Source: Lepidodermella squamata (taxonomy: Eukaryota > Animalia > Gastrotricha). From it: a stretch of DNA of 64,000 nt. The position numbers and the translations under genes were made by a program. Shown piece after piece: positions 1 through 64,000 of the stretch. Below the pieces are notes generated by a model that searched no databases, had not been told where the DNA came from, and saw only the letters and a program-made list of their open reading frames with translations. Location of the stretch: contig JBLDXI010000033.1 of the NCBI GenBank assembly GCA_047495785.1, forward strand, positions 2,418,001 through 2,482,000. The letters run 5' to 3'. Positions within the stretch are counted from its first letter, which is position 1, and every line of letters starts with the position of its first letter.

Positions 1-26
1 TGAAAAATATTCGAGATAAGGCTCAC

Positions 27-1621
27 TTGAATATTTTCGCATCAGTGGGCAATGAGTCAAGTTGCTTCGAGTTGATGAACTCGGCGTCTGCGTTGTGCGT
101 ACAAAGTCGGGTGGCTGAAATGCCAGAGTCGGAATTGAGCTGATTCGACTGCGTCTTGCGAAGAGCCTGAATCACAGCCTCGTTACATTTTCCAATGCGG
201 ATGAGTCGCAGTAATTTCACAAAATCAGCATCGCTTTGTCGATAGACAGTTCTCAGAAACATCACATTTTGCATCGCGTCGCCAAAACAAGCGTCCCAAG
301 CAGGCGACTGGAAGGCGAATCGCTTAGATAAACCCAGTGTATTGCTACCCTCAGTCGCAGCCGGCTCAGAACCATCATTCACAGGAGGCAATTGCAGGAA
401 ATCACCACTGCAAATGACCTGCATACCGCCGAACGGTCGGTCAGTCGCACGAATATGCCGGGCGATCTGGTCGAGTTTTGTGAAGAAATTTGCGTCGACC
501 ATGGAAATTTCGTCAATTATCAAATGTTTACAACGCCGCCATTGACCGGCAACAGCCGGCCGTTGTGCCATTTCCAACTCCCGGGTCAAATCACCTTGGC
601 CTGAACCGATCCCGGCGAATGAATGCAAAGTTATTCCGCCGATTTGACTAGCCGCGACACCGGTAGAGGCAGTTACGAAAGTATCTTCGGGCGATAGCAT
701 TCCAATAATCCGCTTCAGAAGAAAACTTTTACCCGTTCCGGCGCAGCCTGTGAGGAAGACGTTAATTCCGGACTTGATCGCTGACAAAACACGTTGCTGC
801 TCGTCTCCAAGAGTGAATAGCGATATTTTAGTCGAAGGAGGTGCCATTGTGACAGGCCGTCGACCAGCTGGGAGAAGAGACTTGTCACTCGAATGGCGAA
901 CGAGAGCTTTAGTCGAAGGCGTCGAGAGCGTCGTGAGGGAGCCAGCACTCTCTACCCGGCATAACTTTGCCGCTTTTTGGTTCTCCTTACTTTCCTCCGG
1001 GGTGTAAATTTGTCGCTTTAGAGGCACTTTCGCTTTCTGCTCAGGTGCTCGGGCGCTGGGGGTTTGTAGCGGGAGCTTACTCGGTTGACGCAATACACGC
1101 GAATTCGGTGATATGTACGCTCCAGATTTCATCTCATTCATTTGAAGAGGGCTGATGTCAACAAGAGTTCGAGCTTTCATCGAAAACATCCGCTCACTCT
1201 GAGACGGAACTTTCCCGGCATTTCCTGCAAAATTTGAATGAAATCATAATCTTCAATAAAAGAAATCAAAATAGGACTAACCTTTGATTTTGGACTTGCA
1301 TACCAAAGCTTTCAAAAACGTTTTCAGCTGGTCTGTTGGTGCATTTTTCAACATTATTGTTTGATTGGTAGGACTGAGTTGAATGCTCAGCTTCCCGTCA
1401 GCGATGAATCGCTGGAAAATGCGAATTTGAGTAGGGTCTGTCACTGGAAACGGAGTCGATCTTTCAGTTCTCTCGTCAATGACATTGATGACCATGATGC
1501 CGAATTCGTCGCGGCAAAGGTCAATGCATGCAGTCTTTATTTCTTCCTGACTTATAGGCATGCCTGCAGAATTTGCTCGCTGCAACGTCACCGCACATGA
1601 TACCCTTTGCACAGAAACCAT
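27..1621 (-). CDS. PIF1: ATP-dependent DNA helicase PIF1 (5' part; continues off the left edge)
   Basis: Helicase motifs GCAGTGKS, DEISMVD, GDFLQLPPV, VYRQSD and LCTHN. The metazoan PIF1 N-terminal domain is in exon 1 (ATG at 1621). GT-AG intron 1225-1281; the next donor is at ~26. Confidence 0.95.
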
Positions 1622-2159
1622 AAATTCTAAAGAAAAACGAAAACACAAGTCAACCAACCGGAACAACAAGGTAGAAGTGTATTTTATTTAGTTTGAATAA
1701 ATTTTTGTTATAGTGATATAATTAATAGCTATCAACTAGTACTTCATCGAGGCAATAATTTGTAGAATATTCATAATAAACGTATTATTACTTTGAGCAG
1801 GCTGATAAGTTTAACAGTTTGTTAATAAAGAGTTTTCCACAGTATGAAAAAGCGAAAGACGCCGCAAAATTGGCAACTTGACCAGCAGAACCGGCGAGTT
1901 TTTTTACAAGGCATGAATTTGAAAAGATCAGCAAAAGCAGCTTATAAAACGATGAAAAACGAAAAGAGATACCAGGAAGTCGCATCGTTTGAGCTTGATG
2001 ATCACAAAGAAAGTGTTTAACAATGTCAATGGACCGCGTCCAGCACAGTGTTTTACACAGCTGATATTAGTGCGTGCATGTGCAGTAATGGCAATAAACA
2101 GTCTGATCGTGCGTGTGTATGGTTCAATTTGTCACTTGAGGCGGATAGAAATTGCAGCA

Positions 2160-3185
2160 TTACGCGGGAGCTGGAAGACCCCGAATCACAGGAAGTTGTG
2201 GCAACGGGACTATGCTAGCCAGTGGGCTTGTAGCTGGCACTTGTGACACCCCGGTCGTCAAATCGTTCAGGTACGGATGGTACAAGGCGTTTAGCACTGA
2301 AAACCGCTTCGAAGGATCCAAAATGAACATACCACGGAGAAAGCTCAACAGCTGAGCATCGTTCGATTTGATTGATTCATTCAAGCGGTATTGGTTCCAC
2401 CGAGGGAACGAAGGCTTGTAGTCGCGGTAACTTTCAACGCCTGGCCATGATTCGTTAGTAGGAGTGCCGAACATTCTGAAAATCCTGAAGAGTTGGTCGA
2501 TTTCAGAATCACCAGGTAGAATCGGCTGAAGGTTAACTAATTCAGCAACAATGCAGGCAACTGACCAAATGTCGACCTCGGTGCCGTAACGGGTTCCACC
2601 TAGGAGCACTTCAGGTGCACGGTACCATAACGTCACAATCTCATGGGTGTACTGACGCAACGGGATACCGAACGATCGCGCCAGCCCGAAGTCAGCTAAT
2701 TTAAGCCTAGTTCCGGAAGAATCCACCAAAATGTTCTGGGGCTTCAAATCGCGGTGCATGATGCGACGCTGATGAGCAAATAGAAGTCCTGCAAGAATCT
2801 GAATAGAAAATGATCGAATCGTTTCGCGATCCAAAGATCTTCCACGATGCGTCTTTTCAAACTGATCCAAGTAACGACGGAGATCATAATCAAGATATTC
2901 GAACAACAAAAACATTTTCCGGTCATCGTAAATCAAAGACACTAGCTTTACTATATTCGGATGGTTTTCCGTGCCCAACTCCAGGAGAGCAGAAACCTCG
3001 CGCAAACTAGTTGCTTGGACTCCTTCCTCGGTGTCATCGGTTCGAATCTTTTTCAGCGCATATATCTGGCCGGTTTGCTTATGCTTGACCTTGTAAACGA
3101 CACCGTAAGTTCCTTCGCCCAGTTTTTCCAACTTAGAGAGGTTGTCCAAAGACTCGCTGTTGATAATGTCGTCTGAACCATCCAT
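2160..3185 (-). CDS. CDK1: Cyclin-dependent kinase, CDK1/2-like, intronless, 341 aa
   Basis: GEGTYGVVYK, HRDLKPQN, DFGLAR, YTHEIVTLWYRAPE and GDSEIDQLF are present. The PSTAIRE helix reads QATSLRE. Likely ATG at 3185. Confidence 0.8.
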   Translation of the reverse strand: MDGSDDIINSESLDNLSKLEKLGEGTYGVVYKVKHKQTGQIYALKKIRTDDTEEGVQATSLREVSALLELGTENHPNIVKLVSLIYDDRKMFLLFEYLDYDLRRYLDQFEKTHRGRSLDRETIRSFSIQILAGLLFAHQRRIMHRDLKPQNILVDSSGTRLKLADFGLARSFGIPLRQYTHEIVTLWYRAPEVLLGGTRYGTEVDIWSVACIVAELVNLQPILPGDSEIDQLFRIFRMFGTPTNESWPGVESYRDYKPSFPRWNQYRLNESIKSNDAQLLSFLRGMFILDPSKRFSVLNALYHPYLNDLTTGVSQVPATSPLASIVPLPQLPVIRGLPAPA

Positions 3186-3346
3186 AATTACAATATGTGT
3201 TGTTATGATTCTGTTTGTGAATAAACTTCCTATAATATAAAAAGTTGATAGAAGTTTGCATAGGTCTGGCATTTCTTTATTTCCCATCATCTCTTCACTC
3301 AAAAAATGTAGCATTTATTCAGCAGTACAGTCCACAACTGATAAAT

Positions 3347-3910
3347 TTATTCTTGAACAATAGTACCACGCTCCGAAACGTACACACCATCCAAGAACTT
3401 GCGGATATCCTTTTTCTTGACGGCGACGGATTGCTTAATGAGCGCGCAAGACCGCGACACAGCCTCGAGGTCGTTACCTTCGATGATCAATTCATCTTTC
3501 TGGCTTGATGGCACAACAGAGACACCAGGCAACATCTGAACGTGGCGCTCAATCTTCTCACCCAAGAAGTTGCGGATCAACAGATGGCTGTTTTTGTCGG
3601 AAACGCTCATGTTGATGGGGAAGTGAGCATAGACGGAGTGCATCTTGAAACGGTATCCCTTGGTGACTCCGGTAATCATGTTCTCAATGTGAGAGCAGAC
3701 GGTACGAACCGCAGCAATTTCCTTGCGGCATCCAAAGAACTTGGTGATCTTAATGCGGTGCTTTCCCATCTTCAGGATTTCGACCTGAACATGATTGAAG
3801 GAGCGAGTGAGGCTGCCACGAGGTCCCTTGACGGTAACTTTACGCGCAGCAACTTCAATCTCGATTCCCTTGGGAATGATAACAGACTGCGTGGTTTCAA
3901 CTGGCTTCAT
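3347..3910 (-). CDS. RPL9: 60S ribosomal protein L9 (uL6), intronless CDS
   Basis: KGPRG, VRTVCSHIENMITGVTKG, VYAHFPIN, RNFLGEK and KDIRKFLDGVYVSE. Probable 5'UTR intron ~3945-4103. Confidence 0.97.
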   Translation of the reverse strand: MKPVETTQSVIIPKGIEIEVAARKVTVKGPRGSLTRSFNHVQVEILKMGKHRIKITKFFGCRKEIAAVRTVCSHIENMITGVTKGYRFKMHSVYAHFPINMSVSDKNSHLLIRNFLGEKIERHVQMLPGVSVVPSSQKDELIIEGNDLEAVSRSCALIKQSVAVKKKDIRKFLDGVYVSERGTIVQE

Positions 3911-5282
3911 TATGAGTCGGAGACCTACTCAATAGGTAACACCTACAAATTATACGATAAATAGAGAATTGAAACAATAAAAATAAAACGAAAAGCAAGA
4001 CAATTAACAGATTAAATATTACTCTGTAGTCATAATTGACAACACGCAAGGGAAACGAAGACAAATACAAGAGATAATGAAAGACAATCTCGTCAATTCT
4101 TACCTCGTGGTCACATCGCAATTATAAAGATGAGATTCTCGCATTAGAGGTAAGCTCAAGTCTCAGGCTATCAAGTGACAAAGACTCAAACTCAAGATAC
4201 TCTTTTAATAGCTTATCTTCAAACACAGTGGTTTCAATAGTTAGCTCTAACCTCTCACTGATAGTCCCTAGTAAAAAGATGTGAAGATTTGTTTTAGCGC
4301 TAAGCCTGAACCTCGGAAAGTTTCACTTGTAATTTCTCCTAATCGAAGCCATTGAATTGAAGCTACCACACGATGTGTGCCATTACACTTCTAACCAAGC
4401 AAATAGCTAGTCATTCGTCTCATCTGTTGAAACGACAAGGCCAAGTAACAATGCTTCATCGTGGCTCAAGGTAGACAGTAACTGGAAAGTCGTGCTAAAT
4501 TCAGGTAATTTTGTGAAAAACCATTGACTATTTGAGAAAAAGATTGCAAAACAAGTTCAAAGAGTCCACTTCCCAAGTCATCATCTCCGTCATCTCCGCC
4601 GCGCAACATTTCGTGCCATCTGACGGCTCGGAAACACCGCGCCGCGCCGACTTGATGTTCAAATGGTAGCTTTTTTCTCACAGTTATTTTTTGTGAAAGA
4701 TGACATTAGAACATCATATATCATATCTAAGAAATTGAGTCGGAGATAATGGATTTTCAAAAATAGTTTTTTATGGTTTGGCGCGCATTTTTCGAGCTTG
4801 AAAAAAATCGAACAACGCGCTTCTTGCTTTCGCTCAAGGCTTGCGGATCCGGTGTGAAGTAACTCGAGGCGCATATACTTTGGTTTTGGTGGATTAATAG
4901 CCCCTTGAACTATTGGCGTCCCTTTTTGAGGGTCTCTTTTTGAGGGAAAATGGCTAGCGCGTATTTTTTCTCGCAACAGGCATATCAATTTTGCGTTTTT
5001 GAAGGCGTGGCCGGAATTCACGTAGGTGTGTATTTTGCACTAATTTCGGACATTTTTGACTCGGGGATATAGCTAGCATGTTGCCATTTGCCATCGCTGT
5101 TTTTTCCGTCTTTTGCAATTGTTTCCCCTTTCTATTTGACGCTAACGGTTCACTGTCGGGCAAAAGTGAAAATTGCCATTTCAATGCGAATAGCGAATAG
5201 CCGAGCGACAGTGTATCTAAAGCTTCAATGATGTGAATTAGCACTTTTGTAGTTCGACGATTTAGATAATTTAATTGAAGAG

Positions 5283-6817
5283 ATGTCAGCACCAGTGAAC
5301 GAATCTGAGGATGACGTCATGACGCTTGTCGATCCTAACAGTGATTACAATCACCCGCGTCCGATCAAGTTTGAGGACATCAGTGCAGGTATAATTGATG
5401 CTTTGATTAGAGCTTGCCAGGTTAATCTTGTTTCTTTCAGCCTCCTTTCTTATTCAGTCCGGAATTAGACAAACCCCAACGATGCTGTCACATTTGAGTG
5501 AAATTCTCGACATGGAAATATATTTGAAAAAAGAGTTCTTACAATACACTGGTTCATTCAAAGAGCGAGGCGCGCGCTACACTTTATTGAAACTTAGTCC
5601 GGAACAGCAGAAGGCTGGTGTTATCTCGGCAAGTGCGGGAAACCATGGTCTTGGATTGTCTTATCATGGTATGAAGCTGAAAATTCCAGTCACTGTCGTT
5701 TGCCCTGTGTTTGCCCCGATAATGAAAATTCAACAGTGCAAAGGGTTTGGGGCAAATGTCGTTATTCACGGACAAAATTTCGACGAAGCCCGTGCTCACG
5801 CGCTACGCCTGTCAAAAGAGAAAAACATGTTATATATTAATGGCTTTGATCACCCCCATATTATTGCTGGCCAAGGAACCATTGGTTTGGAAATATGTCG
5901 CGACGTACCTGACTTTGATGCCGTTCTTATTGGTGTTGGCGGCGGTGGCCTCATATCCGGGGTCTCTCTTGCTATTAAAACTCTTCGACCGAATGTTGAA
6001 ATAATTGGCGTTGAATCAGAAAATTGTCCGAGCTTCACAGCTTCGCTGAAGGCAGGGCATGCAGTTAAGATCGAAAATAAAGCTAGTCTAGCCGACGGTC
6101 TTGGAGTAGCTTTGGTTGGACCTAATTCCCTGGAAACCGCTAAACCTTATGTTGACCGTATGGTTACGGTTAGCGAAGACTTCATAGCCCTTGCAATTCT
6201 GCGCTTGGTTGAAATGGAGAAGGCCGTTGTTGAAGGTGCTGGAGCAGTGAGTGTTGCTGCTCTTTTACAAGATAAACTACCGCATTTGCGTGGGAAGAAA
6301 GTCGTCTGCATATTATCTGGTGGTAATATTGACACTACTATTCTGGGCCGTTGTTTGGACCGAGGCTTGGCTGCTGACGGTCGCCTCATGGTAACATTGT
6401 GATTCCAGACATTTATCTCTTGTCTAGCTGTTTCTTCTTCTTTAGCGTCTGAGCGTCGTCGTTTCTGATCGTCCTGGTGGTGTTGCAGACGTTGCTCAAA
6501 TTCTTGCCAAAAACGGTGGATGTATCAAGGACATTTTTCATGAACGAGCATGGTATATTTATCATCATTCTATAGCTAATATTAAACAATTGATCGTTTA
6601 GGGTTCGTGGCAATGTATTTGCAGTCAAGGTAAGTCAATCTAATTGTGTTGTGATGAGAGATTCACTTCTAATCCACAGATAACCGTTGTTCTCGAGACG
6701 AGGGATCTGGAGCATTCCAGATTTATCATGTCTCTCCTGAGAGAAAAGTACGAAAGAGTTCAGTCTACTATTGAAAGCACTACGGTTGAGAACGCCGATT
6801 TACAACCAATGAACTGA
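5283..6817 (+). CDS. PLP-dependent serine/threonine dehydratase with C-terminal ACT domain, copy 1
   Basis: TGSFKERG PLP lysine motif, SAGNHG, GVGGGGL, SGGNID and an ACT-like DRPGG motif. Introns 5389-5440, 6391-6445, 6553-6601 and 6630-6679 give one continuous frame. Confidence 0.92.
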
Positions 6818-7595
6818 AAAATCTTTCTGGCTTGCAGCGAAAATGGTGTCACGGCTTTCCTGATTTTATTGTTGCAGATTTAGATCCAATAGTTATATTT
6901 TTGATTATCTGCCCGGTTGCTATACATTTATTTTATGCGCTTCCTCGATTTTTGTACTACACCCAAAGTGGCAACATATTTTGTGCCGATCGAAGAGTCT
7001 TTTATTCCAGCTTTTTATTTGAAAGCTCCTGTCATTTCTTAAATCCGAATTTTTACATCTACTTATTCTACCTCCGTGTGATTCAAGTAAAATTGCGACC
7101 CGGTTATTGTCTGAATTGACTTTATTAGTAAAAAATCTGTTCAGGTCGGTGTATATAACAAGTCGATTGTTGTTGCTCGCGAGTTGTGTAAAACTGTGTT
7201 TTTTAGCTGCACAAAAATCGTCTGGGTTTTTTTTCCAAGACTTGCACTCGTTTTGTCCGTATTTTGGAGAAGCCACATGGCCACTGCCTCTCTATTGATA
7301 TATAAATCAGCGCAAATTGTTTCACGGTACATTAATAACCACGAAACGCTATGTGTTTTGATCGCCAAACTGCGCCGTTTTTTTTATGCGCTGCGGCGGT
7401 GGGGCTGCGGAAATCTGATATGGTATACGGCCGGTTCTTATATCATCGTGTTTCAATAGTGTATTCTGTCTACCTGGTGTGGCTCGTAAAAAAACATCCG
7501 TATATATTAAGACCGGAAACAGTGCCAGATCCGACCAATCTTATAGAGCTTGAATGTTGGCATCAAACAATCAATTGATAGCTTTGTTTAAAAAA

Positions 7596-9236
7596 ATGGC
7601 TGATATCGACGAGAAGTCATTTCCCATGTCACCCATGGGCTCAGAGAGCGGGGGCAGCGAAGGTGCACCAATTGCAACAATGTCCGATTTCGACGGAACT
7701 GAACTAAAAATGCCGGTAACTCCCCTACCACCAAGCCCAGGTGAGGACTTGCTTTCCTCGATAACTTTATTTTACTGTGCGAAATTATAGCGGAAGAAAT
7801 TCTCACCGACCCGTTTTCGGACTACGACAATCCACGCTCGATTAGATTTGAAGATGTGACTGCGGCAGCGTTCCTCATTCAATCAGGCATTCTTCACACG
7901 CCAACAATGGTACGAATGCGCATTACGCGTATAGCTGAATAAGAAATTCGTTTTCTCAATAGGTTTCCCATCTGTCTGACTATTTGGGCATGGAAATTTA
8001 CTTGAAAAAAGAATTTTTGCAATACACGGGTTCTTTTAAGGAACGAGGAGCACGCTACACGCTGATGAAATTGAGTGATGAGGAAAAGCGTGGAGGTGTT
8101 ATTTCGGCTAGTGCCGGTAATCACGCGTTAGGTTTGGCGTATCACGGCAAGAAGCTTGGCATCCCGGTCACAGTGGTCTGCCCAGTTTTCGCCCCTTTGA
8201 TGAAGATACAACAGTGCAAAGGTTTCGGCGCGAACGTTATCACTCACGGCCAAAATTTCGACGAAGCCAAAATACACGCTTTGCGCTTAGCCAAAAAGCG
8301 AGGGTTGATTTACATCAATGGATACGACCATCCTAATATAATCGCCGGACAGGGAACGGTCGGGTTAGAGATTTGTCGTGATATTCCTGATGTTGATGCC
8401 GTTCTTATTGGTGTTGGCGGTGGTGGATTGATTTCGGGCACAGCTCTTGCCATCAAAACACTGAAACCTGATGTTGAAGTGATTGGGGTCGAAGCCGAGA
8501 ATTGCCCTAGCTTTTCGGAAGCGATGAAGGCCGGTAAACCAGTTAAGGTCACAAATAAGTCTAGTCTTGCTGATGGTCTGGGCGTAGCACTAATTGGCCC
8601 GAATTCGCTGGAGACTGCGAAGGGCAGGGTTGATCGCGTCGTCACGGTGAGTGAAGACTACATAGCCTTGGCGATTCTTCGCCTCGTTGAAATGGAAAAG
8701 GCTGTTGTTGAAGGGGCTGGTGCCGTGAGTATTGCTGCTTTACTTCAAAATAAGCTGCCCCACCTGCGTGGCAAGAAAGTCGTGTGTGTTTTGTCTGGGG
8801 GCAACATTGATACGTCGATTCTAGGCCGCTGTCTCGATCGAGGTTTGGCAGCCGATGGTCGCATGATGGTACGCTTTAGATCATTTATTTTTTCTGTGAT
8901 TCATCATGGCATTCTAGCGCCTTCATGTTGTTGTTTCTGATCGCCCTGGTGGTATCGCTGAGTTGGCTGATCTTCTAGCTAAACTTCGCGGTTGTATTAA
9001 GGACATCTTCCATGAACGCGCCTGGGTTCGTGGCGACGTCTTTGCTGTTAAGGTATTTTTTAAGGCTAACATTTTCTCAAAAACCTGATTTTCCTTTTCA
9101 AAAGATTACCGTCGTGATGGAAACGCGTGACCTGGACCATTCTAACTACATTTTAGAGAAGGTTCGTGAACGATATGACCAGGTCGAGTCGACCATCGAA
9201 AGCAGTGCTGCATTTTTGGCGACGCGTTCTAGCTGA
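7596..9236 (+). CDS. PLP-dependent serine/threonine dehydratase with ACT domain, copy 2 (tandem paralog)
   Basis: Same motifs as copy 1 and a highly similar protein. Introns 7741-7790, 7910-7962, 8869-8917 and 9053-9104. Confidence 0.92.
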
Positions 9237-9873
9237 ACGGAGTTCTGAACTCCAATATTGAAACCGAAGCTCTTTAAGTGCACCGGTGCCCGAAAATCAC
9301 AGAATGTGACTTGCCATGCTTAGTTAGATGTCTTTAAGTTACCTCATTTTTGTGCAATCTTCAAGGTTGAAAAATATTATGTGTTTATTTTTTCGACTGA
9401 TTATTTTCCGCCCGGTGCAAACTCTTTCTTGAGAATTATTGATAAAAAAATAAAAGCTGCATTTTTAATCTTGTTTTTCTTTTTTTCGATTACAATGATC
9501 TAGTAACTTGATGTGTTGTCAAGTGGCGGGCATCTCTTAGGAATTCACCTACATCGGCTAATCGGCACCTGGATGTTGAAATAGAAATGCGGGACACCTA
9601 AGAATCGCAGAAAAACCGTACGAGATTCTCGAAAAATAGCTACTACCTGAAACAAGACATCGCGTGCCTGCGAGGGTGAGAAAAAACACATAAAAAGCGT
9701 GGTGGGATTCCCTATGGAGGAGCGGCGCGACGGAACTACGCAAAAAAATTTAAGCGCAAAAATGTCGAGGCGATTAAATTTTTTTTACATCATTATAGCA
9801 TAATTTAGCGTTTTTTATACCTATCAAATAAACTCTGAAACTATCCGGTGCATAACAATTTTGACTTTTAGAG

Positions 9874-11656
9874 ATGATAACCTCGGAAATATACCACGAT
9901 CTCGCGAAAATTCGTCGAAAAATTCCATGTAACGCTAAGTAATATTACTGCTATTAAGTAATCATAATATATTACTTCAGGTCCACCGACTCGTCTTTAC
10001 GGTGATCTATTGCCGCTAATTGTTGTTGATGCTACCACTCCTCGTGAATTCAGCATAGAAACCAAGTTTGATACTTTCAAATAATGGCCTCTCACTCGAA
10101 TCTGAAGAATAAATTATTTAGAGCCAAGTGCAACACGCTGACGCGGCAAATGGAGAAAAAAGTTCGGACGTATTATTTGAGGAGACAGCAGGTTAATTGG
10201 GTGGCTGAGGCGCATCTCTTGAATATTAATGAGAATTTGTTGTTCATTTCAGGTATTGGGTCATTTGGAAGGCGAGCGCCGAGAGCTGTTTAAAACTGCG
10301 CTGAATTTGCACAACGCCATGCAAACTGCGGCCGCTAATCGATACGCGCCAAGTGTCGCCGACACCCAACAGCGCACGCAGACGACACTCTCCCGCGAGT
10401 CAACACGTTTAATTGCAGAGACTAATGATTGGACCCGGGTCAAGAGCCGCCCTGCCTCTGAGACGACAGGCGTGATATTTGATGAAAGACGTAATACATA
10501 ATTATTTCTTAACCTAATTTGAGGCGCTAATTAATTCTCAACAGTTTCAGTTCTGAGCAGCGAGGAAGACATATTGCTGCCTTCACTAACACCCGATCGA
10601 ATGGACAATAACTTGAGTAGGGCGAGCGGGCCAACATCAGCTGATTTGCCTACAGTTCGCGATGTTAAAAGCAGTTCAAGTAGTGAAAGCGCACCTACTC
10701 AAAATATTGACAGAGATAGCGCTAAGAAGGCTATTACGGATGAAGAAAAATCAGTCGATGTAACTGACGAGAATGAAGATGTGTTCTTGCCGGGAAATCG
10801 CAGTGTCAAGACGGCAAACCGCTGGCCGAAAATGCCGCATCCAGTGCCTGATGGCCTGACAACTATTGTCGAAACCACGATGGTTGAGACATCGTCGTCG
10901 GAGCATAGCGATTATGGCGATGACGACGGGAGCCTTGATGGCGACGGCATGGTTGAATTTCAGGGTGGCGCGCTTGATAAAAGTTTTCGCGTAACGATTA
11001 AAAAGCCAAGCAAGAGCTCTACGTCTAACCGCCAGGTAATGCCGAGCTCTGGTTCCAACTTGGTGCCGGGTGATTCTAGCGGTAGTTCCGGCTCATCGCC
11101 AAACGCGATCCTGGCTGTTCAAAAACTAAAAATAAACCCGGCTTCCACTTCGAAGGGGCAAACAAATCGAAAAAATAATGTCGCCAATCGAGCATTGCCG
11201 TTATTACCCAAACTGGGGCTGAGCAGCAAGCTGACGAAACCATCAGCGCATGAATTTGACGATTCGATGAGCAATTCCCGAACCCAATCTATCGAAACAC
11301 CGCCTCAGTTCGAATCGCCTAAACTTGTTCAGCCGACTCGCTACTATAAAATGAGCCTGATCAGTAACGACGATAATCGTCCTCGAACGAATGCAAACAA
11401 GCCGATTCGAGTGATGCCATTGGTTCCGGGGAAAACACGCTATATCGACTGGCAACTGCAAGCTGATGGCAACTACAAAAGTCGAGTTGTCACCTACGAA
11501 GAACCGCAGTTTCGATTTACGGACAGTCCCGTTGGTTTGAAGGCCGAGAAATTTATTCTGACCGCCGGGAAACGTTCAAAAGGAGCAAATAATATCGCTC
11601 GGGCAAACAGCCGCGTCACCGATGCGGAGGAAAAACGGGTAGAAGAAGAAGAGTAA
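9874..11656 (+). CDS. Uncharacterised protein A (N-terminal YGDLLP helical domain, disordered middle, C-terminal DW..DG.Y..Y.EPQ motif)
   Basis: Spliced frame from ATG 9874 through introns 9929-9980, ~10067-10121, ~10192-10252 and ~10491-10550 into ORF 10574-11656. Aligns with ORF 41009-42364. Confidence 0.75.
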
Positions 11657-12216
11657 TCATTGACTATTTTCATCTAGTTTTAGCATTTGATTATTTTTGT
11701 ACATTTCGATCATTTTCCGGCGTTTTTGTTGCACTTTCATGATTCCTGTATGATTCTGTTTACATATGGCCTTGAATTTCCGAGGTTACAAAATTTTAAC
11801 GATGGCATTTGAATAAAAATGCGATTTGTCGTGTTGGCCAAAATTGTTGACCTGAAAATGATTGTGGATAATTGAACGCTAAATGAGACCCGAGGTAAAC
11901 GAGGCCACGGGTGTGCAGGTGATGTGGTGACAAGAGACGAAACTGCGATCACGAGGCGACAATCAACAAACTTGCCGTCGACAGGCGCGTTGGCAAACGA
12001 ACGGCGGATGACCTAACAGCGAGCAAACTGCAGCTACAATAACGCATCACCGAGGAGGCGCAAGATGAGCAAATAGTAGAGCACCCACCTGCCGCATCAA
12101 GCGCCGCCTCGAAATCAACGCCAGATTTTTTCTCCGTAATTATATTGTTGTTGATATTGTTTCGGCAATAAAACTACGACATTATACATTTATATTGTAG
12201 CGTAGGTCAATGTAAA

Positions 12217-15200
12217 ATGCTAGCGAGCCCGTTTTTTGGCTTGCTCTGCTTAGCTTCGCTTTTTTATGGCACGAGGCGCTGCGCCGATGCAAAGGTGACT
12301 GTTTTTTTCCGTGACAATTTGTCGCGGGAAAGTGATTTAATTGTGACAAATGACTTTTTGACGCCGCGTTTTCACATAACTAAGGCTTTCGATGCTGCTC
12401 GCTGCGAGGTACCCGTCGTCGAGCATGGATTCGCTCAACGCAGCACGGCCGATGGCACCCAGCCGCTGCACGACCGACTTGTAGCGGCCGAGACCGAAAT
12501 CGCTATCAGCTGCGACCCGGGCTACGCTGTCGAAAATGGGCCCAATCGAATAATTTGCCTTCGGAACGGTCTGTGGTCTGGTCATGTTGCTCAATGTAAG
12601 TAATTATTCACATCGTAGCCACCCAATAGCTCAACTTCTTCTTATTTGTTTCAGGCCGGATGATTTCCCCGGTTTGATTTCATGTGCAAGTTTTTTCGAT
12701 TTAATCCAATTATTTTTATCAAATAGAAAAGTCGCGTGACATGTGCGGTCCCTGTTGTTGAAAATGGCTCACTTAGGGTCCTGTCAGCGAGGCGTCGCCT
12801 GGGAAAACGGGCAGGATTGTCCGACCGCTTGCCAGTTGGAACCCGCATTCACCTCAGATGCGATCGTGATTTTTACTTGTCCGAAGGCGCTTATGAAACA
12901 ACTTGTAGCTCTGACGGCATTTGGACGGCGTCGCTTGCTAAATGCCTACCGGTTGTCTCCGATGAGGAGGAATGCGGTGAAGAGCCGAAAATCAGCCATG
13001 CAATCGTTGTAGGGCGAACACCGGGAACGCGCATGATTGAATGCAACGAGGGCTACAAACTCATTGGCTCGGGCGTGATTCGCTGCGAACGCGATGGTCA
13101 TTGGTCATATGCCGAAAACGCCTGTCAGCGCGTCTGCAGTAAATTGCCAGTTATACCAAACGGCTACATAAGCGAGGGAGGCAGTTTTGTCGGCAGCGAG
13201 CGTGACGTTGGGTGCTTTAGCGCGTTTGAAATGAAAGGCCCCCGCAAGATCGAATGCAACAGCACCGGTCTTTGGTCGGACCCTGGCAAGTGCGAAAAAG
13301 GTGAGCAGGAATTTCCGAGCCCTGTGCTAAACAATTATCAATTTATTCTTTACAGCTTGTGGAGAGCCGCCTGTAATTCTGAATGGAAGTCTACAAGATG
13401 GCCCTTCCGTTATTGGCTCCGAACGCAAAATTATCTGCAACGAAGGTTTCGCATTGTCCGGGGTTCCTGTTATCAGTTGCAATCCGAACAGCCGATGGGT
13501 CGTTGGCGGTGTGTGCCGGAAAGGTTTGTGGGGATTTTCTTGAACCATTTCGGATTAATAAAATTACGAACAATAAAGCTTGCGGCCAGGCGCCAGCAGT
13601 GCTAAACGGAGCCGTAAAACCAGGAGAATCCGCGGTTGGTGCTGAAAGACGTGTCGCTTGTGATGTTGGATTTGTGCTGAAAGGACCGACAACCATTCGT
13701 TGTGGCGAGGATGCAAAATGGTCGGAGCCTGGTTTCTGTAAAAAAGGTTTGTTCAAGTGTTCCACCTCAATAGAACAGGTTTCTAATTTTTTATGTAGAG
13801 TCCATCCACATGGCAGCTGAAATGGGTGACATTGATGTTGTCAAGTATCTGATAAAATCGCAGCCTGAATTGATCGAGGCGCAGAATGCTTATGGTGACA
13901 GTCCCATGTGGCGAGCGGCACATAACGGCCAGGTTGAGGTCGTGAAACTTCTGATTGGAGAGGGTGCGAATATCGAGTCTAAAGGTCTTTACGGAAGAAC
14001 TCCGTTGCACGAAGCTGCCGCGCTGGGTCACTTGGAGGTTGTAAAAGAGTTGCTGAAGAACGGCGCCAACGTTTACGCGACCAGCAATAGCCACGATAGC
14101 GAGGATATGCCGATCCATTTGGCGGCGTTTGAAGGTCACCTTGAGGTGGTCCGAGCTCTTCTCGAAGCAAGCCCGGATCTCATAGATAAAAAAGACATGC
14201 ATGGCCGAACACCGGCTGAATTGGCCAAGTTGAGTGCCCACGAAAAAGCATCCGACGTGGTTCGATTTTTCAAGTCGCGAGGTAAAGCAATTTTTGATAG
14301 TCGATATACATTTTTTCTCTATTCAAGCCAAGTATTTAGTATGCGAAACTGACCCTGTCATTCTTCATGGCCATCTCGGAAACGGAACGTCCTCCACCGG
14401 TGGGGAAAGAAGTGTTCATTGCGACGACGGTTACATCTTAACCGGGCCGAAAATAGTCCGCTGCAAGTCAGGCGGCCAATGGACTGAGCCAGGGTCCTGC
14501 ATTGCCAAAGGTTGGAATCTCTACAATCACATACCTTACTATTTTTTACTATTAACATCTATCCTCAGAGTGTAGCTTCACTCCTGGCGTAGTCAACGGA
14601 CGAATCAGTGATGGCGACAATGCGATTGGCAGCGAGCGCTCCGTAACATGCTTGCACGGCTTCGAGCTAACTGGGCCAGGGAAAATTCGTTGCGAGAAAA
14701 ACGCGCAATGGACGACACCTGGTAGCTGCGAGCCATCTGAGTCGATTTTCTGGGCCGCTACTATGGGCCATGACCAAGTTGTTCGAGTGCTGTTGGAAAA
14801 GAAGCCTGAACTTCTTGAAGAACGTGATCGCGCCAACACGACTATCCTCGGCATAGCATCGTCATATGGCCAAACTGCAATCGTCGAGTACTTACTGACG
14901 AAACCTACCATCAATCTCGAGGCTCGTGACAAAGACGGCCGCACACCGTTGGCAATGGCGGCGTCCAAAGGCCATTTGCGAATAGTTCGAATGTTGGTAA
15001 AACGCGGCGCTAACGTTCACGCTAAGAGTTTGTCGGAGGATTACGAAGATCAGCCGGTTCATTTCGCAGCATTGACCGGTCACACTGATGTTGTTGAGTA
15101 CTTTATTAACGAAGACAGAGGTCTTTTGACGGCTAGGAATAGGGATGGTGATCACCCGATTCACCGGGCCGTTGTTGGTGGTCACGTTGCCACTGTCAAA

Positions 15201-15998
15201 ACTCTCCTAGATCTGGGTGCTAGTATCGAATCGCAAAACAACGATGGCTGGACCCCGCTTTGCCATGCTGCAGGTAAGACAATTCGCTAAAAATAACCAC
15301 TTCAGCACAACATTATTTTCGCGTTTCTAGCCGAGGGGAATCTTGACATAGTTAGGCTCCTGGTTGATGCTGGTGCGAATGTTTACGCAAGAAGTAATGC
15401 CGATGACGATGAGGACATGGCAATACACCTGGCAAGCTATTTCGGACACCTAAATGTGGTGAGCTACCTAGTCGACCGGAAACCAGATTTGGTAGCTGCC
15501 AAGAATCGCGAGGGTGAAACGCCCATCAATAGAGCTGCTGTGGGCGGCCACACTCCGGTTGTCGAATATTTGCTTAGCAAAGGTGTAAACATTGAAACAC
15601 GAGGATTCCGCGGCAGAACCCCACTTCATGAAGGTATTCCGCCTTTCAATAAAAATCTAAAAATATAGCCTAATTTAAATTTTCCATTAAAAGCCGCTAG
15701 CAAAGGCCATCTGAAGCTGGTAAAGATGTTGATTCGGAACAATGCAAATATGACAGCCCGCAGCGACAAGGACACGGATCGCGGCTCACTGCCCATTCAT
15801 CTAGCGTCGTATTTCGGCCAGCTGGATGTTGTGCGGTTTCTGATCGAGCAGAAACCTGACCTGGCAAATGCGAAAAACGCACGAGGCCAAACGCCACTGG
15901 AACACGCAGTTGCTGGCGGAACGCTTCATCATGCCGAAGAGGTTGTGCGATTCCTAACCGAGAAAGTCACCGGCCAGATAGGCGCCTCTTTGCCGTAG
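12217..15998 (+). CDS. Predicted secreted Sushi/CCP-ankyrin mosaic protein (SP-CCP6-ANK4-CCP2-ANK11)
   Basis: Hydrophobic N-terminus MLASPFFGLLCLASLFYG. Eight C..P...NG..C..G[FY]..G...C...G.W...C modules and TPLH-type ankyrin repeats. GT-AG introns join the exons in frame, and CCP8 runs into ankyrins within one exon (ORF 14652-15290). Confidence 0.85.
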
Positions 15999-17497
15999 TA
16001 GAGCCGCTGATATCGATATCTGCTATTTTCCCCTTTATATGCGTGTAACAATCTTTCTTATCTGGTACTAGTTAAACGTCCATTATTCTCTTTCTATTCA
16101 TTTCGATGCTGAACAGTTCAGCCGGGTGTAAATAAGCGTAATTGTGAAGTGTTGTAAAGTTTGCCATGTTCAGCATCGAGAGTAAAACACCATTTTGCAG
16201 TCGAGCGTCATTTTTTACTGAAATTCCCCTTGTACCACATCACAGGGTGAAACAAAACCGCCTGTACATCTGTGTAGTTATTTTATTTTTCCGAAAACAT
16301 TCAACCTGAAATGGTCATCACAACGGAATAGTCGCTTGATGTCGCACTCGCGTCATGCCAACACTGTGACGAAGCACACGAAGGAGGAGACGCCGAACAT
16401 TGGTCGCTCCGATCACCAACATCAACACAAAAAAGTCATCAGCTTAGGAAAATGCGCCCGGACAGTACGGGTATCGATCAAACAAAGGAGGTCTGCAGTT
16501 GCTTGCTGTGTTATCATCGCTAGGTGTGTACTACAAAGAGACGGCAGAGAAGAAATTAAAGCCGACGGGAGCGGGACTTCACTACACCATATCGCGAAGA
16601 AAAATTCGAGAATAAATGCGAGATAATATTCGGTTAAATGATAAGCAGTTCAGTTTTTCTAAATTTATAACAAATTCTGGCTATCACACTAGTTTTGTGG
16701 TGGTGTAATAATAGAAAATCTTCAAGAAGAAAAGAAGCTCGCCTCTCCCGGATTCCGGCTTCGAATTTTTTACAAAGTTACACACGTACACACTCACGTA
16801 TTTAGAAATATATGAGTAACAAGAATATAGGCGAAGTGTGCGAAAACTAAACCTTTGATTAAATATTTACCATGTAATTTTGCGAAATAACAAGAGACTT
16901 TACAATAATAATTTCTTAAAATCACATTTCATCGGTTTCAGTGCAACAAAAGACAGTATTTTCTGATTTTCAACTATAGTTACATCTACGTAGATGAATG
17001 TATAACAGCAGCAAGCGCCTATATCGCCCTTTTGCACTTAGTTCGCAACTGCTAGAGGGTTAACCGGATATAACAACGTTAAGTATGACGAAATAAAGCA
17101 AGCCTAATTTTATTGCATACAACAATTTACACGTTTTCAAGCATTTGAACGAAGTTCGAACAGCTCATGACGATGATACGGCACACCGGCGCATAAACAA
17201 ATAAAAAGATGATACATAGCAACACAACTTCGAAAAATGTTTTGCTATCGGTTTCTCTTTTTTACAGGCCTAAAACATCAAATGATTTTTTGAATTGAGC
17301 AGACTAATATTTAATAACGTTTCTCCATAGAACAACGGGTTTGATAAAAACGAGCCGGGAATTATGCGACTCTGCTATCGTTTTCAAGCAGTTTTTGTTT
17401 CTACCATCGCGTTTCGGTCAACAATGCGCAACTTATTCACCAAATATTTCACTTGTTACATAAGAAAGCGACGCGGTGGACAGTATTTACAGGTCTA

Positions 17498-20400
17498 TTA
17501 TTTGCGACCAGCTACTTTCAGTTTACGCACCGCTGCAGCTTTCGGTCGATTCGAGGCGGCGGCGCCAGATGAAAACAATAAGGGGCCATCGCCTCCGGGT
17601 GTGGCGGCGGCGGCGGGAGAGAAGCCACCGCCAGCGTTGAAGACGAAAGCGGGAGGTTGTGGGGTAGCGGCGAGTGGAGTTGGTCCTGACGTAGGGTTTC
17701 CAGCCGAGAAATTGAACGCAGGTGCCGCATCGAACTTGAATCCTCCAGCCGAGCCATTGGTTCCAGCTGAAATCATTTTGTAAAGTCAAGCTAATAAAGA
17801 ATTATCTCAAAATAACAACGAACCATTATTTCCAGTGGCGGTCGAGCCAAAAGTCGGGACGCTCGAGGCGAAATTGAATGATGGTGCGGTTGAGGCCGCG
17901 GTCGAAGCCGGCTGAGGAGCCAGCGATCCAAAGGCGAAAGGCGCTGGGGTGGCTGCTGCAGCGGGGGCGGCGGGTTGGCCGAACGCAGGCGCTGCAGATC
18001 CTCCAGTAGACGGCGCGCTTTGACCGAAGGCGAACAAGCCGTTGGTAGCAGGTGGCTGTTGCTGAGCGGGTGCAGCGGCAGCGCCGAAGCTGAACGGCGC
18101 GGGGGCGGCTGTGCTAGTCGCTGCAGTGGTGGAGCCGAAACTGAACGCGGCCGGGGTAGAACTAGCAGCTGTAGAGGCAGCAGCAGCAGCAGCTGAACCG
18201 AACGCAAAAGCCGGGGCCGATGACGCGTTCGAAGTAGTCGAGCCGAACGCAAAGCCACCAGTCGACGCCGAAGAGGCGGGCGCGGCGGTAGAGCCGAACG
18301 AGAAGCCGGACGATGTGGTCGTGGCGTTAGCTGCGGCCGGGGTCGAGCCAAATGCGAAGGCTGGCACGGTGCTTGGCGCTGAAGTCGCCGCTGCTGTCGA
18401 TGATGAGCCAAACAAAGGCGCGGATGAAGTCGTCGAGCCGAAGAGGCTGCCCGTCTGAGTAGTCGCTGGGGCGCCGAAAGTGCTCGTAAACGACGGAACT
18501 GCCGACGCAGAAGAGGCAGGGGCTGATCCGAAAAGAGATGATGGCGCTGAGGTCGTGCTTGCTGATGTTGCCGGGGTGCTGCTGCTGAAAATCGACGGGG
18601 CAGTCGAGGCAGGCGCGGCCGACGAAGGAGCACCGAAGACAGAACCAGTTGCGGACGAACCGAAAACTGGAGCCGCCGTTGAAGTCGCCGCTGATGGCGC
18701 ACTAGTTGCGGCAGTGCTGCCGAACGAAAACGCGAAACCTCCGGCTGACGGAGCCGATGAGGTGGGAGCAGTGGTTGCGGCTGGCTTCGCGAGACTGCCG
18801 AAGCTGAACCCGCCGGCAGATGAAGATGTCGTCGCGGCCGGGGCAGCTGCGCCGAAAGCGAAACCCGGTGCAGCTGCTGGGGTAGGTGCACTCGATGAGG
18901 TCGTTGAGGGCGAAGATGCGCCGAATTTGAAACCGCCCATCGACGGGGCAGCAGTGGAGGTCGCAGTTACCGGCGCTGAAGTGGCTGCCGGAGCAATGCC
19001 AAAGGAAATCGCCGGCGCTGCATCGGCTGATTTCGACGGTGCGATACCAAAAGCGAAACCGCCGTTAGTAGCCGGGGCAGAAATGCCGAATTTGGGCGCT
19101 TCTGCGGCCGGTTGTTTCGGCGCATTTGGACTTGGCGCCTCGCAAGCAGCGCATTTAGCCGCCTCCTTCTTGTTTTTGATCATACAGACATCACAAGACC
19201 ATTCACCCTCCTTCGCCGTGAACAAATTGCCGAAACCAGCCGGTTGTTTCGGCGCATTTGGATTGGGCGATTCGCAGGCAGCACATTTAGCTGCGTCTTT
19301 CTTGTTCTTGATCATGCACACATCGCAAGACCATTCGCCATCCTTAGGTGCAAACAGATTGCCGAAGCCTGTGCTGGTCAACGGTGCGGCAACTGACGAG
19401 GTCGTTGAGGTGGAAGGCGCAGTTGTTTCGGTTTTCGCCCCGGATGATTTGACAGTTTCTGAGCCGAAAATCGGCGCAGGTGTCGGGATCGGTGCCGTCA
19501 CACTGGTGGTAGTGGCTGTAGCAGTCGATAGCCGCACAGATTCCGAGGTGATTGGTAGAGAAATCGGGGGTAAGTCGATCTTGGGCAGCTCTATCTTTGC
19601 AGCTGGCTGTTCGGCCTTCGAAACCGCGGGCAAACCATTGACAGCCGGAACTTCGGCCGAGGCAGGCTTGCTAGGCGGCGCTTGAGGTTTTGGTGCGCTG
19701 CAAAGATCGCATACAGTAGCAGAACGAGGATTCATGTGTTGGCATCCGCAAACCCAGCCGCCTTCCATGGTGGCGCGGCGCTTCAGTCGAGATGACGCAC
19801 CAACCGCCGGGGTCGCACTTGGCACACTTGTGTTCAGCTCGGTAGCGGCAGCCGTGTTAGTAGTCGCCGTTGAACGAGAGCAGCGAGAGCAAGAAATCGC
19901 CTTGAAGTCATTCATTGACAAACAGTTGTTACAACGCCATTGACCAACAACCCCACCCGTAACTGGAGCCGGGGTGGATAACTCCTCGATCTTCTTAGGG
20001 GGCAGCGGATTCGAAGACATGACGAACGGGGTGGAAGTTGCAGATGGGCCACCAGTTAGAGTTCGAGATGGCGGTTCGATGGTGTTTGGAATCGGAAGTG
20101 TCGGTTTCTGTTGTTCTACCGATGAAGTTTCAGGAATAGACTTCCTTATACGTTTCACAGCAACATCTGGTTCGCTCTCTGCCCGATTGCTGCTGACTTT
20201 CGACCGACCGCATGAAAAGCAGTAGTCGTTTGCGTCACTGTTAGCGATATCGCAATCAGAACATGTCCAGATGGAGCCAGCCGAGCCACAGTTGGCGTCG
20301 ACGAGAACGCTCGGGGCGGTTAGAACGAACTTGCTTGACACTGGGAGTTGAACTCCGTTCGTGATTTTCCCAGTTGCAATAGGTTCGTGACTGGCGAGAG

Positions 20401-21839
20401 AGGGCGATGCGAAACGAAACGCCGGCTTTGGTGCTTGCGTTTCCATCTGACGGATAGCGACGGGTTCGACTTTGGCTGCTGGGGTCTCGATTGCTTCAGC
20501 CTTCGGTCGAGAGAAAAATTGGGCAGGGTCGATTAGATGCACACGCGTTGGGTCGACGGGTGCCATCTGGGGTTTTGTGATAGTCGCCGATGTCAATTGC
20601 TGGTATGCTTTGGCAAGGCGTTGGGCTGTCGGGTTCGCTGCGACAGGCGCCGATAGCAACGGGGCGCGAACCAGAGGAGAGTGAGAAGAAGGTTTTGCTG
20701 ATGACACGTCCAACCGCACGACACGAGGAGCCAGAGGGCTCTGTGGCCGAGGGGATGACACGGCCATGAGAGGCGACGATCGAGCTGGAAACCGGTCCAA
20801 CGTGTTATAAGGAGTAGCCTCCATTTTTTCGGAATTGAAATGTGGAGTCATTGTTTTCGTTTCAAATAGACTAACACGCCTCTTGGCTCCTAAGGGTGTT
20901 GTCAAAGAAGAAGTATCCCCAGATAGCGCACTTCCGAACTCCCGAGACACAGGTCTATGACTCAGCGTTGAAGGTAGAGTCATAGAGCTATAACGATCGC
21001 TTTCCCGAATCGAATTTTGAAGCGAAGTAGTTTCTACCAAAGGAGCTGCTCGCAGTGACGATGCCAAAGGCTGGGAGTAAACCGGAGGGTCTACTGGACG
21101 AGATGTGACTGTTACAAAATGTTGCCGTGAATAAAAATCAAGTTCGCAAATTGTTATATCAACTCACTTTCATCAAGCCTTCTTTGCTTCAGGGCGCTCC
21201 ATGGCGCTGCGAAGGACTGATTTGCTCCGTCTGATTTATACGGGACATTAGATGGCAAAGAAGACTGAACGTCTCCTAGACCCCTTTTCAATGATGTTGC
21301 CAACCGACTTCCGATTTCAGCCGTATTGGCAGAAGACGTTAGATTATTATTAATGTTATTAGCGCTGCTCAACACTGCCGACGTAGTAGCAGATGTGGCC
21401 AATGACGGCATATTATTGCTGAGCGCAATGTGACTAGTTGATGGCATATTGCCAGCATTCATGTGGTTCATTACAGACAATTCTAAAAAAAAAAAGAAGA
21501 AACCAATAATCAAATGCGTTTTGATGTTTCATACGAACCTGAAGCTTTCCGCTGCATTGCTGCACTGACCAAATTCTGGCGACTTCTCCTCCTTATGATC
21601 CTCGTAGACGTGTCCGGCTTCTCAGGCGCTTTCTGAGACTTTCCACCAATAAGAGATTGAAAGACGTTTTGGCAAACACTGCGAAACTTGGAGAAGACCC
21701 CAGCTTTATTCTGAGGCTGCTCCACTTCCTCTTCTTCCATTGCAACATCCTCATCATCGGAAATAACATCATCTGCACTTATCGGTCCATTAACACCCCC
21801 ATTGCTAGCAGAATGCGAGCCGAGGCTGTGAATCGACAT
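17498..21839 (-). CDS. NUP153: Nuclear pore complex protein Nup153
   Basis: Five RanBP2-type zinc fingers (e.g. WSCDVCMIKNKKDAAKCAAC), a long FxFG/FG repeat region and a basic C-terminal tail (RKLKVAGRK). About 4 exons. Confidence 0.88.
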
Positions 21840-23800
21840 GAGAAAATCTATATGAAAACAGTTTAAATTATGTACGGAATGATAGCTTATCGCTGATAAA
21901 TGGCTATCGAAATGTTCAGAGGTCAAATAGATAGGCGCATCTAAAGTCTGAATTTCTCAGTTGAAATCCGAGAAATTGGTTATTGGTAACACGTAAAAAG
22001 TAGGTTGAAACATTGAGCCGAAGCTCAAAAACTTGTAATTATATAAAGAATACCCAAACGCCACATGAAATTCTAAAAAGTTGACAGATAGTAATTATCT
22101 GGTCAAGAAGTAATATGAATACAGCATCAACGGCGAAATGACATCGCTACATGTGAACTTTATCTATTAGCCAGACTCTTCAACGAACAATTTGCAAGTA
22201 CAGTGAGCTTAGATTTCACGTTACGATAGCATTGGCAGAGGGCAGAGGTAGCAGGAAACCATCAATCAGTGGTGGTGAAATGAGTAATTATTAAGGATGT
22301 CATTACTCAGTTTACTGGATAGCAGTAGTGACTGATTTTAAACGCGAAATTCAGAACGCAGAAAGGAGTTCTTCGACATTCAACATATATCACGGCGTTT
22401 CTCCAAAAATCTTATTCGATACAGCAGTGTGATGGCAGGAGGCAGGATACAGTATAAAAAAGGATTCTGATGGAAAAAAAATAGTCAATAATGACAGTCA
22501 GATCTTCTGGACATTTTGATTTATCGACGTTTAACGAGAAAGGTGGACCCCGGGACCAAAGACCAGCGGAACCAAAAACTTCGGCAGGCAAACTCAGAGC
22601 AGCTGATGCTCCGAAGATCCCGCCGCGCGCCACTAATTCCTAATTTGCATAATATTTTCACATATAATAAAACAGAAATTTTACAAATTTACTTTAAAAA
22701 TTACGTAGCAATTTTTTGAATGAAGAGTACATTTCTTTTATTAATATTATTTTTTGTCGAGGGACATCCCGAAGAGGGGATGGAACCAACACAGAAGAAA
22801 GAAGGAAGAATAAGTTGGGAGCATAACCCGAAGGACGAAGAAAGGAAAGATACACTCTGACTGAAAGATAGGTTAAATACATTAGATGAGTCACTGAATT
22901 TTGAAGTTCGAACTTGCATCAGCCGAACTTTGCTGCAATTTTAGAATCCCTCCTACCTGATTGCTACCTGATACATCTTTCTTTTCCAATAATCTTCTCT
23001 CACTTCGATTGCTGGCCAACCATGTTTTGCATATGAATCAAGAATCAATGTTCTGCGAACATTCGTAAAATCTCATTCACAAAGTTTTTATTGGCCTAAA
23101 ACCTTTAAACTTTGCTACCAAGATCGAGAACTGTTTCGTTTGCTGAAAAATGAAAACTCTTCCGTGATCGCAATGCACCTAAGGGTTATATACTACCTAC
23201 TATGATCTATGAACTATAAACTTGAGTATCTATTAGCCAGGCCCAATGACGCAAAATAAGTGTGTGGTGTTTATAAAGCCCGCGAATTTTGCGTAGCTGC
23301 TGCCTCATCATTCATTCTTTGTCTTCACTGCGAGATTTAAGGAAACATCTTCAAACATTAAGTTGAATAAAGCTTGTGGAATATTTCTTTCACTTTTTTC
23401 TACTGTCAGCTCAGTAAATATTCAATCGTTCAAATTCTTTCATGAGCGGCTAAAGACAAATGCCCATTCAGTCACATTATGAGGACACTATAATTCAATA
23501 CTAGATCTGAAATAAGTAATTAGTTGTCTCTCGAAATTCGAAATCCTCACTGCAACCCAGTCTACTTCAACATTGTCGCGAAGGTTTAGTATTTCTGCAT
23601 TTCATGTCAATTGGTTTCAGCGTTTTGATTTGTGTGAGTTCAATTGTGTTGTGTTGTTCGTGTGTTATTTTCGAAGTTAACGAAATATTTCTTCAGTGTA
23701 CTTGATAAATTTGAATCATTTTTAGAAACATATAACTTAGCAAATTTCCTAACAACTTCTGCTGGTGTTTCATCTAGCTGTATTGTGCCGCTTCTTATGC

Positions 23801-25611
23801 ATGTCTTTAAGGGAGTTGATGCCAATTGAGAAAAGAACAAGATACCGCATGTTAAGCGCTCCGCAACAACGACGTCAGAAGAAGTCCAAAGATCTCAATA
23901 GCAGACATGATTGCTTTACCAAGCCGTCGATCTACCATGCTGTTGTTGTTATTTTCTTGGAATTTTTCGCCTGGGGTCTCTTGACTAATCTGAATATTCA
24001 GGTGAGTTCACTTCTAAATTAAGTTGCGAAAACGGCTATTCCATTGTTTATCAGGTGGTCGCCGAAACTTTTCCTCGGCACACTTTTCTCATGAATGGTT
24101 TGATACAAGGCGTCAAGGGTATTTTGGCGTTCTTAGCTGCGCCCCTGTTGGGTGCTCTCAGTGATGTCTGGGGGCGGAAGCTCTTTCTTCTCGTCAGCGT
24201 CGCTTTCACGTGTATGCCGATTCCGCTGTTGAGGATAAGTCCTTGGTATGTCATCACTTCTTTCGTAGAGCCATGTATTCTAGGTAAAATTTGTTTTCCA
24301 GGTGGTACTTCACAGCCATTTCTCTTTCTGGAATTTTCTCAATAACGTATTCCATCGTCTTTGCTTACGTCGCAGACATAACTGACAAAAATGAAAGGCA
24401 TACTGCCTATGGCATGGTTTCAGCCACATTTGCTGCTAGCATCGTAACTAGTCCGGCTATTGGAGTGCTTTTGGAGCAACTTTTCGGCGCCTCTGCTGTT
24501 GTTCTACTGGCAACTGCCGTAGCATCTCTCGATTTGCTTTTCATCATCGTATGTGTGCCAGAATCCTTAGCCGAGGAAATGCGTCCAGCGTCATGGGGAA
24601 CAACCATCAGCTGGGACAAGGCAGATCCGTTTGGATCACTGAAGAAAATTGGCCGTGATCCCGTTATTTTATTATTATCTTTGACGGTGTTCTTTTCCTA
24701 TATTCCCGAGTCGGGGCAGTACTCTTGTTTCTTTGTCTATTTGTCAAAGGTAAACATTTATTTGCAATTTTTCTTCAAATGAATGTTCAAATTATTGTTC
24801 ATAGGAGCTCAACTTCAAAGAGTATGAAATCGCCGCATTCATTGCCACTATTGGATTGCTCTCGGTTTTTGCGCAAACCGCTCTCCTTACTTTGCTCATC
24901 AATCACATCGGCAATCAGAAGACCCTAATTGTCGGTCTTGTGTTTGAATTTATTCAAATGGCATGGTACTCGGTGGCAACTGCGGGATGGTATAAACTTG
25001 TGGCTAGCTCTCTGCCTTTTGATTAATTCTGATTTCACCCTAGGATGATATGGGTTGCTGGTGTCATGGCCGCGGTTTCAACAATATGTTACCCAGCAAT
25101 AAGCAGTTACGCTTCAGCTGCTGCCTCAGCTGATCAGCAGGGTGTTTCTCAAGGAGTCGTCACGGGGGTGAGAGGCCTGTGTTATGGCCTCGGCCCGGCG
25201 CTGTTCGGTCTTATATTCTTCCTTTTTGACGTTGATCTCGAATCTCCCACAACCGCAGCTCCGGTCACGACTCCATCCGGTGTTCATGGTCTGAATGTTT
25301 CGCTAACAACCACTACACCATTTATCCTGCCCGCTCCGCACGTCCCTACCGGCATTCAGCGGTTTATTCCCGGTCCGCCGTTTGCTTTCGGTGCCATTTT
25401 CGTAATGTTTGCCATTATCATCGCGTTTTTCATGCCTCGATCTGCCAATATGTTGCCGCTGAACAACTCGTCGACGAGCTCAGCGAACTCGACCGGTGGC
25501 ATCTCGCGGCAGCAGAAGCAGCTTACAATCCATCTTGGTGAATTGGAAATCGCCGACAAGCAGCAGGAACAGATTGAGCCCTTGTTGAATATTAGTAGCG
25601 CTCAAGAATAA
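23801..25611 (+). CDS. MFSD14: MFS transporter, HIAT1/MFSD14 family
   Basis: PSIYHAVVVIFLEFFAWGLLT, GALSDVWGRK, FAYVADIT, VPESL, ADPFGSL and GPPFAFGA. Multi-exon. The start codon could be 23801, 23819 or 23849. Confidence 0.93.
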
Positions 25612-26399
25612 TTTCGGAAAATACGTTTATAGACACACCAAAAAATATGCGACTTCTGTTTGTGTTCAAGTGATTCAAAATCGTCCACAGGTGATGTGAG
25701 AATCCTTCAAATATTGATGAAAATAATTATCGTTTGATAAAAAATTGAATAATGAAGGCCAGCGCATCTTCGCGCTATTGGTGCTGGTATTACTCGAATT
25801 TCTATAGCTACATTATCGTTAATAATATTATTATTCTTTTTGCTTGTAAAATAACAGCTTTGGCGTTGGATAAAAATAAATTTCAAAAACTGCAAACTGA
25901 TGCTAACAATAATAGCTTTTTTCATTCGAAATGATGAAGAGAGGTTTCATCCGGCGATTTTATTACCGTTATTTTCTTGATAAATGTGAACTACCGCAAT
26001 TATGGATTTACTTTTAGTAGAACTAATAATTACCCAGTTGCTTATCACTCTTATAATTGTATTCGCCCTTCAACACGAGAACTAACTGGAAATAAAAAGC
26101 ATCATTTGTTTCAACTCATGCGTTCAATCTGATACTAGTCGAGCTTAATTTACCCCTATCGCTGCTATCCATGTCAGAACACATCCACCGAGTAGGTCGA
26201 ACCTGAGTTTAAAACGCCTCCGTCAACCTTAATGTTTGCACCTTGAATTCTTTTATCGATATCAAATCGCCTGTTTAGAAGCTGAGTTTTATTTTTGACA
26301 TGAAATGAAATCACTTAGTTATAATCATTTTTTCTACGGGAATATGTGTGTTTGTGTATTCGTGTATTCGGCTGTTGGAATTTGGCTGTGAATTTTCTG

Positions 26400-27127
26400 A
26401 TATCCTATAAAACTTGGAGTTATTAAATACGATACCTTTTATCAAGCTTTTCCCGGTCTATGGCTAACTTTTGTTAATGGAAACAGTTGGCGTATACACT
26501 GTTAGCTAACAACATCAGGTGGATTTTGTAAAATCGATCGTGAAGTTGATTGCCAACTCAGGTCGGTTTTGTATGGCAATGAAATTATGTGAAATTATAT
26601 AGTTATACGGCCATCAGAAACTGAGATGCACGCGATTCACATGAGAGTCCCTTGTAAACAGAAATGAGCGTGCTTTCTGCGCAAATCTCTGACAATTTTG
26701 CCTGAATTCTGATGCCAATATTTCTGCAATCTGGTTTCACCGATTCGATTATAATTCCATTGCTATACGCGCGCAGCCCTCTGATCTGATCATTACAGCT
26801 AACAGTGTATCGATCGACTGTTCTTTACCTTCCAATGAATACTTGCATGCTAATAATCCTGACTACTCAACTGTTCCTCCTCAGTTTTTATTTCGCTTGC
26901 TCCTGTCACCATCCCGAAATCTTTAGTTCGATGATACTATTATTTCCTGTAACAACTTGATGCCAAATAAGTTTGCATATTTGGGAGACACGCGTTTTAT
27001 GTACGACAAACCATTAGCCGATCGTGTATCATCTCTGAATCTAGTTTTGGTTGAGTCTTTTCTTCTGAATTGTAACCAACTTGTTGCTTCAAATCGGTCA
27101 CACTTAGGAGGATGCGAATGCTATTGA
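26400..27127 (+). pseudogene. Decayed ORF of unknown family; second partial copy at ~32996-33414
   Basis: 26708-27127 reads about 140 codons (SDANISAIWFHRFD...SHLGGCECY*) with one internal stop, and further broken frames lie upstream. The second copy has an extra frameshift. Confidence 0.4.
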
Positions 27128-27439
27128 TTGATATGAATTGTTTCTTCTGTATTCACAATTGTTACATGTTTCAATGAGCAAGTCGTTCTCTCCTTCATTT
27201 GTTCCTCTCTTCATTCGCTCGTTATGGCAAATTATCGAATTTGAAGTATCTTCGGACAGCTTTTGATGAGACGTGGAAAATATTATAAAATGCTATTAAA
27301 AACAGCGCTTGTTCTTGGGCCGTTTTCTTGGCCGAAATGATTAAAGGTCATTTAATACTTGAGTCGAAAATAAGATTTCAATGACACTAAAATGCTAATC
27401 TTTTGTTTCGCTTAGTGTTTTACAAAAAAGTTTGAGTTC

Positions 27440-27672
27440 ATGGGTAGCTGCGTATCTCGAAAGGAGCGACAGCCGTCGCAAATTTGGCTACAGCCGTTAA
27501 CAATTTAAAGACTCAGGTTGAAGCTGGATTCTTGGCGACGAACGCCCGCATCGACACAACGAACGCCGCGACGAACGCCCGCATCGACGCGACAAATGCC
27601 CGACTTGACGCGCTTGGCAGCCGTCTTAATAATGCGGAGAACGCAATTGCATTAATTGCTGCTCCTCCCCAG
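27440..27672 (+). pseudogene. Frameshifted copy of small lipidation-motif coiled-coil gene
   Basis: The ATG frame reads MGSCVSRKERQPSQIWLQPLTI*; the coiled coil is in another frame and exon 2 is missing. Confidence 0.75.
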
Positions 27673-28247
27673 GTATGGTCTCAATTTGTTGAATCTGTTG
27701 AAAATCGGTCACACTTAGGAGGATGCGAATGCAATTGATTGATATGAATTGTTTCTTCTACATTTACAATTGTTACATGTTTCAATGAGCAAGTCGTTCT
27801 CTCCTTCGTTGCTCCTCTCTTCATTCGCTCATTATGGCAATGCGTTTTTTTTTGTTTTAATGGCTATTAAAGCATATATATAGCCGTACTTGATCTAGAC
27901 GATCTCATATTTGATTTGACATATTATAACATTATTTAATAGTGTAATGTTTGCATATTTCACATGCATGAGAGTCTCTTGCAACCAGAAATGAGCGTGC
28001 TTTCTGCGCATATCTCTGACAATTTTGTTACATGTTTCAATGAGCAAGTCGTTCTCTCCTTCATTTGTTCCTCTCTTCATTCGCTCGTTATGGCAAATTA
28101 TCGAATTTGAAGTATCTTCGGACAGCTTTTGATGAGACGTGGAAAATATTATAAAATGCTATTAAAAACAGCGCTTGTTCTTGGGCCGTTTTCTTGGCCG
28201 AAATGATTAAAGGTCATTTGATACTTGAGTCGAAAATAAGATTTATT

Positions 28248-29634
28248 TATCCGTTGAGCATTCGTTGAGCAGAATTATTTCCCGTGCTCAATATAATTGT
28301 GCACTGTTAAGCATTTCGTTGTGCAGTCATTGTGCAGCCTTTAGGCGATTGAGCAGTCATTGAGCAGTCATTGCGCTGTCATTGCGCAGTCATTAAGCAT
28401 TCGAGTAGCGAACGTTGAGCACTTTGGGCAGTGTTTACGCACCCATTGTGCAATCATCAATTTTCGCTTTAAGCACTCGTTGAGCAGTCAAATTTTTAAA
28501 AATTGCAGAGAAATTCATAAAAATCCGTCAGGGCGGGAAATCGAACCAGTGACTTTGAAGATCGAGGCCTGCAATCGAATCGATTGCGCCACTGGTTCGC
28601 TTCGAAAATCAATCACAAAAAACCGATTTAGCGTGGATTTTTTATATTTTGCCGTATTGGCAGTAGGCACCACTGCCGTCATTGGCCGTTTTTTTACAAA
28701 CGGCCAGTTTCGGGATTCGGCAGTATTGCCATTTGCCAGTATAAATTCATAGAAAGTAAAAAAAAACAAAAAAACCAATGAAAAATCGGTCGTGACCGGG
28801 AATCGAACCAGTGACTTTGAACATCGAGGCCTGCAATCGAATCGATTGCGCCACTGGTTCGCTTCGAAAATCAATCACAAAAAACCGATTTAGCGTGGAT
28901 TTTTTATATTTTGCCGTATTGGCAGTAGGCACCACTGCCGTCATTGGCCGTTTTTTTACAAACGGCCAGTTTCGGGATTCGGCAGTATTGCCATTTGCCA
29001 GTATAAATTCATAGAAAGTAAAAAAAAACAAAAAAACCAATGAAAAATCGGTCGTGACCGGGAATCGAACCAGTGACTTTGAACATCGAGGCCTGCAATC
29101 GAATCGATTGCGCCACTGGTTCGCTTCGAAAATCAATCACAAAAAACCGATTTAGCGTGGATTTTTTATATTTTGCCGTATTGGCAGTAGGCACCACTGC
29201 CGTCATTGGCCGTTTTTTTACAAACGGCCAGTTTCGGGATTCGGCAGTATTGCCATTTGCCAGTATAAATTCATAGAAAGTAAAAAAAAACAAAAAAACC
29301 AATGAAAAATCGGTCGTGACCGGGAATCGAACCAGTGACTTTGAACATCGAGGCCTGCAATCGAATCGATTGCGCCACTGGTATCGGGTTGATATCGGAA
29401 CCAGAAATTGACTGATCAATGACTTGGTATATTTTCAATAATTATTGGTGTGCTCAACGCGTGTCATACGACGTGTTAAGCACATTTTGAGCACATTTTG
29501 AGCACTTTTTGATGATTCATCCTCTGGTTAAGCTCTAGTTGTTCACGAATTGAGCGCAAATTGTGCACTGCTTTAGCACACGTTGAGCAAATTGAGCACA
29601 GGTTTAGCAATTGAGCAAAAATGCTCAACGGATA
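28248..29634. mobile_element. Non-autonomous TIR DNA transposon (1387 bp) inserted in one array unit
   Basis: Perfect 15-bp TIRs TATCCGTTGAGCATT (28248-28262) and AATGCTCAACGGATA (29620-29634). Many subterminal TTGAGCA motifs. Absent from sister units, whose empty site is AATAAGATTTCAATG. Candidate TSD TTTATT. No transposase. Confidence 0.9.
28536..29382 (-). repeat. 262-bp tandem repeat (~3.2 copies) containing tRNA-like A-box/B-box cassettes
   Basis: GGGAATCGAACC at 28798, 29060 and 29322, with a variant at 28536. The minus strand reads GTGGCGCAATCG...GGTTCGATTCCC followed by T-runs. Confidence 0.88.
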
Positions 29635-29704
29635 TTTATTATTCAATGACACTAAAATGCTAATCTTTTGTTTCGCTTAGTGTTTTACAAAAAAGTTTGA
29701 GTTC

Positions 29705-29937
29705 ATGGGTAGCTGCGTATCTCGAAACGAGCGACAGCCGTCGCAAATTTGGCTACAGCCGTTAACAATTTAAAGACTCAGGTTGAAGCTGGATTCTTGG
29801 CGACGAACGCCCGCATCGACACAACGAACGCCGCGACGAACGCCCGCATCGACGCGACAAATGCCCGACTTGACGCGCTTGGCAGCCGTCTTAATAATGC
29901 GGAGAACGCAATTGCATTAATTGCTGCTCCTCCCCAG
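29705..29937 (+). pseudogene. Frameshifted copy of small coiled-coil gene
   Basis: Same lesion as the 27440 copy; one substitution near the 5' end (AAC for AAG). Confidence 0.75.
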
Positions 29938-30565
29938 GTATGGTCTCAATTTGTTGAATCTGTTGAAAATCGGTCACACTTAGGAGGATGCGAATGCAAT
30001 TGATTGATATGAATTGTTTCTTCTACATTTACAATTGTTACATGTTTCAATGAGCAAGTCGTTCTCTCCTTCGTTGCTCCTCTCTTCATTCGCTCATTAT
30101 GGCAATGCGTTTTTTTTTGTTTTAATGGCTATTAAAGCATATATATAGCCGTACTTGATCTAGACGATCTCATATTTGATTTGACATATTATAATATTAT
30201 TTAATAGTGTAATGTTTGCATATTTCACATGAATATCTCTTGCAACCAGAAATGAGCGTGCTTTCTGCGCATATCTCTGACAATTTTGTTACATTTTCAA
30301 TGAGCAAGTCGTTCTCTCCTTCATTTGTTCCTCTCTTCATTCGCTCGTTATGGCAAATTATCGAATTTGAAGTATCTTCGGACAGCTTTTGATGAGACGT
30401 GGAAAATATTATAAAATGCTATTAAAAACAGCGCTTGTTCTTGGGCCGTTTTCTTGGCCGAAATGATTAAAGGTCATTTAATACTTGAGTCGAAAATAAG
30501 ATTTCAATGACACTAAAATGCTAATCTTTTGTTTCGCTTAGTGTTTTACAAAAAAGTTTGAGTTC

Positions 30566-30798
30566 ATGGGTAGCTGCGTATCTCGAAAGGAGCGACAGCC
30601 GTCGCAAATTTGGCTACAGCCGTTAACAATTTAAAGACTCAGGTTGAAGCTGGATTCTTGGCGACGAACGCCCGCATCGACACAACGAACGCCGCGACGA
30701 ACGCCCGCATCGACGCGACAAATGCCCGACTTGACGCGCTTGGCAGCCGTCTTAATAATGCGGAGAACGCAATTGCATTAATTGCTGCTCCTCCCCAG
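30566..30798 (+). pseudogene. Frameshifted copy of small coiled-coil gene
   Basis: Same sequence and lesion as the 27440 copy. Confidence 0.75.
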
Positions 30799-31430
30799 GT
30801 ATGGTCTCAATTTGTTGAATCTGTTGAAAATCGGTCACACTTAGGAGGATGCGAATGCAATTGATTGATATGAATTGTTTCTTCTACATTTACAATTGTT
30901 ACATGTTTCAATGAGCAAGTCGTTCTCTCCTTCGTTGCTCCTCTCTTCATTCGCTCATTATGGCAATGCGTTTTTTTTTGTTTTAATGGCTATTAAAGCA
31001 TATATATAGCCGTACTTGATCTAGACGATCTCATATTTGATTTGACATATTATAACATTATTTAATAGTGTAATGTTTGCATATTTCACATGCATGAGAG
31101 TCTCTTGCAACCAGAAATGAGCGTGCTTTCTGCGCATATCTCTGACAATTTTGTTACATTTTCAATGAGCAAGTCGTTCTCTCCTTCATTTGTTCCTCTC
31201 TTCATTCGCTCGTTATGGCAAATTATCGAATTTGAAGTATCTTCGGACAGCTTTTGATGAGACGTGGAAAATATTATAAAATGCTATTAAAAACAGCGCT
31301 TGTTCTTGGGCCGTTTTCTTGGCCGAAATGATTAAAGGTCATTTAATACTTGAGTCGAAAATAAGATTTCAATGACACTAAAATGCTAATCTTTTGTTTC
31401 GCTTAGTGTTTTACAAAAAAGTTTGAGTTC

Positions 31431-31663
31431 ATGGGTAGCTGCGTATCTCGAAAGGAGCGACAGCCGTCGCAAATTTGGCTACAGCCGTTAACAATTTAAA
31501 GACTCAGGTTGAAGCTGGATTCTTGGCGACGAACGCCCGCATCGACACAACGAACGCCGCGACGAACGCCCGCATCGACGCGACAAATGCCCGACTTGAC
31601 GCGCTTGGCAGCCGTCTTAATAATGCGGAGAACGCAATTGCATTAATTGCTGCTCCTCCCCAG
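31431..31663 (+). pseudogene. Frameshifted copy of small coiled-coil gene
   Basis: Same sequence and lesion as the 27440 copy. Confidence 0.75.
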
Positions 31664-32295
31664 GTATGGTCTCAATTTGTTGAATCTGTTGAAAATCGGT
31701 CACACTTAGGAGGATGCGAATGCAATTGATTGATATGAATTGTTTCTTCTACATTTACAATTGTTACATGTTTCAATGAGCAAGTCGTTCTCTCCTTCGT
31801 TGCTCCTCTCTTCATTCGCTCATTATGGCAATGCGTTTTTTTTTGTTTTAATGGCTATTAAAGCATATATATAGCCGTACTTGATCTAGACGATCTCATA
31901 TTTGATTTGACATATTATAACATTATTTAATAGTGTAATGTTTGCATATTTCACATGCATGAGAGTCTCTTGCAACCAGAAATGAGCGTGCTTTCTGCGC
32001 ATATCTCTGACAATTTTGTTACATTTTCAATGAGCAAGTCGTTCTCTCCTTCATTTGTTCCTCTCTTCATTCGCTCGTTATGGCAAATTATCGAATTTGA
32101 AGTATCTTCGGACAGCTTTTGATGAGACGTGGAAAATATTATAAAATGCTATTAAAAACAGCGCTTGTTCTTGGGCCGTTTTCTTGGCCGAAATGATTAA
32201 AGGTCATTTAATACTTGAGTCGAAAATAAGATTTCAATGACACTAAAATGCTAATCTTTTGTTTCGCTTAGTGTTTTACAAAAAAGTTTGAGTTC

Positions 32296-32648
32296 ATGGG
32301 TAGCTGCTTATCTCGAAAGGAGGTTGACGATTTGGCGAAGAAGGTTGACGATTTGGCGACAGCCGTCAACAATTTAAAGACTCAGGTTGAAGCTGGATTC
32401 TTGGCGACGAACGCCCGCATCGACACCACGAACGCCGCGACGAACGCCCGCATCGATGCGACAAACGCCGCGACAAATGCTCGCCTTGACGCCCTAGGTA
32501 GCCGCATTAATGATGTGGAGAATGCTTTAATTGCTGCTCCTCCCCAGGTATGGTCGCAATTTATTGAATCTGCTCAATTTTTACACACACACACTCATAA
32601 TTTCAGGTTTGTCAAAAAATGATTTATCGCCGTCGACGACAATATTAA
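32296..32648 (+). CDS. Small (97 aa) coiled-coil protein with MGSCLS lipidation motif and Arg-rich tail
   Basis: Exon 1 32296-32547, intron 32548-32606 (GTATGG...TTTCAG), exon 2 VCQKMIYRRRRQY*. AATAAA at ~32698. Confidence 0.7.
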
Positions 32649-34220
32649 TACTTCATGTTTTGCAGAGTAAGTTATCTGTTTTGATTTGTTCATAGTTAAT
32701 AAAGCAGATTTTTACTGCAGTTCCTGACCTGCTTGCTGGCGCCGTCGACTTACCACTCGATTTCGACGAAGAACTAATATTCCTTATGGAATAAACTTTT
32801 TGAAAATTGTATCGACTCGAGCTCTTTCCATAAATCAACTGCTCATACTGGGACAAAATTATTATGATACGAATGTTATTGATTTATATTAATTGTTTCT
32901 TTTTTATTTAAAATTGTTACATGTTTCAATGAGCAAGTCGTTCTCTCCTTCATTGCTCTTCTCTTCATTCGCTCATTATGGCAACACGTTTGAAATCTGA
33001 TGCCAATATTTCTGTAATCTGGTTTCACTGGTTTGATTATGATTCCATTGCTATACGCGCGCAGCCCTCTGATCTGATCATTACAGCTAACGGTGTATCG
33101 TCGGCTGTTCTTTTCCTTCCAATGAATACTTGCATGTTAATAATCCTGATTACTCAACTGTTCGTCCTCAGTTTATATTTCGCTTGCGCCTGTCACCATT
33201 CCGAAATCTTTAGTTCGATGATACTATTATTTCATTTAAAAACTTGATGCCAAATAAGTTTGCATATTTGGGAGACACGCGTTTTATGTACGACAAACCA
33301 TTAGCCGATCTTGTATCATCTCTGAATCTAGTTTTGTTTGAGTCTTTTCTTCTGAATTGTAACCAACTTGTTGCTTCAAATCGGTCACACTTAGGAGGAT
33401 ACGAATGCTATTGATTGATATGAATTGTTTCTTCTGTATTCACAATTGTTACATGTTTCAATGAGCAAGTCGTTCTCTCCTTCATTTGTTCCTCTCTTCA
33501 TTCGCTCATTATGGCAATACGTTTTTTGTTTTAATGGCTATTAAAGCATATATATAGCCGTACTTGATCTAGACGATCTCATATTTGATTTGACATATTA
33601 TAATATTATTTAATAGTGTAATGTTTGCATATTTCACATGAATATCTCTTGCAACCAGAAATGAGCGTGCTTTCTGCGCATATCTCTGACAATTTTGTTA
33701 CATTTTTCAATGAGCAAGTCGTTCTCTCCTTCATTGCTCCTCTCTTCATTCGCTCATTATGGCAATACGTTTTTTGTTTTAATGGCTATTAAAGCATATA
33801 TATAGCCGTACTTGATCTAGACGATCTCATATTTGATTTGACATATTATAATATTATTTAATAGTGTAATGTTTGCATATTTCACATGAATATCTCTTGC
33901 AACCAGAAATGAGCGTGCTTTCTGCGCATATCTCTGACAATTTTGTTACATTTTCAATGAGCAAGTCGTTCTCTCCTTCATTTGTTCCTCTCTTCATTCG
34001 CTCGTTATGGCAAATTATCGAATTTGAAGTATCTTCGGACAGCTTTTGATGAGACGTGGAAAATATTATAAAATGCTATTAAAAACAACGCTTGTTCTTG
34101 GGCCGTTTCTTGGCCGAAATGATTAAAGGTCATTTAATACTTGAGTCGAAAATAAGATTTCAATGACACTAAAATGCTAATCTTTTGTATCTCATAGTGT
34201 TTTACAATATTGTTGAGTCA

Positions 34221-34580
34221 ATGGGCAACTGCGATTCGAGAAAGAAGAAGGTGGACAATTTGGCGGTAGCCGTCAAAAATTTGGCGGTAGCAGTCGAAAA
34301 TTTGACGGCAACCGTCCACCGTGGGTTCGAGGCCATCAATAATCTCAACGACGCGACGAACGCCCGCATCGACGCGACGAATGCCCGCCTCGACACGTTA
34401 GAAGGACGACTAGAACCGTTTGAAAGACGACTCGACACGTTGGACAGATTAATTCCGCTAATTGCTGCTCCTCCCCAGGTATGGTCACAATTTGTTGAAT
34501 CTGCTCAATTTATACACACACACTAATAATTTCAGGTGAGTCAAAAATTTGTGCAACGACGTAACCGCCGGCACGATTAA
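34221..34580 (+). CDS. Small (100 aa) coiled-coil paralog with MGNCDS motif and Arg-rich tail
   Basis: Exon 1 34221-34478, intron 34479-34535, exon 2 VSQKFVQRRNRRHD*. Diverged from the 32296 copy but the frame, lipidation motif and intron position are conserved. Confidence 0.7.
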
Positions 34581-34888
34581 TTTTTGTCCCGCTCGAGGTA
34601 AGTTGATTTTTTTTCTTGATGTTACCGCCGCTGCCGTTGATCTCGGCTATCTCATTTAATATGAATATTCATCTTGTTGATCCTTGGTTGCTCAAAACTT
34701 TTTGACGTTGTTTGTTAATTGAATTGTTGTTGCTCACTTTTCTCTGTTTTCTTGTATAAGTGATGCCTTTCTTGGCCTAGCTGAATATATCGCGAATTGA
34801 TTGAAAAGTACATTGATGACCCATTTTTGTTGTTTCTAATAGGTGTTTAAGATTTGAACGTTGATTCAAGCGCTTCTGATTCGTGAAA

Positions 34889-35808
34889 ATGGGGGCAAAA
34901 GGCAGCAAAACTGAGCAAGAAATGCTCACCAAGTACGAAAATGAAACATTTCTGTCAAAAGAAGAAATAACACAGTAAGCGAATTCGCGCATCTCGAAAA
35001 TGTTCGAACTTGAGCATATTTTTGTATTTCATCAGTGCTTATCGAATATTCGCATCGTTTTTCCCGGGCAACGTGGTACCTTCACTTGACTTTTCGCGAG
35101 TTTCAATGGTAGATCTGATGGAAAAGTTGCCGTTTTTGAAGGTATTTAATTTGATTTTGATGAAAGCGAAACTTTATCGTGAAAAACACAGTTTAACCCG
35201 TTTCGAGATCGGATAACCGCAGTGTTTTCGACCTACCCAGCTACATCGCCGAGTGATGGCACTAGTTTCAGCGTAACTACCCCTAACCGAGGTGAAATGC
35301 ATCTGTCACCGAGTGGCAGGCAGTTGGCTGCAACCGGCGGTTCTTGGTGCTTCGACGACTTTGTCCACTTTTTATCTGCCTTCAACGAAAAAGCGCCCGT
35401 GGGCCTGAAACACGAAGTCGCGTTTTGTATTTACGACAGCGACGGAGACGGCCACATCGGCGAGGCTGATTTGCTAAATGTCGTCCAGCGGCTGGTTGGC
35501 GATTTCAATGTCGACAACAACAGTGCGCTTCAAATCAATCAATCTGGCGAAGCCGGTGCTAACCCGTACGATGTTCACAGTTCGGAAAAATTGAAAGATG
35601 ACGAGTACACTCAAATTGTTGAACAAGTCTTTCACGAGGCCGATTTGGATCGCGATCGTCGAATGGGCCTAAAAGAATTCACGAATACAATGGGGAAATT
35701 TCCAGACTTTGCAAGGTAACATTTTCGCGAGTAAAATGTTGTCATGACATGACGCATTTTTGTGTTTCTAGGCATTTCTGCGTCCCATCGCTGCAAAACT
35801 ATGTGTGA
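34889..35808 (+). CDS. Calcium- and integrin-binding (CIB) family EF-hand protein
   Basis: MGAKGS N-terminus, TFLSKEEI, NPFRDRI, FDDFVHFLSAF, AFCIYDSDGDGHIG, EADLDRD and PDF motifs. 4 exons. Confidence 0.85.
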
Positions 35809-37000
35809 AATTATCGAGAAGGAAACTCATTATAAAGTATTCTCATGGAAGAGCGTTGTTCTGATTTTTTATTGCTGAAATTTCATGTCTTCATTCAAAT
35901 TTTTTCCACTAATTCTAACATGACTGCAATTTTGAATAAAGATTATTATTACTCGAAACTGTGGGATTCATTTTTCTGAAATAGGGACGGAGTTGGAAAA
36001 CCGCTGAAGCGAAGGAGAGTGGGAAAATATTAGTGTCAGCGGATGTGATGATAATTGCACAGTGGTTACTCCCATCGTCGTACAAAGATTAAGCGTGAAT
36101 TTTATCGCAGTGTGTATGCATTATCAAATCTCGAGGAAATGTGACAGAAGGCGAAATGAGCAGTCGTCGCGCGTTGTTTCCATCCGTTCACGCTCCGCGG
36201 CGTCAAATGATAGGAGATAACAAAAAAACAACGGGAAGAACGCGGCGAAAGTCGCGCAACGAGCACAACATCTGCTGGCCTGCGTTCAATTCGCAATATT
36301 CTTACACACCGATATCATATTATACAAAAGTAGTAAGCTATATGCCGCTTTATGGCTGCTTTTTGCAATGCGAAGGGTGTAGCAACAAAACAGTCTCATA
36401 TAACACAACTCAGCTTGATAATTGTCGCCGGTTGTGTTTCTGCTGATTTCAGCTGGCTGAGCGTGAGTCGGTGTAAAAAGTCGCGATTAGCCCGGCTCTT
36501 ATTACACATCAATAACTTTCGCATTATTATTATCAATATTTATTATTATCACTGCTATTATATTGTTCCGCCTGTTGTGAACTACAGCAAAAGAGCCTAT
36601 CAGCTCGTTGCTATTTAGTCCGCGGCGATAGGACAGCCATCTCCATCAGCCAGCTGCTGTAGGTAGTTGAAGAATAGATTCGTTTACAATGCAGTTCGAT
36701 CTAGGTCATGATAGCTAATTCTTTCAAGTTGATAATAGCGGGATGGACCCTTGCCCGCTAGACGAATAGGTAACTCGTAACGCCATTAGATTATTAGATG
36801 ACGCGAATTTGTGTCATCTCATTAGCTGCACAGATCAAAGTGTCCTCAAGGCTTCATCCTACTTTTTGCTGAACCCAGCTCAAGCTGAAAAACTCCCCAT
36901 TTTACTACCTTCTACAGCTTTTTGTTTCATTCTATCTTAGCTTCGGTGAAATATGCACAATTTTAATTAATTGTTCTTAGCGTGTATCAATTACCATCAA

Positions 37001-40000
37001 ATGGCATGTGTCTTCCCGGGTTTTTCGAAAAAAGCGCAAGCAGTGGTCCAAGCTCAAGAGGACGAGGAAAATTCCGAATATGGTGAGTGTGTAAAATTCG
37101 AATTTTTTTTAGAAAATATCAAATCCCACCGAAATTTCGGAAAACAAAGGAAGCTATAGTAACTGATTAGCCAGTTCGTGAACAGTTTGTGTTGGTTTTT
37201 TGTTGTTGAAATTTGACGACTTGCGCTTGATGCGGCGACAAATTACGCGGCGCGCAATCAATGACACGGCAAGCACCCCGTGGCCAAATTGATATTCACT
37301 GTAAGTTGATATGATATGTTGACGCTACTGTGCGAAAAAGCACGCTACTTAGAGGCGCCGTCACGCTCGATCGGCGGGTTTTGATCGTCGAGGATTTTGT
37401 CTCATTGTTTTAATAATAATATTATACTAATGCGAAGAAAACCAGCGATATAAAATAGCAGCGCAAATCTCGGCTGCGAAACCAAGTCGCGCGCGCACAC
37501 ACTCTCAGCGCACACGGTCAGCTTATTAAGCGGATAAAAAGTGTCGCTTATAATAATAGTAAAATAAGATACTAACTGCAGCGCCTTTTCCGCGCCTCCT
37601 GCTGCTGCTGTCGAAGTTCGTCTGTATCAGCCGTGAGCTCGTCGCTTCTATGCGTCGCAGCCTTATTAGGCACTGAGATGCGCTGAGCGCGCGCGTTATC
37701 ATTTGTTGATCAAATCGACGGCGCGCTTGACAAATTTGCTTCTACTGCTAGTTATATTATCGAAATGCATGTGCGCTGCCCGTGTTTATTTCGCTCAGTG
37801 ACGACAACGCGCACCATCCCTTCTCACTTTCGCCTGATCAAGATATAATAGACAAAGCTCGCGAGCTAGTACAGAGCCGCGATTTATCCGATGTGATGGA
37901 TGTGTGTGGATGAAAGTAAAAGCAAGCGACTAGCAAAACAACCTAGGCCTGTCGTTGCAAATGAAATCACACGCCACGGATGTATAGTTATCGTTTCACT
38001 ACTTCCTCACAAAGAATGAAACTATCTAATCATTATGTTATGCTTCCCTGAAAAGATTATTATCCGATATCATTTAGACCGTGGCTTTTAATCATTTTAT
38101 TTGGCTTTTGCATTTTTTCTATGCGCGACTTGGCCTTTTCTTTTTACTAATGATGTTACCAGCCTTTACAAGTACGGCGTCATCGATTCAATAATTCATA
38201 TCTCGCAGCATTTTTACGTCAGCGCGTGCAGGCGCTGTGTCTAATCGGAATTCTTTGGACGGCCGACGATGCTGAAAAAAGATGCCGCAGCGTTCATCGC
38301 CGCCGTCACAGCGACGGTACCGCCTTTGCCGCAACCGCAACATCACCACTCTGCCGAGAGTAGTCGCCTGGAAAAATGTTAGGCTCGATGGAATTAACGA
38401 TTTAATAGATAAATCAATTAATCAATTAATATACCAAGTCCCGCCCTTGCTGCGCTTCAATAGGCGCGCAAGTCTAGACGTTTGTCAACATAGACGTAGT
38501 ACATGAGATTTTGAGCCGTTTTTTTGCTTTGAAAAAATAAGCGCGTTTAAATTTGAACTCCATGATGAAAACTGACAAATGTATGTACATTCGACTTTAA
38601 TTGAACATTTAAAAACAGTTTCCCCGCTTAATCACCAAACCCTCGTTTAACCTATTCATTTTTTCAGTGAAGGAAGTGCTGGCAACCGAAAAACGAGATT
38701 TTGAAATCAGGTGGCTCGGCCCGCCTCCGGTAAAATTTACCTTTGCAAATTGCCATATTATGACCTTTGCTGTTTTAGCCTGTGACGGCGAGCACTGAGC
38801 ACGCAAGTAAGACTGTTTCTGACTTATCTTGTCTGAGGTCGCTGGGCCGAGGCGCTTTCGGTCACGTGATCCTCGTAAAATACAAGCCAGATGATGGCAA
38901 ATACGCGCTGAAGGTTCTACGAAAGCAGCTAGTCGTACAGCGGAAGCAGATTCGAAACGTTATCAATGAGAAAAAGATCCTCTCCTGCTGCAAATTTCCA
39001 TTCGTCCTCAAATTCGCTTTCAGTTTCAAGGTTAACTGATTGTCTTGCACTGACCATCTAAAATTAACCCCTCTCAATTTCTACAGGACTGTTCCAATCT
39101 ATACTTAGGCCTCGAGTTTCTAGATGGCGGTGAATTTTTTTATTACCTTCGACGTCAAAAGAAACTAAAGTTTGTTAATTTTTGATATTTGAGTTGAATA
39201 TACCGAGCTTTGCTTTCAAACAGAGAAGACGATGGAAAGTTTTATGCTGCCCAAATGGTGCTCGCTATCGTTTACCTTCACTCCGTTGATGTTGTCCATA
39301 GGTAAGTGCCACGTCATTATTTGGTAACTCCAACTAAATGTTTCTATTTTATTCAGAGATATTAAACCAGAAAATATTCTGTTCGACAGAGATGGTTACA
39401 TCAGAGTATGTTGGCCTGCTTTAAAATCATACCTTCTTTCATTAATTGATTTTTTTAGCTTGCTGATTTCGGATTTGCCAAGCGTCTGCGGCCTCATGAG
39501 CGAACTTGGACGTTTTGTGGCACTCCCGAATATGTTGCTCCAGAGATTATCAAAAACAAAGGCTACAATCGCGCAGTTGATTGGTGGGCTTTTGGTAAGT
39601 TCCAATATTATATAAGTAGTTTCAAAATTTTTGGGTAAAATGGTAAAAAGTATTTGAGAAGAGCTTTTTAGCGATATCAAGAGTGAGTTTCCTCAGTTTA
39701 ACTCGAAATTGGCTCCAATATCGGAAGTTACGATTTCTACGTTTTCCTATACAGCAACAACGGCATAAAACGCTACTAAATTTTCAACGTTAGCATTCCC
39801 CGCTGCCGTAGTTAGGCTTAAATTTCCTCCGATTTTAATCTCGTCAATCGGGAATCGCTAACTGGTTGTAAAAATTCGTATTCTTGCAGGTATTCTCATT
39901 TACGAAATGTGTGCCGGTCTGCCGCCTTTCAACCACGACGACAAGCTCAAATTGTACGACTACATTGTAGGATGTGAAGTAAGTTCCGCAAATGTACATG

Positions 40001-40328
40001 AAACGTTGAAGTTAACGCTTAATTGCCTTAACAGTACGGCTTTCCGTCAAGTTTTTCAAGGGACCTTCGCCACATAATCGATAATCTCCTTCAACCGGAC
40101 TTGTCACGCCGTTTCGGCAATTTGAAGAACGGCGTCAAGGACATTATGCAGTCGAAATGGTTACGCGGAACAAACTGGGACGGCTTGCTAACAAAGCAAG
40201 TGAAGCCACCTTACCTGCCGCCCGATGATATGGACAAGCTGTTTTGCCCTGACAAAAGCACGCCGCATATTGACAGTCCGAAACCCGGCGCGAAGGACGA
40301 ATACACTCAGGAATTTGCTGATTTTTAG
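37001..40328 (+). CDS. cAMP-dependent protein kinase catalytic subunit-like
   Basis: [50 protein letters not shown] and C-terminal EFADF. Many short introns and a 1.6-kb first coding intron. Confidence 0.9.
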
Positions 40329-41008
40329 CCACGAGTTGTCGCTACTCCTAGCTAAATGAAATACCTAGCCAAAACGTATTGTGTCTCCATCGTTTTTCGA
40401 CTACTTAACTGTCAAATTTCGCCAAACATTCAGCGCCGAACATGCATTAGAGCCATTTTCAGTCATATTTTGGAAAATTTTGTACATAAATGTGATTTGT
40501 GATGACATTTTATCAAAGGCGGAACTTGAATGTCCGCTCTTATCCAACTTTTGGCAGAATATGAGCGCACCCACGCTAAATTTTTGTATCCTGATTCTTC
40601 TGTGTTCTTGTCCATTTTTCGTTACAGCGTGATTCGTCTTTTGTGCAATATTCGAAGTTCGGTCGTTTTGTCAAATGCTATAAATTTTGCGCCTAGTCAT
40701 TGTTTTTCTCGCCATTAGAGCGGCGGAACTACCTTACATCTCGTCCTTTTCTCTCTGGAACAAGCCTGTATGCTGCTACACTTTCATGCGATTTATTTTA
40801 GAGAAAAAGTTCACTTATAACCCGCGAAATTGCTTCGAATTGTTATTTATTTGTATGAAACGTCACCTTACGTCGCGTTGTCTCTATAATGGAAAGAATT
40901 GAAGGATTGCATCAATGATGTTCACGAAAATTATTCTTGTTATACATAATTTAAACGACTAAAAAACTGACAAAATAAACTTGAAAATGGGAGTGATATT
41001 AGGTATGA

Positions 41009-42364
41009 CTAATAGTTGTTATCTGTTGCTGAATCTTCTGTCGCATCATCGCCATCAAACACGAACCCCCCATAATGGGCTGAACTCCGGCGCCGTTGCC
41101 ATGCCGGGGTAACAGGTGCGTCCAACGGCCTTTCCTTGATGAAATTGTGCAACTGGTGGGCTACAATTTTTTCATAGTTCTTCGATTGGGTTTCAATTCG
41201 TTGCTTCCTCTGAATCAACGGCTCGTACGAGAATAAATGAACTTGCGGCTCAACGTAAACTATATGGTTAGGATGATACTTTCCATCGCGATAAATCCAA
41301 TCTGTATAAACTGTCTCGTTCGGAATTAAAGGCGGAAGAGAAGGCAGCGACTTCTGCGAATTGTGTCTCCATGGCTTTTCATAACCTTGCCGTTCTGTTT
41401 TAGAGCCATCATTACCTGCTGCTACGTCACTTGACGTCACCAAAGCCGGTAATTTTACAGGTGTTCGTGATTTTGCGATTTGCTCTACGACATTTGTAGA
41501 TCGACTACGAGGGGTTTTCTTGCCGTGGTCCGGGCTTCGATCGGCGAAGCGGACGTGAGATATTGTAGCATCCTCAGGAATCGGAACCAATGTAGACATA
41601 ACTCTTCGATCCGATTTATTTGCTGGCTTTGGGGCGATTTTTATTGCTGGAAGATATGGCGAAGGTTTTGGCGTTTCTTTCGATTGCTTTTGTGCGATAT
41701 TTCCGATTTTCCGAGCGGGGGAAGTTTCTCGTTTTACCGGAGAATGGTGGCGAGTTTCATCTGCTTCGGTATGTTTCATAATTGACTTGGGTTTAATTTC
41801 AACTTGCTCTTCCTCTTGTTCAACTTCAACGCTCGCACTCGTCGAGCCGTCGTCAGACTGACTAACTGACGATCCATCTAGCGACCTTGAACCATGTTTG
41901 AAGCCGATAAAACGACTAGATTTCGTAGCTTCTATTACGGAAGTATGCCGATTGAGCGAGGTCTGAGCGATATCGGAAATCGCAGTTAGTGACGAAGTGA
42001 GCAAAGCCGCCCGGGATGCGCGCCGTTCCATCTGCTGATTCTCGATTTCAGCCTGCAGCTGGCGTTGTTTTCGCTGAGCCACTTTCAATATTTTGAAACG
42101 CTTCAAAGCCTGTTTGTAGATTTTGTTCGCCTCGCCTTCCAGCTGCACGACTTTTTGCCGCTTCTGAAGGTAAAATGAACGCAGCTGACGGTCCAATACC
42201 CGCTCAACTGTTCGGTTTTGAGCTTGGGTTCGACCTGAGTACTCGCGAGGGTGATGAACAGCTACGAATGGAAGAAGGTCACCATACATGCGCTTCGCTG
42301 GAACGTCCATTTGATCGCGATCTTTGACGAAGTCATAAAAATTTGAAACCCCGAACATCGTCAT
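41009..42364 (-). CDS. Uncharacterised protein B (451 aa, intronless), paralog of protein A
   Basis: Long ORF with ATG, preceded by TTTTAG. Shares terminal domains with 9874-11656. Confidence 0.85.
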   Translation of the reverse strand: MTMFGVSNFYDFVKDRDQMDVPAKRMYGDLLPFVAVHHPREYSGRTQAQNRTVERVLDRQLRSFYLQKRQKVVQLEGEANKIYKQALKRFKILKVAQRKQRQLQAEIENQQMERRASRAALLTSSLTAISDIAQTSLNRHTSVIEATKSSRFIGFKHGSRSLDGSSVSQSDDGSTSASVEVEQEEEQVEIKPKSIMKHTEADETRHHSPVKRETSPARKIGNIAQKQSKETPKPSPYLPAIKIAPKPANKSDRRVMSTLVPIPEDATISHVRFADRSPDHGKKTPRSRSTNVVEQIAKSRTPVKLPALVTSSDVAAGNDGSKTERQGYEKPWRHNSQKSLPSLPPLIPNETVYTDWIYRDGKYHPNHIVYVEPQVHLFSYEPLIQRKQRIETQSKNYEKIVAHQLHNFIKERPLDAPVTPAWQRRRSSAHYGGFVFDGDDATEDSATDNNY

Positions 42365-42970
42365 GTTTATAGTCTATATTCTAAAATACACAGAAAACCG
42401 TCATTCCAGCTAGTAATATAGTAGACAACTAGCAAACGGATAAGGCAATGGTTTAGATGGTAAATATTCAAATAAAATAATAGCTTCGCATCTAGCATTG
42501 CTGAATCTTCTGGTAACTTTCCCGTACTAAATCCAGCTGTGCTATGGAACGTGAAGTGCCTTTCATTGATCCAGTTGTTTCAGTGGCAAAATGTAGGTGG
42601 ATGTATCCAATAGATATTGCATTTTAAATTGAATATTTTCAACCTATTTGACGTTTCATAGAGCGAGCTAGTTTACTATAGACAAAGAGAGGATATTTTA
42701 TTCGAGGAAAACGCTTGCATTTTGATTCCGAGTCTGCTAAAAATGATATTGAGACTGCTGGTAGCTAAATGTAAAATTTGCCTAAGTTTGAAGGTTGTTA
42801 AGTGGAAAAAACGGGATGAAATGGGTACAAGTAATGGCGATTGAAAACTGGAGGCAATAGCGTCCCTTACGTACACAAGAATGCTAACGCACTGGTTTGC
42901 CCATCATTTTAGCACCCGATAAATCGATGTATAAGACAGATTAAAAAAACTGCCGGCGGGGCTGTGATCG

Positions 42971-42989
42971 CTGCGCCACCTGGTGGCAG
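42971..42989. promoter_or_regulatory. CTCF-consensus site (candidate insulator)
   Basis: CTGCGCCACCTGGTGGCAG; the reverse complement contains GCCACCAGGTGGCGC. Intergenic. Confidence 0.45.
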
Positions 42990-43258
42990 TTACTATAGGC
43001 ACCAGCGAACAGCAGGACATAGTTCGTAGCGCATCAGCTTTTCTTTATTACACACACCACTTTTTTGTCGCACTGCGCGCCGCAGCGGAAGTCTGGCTGC
43101 CAGGTGATAGCCATCGACCCAATCGAATTATTTTCACACAAAAATAGAGCCCATACCATGAGTTTATTTTATTTTTTCTCGTTGAAATAATATCGAGTGA
43201 AAGAACAATTTTCTGATTTTTTATAATAAGAAGTATAATACCAAGCGACAGCATTTTT

Positions 43259-46200
43259 TTAAGAAATAGCGTACAAAATTGCGGCAAATACCAGGACGGC
43301 TGATTGCAGGGACGCGTATCCGGCTTCATTGTATTTGCACTCGACTTTGACGTTTCTGAGCTCAGGACAACGGCCCTGTTGGCGCAATGTCTCCGTCACG
43401 GCGTCGTCCTGAGCGCATGTCCCATTAACGACTTTAAACGCACCCGAATCGACGACACTTCGCGTTATAAGGCAGTTGAAATTGTAAAAAATTGTGTCAG
43501 CGTACTGCTTCCAGTTTTCTATGACTAGTAGGAAGAGATTCGTACTTGGAAGTGACGTCACGTAGTAGTAACCGGACATGCACGGCCCTGACACGTTGCC
43601 GGTAATGAGACCACCCTGACTGAACTGCGACTCATCGATAGAGAATTTGATCACGTCCTGAATACAGCCGTACTCATTAACGAATTTAGGAATCGGCCCT
43701 TTGTCTTTGTAGAAGTTGTCCAGCTCATCGGGTGTAGCTGGGATTCCTGACAATGTGACCTTCGGGGCGTAGGGTGTGATGCCGCAGACACCTTGAAACT
43801 CAATCGATTCGTCTCGTCTGATCAATTTTTGCCGATCAATCAAGTCCTTCATGACCTCGCCCTCTTTTCGGCCAAGGGTTACACCGCGATATTTCCGCTC
43901 ATCCAACGCACTGGCCTCGAGAAAGTCCGGATCCATGATCACGTGACCACCCGCGTTGAACAGGTAGCATCGAGTTTGACAGTTTGGCTCACCGTCCGGG
44001 CACTTGTACGTTCGACCGCAAGACCTCGTGTGGGCCGGGTCGCTGCTCTCCATCAACTTCATAGCCTTATCGTGGAAAGTGTTGTACAAAATATCGAGAC
44101 TGGTGACAGCCTCCACACGTTCCGTCGCGCAACGATGGCGCTCTTGCATACCCGGCTCGGCGGGCGCGTCGCTCAGGTAGCAATACCCGATGATGCACTC
44201 GCCGTTGGATGTGCACGGACACCCGCCAGGTAACGCTCGACCCTCGCGAGAGATGTTATTACACTCAGCAAGGCTCCGCATCATCATGCCCTCGAAAACA
44301 GACTGGCTGATAGTGATGATTTTACCGACGCCAGCCGCGTCCTGGTAAGGGGTTGAAATCGTCGTAATGTTCGGCTTGGAAATGGCTGTTCGGTACCAGC
44401 CACGCTTTGTCGGATCGTAGTCACGTTGACTGGGACTGAAGTAAAACAAAAATGAACGATAGATTTAAAAAGTGGGACAAGAATACTCACTGGCCGGGGT
44501 AAGTTCGGAAGACGCCACTCCTAAGACCAAGATAGGTCCATTTTACATCATCGATCCAATCGTACTGTCTAGTTTTCCAATGGTCTTCCACCGGCTGCGT
44601 TAGTAATACATCGGCCCTGATACCTTTTTCGTACTTTTGCTCAGACTGCGGCCCGCACATTATATCTGGGTCATCGCCATTGATCCACTGATGCGCATCG
44701 ACGGTTTTCTGCGCCAAATCCTCGCTGTACATGTACTTCTCAGGGTCGCAATGAACGCGCTGGGGCAGGAAAATACTCGAGTGTCGACTCGTCACCCACA
44801 GGTTAGGGTACTTCGGGGTGTTGAACTGAACCTCCATCTCGTCGTAAATATCACCGAGGTGCAGCCGTGCTGTAGTCGTGTTGTATTCCTTCAATGCGTT
44901 GTAGACGCTGTAAATTCGAGGCCGATATTGGGGCGGGGGATCCTGACTGCGACGGAACTCCATGTCGGTGTCGTCGAGATTAAATGCGAAGGCAAATTGG
45001 CCGTTGCTAACACCAGCGTAGTAGTAAGTCGCAGGCGAGCCAGCGATTCGACCAATGACTTTACGGTTCTTGGTCACCCTAACCGAACCTGACTTGCCAG
45101 CTCGCATATCAGCTTCGATTTGCTCGAACTCTTTAGGATGGCCATCTTTTGTTACCTCCAGTTTGTTGATTGGAATGAAAATAGGATCTTCGACGAGCTA
45201 ATTTCAACAGAAAATTAATCCGATATATTGAGGGAAATCAGTTCTAGAAACTCACATCAGCACTGGGTTTGAGCATAGGATGAAAGATAGTTTCCCCTTT
45301 GTTGTTGATTAGGAACAAATAGACGGTACCCCACTGATGTCGGGCGAAAAAGTATTCAATCAATTCGAGGGTTGCATCGACTCCTGCGACTCCAATTGTC
45401 CTAAAATCGAGGCGTTAAGTAACCATTAACGGGAAAATTCCCATGTAACTCACATTCCTTGTTTCACTTTGCTGATAATAGGTACAGTATAGGTTAACGT
45501 GAGACCTAGACCCCATGCATCCAAGTATGGACTGGTCCATCGGCTGGCATCGCCTCGCGCATTAGTGGCTAGAAAGTTGAAGAAGCTGGCCATTTTTGTA
45601 ATGAGGTTTTCGCCATTGTCCAATTTGGTCATCGATCCGCCATGGTCACAGGCTAATTTGCCGGGAAATTCTTCGCCTTCATCTTGGATGAGGAAACTGA
45701 ATAGCCGCATCTGAAAAACCTGTTGATCATGAATTCAATTGCGATTTCGAACTTTTACCGGTGGATCGAAATCTTTAGTCATCTGCGAAGTGAGATTCCA
45801 AACTTTGTCCCAATCGTACTTACAGATAGGTCCTATAATCAGACATAGGTTAAAGAGAATTCAAATTTTTGGTGGTGCAAAGTACCTGGCACGTAGCCAC
45901 TTCGTGTGTAATATCCGGGGCCACATCTAACAGTCTCGCCGTCATTATCGCGGCCATCCGTGATGAAAACAATAATTGACTGGCAACCTGTGACAACAAA
46001 ATTTTAGGAATTGGTAATTGAAATTTTTTCATTTATTAACAAACCTGTTCTAGCTTTTCCTTGAAGCAGCTCAATAGCTTTCGCAAACCCAGCTCTGTTG
46101 GAGCAAATAAAAACATAAAGAATTGCCTATTTGGCTATTGTTCTCAACGTACTCTAATTCACTGGTTCCGCCAGCTTTCAAGTTCATAATTTTTTCGATC

Positions 46201-47358
46201 AAATCCTTCCGATGAGCATTCGTCGCCGGCACCATCATATCAGACTGACAGGATAGAGTTTGGGTTTCGAAAGCGAACCATTTGCCGACCGAGTTCCAAT
46301 GGCTCGCCCGGGCACAAACTACATTGACGTAGTCTTCTTTCGTCAACTGTAAAACAACAAAATATAAGTGATAAGTGGCAAGATTTGGGGAAGCAATCAT
46401 ACAGTTTCAATGACATTTTTAGCGACCGCTTGAGCAATGGAGAATTTCTCCCCAATCATAGATTGGCTGCAGTCGATTACGATAACAACATCTTTTGGAC
46501 CGGAAATCGCAGCGATGTACCACGGCCGAACTCTTGGGTCGTAATCGTTGTAGAACCCAGCGAAATTACGGTCCCATTCTCGACCCGGGAAAATTCTTAC
46601 GAATCCTTCTTTCGAGCCGAAATACTGCCAGCGTAATCTTGGGTCCTCCTCGGCGTTCTTTTTGAAAACGTCATCCAACTCAGCACTGAAGTTTACTGCC
46701 CAAATCATTCCTCGATCCGTTCGAGGAACCTCATCGGAGATTTTAACAGTCGACAACTTCTCAGTCGTCCCTTGACGGTAGTAACTAAAATAGGGATTAA
46801 ATCAATTCCTTAGTGAGGTGGTGAAAAAATGAATACAAACTGGTTAAAATGAAGAGGAGGCATTGTGTTGACCAAGTCACTGTCAGCGTAACGACCACTC
46901 GGCTGCAAATCGGCGACTTTTTCAACGCCGGTCATTTTTTCAGGTGGATAGTGCAGGATTAGCCGATCGTGAACTTCAGCAACCTTGGCAGCGATTGCTC
47001 GAGCTGCACGTTCTTTCTGCTCGAAGAACTCGCTGAGCTCACTTTGGACGGTTTCTATGAGTTTGAAACCGTCCTTCTTCTCGAAAGTGTATGTCGCCTT
47101 GTCGAGAAGGGCCTGGGTAATGTCTCGTTTGATGCCGTCATTCGCCAGCTGTAAATTGAGCTAGTTTTACACAAATATTTACAGAATTTGTGAATGATAA
47201 ACCTGTAAAATGTAATTCTCAAGCATTTGCGCCCAATTCATGACATCGCCGGTCAGAGTGGCGCCATCTTCCTCTGGCGTTGTTCTGTACACCTGCGCCC
47301 GCGTGCCGCTAATAAGCAAGATTAAACAGGTGCCAATTACGAGTGAATGGCCGGTCAT
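43259..47358 (-). CDS. VWA + Cache domain protein, alpha2delta/CACHD1 family
   Basis: Signal peptide MTGHSLVIGTCLILLISGTRA, WQYFGSKEG, YDPRVRPWY, GPKDVVIVIDCSQS (MIDAS), PYLDAWGLG, YDPTKRGWY and a hydrophobic C-terminus. Multi-exon. Confidence 0.88.
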
Positions 47359-48366
47359 TTCGGCGCTGAAATTAGGGCGGTCTAATTTCCAACACCTACT
47401 CTGCTGTCGGCGAAAAACTGTGAATCGGGCGAATTTTCTTACACGCCGTGGCTTATAAAATAGTAATATATATGGCAGTACTGGAGGAAAAAGTACGTGA
47501 GCGAACCGAGAGCCCGGATGCGAATGCGGTTCTCGTAAAACTCGGCTAAAGAAGGCACTGCTTGGAAAATCGATTAAATTACGTACGCCATTTTGTTTGT
47601 TATTTATGTGCATATAGTCATAAGACGATACAATGACGAAGATGACGGAACGGATGCAAAAATACTGTAATAGTCGAGAGGCGCGCTCGGCCTGCGCCCA
47701 TCTACTATTATAAACACGCGAATTCTTATGCGCCCGCAGCGATATTTACGGCGATCGATTCGAATCGATCGCTATACGCGCCTCATTATTATGGGCCGCT
47801 GGAGAAGAAGTCCCCGACTGCGCCAAACCCATACAAATGACTTGCAATTGCTATTATTCTTTCCCGCTCGTTTTGTTAGCCGGCACTAAAGGAGACAGAT
47901 ATACATATATACACGCACGCAGCCGGCGCCTTTAGGCCACTTCAAGGCCCTGCTATGTCAACTTGGGTCAACATAATTGGAAAATTGACAGCAATAAATT
48001 GGCCGGTTCACGCCTGGTCGTTCAAATTTTATTACGAAAATGATTTTTACAAAGTGTGGGCCGAACACGCCTTGCTACGTGTTGACGGGTGCCTCAAACA
48101 TAAACAATAGGTTACCGTTATTATTAAACAGAATTCAAACAATTTCATAAATCAACAGCAAATCTCTAAATATCATTATATTCATTTCTGATATATCAAA
48201 CTAGTCAGATAAAATTAGGCTGGGTACAGAAGTAAAAACTGACTTAGAGTTAGAGAGATAGATCGAGCAGCACGTTGAAAGTACACTGCTCCAATCTTTG
48301 ATATATAGAAATCGTTTTCTGCTGAATACCCGATGTGTGCTTTTGAATCAGAGTGAAAAACTATCG

Positions 48367-51678
<3,312 letters not shown>

Positions 51679-52403
51679 CTAGAATCGCAAATCGCAGTAT
51701 TTTTAATTATTTTGAAAGCAAAGTTAGGCAAGACTGGGAGAGCAGCCAGTAGAATGCGGCAAATACAGGTCAATGTTCAAGTGCATGACTGAGAAGCAAG
51801 AAACAAGAGGGTGTCACTGCAATCCTGCTTTCTGCATTGCGGATGAGTGACTGCGTTGGATTAACGGCAAATAATCAATGGTATAGTAAATAAGTATATA
51901 TATTCCTGCTACATATTGCTCAAATTAGCGTATAGCATAGTAGAAGAACACAACGCACAACGCAAGAAGCTCATTTATCTCGAAGCCGCAAGCCACAGGT
52001 GCAGTAATCACATTTAGGAGACTCAGAATGAGCCTGATATCCTCTATCTGGACATATAAACCATGCGGAAATATTTAACTAGGGGTCAAATTTAAAGCGG
52101 CAGGCTGGAACATCTCAGCAAATCACGATTTTAGATTGCAGATTGCACGAACTATATTTAGGCGGTAAGAGCTACAAGTTTGGCTTAAGGGAGCAGCGTT
52201 AAATGCGTCAGCTGCTAGTTACTTAAGACAATATGTTTTTCGTCATGTATCCGAGCTCACTATATGTGGACGTAAAATAAAATCTGATTTCAGCAGCAAC
52301 AATTGACAGATCCCGCTATCAATAGAGATAGTTGTTGTTCAGATGGCTAAGAGCCTAGAGCCTATTGCTCTTCTCTCGCTGGTTTCAGACATCTAAACGT
52401 TTT

Positions 52404-54880
52404 CATCATCATCATCATCATTTTATTGTTTTCCTTCTGATTGCACCATTTTTTTTTTTAATTTTATAAAAGAATAACAGTATTTAGGAATGGATTTATA
52501 AATGGGCAAAAAGAGGATCGAGCGCAGAAGTAAGGCGACCGTACACAGCATATAAGAATGTTTATATAGGATGATGCGCGCAAGGCACGCATACATTAGA
52601 TAAGGTGATTAAAATAATAATTAGTTTTTAACTAAGGCCAAATTTGTAAGGACAGGCCATTCTTCCAATATAAATTTTTTGCACGAGTTAACAAAAAGAT
52701 TTATCGAAGTAATGTTAGTGATAGAGGCAGGTAGAAGGTTCCATAATTTGGCAGTTCTAATAGCAAAGCTAAAGCCCCTAGGGCAAAGTGAATGTTGAGG
52801 AATTGTTAATTTGTTATTAGAATGATGTCGAGTAGTAGAGAGATTAGGTTTGAGAAAGAAAGTATCGAATTCTAGAGGATGAGGCATATTATTAATTATT
52901 TTGAACGCCATCGTAAGATCGCGGACTAACCATCTTTGGTTTAAGGATAGCAATTCAAATTTAGCCAGCCTCTGAATATAGTCGAGGGGAGCCATAGGGG
53001 GAGATATAAATCTAGATGTGAAGTTTTTTAAGCACTTTTCTAAAAGATTACGATGCTTGATTAAATAAGGCTGCCAGACGCATGAGGCATATAGTAGGTT
53101 GGGTAAGACATAAGAATTGAAAGCACGAATTAGAACTGAGTGATTTCTGGTGGAAAAAGAGTTCAGGATCAAACCACAAAGGCGACGGCTTTTAGCGTAT
53201 AGTTGGTTGCAGTGAGACGAGAAGGTCAACCTGCTATCTATGATGACGCCAAGATCGCTAGTTTCTGTCACCGAGTTGATGATGTGAGAACCGAGTAGAT
53301 AATTATGGAGTAAGTTCTTAGATCCAAGACGAAGAATGAAACATTTTTTAAGATTAACTGATAGTTGGTGGGAAGTGAAAAAAGAATAGATAGAGTTAAT
53401 ATCCTGCTGTATATCAGCCGGATTTGTACCCAATTTGGGGTAAATCTTAACATCGTCAGCAAATAATCGAATAATGCAAGATTTCACACAGGATGGCAAG
53501 TCATTAATGAAAAGAAGGAATAAGATTGGGCCCAGCACGCTTCCTTGGGGCACACCGGAAGTGACTGGAGACCACTGACAATGAGCATTGTTAATAACGA
53601 CGCGTTGAGAACGACCAAGTAAAAAATTAGATATCCAGTCAAGTAGGCGACCAGAAATGTTGTAGTGCTCTAGTTTATTTATTAGTTTTAAGTGAGAGAC
53701 GGAATCGAAGGCCTTTTTAAGGTCAAAGTAAATGCAGTCAACGGGGATGCCCCTGTCAAGTCTAGACGACCACTCGTTGATATTTTCGAGTAGCTGCATT
53801 TCGGCACTGCGGCCTGATAGGAACCCAAACTGTTCGGGAGATAGAATATTATTTTTAGTGAGATGAGATACCATTTCAATCCGAATACAAGACTCCATAA
53901 CTTTACATGGTATACTGGTTAGGCTAATGGGCCGATAGTTTTCGGTTGAAGAGGGGGAGCCACTGTTTTTGAAAATGGGTACAACGTTAGCTAATTTCCA
54001 ACAGGCTGGAAGTACACCGGATTCGAAACTTCTAGAAAAAATTAACGAGAGAGGAAATGCGAGAGAATCGGATAACTTCTTTAATATTGTGGGGTGGACA
54101 CCGTCAGGCCCCATAGAAGAATTTGCGTCGAGATTACGTAATAAAGATTCAATAGTTCTAACAGGAAAAGATACTCTAGACAATTCAGAAGAAGGCGTTT
54201 TGGCCAATGATGGAATAGGAATACCATTATCTACAGTGAAAACGGATGAAAAGAACGAGTTGAACAATGCACATTTGCTGCTGTCGTCAGTAACAGTAGC
54301 ACCATTTTGGTCTTTGAGAGATGGAATAGAAGGTTTAGATTTCAATCTGGTATTAGCATAGTTGAAGAAAGTTTTCATTTTACCAGTGTTTATAATGAAG
54401 TTTTCATAATCCGTTCTAAGGTTATCATTAAGAGCCTTCCATTTACGAGAAAATTGATAAAATTTGTCGAGATGGTACTGTTTTTGAGATCGACAGTACT
54501 TCGCCCACCATCTTTCACGCTGGTTTTCCAAGCTACGAAGATTCTTGTTGAACCAAGGGAGCGAGTTTTGTTTCATCGAGTGATTTTTTAGAGGAACGAA
54601 ACGAGAGTAACCTTCAAAGATAATGCTAAGAAAGGTGTCATACATAATATCAATATTTTCACAAGATGCAAACGTACTGTACCAGTCAAAACTATCAAGA
54701 TACAAGTCGAAACTAGGCCAGTCGGTTTTGTGAAAGTTAAGTAGTTTGAGTGGGTTGATAGACAGAGGTTTCATGAAGTCGTTGAAGGACAGTTTGAAGC
54801 CCACTGCAAAATGGTCGGAAGTATAGAATGGTTGAAGGCGTTCGAGGTCATCTTGGCATCTGACCAGAGAAAAAATCTGG
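52404..54880 (-). mobile_element. 5'-truncated non-LTR retrotransposon (CR1/L2-like LINE)
   Basis: Uninterrupted RT ORF. The 3' UTR ends in AATAAA followed by an (ATG)6 tail at 52404-52421. Only the SDH end of the APE endonuclease remains. Confidence 0.9.
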
Positions 54881-54993
54881 GCTGACTCACAGGAGACAGG
54901 GGGTAACCGAAGGGGCGCGGTCTGGGTTGGCGCTTGGGTTGGCGCTAGGCGCGACGGTAGCTGAGACCGACGACTGGGACATGTCGGAACCAA
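52621..54993 (-). CDS. LINE ORF2 reverse transcriptase (endonuclease truncated)
   Basis: PWFN, GPDG, NYRPISLTS, DLKKAFDSV, GVPQGSVLGP, LFADD and DLGV motifs. Confidence 0.9.
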   Translation of the reverse strand: MVPTCPSRRSQLPSRLAPTQAPTQTAPLRLPPVSCESAQIFSLVRCQDDLERLQPFYTSDHFAVGFKLSFNDFMKPLSINPLKLLNFHKTDWPSFDLYLDSFDWYSTFASCENIDIMYDTFLSIIFEGYSRFVPLKNHSMKQNSLPWFNKNLRSLENQRERWWAKYCRSQKQYHLDKFYQFSRKWKALNDNLRTDYENFIINTGKMKTFFNYANTRLKSKPSIPSLKDQNGATVTDDSSKCALFNSFFSSVFTVDNGIPIPSLAKTPSSELSRVSFPVRTIESLLRNLDANSSMGPDGVHPTILKKLSDSLAFPLSLIFSRSFESGVLPACWKLANVVPIFKNSGSPSSTENYRPISLTSIPCKVMESCIRIEMVSHLTKNNILSPEQFGFLSGRSAEMQLLENINEWSSRLDRGIPVDCIYFDLKKAFDSVSHLKLINKLEHYNISGRLLDWISNFLLGRSQRVVINNAHCQWSPVTSGVPQGSVLGPILFLLFINDLPSCVKSCIIRLFADDVKIYPKLGTNPADIQQDINSIYSFFTSHQLSVNLKKCFILRLGSKNLLHNYLLGSHIINSVTETSDLGVIIDSRLTFSSHCNQLYAKSRRLCGLILNSFSTRNHSVLIRAFNSYVLPNLLYASCVWQPYLIKHRNLLEKCLKNFTSRFISPPMAPLDYIQRLAKFELLSLNQRWLVRDLTMAFKIINNMPHPLEFDTFFLKPNLSTTRHHSNNKLTIPQHSLCPRGFSFAIRTAKLWNLLPASITNITSINLFVNSCKKFILEEWPVLTNLALVKN

Positions 54994-55252
54994 CCGGTCT
55001 CATTAATAAAAAACTGTGAAGGTCATTCAATAGATGGTAATTTTTGCCATGATGAGAAGTGCCAGTGTCGCAGTCCCCAAAAATGTTAACAATGTATATT
55101 TTTTATTAATTAAATGTTTGTCATACGCGGGACGCGATTGATGGCTGTTGGTGTTTTGGCAGTTCAATCGTTTTTGGCTGTAAACGGCTTGTTATTTTGC
55201 CTGTCACAAACGTGAGCTACAACACTGATTACTGATCGAATCCGAGATCGCG

Positions 55253-56395
55253 ATGAGGGAGCTCTCTGGTACACCTGCATGCCTTACCACCACAATCATA
55301 ACTCCAATGCGCAATGCATCAAAATGGTTTGATTCATATTTTGAATCATTGCTTTGTCAGCAGCTGTTGAGCTGTACTTCGACCAGAGTTGAGTTATCTA
55401 TATATGACGATGCGTCAAGTCCAGCTGAGAGAGCCGTTTTCGAAAGAAAGCTTTATGCTTTTCTGCTTAACGTGAAACCGGCAAATTTCCTGATTGTAAT
55501 TTCCGGGCATAATGGGAATTTGCCGAAAGGATGTGGATTTGGTAAAAATTTTGCTATCAATCAATCTAATGGAGATTTATTCTGCTTTGCTGATGCCGAC
55601 GATATGTCCCTACCTGAACGTTTGTCGGTTGTGTTGGCAAAATATTCTAGGATGCCCGCGCGATGCCCCCTAGGAATGGGAAGGTCTTTTGCTGGTTCGA
55701 AATGTCAACTGCATCGTAAATTCACCGGTAACTTCAAAGATACTCTTTTTGGCACCAAATTTATTAGACGTCCGCTTGACGCGATGACACGCTATTCGGC
55801 ATGGTCGAACACGTTGAAAAACGACGAGCTGTATACTCAGTCACTTACCTCACACGGACCGGGTTTGATTATGCCGACTTGGGCAGTTTCCAAATCGGTT
55901 TTTCTACGCTCCGGATTCTTTTCCGAAAACGGCCACGGATTTCCGGAAGATCTGGACTGGTGTTTGCGACATTTGTTCAAGAACAGCGGGCAGTGTTGTC
56001 TCGAAGATACGTCGCTAGTTGTTTACACATATCACGAAAGTGCAGCCACCTTTTCTGTCTTGGATGATTCCATTTTGTTGCTGAGAATGAAGTATTTTGA
56101 AGATTACATTGCGCCTCATTGGGAAACGTTTTGCATTTGGGGTAATCGTTACGGGAGGCATGTGTATAAAAATCTTCCGAGATATTTGCAATCTAAGGTA
56201 AATGCTTACCTTGATGTTAATACTAGAATTATAGGCCAAAAATACAATGGTGTTCCAATATTGCATTGGTCTGAAGCTGAACCTCCCATTTTAATATGTA
56301 TCAAGCGAGACCTGACTGGTGGAAAGTTTGAGGAGAATTTGGCGACAATATCCACAAATTTGAAGGAGGGCTCGCAATATTTGCATTTTGCTTGA
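55253..56395 (+). CDS. B3GNTL1: GT2 glycosyltransferase B3GNTL1 (queuosine-tRNA galactosyltransferase QTGAL), intronless
   Basis: IITPMRNA, YDDAS, GCGFGKN, DADD, PTW, GFPEDL, YTYH, PILHW and C-terminal CIKRDLTGGKFEENL. Confidence 0.85.
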   Translation: MRELSGTPACLTTTIITPMRNASKWFDSYFESLLCQQLLSCTSTRVELSIYDDASSPAERAVFERKLYAFLLNVKPANFLIVISGHNGNLPKGCGFGKNFAINQSNGDLFCFADADDMSLPERLSVVLAKYSRMPARCPLGMGRSFAGSKCQLHRKFTGNFKDTLFGTKFIRRPLDAMTRYSAWSNTLKNDELYTQSLTSHGPGLIMPTWAVSKSVFLRSGFFSENGHGFPEDLDWCLRHLFKNSGQCCLEDTSLVVYTYHESAATFSVLDDSILLLRMKYFEDYIAPHWETFCIWGNRYGRHVYKNLPRYLQSKVNAYLDVNTRIIGQKYNGVPILHWSEAEPPILICIKRDLTGGKFEENLATISTNLKEGSQYLHFA

Positions 56396-56466
56396 ATGAA
56401 CAGTTGCCTTTTCCATAACATGATATAATTTTTTGATTCATCGAATGTTGATAGAACTTTATAAAA

Positions 56467-57584
56467 ATGAATTTTCCGTTTCGACTACTTGGTATGGATG
56501 CGCACGACGTGAACGCATCGTATCGCCAATCTTTTCGATGCTATTCATTCGCTATGTTTCAAGGCGAACAGGATAAGGGAAATCTTGAGTATGGCGCCAA
56601 AATTCTTATGCCTCCATCAGCTCTTGAGGAATTGAGCCACATGAACGTGCAATACCCGATGCTTTTTTGTATTCGAAACAAACAACTCCATCGCGAAACT
56701 CACTGCGGCGTGCTCGAATTTACAGCTGAGGAAGGGCAGGTGTTCATACCATATTGGATGATGAGGAATATGCTGCTGAGCGAAGGTGACATCGTTGAAA
56801 TTGAGCTGGCGTCACTTCCTGTTGCCACCTTCATCAAATTCCAGCCTCAAAGTCCTGAATTTCTGGATATTGGAAATCCTAAGGTCGTGTTGGAAAAGGT
56901 CCTTCGAAACTTCGCTACTTTGACCACAGATGACGTGATACCTATCAAGCACGGTGATAAAATATACGAACTTCGCGTTCTTGAAACAAAGCCCAAAAAT
57001 GCCGTGTCCATCATTGAGACCGATACTGAAGTGGACTTCGCTGCACCTGTGGGTTATGTCGAGCCTGAACGGTGAGCTTTTCCCCTTACATTGCAATGCT
57101 TGGGTATCTATAAATTGATATTTTAGACCTCAGAAGAAATCGACTTCGTCTGCTCCAATCGAGCGAGACCTGGAAACAAAGCGTGTGTTAGCGGAGTTGG
57201 AGCAGAAAGAGTTCAAACCATTCAAAGGCTCTGGAACGAGAATCAACGGAAAAATTCCTTCAAGTTCCTCAGATGCCGCGAAAGCTGGGTCTTCGTCTCC
57301 AGCCGTTGTGTTCGTTTTTCATTACATGATCTAACCCTATCAATGGTAATTTTTTTGCATTTCAGGGGTATTCCGAACTACAACTTCAAGCGTGGTAAAT
57401 TAACCTTCTTCCATAATCTGAACGCTCAGAAGGTAAGGGACTCTGCAGAAATCTAACTTGTTATTTTACCGGTAAATTCATTTTGTAGGAAAGAACTGCT
57501 TCTATCTCCGAATCTATTCCAAGCAAAGAAGATATCCAGCCATTCACTGGTGCAGGAAGCACCATTCGGACCAAGCGCAAGTAG
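56467..57584 (+). CDS. UFD1: Ubiquitin fusion degradation protein 1
   Basis: KILMPPSAL, YPMLF, THCGVLEFTAEEG, VDFAAPVGY, GIPNYNF and SHP-box-like FKGSG and FTGAG. 4 exons. Confidence 0.96.
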
Positions 57585-58013
57585 AGCTGATGACCGTTAA
57601 TTCAAACGAACGATCTTTCTCGCCTGTTAATATTTATATTGAGAAAATGAGTGTCATTTCTATTGCGAAATCTACGTCAGGCTATTTGTTAACGAAAATG
57701 AGCTGAAAGCTTTTCATTTTATTGATCACAAATCGTATAGGCCTTATTTCAAAGTGTGATGATAAAAGTGAATGCCGTATTATCCAAGATTCGGTGTTTT
57801 GTAGAATCGTCTAGAAAATGTAAAATCTTCAAATTGTATGAGACAGAAGCTGCTATCCTCTTATCTGCAAAAAGTTTATTATTCTGTGTTCTCAGTGACA
57901 AGTTTTTGTTGCAAAATTTGAAAATAAGAAAAGTTGAAATTCATCACATTTTCGATTGAATATTTCTTTAGATATATAACTAGTTACATTGCCGGTTCAG
58001 ACATTCACAATTG

Positions 58014-59753
58014 ATGGTGAGTCGACTTATCTCAATGAAAATTTAGACTGACCGAACCTATTTTTCAGGCCTTGTTGCTGGGATTGAAAAAATGCACGGA
58101 CGGCGGAAATATTGAAGCATGTGGCCAGGTCTATTCGTTGGCAAGTGGCGCTGTGTTGGACATGCTAAAACATCCATTCGAAAACGCTGCGGAAATCACC
58201 TCCATCGATTATTCCTCGCAATATCGCTCATACTTTGGTGTCGATAGCAAAACAAATCATATATTTGCTTGGAGTCTGCAGCGAAAGGCAACTCAATGCT
58301 TTGAAATACACGTGCTAATTTTAATGTAAAATCTAACCCACAGAATCGGAAATATTCCTCGTTCAACGTCGGGTCGAAACCGCAGCTTGTTATTACGAGC
58401 TCATGCGGAACTTATTGCGCTGCTGCTATTGGTTCGAATATTCATATTTGGCAGGCATGTTCTTTGAGGTGACTTGAGTGTTTAAATCGAACTTTGAATT
58501 TAGGTTGCTACTGGGAACCTTCTCTGCGTGATATCTGGCCATTTCCAACCTGTTACTGTCATGAAATTCACCGACGACAGCAGATTTCTGGTATCGGGTG
58601 GTGAAGACGGCCTTCTGCTTGTGTGGGACATAGCCACGTGTGTCGCAATGCCAGAAATAGGATCTTCGGTATCCAACGACCATCGCCCGCCGATTTACAA
58701 GTGGAACGAACACTCACAGGCTATTACCGGCATCAGCATTGGTCACGGTGGTTTACAAGCCCGAGTTTTCACTACCTCACTCGATCATACATTTCGGGTA
58801 TGCATTCTCGCACTCTTGGTTATAATTTGTAAATGTTATTCTTTTAGATTTGGGACTTGCTTTCTGGCAGACTTTTGATGACGCTATCGTTCGACGCACC
58901 GTTGACAGCGCTAGCAGTTGATGCATCTGAAACTCGAGCATTTGTAGCCACTGATTCTGGCCGCATAATTCAGATAAATCTCTTCGCCCCTCCTACTAGC
59001 AATTCAGTGATTAAATGCGGCTCATCGCAAACTTTCGACGGCCACCAATCGCCCTGCCGTAATTTGGCTGTTTCCCCTGACGGTTTGACCTTGATTTCAA
59101 GTGGTTCGACGTCAAACGATCGTAATGTCCGAATCTGGGACATAGCCAGTCGGCAATGCGTTCGTGTCATCAAGACCAAGGGCGATATCACAGACATGCG
59201 TTTCATAGCTAACACGCCAGCTGGTTACGACACTGATCTGACTAGTGAAAACTCGAGCAATAATGCGATTTCGATTTTGAAGCCGTTTCATAGAAACGTT
59301 ATGCCGCTGAAATCTTTCACATTAACAACATGTGGTCGATTCGATAAAGTGTTGAGAGACGCGAAGAATAGCGATGACGTTCAAGAGTTCTCGTCGAATT
59401 TCGATAGCAGTTCAAATGATGTTTCGAACATTCAATCAAAAGACTCGGCTTCAGCTGATACTAACAAGCGGCTGTACGAATTTTTAGCTTCGAAAATATT
59501 GTCTGGAGATATGAGTAGCCCGACTGGTCGAAACAGTGCGATGAACACTTCGAACGACGCTGTAGAAGATAATGATGATTTGATAATTGTTGAACACGAA
59601 GACGGTAGCGCCGAGGAAGATAACAATGGGGGTGGGCCGCGGCGGAAAGGTCGCAAAGTTGCCCAGCCAGCCGGTGCGAGGCATTCATCGCGTTTGAAGA
59701 ATAAGAAGAAGGCGAATCGTCGTAAGGTTATCATCGGCGGTGTCTTAGATTGA
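58014..59753 (+). CDS. WDR18: WD repeat protein 18 (Ipi3)
   Basis: WSLQRK, IWQVATGNLLCVISGHFQPVT, SGGEDG, TSLDHT and C-terminal NKRLYEF. ATG-only first coding exon (58014-58016). Confidence 0.85.
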
Positions 59754-59913
59754 ATCATTGTTAGAGTCTAAATTTGTTCTTTTACTATGACGGAAAATCA
59801 TGTGTGCCGATATAATGTTAATTTCCTTTACTTTTTTATAGGGATTTAACTGAAATAATTTCTTGCTGGCTGTGGTATCGAGGAAGGGAACTAGATAATT
59901 GTTGCTGGTTTGA

Positions 59914-62241
59914 ATGGCGAGCCCGAGGACCACGCGCGTTCTGCGCGACTTACGTCTGATTGAAGGCAACGACCAGTGCTTCGAATGTGCCTCGAAATCG
60001 CCGCAGTGGGTCTCAGTTTCGTACGGCATCTGGATCTGCCTGGAATGCTCGGGCCGCCATCGCGGGCTTGGTGTTCACCTCTCGTTCGTGCGCTCCACCA
60101 GTATGGATAAATGGAAGGACATTGAGTTGGCGAAAATGAAAGCGGGTGGCAACGCGAAATGCCGGCAGTTTTTCGAGTCGCAGCCCGATTACAACCCGAA
60201 ATGGTCCTTCCAAGAAAAGTACAACAGCCGGGCTGCGGCGCTGTTTCGCGATAAGGTGGCCACTGAAGCTGAAGGCCGTTCTTGGTCGGAAGAGACTTCT
60301 CCAGCTCGGAATTACTCGCCCGGCTCGTTTTACACGCCTACATTGTCGACGTCTTCGTCTTCAATGCATCGCAACGCTTCCGCACCGGCTGTTTCCAAGT
60401 ACAGCGATAACGGGTCGTCGTACCAGTCTTCTTACCAGGCCCGCGGTAGTGAAGACCGGCTGAACTCTGGCGGTAATGGGGGTGGCTCAAACGGCTCGAA
60501 TGGCATGGGCCGTGGCCGAGGCAGCGGCATGATCCCGCCAGAACGGTTCGTTGGATTCGGTAATCAACGGAGCGAAGACGTTCAGGAGCAGAAACAAGGC
60601 AATATATACGACACCCTTTCTTCGGTTAGTTGATCTTGCTAATTCTCATTTGTGTATTTGCATGATCATTCGAATTGAGGAAGCTCATGCGGCCTGCTGT
60701 TTATTAAATCGATTAAATAGCCGTTTTTTCCCCTACTCAACAGGGCTGGTCGGCTATGTCACAGAGTGCCTCACGACTGGCTACGGCCGCCTCAGAAAAG
60801 GTTTGTTGTGTGGAAATTCATTACGCTCGCTTTCTAGTATGTGCGGTCATTGTTGACACGGCTCACTCGAATTGTTTGTTGCTTGTTTGAATTAGAATGA
60901 CGTCGCTCGCAAGTAGTAGCAATGCGGCTACCTTGTATTGATTTTTCCGCCGCCGCCGCCGAATCGCGGCACACGCACGTACAAAGCGCGTTTCTTTTGT
61001 TTCGCTTCGTGATCACCGTGCGCCTATAGCCAATTCAACTCCCATTCCACGATCGCCAGGGCGCTTGTTTTACGTTTGTGCCGTTCCGTTTTCTTGCATA
61101 GCGCGCGACCGATTTGGCTAGCCGCCTAACAGAAGTACTTTCACCAGTAGAATCTTGTTTTATCAGCCCGAATTTCAGTGAAATCATCGATCATCATATG
61201 CAAATATTTTGAATTAGTCGCGCTCTTGCATTATTTCCAGTAATAATATTGCTATCAGCTATCACAAGAGCTGCAGCGCGATGTTCTCGCGGTCGAAAGA
61301 ACCCTTTAGAAATGTCAAATACGCTCCGGTCGAGTGGCCTAAGGTGACCTAAAAAATCTAACCTTGCATGTGTCGCTTCCGTTTTTCTTACCTATGATAA
61401 TTTTTCCCCCAGGTGAAAGAAGGACGCATCCAGGATGGCTTTTTCAACCTGGCTTCCAAGGTTTGTCGCAGTTTATTTACCCTATTATTTTTTGTGTTGT
61501 TTAGCTACTTGGTTGTGACCTATAGCTGCACTTCTCTTTGCTTTTTTTTTATGTCTCGCATGTTTCTCTGTGGCGTCTTGTCCGGGCACTATCGATGTCG
61601 ATAGGTTAAAGATCCGTCACTTTGGTCAAATGTTTCCACTTCACTAGGAGGAGTGGCAACCAAGGTAACGCTACTTTGGCCCTTCTGCTTTCCTTATTTA
61701 TCATTTTCTGGGATTTTCGTTGATATGCTTAATTTTTGACTAGGTAACCGCGGTGACAAGTCGGAGCATAAACGGTCTCTCCGGCTATTTACAACCACAA
61801 GGCAGTAAAGATGACCCGAATTACAGCGCGCAGGAGGACGACGGCTTTGGTGGCTACAACAGCAGTCGCGGCGACCCGTACGGCAGCCAGTCATTCCAAG
61901 ACGAACCTCCGCGGTCCAATAGCAAGTTTTCGATCGGAGGCGACGATTACCAGTCTTATCAGTCGAATACGAGTCGACCCGCCAGCAACAGCGCCCGGTC
62001 ATCCAGCCAGCAGCAGCAGCAGCAGCCGCAGCAGGATAAGAAAAAGGAACCCGCTGTCGGTAATCTTATCGATTTTTGGGGCGAAGAGCAATCGGGCGGA
62101 TTTGAGGCTGACGCACCTAAACCTTCGTCATCAAATGGCAATAACAGCAAGAAGCAGCAACCTGAGCAAAAGGCGAAGGGTGGCAACGACGAATGGGGCG
62201 ATGAGTGGGGCGAGTGGTGGACCTCGGACTCGAAGAAGTAA
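59914..62241 (+). CDS. ARFGAP1: ADP-ribosylation factor GTPase-activating protein 1
   Basis: [38 protein letters not shown]-like exons and a Trp/acidic C-terminus. Confidence 0.95.
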
Positions 62242-64000
62242 AATTGTTATCAACAATGAGTTGGAAATTTTCGGCTATTCGGAAAAATGTATCTATAAAT
62301 ATTACAATAGCGATTTACAAATTAAACCGTGATATTTATTATAGCATATATCATATGTAAAAAAAACAATTACTACCATAAAAAAACAATTCGGTGGCTT
62401 GGGTAAATTTAATACCAATTAATTGAAACCGTAATTGTACAGACCCTCCTTTAATCGCATTCGCTATTCTAACGGGATATGTATTGTTTGTACGAGAAGT
62501 CGACGTGAGCCCAAATTTTTCTCGTGTGCTCCCTCGCTCTCTTCGATGTCATTGTCTCGGGGCTTCTTGATCTGATATAATGGATGTTACTGCATCGTTA
62601 TATTATTAATAAATTAATAACCAACCTAGTATTTATTTATTGGAGAAGAGAGAAATCAATTCTTATTCTACAACTATTTTATTACTACTTGATGTTGTGC
62701 TAACACGAGTTGTCATCACATTCTTCGTGTTCATCTAAATCAGAAGTGCAAGCGTTGTATAAAATCTATTGCCGACGATATTACAATACTATTTTGCTTG
62801 AAATAACTGAAACAGCAAAATCAAGTTGCTTCAGGTCTCGATTCCAGCACCTCTTGTTTTGTCTTGTCACTAACCGAAGTGTGGACCGCATGCAATCACT
62901 AATTGACTACTAAGGGAATTTTTGGAGAACCAAAAGTAATAAACAATGCGTCAAAAAATCGACGCCGTTTTGCTCATGATTAGTTTTTTGTGTGCTCTCT
63001 GCATAACATGATTCCGACTACAAATTGTTAATGTGATGACCGACTAAAATCCTTCTACTGAGTCCTTCGTCTCGCGAATTTTGGAAAAAAAAACATAAAA
63101 CCGAGAATAATTTAAACAAACTAAAAGGCTATAGTTATGTTGATATTGTGTTCAGTCAATTTAATTGTTCTGCCATTAAGCTCGCGTCTTAAGTGGATGT
63201 CAGGCCTTCAGCATTTGAATGTGAAAGAATGTTCTGAATAAAATAAAAATCGTGAAACCGAAAAAAGCATTTGTTTTTCTCAGAGTTATTCTCGAAGATC
63301 GAGGACTACAGGGCCACAGGTCAAATAGTTCAGATTCTCCATCGATTGCGGGTCGTTGAACATGGTGAAAAGATATAAATATAATGCAATGCTGCTCCGG
63401 CCCCGCTGAAACGCTCGTAAACTTGTTCCACGACGCAGACGAAAGCTAACTCGAAAGCTAACCGTAAGACATACCGTGGCAAGTGTCAACTGATAAAAAT
63501 AATTTACTGTTTTACTCAACATCGAGAAATCTTTTGTACATAACAATCGAGAACTAACGAGAATCTTGAAACGATACATGATTTCTATCGCATCGACTTC
63601 GCCTATGCGCAAAAATAATGTACATAAACGGACCATGGGCATTCGTAGATTCGTCCAAATGATACCGACACCTCGTGTTGCTGGCTGGGCAACAGGCTCT
63701 CGAATCTGGCTTACATCGGGTCGCGTACCAAGTTCTCGATGCGGTTCGGATTCCAACGATATGAAAAATTACATCACTAAAATACCGTGAGCTTCGTTTC
63801 CTTCCCTTGAACATTACCTGTTATTTTATGTCCCGAAATGGGTTGTATTGAACTTCACTGTACACATTAAGACTGGCCCTTTTTGGGGCTATCCAACGGT
63901 ACCCCATTCACGGGGTCTTGATCTTACCAACTATAGTGTCGAATCTGCAGACCTTCCCGGCAGCAAACCTGAAATTTCCCGCTTTCCCTATTAGGAAGCT

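Follow-up and report, generated by a model that had tools for sequence, protein, structure and literature searches.

A candidate family of small membrane-tethered coiled-coil proteins in the gastrotrich Lepidodermella squamata

The locus analysed here lies in a 64,000-nucleotide stretch of the Lepidodermella squamata genome (the window) and raises the question of what the very small genes that recur in it encode, and whether their copies form a working family, the remains of one, or the cargo of something mobile or foreign. All six copies claimed by the first-pass annotation were located by their small first exons, which start at positions 27440, 29705, 30566, 31431, 32296 and 34221. The last two belong to intact two-exon genes, here called A (32296–32547 plus 32607–32648; 84+13 = 97 residues) and B (34221–34478 plus 34536–34580; 86+14 = 100 residues), whose introns lie exactly where that annotation had placed them. 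Both proteins consist of an MG[SN]CxS[RK]K start, a predicted helix of 74 residues, the segment LIAAPPQ and an Arg-rich tail; Gly2, Cys4, Ser6, the intron and the tail are common to the two, as had been described. The heptad and hendecad repeats are also present, as tandem periods of 21 nt and 33 nt in A and of 21 nt only in B.

32296..32547, + strand: gene A exon 1, 84 codons encoding the acylation motif, heptads, three hendecads and LIAAPPQ
32548..32606, + strand: gene A intron 1, 59 nt, GTATGG...TTTCAG
32607..32666, + strand: gene A exon 2, 60 nt, phase 0 at both ends, Arg-rich tail with stop codon at 32646–32648, then a GTAAGT donor
34221..34478, + strand: gene B exon 1, 86 codons, heptads only
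34479..34535, + strand: gene B intron 1, 57 nt, GTATGG...TTTCAG
34536..34580, + strand: gene B exon 2, coding part, 14 codons plus stop, with a GTAAGT donor 18 nt later

The frame of exon 2 is kept only when the intron is spliced out; reading through intron 1 as coding sequence was rejected, as its lengths (55–59 nt) break that frame. The Arg-rich tail is retained in B with different Arg codons. A further copy on contig 3 (644 kb) is missing intron 1 exactly at the predicted junction, and is missing intron 2 as well. This copy is 5′-truncated, with neither a poly(A) tract nor a target-site duplication seen, and its structure suggests a processed copy. Its lack of introns indicates that the exon 1/exon 2 splice is probably real.

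The first exons of A and B differ with a dS of 0.93 and a dN of 0.34 (dN/dS 0.36; Fisher p = 5e-4). By this sequence comparison the two paralogs diverged long ago and have been kept under purifying selection rather than drifting neutrally. Positive selection was rejected on the same ratio. The proposal that the family evolves like a defence or gamete gene is therefore not borne out, since a dN/dS of 0.36 denotes purifying selection without an arms-race signature.

The remaining four copies in the window are dead. Each retains a 233-nt exon 1 and an intron broken off after about 26 nt, with exon 2 absent, and they sit in 865-bp tandem units that are approximately 100% identical. One unit alone holds a transposon, and one has a substitution of its own. 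The transposon ends in perfect 15-nt inverted repeats (28248–28262 and 29620–29634) and contains a 262-bp tandem repeat (×3.2). A block upstream of the coding sequence, 97–100% identical from unit to unit across all six, is absent from the rest of the genome. No tRNA or known RNA was found in the window or the transposon (ARAGORN, Rfam). A nematode origin was rejected, as the SL1 leader was absent with up to one mismatch allowed.

27440..27672, + strand: pseudogene copy 1, exon 1 of 233 nt, frameshift after codon 9, stop at codon 23, without exon 2
28240..29640, no strand assigned: TIR-bounded non-autonomous transposon, 1.4 kb, inserted in the upstream block of copy 2
29705..29937, + strand: pseudogene copy 2, frameshift and truncation as in copy 1
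30566..30798, + strand: pseudogene copy 3
31431..31663, + strand: pseudogene copy 4
31958..32275, + strand: shared upstream block of gene A, ending at an acceptor-like AG 22 nt before the ATG
33885..34201, + strand: shared upstream block of gene B, 97% identical to the gene A block

A genome-wide count extends the family beyond the window, to 13 loci. The seven outside it (contigs 1, 26 and 28, three loci on contig 3, and one elsewhere on contig 33) are all degenerate, which leaves A and B as the only intact members (2/13) and 11/13 broken. Birth-and-death evolution, as originally suggested, fits because 11 of the 13 loci are dead. The description of the family as recently amplified holds for the near-identical 865-bp units, but what multiplied was not working genes: the units are frameshifted and lack exon 2, and the recent amplification was therefore of pseudogenes. 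The four units would be partial, non-functional copies that unequal crossing-over has multiplied very recently. The assembly was probably made from multiple-displacement-amplified DNA, so the exact tandem copy number, given here as assembled, is provisional.

Intron 1 is 91–96% identical among paralogs that are close to saturated at synonymous sites, and this intron element is found only at family loci in the genome. A near-invariant intron beside coding sequence diverged to this extent points to a splicing or regulatory element that has so far gone unrecognised. The idea that intron 1 is a structured RNA or a mirtron was considered and rejected: the alignment fold contains one compensatory pair and no covariation energy, and the single-sequence fold has a z of 0.5.

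Downstream of exon 2, gene A contains a putative third exon. Most of its differences from two paralogs fall on third codon positions; it evolves in a coding-like manner, and the two-exon model is incomplete for this gene. Gene B has only a degenerate remnant of exon 3. Farther along the window, an EF-hand gene is located at 34889.

32667..32707, + strand: putative intron 2 of gene A, inferred, 41 nt, with an alternative acceptor at 32720
32708..32794, + strand: putative exon 3 of gene A, 28 codons, acidic-hydrophobic tail, stop codon overlapping AATAAA

The coding-like evolution of exon 3 raises the possibility that exon 2 is a stop-carrying cassette that sets a basic against an acidic tail. 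We put this forward tentatively, as a reading that is on balance unlikely: exon 2 of gene A would be a 60-nt cassette of phase 0/0, whose inclusion would give the Arg-rich tail and whose skipping would join exon 1 to exon 3 in frame, giving a 28-residue acidic-hydrophobic tail, with intron 1 (57–59 nt, near-invariant) and the last 18 nt of exon 1 (invariant) acting as the splicing switch. If so, alternative splicing would flip the charge at the tip of a membrane-tethered rod. Read-through of the stop codon into exon 3 was rejected, given frame-breaking indels between the stop and the exon end and a double stop in the contig 3 (686 kb) copy.

Five paralogs (A, B, the tandem copies, contig 3 at 686 kb, and contig 26) retain the N-terminal motif MG[SN]CxS[RK]K, which reads MGSCLSRK in A and MGNCDSRK in B and follows the same pattern in the three broken ones. 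The motif agrees with PROSITE-type criteria for myristoylation, as read from the sequence: Met1-Gly2 is followed by an allowed residue 3, position 6 is Ser, Thr or a small residue, Pro is absent from position 7, and a Cys lies among the first 5–6 residues. The dual-acylation signal recognised in the first pass is thus supported in silico by its retention despite near-saturated synonymous divergence. The translations of A and B show neither a signal peptide nor a membrane-spanning segment. AlphaFold2 predicts one continuous helix for residues 7–80 (pLDDT 94), uninterrupted over the 21-nt and 33-nt periods expected of a coiled coil; folding, like the searches below, was done exon by exon. The N-terminal half places Val at a and Leu at d, a pattern that does not specify trimers, and matches to trimeric coils among PDB sequences are weak and non-significant.

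We hold with moderate confidence that these genes constitute a lineage-restricted family of small, cytosolic, membrane-tethered spacer or adaptor proteins, with A and B as the sole functional copies. Once Met1 is cleaved off, Gly2 would receive an N-linked myristate and Cys4 a palmitate, and these lipids would hold the protein against the inner side of a membrane. Residues 7–80 would form a long helix that must pair with other copies, presumably as a parallel coiled coil and a rod of about 11 nm. The Arg-rich tail at the far end could be the contact for something acidic, for example a second membrane, nucleic acid or the cytoskeleton, and the protein may then act as a membrane-tethered spacer or adaptor. 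A basic patch distal to the anchor is unusual for myristoyl-plus-basic membrane binding.

Consistent with the earlier remark that no known family could be recognised, searches of Pfam, NCBIfam, PHROGs and PDB sequences yielded nothing beyond coiled-coil matches below threshold (best PHROG E 6e-5), and no relative with the same architecture was found among 1.84 billion representative proteins. ESM Atlas matches were discarded, as their scores (≤0.84) are within the range of shuffled proteins. The best Pfam matches, HSBP1 (PF06825; 22.3 and 15.4 bits against a gathering cut-off of 28.6) and DUF7310 (PF23991; 20.7 and 19.3 bits against 40), are short coiled-coil proteins of similar length; however, they match part of the helix only, and those families lack the acylation motif and the basic tail.

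A closer parallel in design is provided by the bacterial alanine-zipper lipoproteins Lpp/OprI, which are very small spacers in which an N-terminal lipid anchor is followed by a rod of parallel coiled coil and then by a basic C-terminus touching a second layer, all features that are predicted for the present family. Matches of this type are weak (PDB 9rld_L, E 0.019, starting at the lipidated Cys; NCBIfam, E 0.035–0.052) and fall far below the cut-offs (Pfam LPP 7.5 bits against 29.1; NCBIfam 14.1–14.3 bits against 43 and 108). Lpp/OprI have a signal peptide and lipobox, both absent from this family, whose predicted lipids are an amide-linked myristate and a thioester palmitate on the cytosolic side, encoded by an intron-bearing animal gene. 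From this comparison, Lpp/OprI is an analogue of the family and not a relative. Among eukaryotes, AKAP18-alpha/AKAP7, Leishmania HASPB and apicomplexan ISP are dually acylated small scaffold proteins; as is predicted for the present family, they have an MG start with a nearby Cys for myristate plus palmitate, less than about 100–150 residues and targeting to the cytosolic face of the membrane. No sequence similarity to the family was detected, and none of them is known to combine a coiled-coil rod of 74 residues with an Arg-rich distal end.

A resemblance at the level of a motif is seen to a widespread, uncurated class of membrane-anchored prokaryotic or phage coiled coils with the motif L-x2-E-[MV]-x2-G-F-x5-R-h-D followed by xxxRhD heptads. 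A profile search gave 233 matches at E ≤ 1e-3, and G-F-x5-R-h-D occurs in 35 of the top 150 with the spacing of the family's invariant Gly34-Phe35. BLASTP aligned the query to P0013 with 44% identity over 86 columns, and hhalign gave a probability of 98%, whereas the reversed query reached 1% and shuffled columns no more than 3%. Because the sequences compared had been chosen among hits to the query's own profile, the hhalign figure is not an independent test. Many matches, and one Bacillota locus, carry a signal peptide or membrane-spanning anchor. An ancient or horizontal origin of the rod from this class, with the membrane-spanning anchor swapped for an acyl anchor, nevertheless appears improbable to us. 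Coiled-coil repeats inflate such scores, no match covers the N-terminal motif or LIAAPPQ, all curated families fall below cut-off, the genes have introns and animal-like flanks, and the viral contigs searched gave no match. The nearest examples, which are prokaryotic or metagenomic (P0005, P0006, P0009, P0013, P0019 and the Bacillota MAG locus L044), share G-F-x5-R-h-D, subsequent T-N-A-R-[IL]-D heptads and a membrane-anchored rod, but their anchor is a membrane-spanning helix or signal peptide, and they lack acylation, LIAAPPQ and the Arg tail. The viral or prokaryotic origin suggested in the first pass comes down to this shared coiled-coil motif; the likeness is at the motif level only, and homology is not established.

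We also assign a low probability to a family in decay and without present function, with A and B as its last unbroken copies and the acylation motif and tail as relics. The broken state of 11 of 13 loci agrees with decay, as does the fact that the most recently multiplied units are pseudogenes. Word searches of protein collections returned no spliced A or B product (the B query had no match), and the absence of an expressed product from the collections searched points the same way. Against this, at a dS of about 0.9 both genes still have intact reading frames and splice sites as well as the N-terminal motif and the tail, under a dN/dS of 0.36 (p = 5e-4), and the putative processed copy speaks for past germ-line expression. 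That the six copies are an ORF or cargo of a mobile element, or the array an amplification or assembly artefact, is very unlikely, notwithstanding the near-identity of the units, the probable multiple displacement amplification and the presence of a real transposon in the array. Neither the upstream block nor the intron element is found away from family loci, no transposase or phage family is matched (Pfam matches above cut-off: 0), and the assembly paper reports no chimeric contig for this species. The confinement of the transposon, and of the private substitution, to one unit each argues for real, separate copies. A match to a known transposon ORF, named at the outset as one of the findings that would overturn the proposal, did not appear, and the flanks are not repeated genome-wide. 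Nor does anything mark the family as selfish, since the upstream block common to the copies is confined to this locus.

The reading of A and B as genes for membrane-tethered spacers or adaptors bears on a phylum, Gastrotricha, with almost no functional annotation. The family is a clean example of birth-and-death turnover that includes the tandem multiplication of dead copies, and equally of an intron kept almost unchanged beside coding sequence close to synonymous saturation. If made and lipidated, its products would give an animal a minimal coiled-coil spacer tethered to the membrane, a eukaryotic design counterpart of bacterial Lpp.

The window holds six copies of exon 1, and the two intact two-exon genes of 97 (A) and 100 (B) residues that the first-pass annotation had described were confirmed there. 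Both proteins start with MG[SN]CxS[RK]K and continue into heptads, visible as 21-nt tandem periods in the DNA; A additionally contains three hendecads, visible as a 33-nt period. Exon 1 closes with LIAAPPQ, and exon 2 is Arg-rich in both. Family protein analyses were run exon by exon.

Features in the window
17807–21067, minus strand: long ORF (1086 aa) encoding RanBP2-type zinc fingers (E 7e-17)
27440, 29705, 30566, 31431, 32296 and 34221: starts of the six exon-1 copies
28240–29640: non-autonomous DNA transposon bounded by terminal inverted repeats (TIR), with perfect 15-nt ends at 28248–28262 and 29620–29634
32296–32547, 32548–32606, 32607–32648: gene A, exon 1, intron and exon 2 coding part (84+13 = 97 aa)
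32667: gene A donor GTAAGT, 3' of the exon 2 stop
32706–32707: gene A putative exon-3 acceptor
32708–32794: gene A putative exon 3, open, 28-residue acidic-hydrophobic peptide, stop overlapping AATAAA
34221–34478, 34479–34535, 34536–34580: gene B, exon 1, intron and exon 2 coding part (86+14 = 100 aa)
34581–35719: region of an EF-hand gene starting at 34889, ~310 nt after gene B (Pfam EF-hand_7, E 7e-11)

The whole assembly was searched by protein, profile and DNA, giving a genome-wide copy count with seven more family loci. All but A and B are broken (11 of 13).

Family loci outside the array
Contig 3, 686 kb: start MGNCMSKK, exon 1 frameshifted, intron and exon 2 retained
Contig 3, 644 kb: 5'-truncated, without introns 1 and 2
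Contig 3, 2.40 Mb: fragment
Contig 1, 4.50 Mb: without start
Contig 26: start MGNCVSRKK, in-frame TAG
Contig 28, 1.80 Mb: short MGALKN form, acceptor AG changed to GG
Contig 33, 225 kb: short MGALKN form, acceptor AG changed to GG

The two MGALKN copies lie within a 97% identical duplicated segment (1000–1480 of the contig 28 excerpt L018; contig 33, 225313–225800). Remoter copies of this segment (~70%) lie 15–18 kb off on each contig.

A and B are old paralogs under purifying selection. Their first exons differ with a dS of 0.93 and a dN of 0.34 (ratio 0.36; Fisher p = 5e-4), so the divergence is not neutral, and the Arg run of exon 2 is kept in B with different codons. Since intron 1 varies from 55 to 59 nt among paralogs, the exon 2 frame is kept only with the intron removed. 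At the 5'-truncated 644 kb locus of contig 3, intron 1 is absent exactly at the predicted junction and intron 2 is absent too, as expected of a copy of spliced RNA, although no poly(A) tract was seen there. The missing introns are indirect evidence that the exon 1/exon 2 splice occurs in vivo. No transcript-derived protein of the family was found in protein collections.

The description of the family as recently amplified holds for the presence of the copies, but the amplified part is pseudogenic. It consists of four 865-bp tandem units, ~100% identical, of which one has a private substitution and another has its upstream block interrupted by the 1.4-kb TIR transposon. Their 233-nt exon 1 is shifted in frame past codon 9 and terminates at codon 23. 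The frame in which the coiled coil can still be read lacks an ATG and is closely preceded by a TAG. The intron is lost after ~26 nt, passing into a local repeat, and the units therefore have no exon 2. The tandem units seem to have been seeded by a B-type locus and its upstream DNA. A 300-nt direct repeat, 96% identical, flanks the array (26814–27113 and 33101–33400). The transposon has TTGAGCA-type sub-terminal repeats and at least 10 further genomic copies at 78–98% identity, and so was recently active. Its interior is a 262-bp repeat (×3.2) whose units resemble a tRNA 3' half; ARAGORN and Rfam detected no tRNA or known RNA in it.

Intron 1 is 91–96% identical among A, B and the copies on contig 3 (686 kb) and contig 1, paralogs whose exon 1 synonymous divergence is 0.9–2.1. 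The intron element is found at six family loci only and gave no significant RNA fold and no Rfam match. Synonymous changes are also wholly absent from the final 18 nt of exon 1. The simplest reading of the sequences is that a splicing or regulatory element is constrained here; alternatively, repeated short-tract gene conversion could have kept the introns alike. Family members recombine, since the dead window copies are mosaics, A-like in their 5' two-thirds and nearer the 686 kb copy in their 3' third. A and B also share 97% identity over the 400 nt on their 5' side, up to an AG resembling an acceptor, 22 nt short of the ATG; as the block is confined to the array, it reflects local homogenisation. 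The 5' leader of the window copies (32275–32295) starts with AG then TGTTTTACA, as does that of the distant contig 26 copy (L031, ~1284450, minus strand); this sequence may be conserved as a trans-splice acceptor or as the point where transcription begins. The nematode SL1 leader was searched for and not found.

The exon-3 segment recurs at contig 3 (644 kb) and contig 28. In two comparisons, the differences at first, second and third codon positions number 4, 1 and 8, and 5, 2 and 9, with 7 synonymous and 4 non-synonymous codon changes in each. Because changes fall mostly at third positions and are more often synonymous, exon 3 of A looks coding-like in this small sample. Exon 2 has 60 nt in A, with phase 0 at both ends, and 63 nt in the parent of the probably processed 644 kb copy, so that without it exon 1 would run on into exon 3 in the conserved frame. 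Gene B has a 62-nt exon 2 and only a degenerate exon 3 remnant without an acceptor, which limits this reading to the A lineage. There, a skippable exon 2 that switches the tail is possible but rather unlikely.

Gene B is followed by a GTAAGT donor, 18 nt past its stop, and by an acceptor-like TTTCTAATAG at about 34843. The neighbouring EF-hand gene, which itself has a myristoylation-type start (MGAKGSK), may be transcribed together with B or form an operon with it. The G+C content of the window peaks within the RanBP2-type frame (60% at 18001–20000). Window introns are short, with TTTCAG-type acceptors. The window covers 2418001–2482000 of contig 33 in an animal assembly (121.2 Mb, 151 contigs); the published assembly of Lepidodermella squamata, similar in size, comprises 122 Mb in 157 contigs from multiple-displacement-amplified DNA (PMC11660948).

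No Pfam, NCBIfam or PHROG model reached its cut-off, in agreement with the earlier failure to recognise a known family, and the ESM Atlas gave nothing above chance. PDB sequence matches (influenza HA2 stalk, Lpp, HSBP1, reovirus sigma-1) all had E ≥ 0.017. Searched in full with HMMER, 1.84 billion representatives yielded 233 matches at E ≤ 1e-3, none with the MGxC start or LIAAPPQ end. Among the top 150, 35 contain G-F-x5-R-h-D at the invariant Gly-Phe spacing of the family followed by similar heptads, and in many of these a signal peptide or membrane-spanning helix serves as the anchor. The hhalign probability (98%, versus 1% for the reversed query) is a lead, short of proof of homology or transfer, because the comparison set was chosen through the query's own profile.

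The first-pass interpretation as a lipid-anchored coiled coil is partly supported by an AlphaFold2 model of A exon 1 from a four-sequence family alignment, in which residues 7–80 form one unbroken helix (pLDDT 94), and by retention of the N-terminal motif in five paralogs. Because a helix of 74 residues is unstable on its own, oligomerisation is predicted. In the first half of the helix, positions a and d are occupied by Val and Leu, and B is also hydrophobic at e and g; in the second half, Ile, Asn and Thr lie in the core. Predicted N-myristoylation of Gly2 and palmitoylation of Cys4 would place the protein at the cytosolic face of a membrane, holding there a parallel coiled-coil rod of ~11 nm whose Arg-rich tip could meet an acidic partner, as a tether, spacer or adaptor. 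On balance, we lean towards a real acylated coiled-coil gene family; a tethering role is held with less confidence. In its design the protein is similar to bacterial Lpp and to small scaffolds with dual acylation, yet it belongs to neither group. The family is lineage-restricted, and its two most interesting features are the near-invariant intron 1 and the possible tail-switching cassette exon.
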